Shown here piece after piece: positions 1-13,860 of a stretch of DNA of 13,860 nt (positions are counted from its first letter, which is position 1; each line of letters opens with the position of its first letter). This stretch comes from a bacterium (GTDB lineage Bacteria; UBA10199; 2-02-FULL-44-16; DYJF01). The stretch covers positions 1-13,860 of the forward strand of contig JBGSNL010000001.1 in the NCBI GenBank assembly GCA_041739675.1, given 5' to 3'. The translations under genes and the position numbers were made by a program. The notes under the pieces are model-generated. The model saw only the letters and a program-made list of their open reading frames with translations, searched no databases and was not told the DNA's origin.

Positions 1-6638: not shown

Positions 6639-8801
6639 CTATCCGCTTCTCACCCTCTGAACGGAGATTATACCCTTAAGCCTCTCCAGGGACTTGATCA
6701 CATTCCTCAGCTGGGCCACGTTCTTGATCTCAAGATCAAAGTTGTTCACCGCCGTCTGATCCTCCCTCGTCTGGATGGAGGCCGCGGAAATATTCACGCC
6801 CTCGGCGGTTATGGCCTCCGTCATGGCGGCGAGCAGGCCCGGCCTGTCGGCGCATACGACGCGGATCTTTGCGGTGTGCAGCGCATCAGAGCTCTCGTCC
6901 CATTCGACGTCGACCCGGCGCGTGGGATCCTGGCCCACAACCTTTGGGCAGTCGGAGACGTGAATCGAAACGCCCCTTCCCCTCGTGACAAAACCGACGA
7001 TCGAATCGCCCGGCACCGGGTTACAGCATTTCCCGAAATTGACCAGCATATCGGAATAGCCGCTCACCTTCACGAGCCCTTTCGGACGCGTGAGACGGCG
7101 AACGATCTTTCCTATGACCGATTCCTTCTCTTTCTCCTTCGCCGCCTCTTCGGGCATAAGCTGATCGTGGGAGATAAAAAGACCTATGATCTGCGTGGGC
7201 GATATCTTGCCGTAACCTATGGCGGAGAGGATCGCGTCTGCGCCGTCGTAGGACGCGTTCTTGGCGAACTCATCGAGTTCGCGGCTCTTCAGCATTCTGT
7301 TGATATTGAGGCCGTATCGCCCCGCGGCTTTTTCAAGAATTTCGTGTCCGATCGCGCGGCTTTTTTCATGCTCCTCGGAACGTAAAAACGAACGGATTTT
7401 GGCTTTCGCGCGCGAGGTGACCACAAACTGCAGCCAGTCTTTGTGCGGATGTTTTTCCTTCTGCGTCAGAATTTCAACTGTATCGCCGCTGTGGAGCTGG
7501 TATTTGAGCGGAACGATCTTGCCGTTGATCTTGGCACCCACCGTGGAATGGCCGAGATCGGTGTGGATGCTGTAAGCGAAATCGAGCGGCGTGGAACCGC
7601 GCGGGAGTTCTTTTAGCTGGCCCTTCGGCGTGAAGATGTAGACGTCCTCCGCGAAGAGATCGAGCTTGACCGTCTCCAAAAATTCAGCGGAATCTGAAAT
7701 TTCACTCTGCCATTCAAGCAGGCGCCTGAGCCACTTGAACTTCAACTCGTCTTTGTCTTCCATCAGGCGCCCTTCTTTGTATTTCCAGTGGGCGGCGATC
7801 CCGTGCTCGGCGGTCTCCTGCATCTGAGTTGTTCTTATCTGGAACTCTATCCTGTCGCCGTGCGGCCCGATGACGGTCGTGTGCAAAGATTGGTAGTTGT
7901 TGGCCTTGGGCATCGCTATGTAATCCCTGAACCTTCCCGGAACCGGGCGCCAGAGGGCGTGGATCACGCCCAGCGCCTCGTAGCACTGCTGCACGTTATC
8001 GACTATGATGCGGAAGGCGACTATGTCGTGGACCTCGTCGAAAGGAATGTTCTGCGACACCATTTTTTTGTGAATGCTCTGGTAGTGTTTCAGACGCCCG
8101 TAAATCTCGCCGTGGACATTATGCTCTTTGAGGGTTTTTTCGACGAGGTTTCTCACTTCGGTTATGTGTTTATCGCGCTGGGAGGCCCTCTTTCTCACTT
8201 GCTCGTCGATGTGCTGCCAGACATCCGGTTTCAAAAATTTCAGCGCCAGATCCTCCAGCTCTGTCTTCATCTCCTGAATTCCAAGGCGGTTCGCGATGGG
8301 GGCGTAGATGTCCATCGTTTCCTGCGCGATCGCTACCTGGCGGTTCTCCGGAAGGTGTTCCAGCGTGCGCATGTTGTGGAGGCGGTCGGCGAGCTTGATG
8401 AGAATGACGCGTATGTCCTGCGCCATCGCCATGAGCATTTTTCTAAAATTCTCCGCCTGCTTTTCCTCAATGGATGTAAACTGAATGCGCGAAAGTTTCG
8501 TAACGCCGTCGACGAGATTTTTTATCTCCTGACCGAAGAGGCGCTCCACCTCTTCAAGCGTTGTTACCGTGTCCTCGACCGTATCGTGCAGAAGGGCCGT
8601 GGCGATTGAAGGCACGTCGAGTTTCATTCGCGCGAGGATTCCGGCGACTTCCATCGGGTGAACGAGGTAAGGTTCTCCCGACTGTCTGGTCTGCCCCTCA
8701 TGCACTTTTGCCGAAAAGACGTATGCCTTTTTTATGAGGTCGAGATCGGCCTCGGGGTTGTAGGCGGAGACTGTATCGAGGATGTCATGGAGCCGGATCA
8801 T
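6639..8801 (-). CDS. rel: Long bifunctional RelA/SpoT homologue, (p)ppGpp synthetase/hydrolase (Rel)
   Basis: Intact HD hydrolase (R-SGEPYLVHP, LLHDTVEDT, IKLADRLHNMRTL), synthetase (GRLK, DIVAFRI, RFRDYIA-PK-N-YQSLHT, EFQIRT, GIAAHWKYK), TGS (FTPKG, TPLDFAYSIHT), zinc finger (KCCNPVPGD...H--DC) and ACT (DRPGLL). Confidence 0.97.
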   Translation of the reverse strand: MIRLHDILDTVSAYNPEADLDLIKKAYVFSAKVHEGQTRQSGEPYLVHPMEVAGILARMKLDVPSIATALLHDTVEDTVTTLEEVERLFGQEIKNLVDGVTKLSRIQFTSIEEKQAENFRKMLMAMAQDIRVILIKLADRLHNMRTLEHLPENRQVAIAQETMDIYAPIANRLGIQEMKTELEDLALKFLKPDVWQHIDEQVRKRASQRDKHITEVRNLVEKTLKEHNVHGEIYGRLKHYQSIHKKMVSQNIPFDEVHDIVAFRIIVDNVQQCYEALGVIHALWRPVPGRFRDYIAMPKANNYQSLHTTVIGPHGDRIEFQIRTTQMQETAEHGIAAHWKYKEGRLMEDKDELKFKWLRRLLEWQSEISDSAEFLETVKLDLFAEDVYIFTPKGQLKELPRGSTPLDFAYSIHTDLGHSTVGAKINGKIVPLKYQLHSGDTVEILTQKEKHPHKDWLQFVVTSRAKAKIRSFLRSEEHEKSRAIGHEILEKAAGRYGLNINRMLKSRELDEFAKNASYDGADAILSAIGYGKISPTQIIGLFISHDQLMPEEAAKEKEKESVIGKIVRRLTRPKGLVKVSGYSDMLVNFGKCCNPVPGDSIVGFVTRGRGVSIHVSDCPKVVGQDPTRRVDVEWDESSDALHTAKIRVVCADRPGLLAAMTEAITAEGVNISAASIQTREDQTAVNNFDLEIKNVAQLRNVIKSLERLKGIISVQRVRSG

Positions 8802-8809
8802 GAATTGGG

Positions 8810-8838
8810 AAAATAACCAAATAAAAGGCGCTTTACAA
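8810..8838 (-). promoter_or_regulatory. Putative sigma70 promoter directly upstream of rel
   Basis: - strand TTGTAA (8838-8833), exactly 17 bp, TATTTT (8815-8810), then 8 nt to the rel ATG. Confidence 0.55.
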
Positions 8839-8845
8839 TGCCATT

Positions 8846-9409
8846 TTAGTGTTTTTTGGGAGGATTAATTATTTCCGCGATCTCGTAGCAGGCCCTCTTG
8901 AGGTCGTCGTTCACAATGCGGTGCTCGTAGCGGTCCATAAAGCCCATTTCCCGCGTGGCATTTTCGAGGCGTCTGGCCACTACCGCCTCCGAATCAGTTT
9001 TGCGGCCAGCCAGCCTTTTCTTCAGCTCGTCAAAGCTGGGCGGGGTGAGAAAGATCGTGACGGCGTTAGGATAGCGTTTTTTGAGCGCCATCCCCCCCTG
9101 AATGTCTATGTCGAGGACGACGTTTTTGCCCGAGGCTACGGCGTCCTCAAGCTCAAGCCGCGGCGTTCCGTAAAAGGCGCCGTGGACCTCCGCCCATTCG
9201 GCAAAGAAGTCCTCGTCACGGAGTTTTTTAAAGGTTGTCTCGTCCACGAAGCGGTAATCTTTCCCCTCATGCTCGCCTCCCCTTGGGGGCCTGGTCGTGT
9301 ATGAAATGGAATAGACAAGATCGGGTATTTTTTTAAGGAGATGCGCGACGACCGTGGATTTGCCGGTCCCCGACGGGGCAGATATTATGAATAGGCGGCC
9401 TTTTTTCAT
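8846..9409 (-). CDS. gmk: Guanylate kinase
   Basis: P-loop SAPSGTGKST, SISYTTRPPR-GE--GKDYRF, FAEWAEVHG-FYGT, LDIDIQG, IFL-PPS, IVNDDL. Confidence 0.97.
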   Translation of the reverse strand: MKKGRLFIISAPSGTGKSTVVAHLLKKIPDLVYSISYTTRPPRGGEHEGKDYRFVDETTFKKLRDEDFFAEWAEVHGAFYGTPRLELEDAVASGKNVVLDIDIQGGMALKKRYPNAVTIFLTPPSFDELKKRLAGRKTDSEAVVARRLENATREMGFMDRYEHRIVNDDLKRACYEIAEIINPPKKH

Positions 9410-10276
9410 TTATTCGATATTCTGAACCTGCTCCCGCAGGCGTTCGAGTTCGGTCTTGCAGTCCACTACCAGCCGGGAGATTTCTGAATCCGCAGCTTTT
9501 GCGCCTATCGTGTTGACCTCGCGGTTGATCTCCTGAAGCAGAAAATCGAGCTTTCTGCCCACTGCATCGCGGCTGACAAGAAGGGATTCATATTGCTTGA
9601 TGTGGCTTTCCAGGCGCGTCAGTTCTTCGGCAATGTCCTGCCTGCCGCCAAGGTATGCAACTTCGGTCTCCAGACGCTTGTCATCCACCTGCCCGCTTCC
9701 GGCGACCATGCTGCGCACCCTTTCACGGTGGCGGTTAAGGGCCGTCGCCGCCCGTCTGTGGATCTGCGCTATGTTTTTCTCGATGTGTTTTACCCTTTTT
9801 TTCTGATCCTTTTGCGTGTGGAGACCCTCTCTGGCCCTCATCTTGTCGACATGATTGCATGCGAGGCGGAGAAGCTTTTCGATCTGATTCCACATGCGGC
9901 TGTAATCGCCCTCTTTTTCCTTGAGCGTTACGAAATGATCTAGCCCCACATAGTGGAGGAATTCGTCCGAGGCCTTGAGCTTGAGGTTTTTTTCAAGTTT
10001 CTTGAGGCAGCCTAGATATTTTCTGGCAAGTTCAGTGTCTACGTGAAGCTCAGTGTCGCCGAAAAGCACCTCTTTTTCCTTAACAAACACATCAACCTTC
10101 CCTCGCATATATCTATTCTGTAAGTGTTTTTTCATTAAGGATTCAAGGACGCCCATCTTTGGGGGCTGTTTGATGTTTATCTCGCAAAAACGGTGGTTGA
10201 CCGTCTTCACCTCTATGAAAAGACGCCCCTTGCCGACCTTCCCTTCAGCGGTTCCGTATCCAGTCATTGATTTCAT
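9410..10276 (-). CDS. yicC: YicC/YloC family endoribonuclease
   Basis: MKSMTGYG, EVKTVNHRF, RGKVD, R-REG, DIAEELTRL-SH, GRKLDFLLQEINREVNTIGAK, K-ELERLREQVQNIE. Stop directly abuts the gmk start. Confidence 0.95.
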   Translation of the reverse strand: MKSMTGYGTAEGKVGKGRLFIEVKTVNHRFCEINIKQPPKMGVLESLMKKHLQNRYMRGKVDVFVKEKEVLFGDTELHVDTELARKYLGCLKKLEKNLKLKASDEFLHYVGLDHFVTLKEKEGDYSRMWNQIEKLLRLACNHVDKMRAREGLHTQKDQKKRVKHIEKNIAQIHRRAATALNRHRERVRSMVAGSGQVDDKRLETEVAYLGGRQDIAEELTRLESHIKQYESLLVSRDAVGRKLDFLLQEINREVNTIGAKAADSEISRLVVDCKTELERLREQVQNIE

Positions 10277-10282
10277 GGCAGA

Positions 10283-10933
10283 TCACCCCTCGAATACAAT
10301 TTTGGTCTCTCCCAGTTCTATCATATCCCCCTTTTGCAGGAGGCGGGATTCGACCTCGACACCGTTGACGAACGTGCCGTTCTTGCTCACCAGATCCAGA
10401 ATGCCCACTTGTCCTTCGTCAGCGAAAAGCATGGCGTGAAGGCGCGAGAGGCTGTGGTCGGTCAGGACGATATCAGGCGAACGTCTGAAGACCCCCAGCT
10501 GCTCTCCCACCGCGGTCTGCGCGGCCTGCGGCTTCGTGGCCATGAACTGCTTTTGTATATATTTGAGTATCAGGTTTTTCGTGCCTTCGTCTATGGAAAG
10601 GGCAAGGTCCACGTTGAACATCATGGTCCTGTTTACGTCTGTCTCGCCGCGGCCGACCGCCCTGCAGCTTCTTTGTTCAAGCTGAAAAGAGAGACCCGAA
10701 TCAGGCCCCTGCACGATCTTGAACGAGGCCTTGGGAAGATGGGACGCGCCCGGTTTGGGCGCTCCGCCGCGCAAATCGGAAGCCTCTTCGACAAGCATGA
10801 CAGGGATATCGTCACGGACGGGGTATTTCAGCTGGCACTTGGAACAAACGAGGCCTCTTCCCCCATCAGCGAGGGAGAGGCCTTGTTTGCATTGCGGACA
10901 AACCAATATGTCTAATAACTGTTTATCGATCAA
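10283..10933 (-). CDS. Trm112/YcaR (UPF0434) zinc-ribbon domain fused to an FHA domain with a large insertion
   Basis: aa 1-54: LLDILVCPQCK...LVCSKC-LKYPVRDDIPVMLVEEA (Trm112-like). aa ~69-215: FHA motifs GP--G--F-L, VGR, DIVL-D--LSR-HA, DL-SKNGTFVNG, L--GD-I-LGET. TTG start 8 nt after SD-like AGGGGAG, which overlaps the skp stop. Confidence 0.85.
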   Translation of the reverse strand: MIDKQLLDILVCPQCKQGLSLADGGRGLVCSKCQLKYPVRDDIPVMLVEEASDLRGGAPKPGASHLPKASFKIVQGPDSGLSFQLEQRSCRAVGRGETDVNRTMMFNVDLALSIDEGTKNLILKYIQKQFMATKPQAAQTAVGEQLGVFRRSPDIVLTDHSLSRLHAMLFADEGQVGILDLVSKNGTFVNGVEVESRLLQKGDMIELGETKIVFEG

Positions 10934-10946
10934 TTCCCAAGCTCCC

Positions 10947-11498
10947 CTACTTTGCAGCTTTTGCCTTGGGGGTGGAGTTGCAAATCTTTATGACTTCGTC
11001 GGTCAGATCGTTGACGGTCGGAGCGTAGAGCACGACGTCCTGCGATTTCTCGAGAATCATCGTATAGCTGCCCTTTGTTCCGAGATCTTTCACGATTCCC
11101 TTTAGCTTTTCCAAAAGTCCGGCTGTCATTGCGCCTTCCTTCTGGGCCATCTCCTGCTTGAAGGTTCCGAGCTTCTGCTGGAGCTCCATGAACTTGTTGC
11201 GATACTCCTCTTCCTTGGCCTTCAAGGCATCCTGTGAGAGTATCAGGCGCTGCTTGTCCAGATCTTCCTTCATCTTTTTGAGCTCATTCTGGACGATGTC
11301 CAGTTTCTGCTGGCGCTCGTTGAACTCCGCCTTGAGCGTGCCCTTTGCCGACTTTCCCTCTTCCGTCTCATTGAGGGCGCGGTTGAAGTCCACGTAGCCG
11401 AACTTCAGATTGTCGGCTGCCGGCTGGGACGCTGCTTTCGCGGCCGGTGCTGCCAGGAGAACTGCCAGGGCGACTAGGGCCAATACTGTTTTCTTCAT
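10947..11498 (-). CDS. skp: Periplasmic OMP chaperone Skp/OmpH
   Basis: Sec signal peptide (MKKTVLALVALAVLLAAPAAKA), KFGYVDF-RAL, long coiled coil, GSYTMILE, VLYA----DLTDEVIK. SD AAGGAGGT at 11508-11515. Confidence 0.9.
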   Translation of the reverse strand: MKKTVLALVALAVLLAAPAAKAASQPAADNLKFGYVDFNRALNETEEGKSAKGTLKAEFNERQQKLDIVQNELKKMKEDLDKQRLILSQDALKAKEEEYRNKFMELQQKLGTFKQEMAQKEGAMTAGLLEKLKGIVKDLGTKGSYTMILEKSQDVVLYAPTVNDLTDEVIKICNSTPKAKAAK

Positions 11499-11516
11499 AC
11501 TTCGACTACCTCCTTC

Positions 11517-11568
11517 GCCCGCCTGTTTGCCCGCCTGAGTTTTAGTGGCGGGAGTTTTTGTGGCGGGC
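11517..11568. repeat. Nested inverted/direct repeat (REP-like double hairpin) upstream of skp
   Basis: GCCCGCCTG twice (11517-11525, 11529-11537), then AGTTTT(A/T)GTGGCGGG twice (11538-11552, 11553-11567). The CCCGCC and GGCGGG arms are complementary. Confidence 0.75.
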
Positions 11569-11635
11569 CTTTTGTTAGTTTCACGAGCCTATAATACAGC
11601 TTTTTCAAGAAAACAAGGGGAAAACACGGCTGGAA

Positions 11636-12430
11636 CTAGCCTTCGCTGCCGCCGGTGCGGTATCCTGCGATGTCCAGCGCTGCAAATTTGTAGCCCAGCT
11701 TTTTGAGTCCATCTTCAATTTTTTCGCGATGTTCGAGACATTGCATGAACTCGGAGGGCGCGATTTCAATACGGGCGACATCGCCGTGATGGCGCACCCT
11801 CACCTGAGTCAGACCGCAAGAGCGTATGAGCTCTTCCGCGTCGTCTATTTTTCTCAGAAGCCCGGCAGTGAGTTTTTCCCCGAAGGGGATGCGTGACGAA
11901 AGACAGGCGCTGGATGGTTTGTCGGCGACAGAGAGTTTAAGCTCGCGCGCCAGACGCCTGACGTCCTCTTTTGTGAGCGCCGCGTCGATGAGCGGCGTCA
12001 CGACGTTTCTTCGTTCCAGCGACGCGCGGTAACCCGGGCGATGCCCTTTGAGATCGGATGCGTTTGTGCCCTCTATTATATATTTGAATCCTTTTTCGCC
12101 GGCCAGTTTTTCAAAACTTTCATAGAGAGCGCGTTTGCAATAGAAACAGCGCTCTTTCGGATTGGCCGTGTAGTTCGAATCCTCAAACTCATTTGTCTCT
12201 ATCAGGAAGTGGGGTATTCCCCTTTCGCGGCAGAAGCCAACGGCTATGAGACGGTCGCGCGAAGGGATGCTTGGCGATAAAGCGGTCGCCGCGCACATAT
12301 TTTCCTTGAGCTCCTGATGAGCGAGCACGGCGAGAACGGCGGAATCGACACCGCCCGAGAAAGCAACAACGGCGCTCGGAAGTTCCCCCAGGCGCCGTCG
12401 TAATTGCGCGACTCTGTTATTATATGTCAT
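11636..12430 (-). CDS. larE: LarE family ATP-dependent sulfur transferase (PP-loop)
   Basis: VAFSGGVDS, N---RCFYCK, EGTNASD---HRPG, PL-DA-LTKEDVR, KPSSACLSSRIPFG, VRVRHHGDVARIE, D--GYRTG. Start at ATG 12430 overlaps the HAD stop (ATGA). 264 aa. Confidence 0.9.
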   Translation of the reverse strand: MTYNNRVAQLRRRLGELPSAVVAFSGGVDSAVLAVLAHQELKENMCAATALSPSIPSRDRLIAVGFCRERGIPHFLIETNEFEDSNYTANPKERCFYCKRALYESFEKLAGEKGFKYIIEGTNASDLKGHRPGYRASLERRNVVTPLIDAALTKEDVRRLARELKLSVADKPSSACLSSRIPFGEKLTAGLLRKIDDAEELIRSCGLTQVRVRHHGDVARIEIAPSEFMQCLEHREKIEDGLKKLGYKFAALDIAGYRTGGSEG

Positions 12431-13080
12431 GTCCTTACCGATGTGAGAAGATATTGCCTCAATTCGCCCACGGTTTCCGCGACCATGTCGGCACCGGCGG
12501 CACTCAGCTCTTCCTTTGTTCCGTAGCCGTAAGTGACTCCTATCGATGCGCACCCGCACTTCTTGGCGGCGGTGATGTCGACGCCGCGGTCGCCTATGAC
12601 CACACCGTTGCGCAGGCTCTCTTTTTTAATCACGTGTTTCAAAACTTCCGTCTTGTCGGAGAGTTTTCCGCTTAAATCGGCGCCGTAGACGCCTGTGAAC
12701 ATCGGGCGAATGCCCAGATGATCGAGGACCATTTCGCATGATACCTGCGGTTTTATCGAGGCGATAATGAGATGACCCTGCCTTGCTACCGCTTCCAGAA
12801 GGCCCACTATTCCGGGATAGAGGCGATGTTCTGCGATCCCTTCCTTATGAAAGCGTTCCCGGTAGGAATCGACGCAGGATTTCAAAAAGCGCTTGTCTTT
12901 CTTTCCCGTCACCTGGCCCAGTATCTCTTCAAGGCTGAAACCTATATAGCGCTTCAGGCGTTCGATCGGCACGGGCTTGATCCCATGTTTCTTAAGTGCG
13001 TGGTTTATACAGCGCGGTATCGCGGTGCCTGGGTTGACGATTGTTCCGTCGAGATCGAAAATGAAAGTTGGCTTTTTCAT
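12427..13080 (-). CDS. HAD-IA family hydrolase (phosphoglycolate phosphatase/5'-nucleotidase-like)
   Basis: Motif I FDLDGTI, LYPGI, motif II ASIKP, motif III K (SDK), motif IV IGDRGVDI, GVTYGYG--EEL--AGAD. SD GAGGT 8 nt upstream. Confidence 0.9.
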   Translation of the reverse strand: MKKPTFIFDLDGTIVNPGTAIPRCINHALKKHGIKPVPIERLKRYIGFSLEEILGQVTGKKDKRFLKSCVDSYRERFHKEGIAEHRLYPGIVGLLEAVARQGHLIIASIKPQVSCEMVLDHLGIRPMFTGVYGADLSGKLSDKTEVLKHVIKKESLRNGVVIGDRGVDITAAKKCGCASIGVTYGYGTKEELSAAGADMVAETVGELRQYLLTSVRT

Positions 13081-13152
13081 AAGCCGAGACCTCTACACCA
13101 AAAAGGGGTCTACTTTCAAGCAATTTCTATCTCAAACCGGCCTTTTCCCAAT

Positions 13153-13177
13153 AAAAAAGGGCCTTTTAAGGCCCTTT

Positions 13178-13178
<1 letters not shown>
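13153..13178 (-). terminator. Intrinsic terminator of the tRNA-fMet gene (potentially bidirectional)
   Basis: - strand AAAAGGGCCT-TAAA-AGGCCC-TTTTTT starting at the tRNA CCA end. A/T tracts on both sides. Confidence 0.85.
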
Positions 13179-13254
<76 letters not shown>

Positions 13255-13269
13255 ACATGTGTGTGGGGG

Positions 13270-13298
13270 TTGGTATAGAATGGTGGCCGAACTGTCAA
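13270..13298 (-). promoter_or_regulatory. Putative sigma70 promoter of tRNA-fMet
   Basis: Perfect TTGACA (13298-13293). The -10 is TACCAA at 17-bp spacing or TATACC at 15-bp spacing, about 15 nt before tRNA base 1. Confidence 0.55.
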
Positions 13299-13304
13299 GG
13301 TAAT

Positions 13305-13661
13305 TCATTTTTTGTATGACCTGAAAGCATCCCACGCCTCTTTTCCGCACTCGCCGATAGAGAAAAGACAAGGTGTGCAAGTGCCTGAGGTGATGAAGTC
13401 GATTGTGCAGCTCACTTTCTCGCCGGCGGTCATCTTGCCCGATGCCTTGTTGTCTTTGAGCTCAACGTTTTGTCCGCCCACCATCCCGGCAAATGTGAAG
13501 TGAACTTTTCCCTCGCTGTCAGTTTCGGTTGCCGTACAGACACCTCCGATTTTTTCATACGTGCACGGTCCGCCCACAAGGGTGCCTTTCTGGGCCGCGT
13601 TGGAGCCGCATGAAATCGACGGCAACATAAACGCAATTATTACGATGATCATCCGCAGCAT
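13305..13661 (-). CDS. Small Cys-rich putative lipoprotein/secreted protein of unknown function
   Basis: Strong SD AAAGGAGGT (13666-13674). Hydrophobic N-terminus ending in imperfect lipobox S-I-S-C18. Six more Cys in the mature part. Confidence 0.7.
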   Translation of the reverse strand: MLRMIIVIIAFMLPSISCGSNAAQKGTLVGGPCTYEKIGGVCTATETDSEGKVHFTFAGMVGGQNVELKDNKASGKMTAGEKVSCTIDFITSGTCTPCLFSIGECGKEAWDAFRSYKK

Positions 13662-13800
13662 AGATACCTCCTTTATTGCCTTGTAATCTTAAGAATCTAA
13701 GGGTTGAAATCTCCCGTCGAAAGTGGCATGTATGTCACCTAAAATTAAAGAAAGCTCAAGATGGAAAATATAGGATGAAACTTTAACAAAGGGGGTACCA

Positions 13801-13860
13801 ATGAAGAAGATGTGGATTTTCGCGGTTGTGCTGGTTGCAGGGTTGGTCGCTGTTTCGATT
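13801..13860 (+). CDS. Secreted protein, N-terminal fragment (3'-truncated by window edge)
   Basis: SD-like AAAGGGGGT then ATG. MKKMWIFAVVLVAGLVAVSI is a basic-plus-hydrophobic signal peptide, and the frame is open to the edge. Confidence 0.65.
   Translation, partial: MKKMWIFAVVLVAGLVAVSI

Follow-up and report, generated by a model that had tools for sequence, protein, structure and literature searches.

The FHA proteins closest to the one described here are regulated by their own phosphorylated tails. GarA is switched off once its phosphorylated tail binds its own FHA domain (PMC5448819, PMC12321487), and a study that includes DgcB describes such self-binding tails as sharing hydrophobic residues at -3, +2, and +3, glutamate at -2, and serine at +1 (PMC6733907). 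The second family of interest is Trm112, whose bacterial members, the YcaR proteins, are described as being of unknown function in two articles (PMC5372719, PMC6144793). The first of these notes that bacterial YcaR is sometimes fused to methyltransferases and that PrmC is universal in bacteria and acts alone in E. coli (PMC5372719); the second states that Trm112 binds its class I methyltransferase through its last strand, zipping on to it, and that for the Desulfovibrio vulgaris Trm112 orthologue interactions with HemK, UbiE, and Sun have been reported (PMC6144793). Here we describe a gene in which a Trm112/YcaR zinc knuckle is joined to an FHA domain with a conserved threonine segment inside it. 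We judge the chance to be slightly better than even (about 0.55) that the fusion is a self-binding phospho-switch of the GarA/OdhI/DgcB type, with predicted phosphorylation and docking; as the tails of the described self-binding FHA switches are N-terminal, one placed within the binding loop would amount to a new arrangement.

The fusion gene and its spread

The window (the whole stretch of DNA analyzed, 13,860 nucleotides) contains the fusion gene with the following parts:

10283..10933, minus strand: Trm112/YcaR-FHA fusion gene, 216 aa, TTG start
10942..10946, minus strand: GGGAG, Shine-Dalgarno-like, 8 nt 5' of the TTG start, seen in the sequence
10772..10933, minus strand: YcaR/Trm112 zinc knuckle, aa 1-54, with C12, C15, C30, and C33 and the strand P44-L47
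10733..10771, minus strand: variable linker, aa 55-67, poorly conserved, pLDDT below 50 at 57-64
10649..10732, minus strand: FHA strands on the N-terminal side of the insertion, aa 68-95, up to and including G94-R95 (model strands 68-75, 82-86, and 89-95)
10484..10648, minus strand: insertion of about 55 aa after R95, with the Thr segment, a helix at 116-130, a variable loop, and G147-x-F149-x-R151
10586..10639, minus strand: GarA-tail-like segment, aa 99-116, with the Thr103 codon at 10627-10625; candidate phosphosite and self-ligand
10286..10483, minus strand: FHA strands after the insertion, aa 151-216, carrying S163, R164, H166, S183, and N185

The initial annotation had read positions 10283-10933 as one uninterrupted frame of 216 residues, 13 bp from skp and 6 bp from yicC, and both the frame (internal stops, 0) and the two gaps are as it claimed. 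Its domain assignments also hold: the Trm112-like N-terminus matches Pfam Trm112p over residues 3-42 with 42.4 bits (cut-off 22), Pfam FHA (PF00498) matches residues 151-208 with 56 bits (cut-off 20.7), and both Pfam domains lie in a single chain in 118 of the best 120 of 358 homologues. A missed stop or frameshift in the linker had been named as a point to check. A contig from an independent study covers positions 10150-11048 with 38 substitutions and 0 gaps, and none of the linker changes among the substitutions listed for it creates a stop. An assembly artefact is ruled out by the homologues, by the phylum-wide orthologues, and by the independent contig without a gap; the Trm112-FHA fusion gene is real. 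Scans for promoters and terminators gave scores at chance level. Databases already carry the domain pair of Trm112 and FHA as an automatic annotation, and the library searched, which contains few subscription papers, yielded no paper that combines the two, so that within this scope the architecture is, as had been supposed, not previously characterized.

We measured the spread of the fusion with a profile of the FHA part across 93 genomes of the window's phylum. A single-copy orthologue is present in 87 of the 93, including all 63 of the high-quality genomes; the six genomes without a match are 60-83% complete, and in the three genomes with two matches both are pieces of one gene. The 87 genomes contributed 89 loci, and removal of six fragment rows left 83 ORFs. 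The knuckle is found in 79 of these; two others are cut by a contig end and two (genomes G030 and G071) genuinely lack it, so that the 81 complete ORFs comprise 79 with the knuckle and its cysteine pattern and 2 without. The fusion is a single-copy core gene of one uncultured bacterial phylum, and its named relatives are metagenome bins without exception. In the two knuckle-less loci (L127 of G030 and L244 of G071), an insertion-bearing FHA domain with the threonine still stands between skp and yicC. The fusion gene of one single-contig genome (L252, G063:C1:1920020-1920674) is split over two frames, possibly by a sequencing indel.

The possibility that the architecture is widespread beyond the phylum was rejected within the scope of the search, which did not extend to Myxococcota or Bdellovibrionota at the phylum level. 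No full-length relative occurs in 151 genomes of the phylum of genome G093, where the lone match covers profile positions 85-147 only, or in 5 other genomes. Among 80 yicC loci, FHA or Trm112 lies nearby in just one, which is from the fusion family itself. Sixteen longer proteins match only 36-60% of the fusion query, and the viral contigs searched gave a single match of 16 residues. In an atlas search the family's own cluster, with 72 members, was the sole match at 0.9 or above; the insertion alone gave no match at 0.9.

The phosphothreonine pocket and the Thr103 segment

The FHA identity proposed in the initial annotation stands, but the domain is not contiguous: about 55 residues (approximately 96-150) are inserted right after R95. 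The size of the insertion follows from the Pfam FHA model, which matches the fusion only from model position 7, and from the structure of the GarA FHA domain (6i2q), all 97 residues of which align over residues 65-216 of the predicted model, a span of 152 residues (Z 14.2, rmsd 1.7). Across a 148-row alignment of fusion homologues (rows below 75% identity), the span from R95 to D154 varies from 44 to 71 residues. In the AlphaFold2 model (mean pLDDT 80, pTM 0.61), residues 68-95 and 149-214 form the FHA strands and 116-130 the helix, and there is no membrane segment; confidence is low at residues 101-110 (pLDDT below 50) and 134-142, and the linker is loose. Its best fold matches are GarA, then OdhI and DgcB. 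The FHA domain of Pellino (3egb) likewise has a core into which large insertions are set (of its 235 residues, 97 align), but Pellino is a eukaryotic E3 ligase and there is no sign that its insertion is related or a self-ligand. The Pellino FHA insertion is described as a 'wing'.

The pocket residues that had been claimed (G94-R95, S163-R164-x-H166, and N185-G-T) are all at the positions given. R95, H166, S183, and G186 are conserved in all 148 rows, S163 in 145, N185 in 144, and G94 in 138. To judge from these residues the pocket is intact, and the domain is a putative phosphothreonine reader. C90, R151, D154, D180, E193, and E195 are near-invariant as well (147-148 of 148 rows); of these, C90, R151, E193, and E195 lie outside the pocket and may hold the insertion or contact a partner. 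The background of Ser/Thr kinases that the initial annotation presupposed is there: Hanks kinases are encoded in 65 of 65 genomes, at least three in each, with five in the window's genome (on C14, C36, C43, C62, and C71).

Position 103, within the insertion, is threonine in 82 of the 83 ORFs and serine in none; for contrast, position 118 is threonine in 63 and serine in 13. Around Thr103 the same ORFs have aspartate at -4 in 68, valine, isoleucine, or methionine at +2 in 74, and phenylalanine at +3 in 60, while -2 is asparagine in 39, glutamate in 19, and aspartate in 8, and +1 is variable (glutamine 24, alanine 16, threonine 10). The pattern T-x-x-hydrophobic stands exactly 8 residues past R95 in 126 of the 148 rows; in the variable loop, taken as a control, 16 of 146 rows have this pattern at any position. 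The segment thus has the conserved threonine, the hydrophobic +2 and +3 residues, the flexibility, and the location in the same chain that go with a self-binding switch, and it mostly lacks the consensus glutamate at -2 and serine at +1.

The segment also resembles the GarA tail, a likeness that was sought with the GarA motif already in mind. In the HMMER alignment, GarA residues 18-35 pair with profile positions 33-50 and T22 falls on T103, the match extending over V-F, D, and L-D, at a score (-1.8 bits) that is not significant alone. The GarA tail peptide scores 12.7 bits on a family matrix; for this matrix 125 of the 148 rows were chosen beforehand by their threonine and aspartate at fixed spacing, a choice that favors the match. 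This value is reached by 12 of 100,000 shuffles and by 3 of the 563,900 windows in the 1,712 ORFs of the window's genome, the fusion itself among the three.

These observations make the protein's own Thr103 segment, as a candidate, the likely ligand of its FHA domain. In the switch that we favor, a Hanks kinase would phosphorylate Thr103, and the phosphothreonine segment would then dock into the protein's own FHA pocket, either within one chain or between the two chains of a dimer. Docking would shut the FHA domain to other partners or alter the oligomeric state, and the inserted helix would move. In a fourth and weakest step, to which we give roughly one chance in three if the first three hold, the knuckle would carry a class I methyltransferase, for example PrmC, whose activity or location would then follow the kinase. 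The low model confidence at 101-110 is as expected for a mobile tail. With no more than 8 residues between R95 and Thr103, docking within one chain may be strained, and the segment is unplaced in the model. Also against the switch, two genomes lack the knuckle and the knuckle strand differs in the most divergent clade.

Alternatively, the FHA domain could be an ordinary reader acting in trans, its pocket binding phosphothreonines of other proteins, with Thr103 a structural residue or a kinase docking site. The intact pocket fits such a reader equally, as do the five kinases and several other FHA proteins of the window's genome. Rows lacking the threonine also bear on this alternative: all seven have a pocket change, versus 6 of the 141 rows with it, which might suggest that segment and pocket are lost together, but other conserved sites deviate equally (0.163 versus 0.174 per site) and the pattern needs only three changes on a 52-row tree. 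What a trans reader leaves unexplained is the strict preference for threonine over serine at 103, with hydrophobic residues at +2 and +3, beside the pocket. Furthermore, no other protein of the window's genome comes near the family score on the matrix (13.4 bits at best, against a member median of 42.8). We consider a trans reader rather unlikely. Five of the rows without the Thr segment form one clade (P0167, P0183, P0200, P0216, and P0228), with G94 changed to alanine or valine and R164 to lysine; another row, P0170, has aspartate at the Thr position together with N185E, and L126 is grouped with the same deviant rows.

The self-binding switch that we prefer would differ from each of its described counterparts. 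Like GarA (mycobacteria and Saccharopolyspora) and OdhI (Corynebacterium glutamicum), the fusion is small, has an FHA domain, and contains a Thr segment alignable with the tail of GarA; unlike them, it has an N-terminal Trm112 knuckle, and its segment lies not at the N-terminus but inside the FHA loop after R95. The N-terminal ETTS motif given for GarA and OdhI in PMC12321487 is absent from the fusion, which has a single threonine, within the FHA domain. The score against the OdhI equivalog model NF041660 is 44.3, far under the cut-off of 200, and no 2-oxoacid dehydrogenase E1 (PF00676), the target of GarA and OdhI, is over cut-off in the window's genome (94.6% complete). A GarA identity was rejected on these three grounds. 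DgcB of Bdellovibrio bacteriovorus (tail-FHA-GGDEF) has the same FHA fold (Z 13.2, rmsd 1.6, 95 residues aligned). According to PMC6733907 its self-ligand threonine also has hydrophobic residues at +2 and +3, as Thr103 does, and its pocket residues correspond by motif to R95, S163, R164, S183, and N185. The fusion differs from DgcB in having no GGDEF or other catalytic output domain, in its internal tail, and in its attached module, the Trm112 knuckle.

The zinc knuckle and candidate partners

The N-terminal knuckle belongs with the Trm112/YcaR family (PF03966): like bacterial YcaR/UPF0434 proteins (BB2007, 2js4; SCO3027, 2kpi) and archaeal and eukaryotic Trm112, it matches the Pfam Trm112p model over cut-off, and it shares with them four cysteines (CPxC...CxxC; C12 and C30 in 79 of 83 ORFs) and a hydrophobic C-terminal strand. 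Its profile matches the structures 2js4, 2kpi, and 6zxw. It falls below the cut-offs of the narrower NCBIfam models for YcaR (34.7 versus 126) and Trm112_arch (36.7 versus 77). In the last hydrophobic strand, P44 is present in 76 of 83 ORFs and methionine, leucine, or phenylalanine at position 46 in 80, with aspartate at position 45 in 9; the strand reads differently in the most divergent clade. Here the knuckle is fused to an FHA domain, whereas the fusions described in PMC5372719 are to methyltransferases.

The fusion knuckle is the only Trm112 of the window's genome, and most genomes of the phylum have just one. In two genomes of one family a stand-alone trm112 lies between skp and the fusion, so that the knuckle occurs twice:

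L233:4940-5158, minus strand: extra stand-alone trm112
L253:567-953, minus strand: extra stand-alone trm112

A separate ORF of genome G018 (L349:1912-2889) has an N-terminal Trm112 knuckle followed by a longer chain that looks methyltransferase-like by eye.

A methyltransferase partner for the knuckle is plausible, as a candidate only, given the interactions reported for the D. vulgaris Trm112. Of 65 genomes, all encode the candidate PrmC/HemK, 47 encode UbiE/MenG, and 26 an RsmB-like protein; in the window's genome the three lie at C51:1071, C43:17416, and C70:810, respectively. PrmC is the only one that matches the spread of the fusion, but it is a weak pointer, being universal in bacteria and acting alone in E. 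coli. Whichever the partner, a knuckle tied to a phospho-reader could serve as a small soluble bait for finding those of Trm112/YcaR.

Gene order and the apparent loss of lipid A

The fusion lies in a conserved neighborhood, whose genes in the window are given here with counts restricted to loci with enough flank:

10947..11498, minus strand: skp (OmpH), Pfam OmpH, upstream neighbor in 83 of 83 loci
9410..10276, minus strand: yicC endoribonuclease, TIGR00255, downstream neighbor in 80 of 81 loci
8846..9409, minus strand: gmk guanylate kinase, TIGR03263, in 59 of 71 loci
6639..8801, minus strand: rel (RelA/SpoT), TIGR00691, in 61 of 67 loci

From the adjacency of yicC and gmk, the initial annotation had suggested a coupling of the fusion to YicC and to guanine-nucleotide genes, and a fuller version would have it link kinase signaling to YicC, Gmk, or Rel, and so to RNA decay and to the control of guanine nucleotides or ppGpp. 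The constancy of yicC and rel and gaps that are often only a few bases speak for such a link, and of the expected synteny the yicC part is borne out. The gmk part is less so: 12 of 71 loci have no gmk and 6 of 67 no rel, the most divergent clade included, and skp is the more constant neighbor. Moreover, trm112 near yicC-gmk is older than the fusion. We compared 80 stand-alone Trm112 loci from other phyla, none of them a fusion and none with an FHA gene nearby, and in 11 of the 80 (ten of them acidobacterial by title) trm112 stands near yicC-gmk, so that the neighborhood is for the most part an inheritance and says little about function. Inherited order explains the adjacency better than coupling does, and we regard the proposed link as quite improbable. 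The genes remA and rpoZ often accompany yicC-gmk-rel. In the window, yicC-gmk-rel has neither of the two (8801-10276); the window's genome has no RemA match and carries rpoZ on contig C7 instead, and a remA-like ORF is seen in locus L070.

The upstream side suggests how the fusion arose. The usual order there is a lolC/E-like permease, lolD, bamA (57 of 68 loci), and skp. In two Geobacteraceae loci with a stand-alone trm112, the order is lysS, lolC/E, lolD, bamA, skp, lpxD, fabZ, lpxA, a dehydrogenase, an aminotransferase, lpxB, msbA, waaA, lpxK, trm112, and a heptosyltransferase. In the phylum of the window, none of the 93 genomes has LpxC, and none has LpxK over cut-off; for LptF/G, 65 genomes yield just 2 matches, both weak and partial. 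The window's genome lacks LpxB and has two matches to the BamA family, but none to LpxA over cut-off. Lipid A synthesis and Lpt transport are thus apparently absent phylum-wide, with BamA, Skp, and LolD kept. Judging from gene order, the simplest reading is that the arrangement at the fusion is probably a deletion scar, in which the block from lpxD to lpxK was lost and ycaR was left beside skp, and that the fusion probably arose after this deletion. The phylum seemingly builds its outer membrane with neither lipid A nor Lpt. This makes the composition of the outer leaflet a question of interest and may matter more than the fusion itself.

This setting could point to a regulator of the envelope, in which the fusion would control how a diderm that has no lipid A makes its outer membrane (through Lol, Bam, Skp, or a substitute for lipid A). 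The unbroken presence of skp and the frequent bamA upstream would fit, and outgroup trm112 genes are near lpxK in 17 of 80 loci and near a heptosyltransferase in 23 of 80. However, the adjacency is inherited, the model has no membrane segment, and ycaR was retained when the LPS genes disappeared, which speaks against a role for it in lipid A synthesis. We think an envelope regulator very improbable.

A gene order that resembles a deletion scar is what would be expected if the knuckle were a passenger. According to this explanation, ycaR and an FHA gene became neighbors after the loss of the lipid A block and fused, and the knuckle is an appendage for stability or translation coupling without a regulated methyltransferase partner. 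The 2 of 81 complete ORFs without a knuckle, the second, stand-alone trm112 that two genomes carry directly upstream of the fusion, and the pTM and loose linker of the model are in keeping with it; the retention of knuckle and cysteine pattern in the other 79, and its being the sole Trm112 of most genomes, are not. A mere passenger seems unlikely to us, though a passenger origin and the phospho-switch are compatible and both can hold together.

Joined with the gene order, the self-binding switch could be extended to a fuller account: a phospho-tail grafted into the FHA loop would put a Trm112 activator, acting most likely on PrmC, under a Ser/Thr kinase; the arrangement would have arisen once, at the scar of the lipid A operon; and the fusion would be a signature gene of a diderm phylum with BamA, Skp, and Lol and without the lipid A pathway or the Lpt transporter. 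PrmC is named because it is the only reported bacterial Trm112 partner in all genomes tested. Taken as a whole, this account is doubtful.

Some loci depart from the usual upstream order. In the window, larE-like and HAD phosphatase genes (11636-13080) replace lol-bamA, as in only three loci, all of the window's family; beyond them lie a tRNA-Met(CAT) at 13178-13254 and, at 13305-13661, a cysteine-rich ORF of 118 residues that begins like a lipoprotein and matches nothing in Pfam or NCBIfam. In part of the order, skp is duplicated in tandem upstream of the fusion (L113-L115, L117, L137, L139, L141-L143, and L145-L147).
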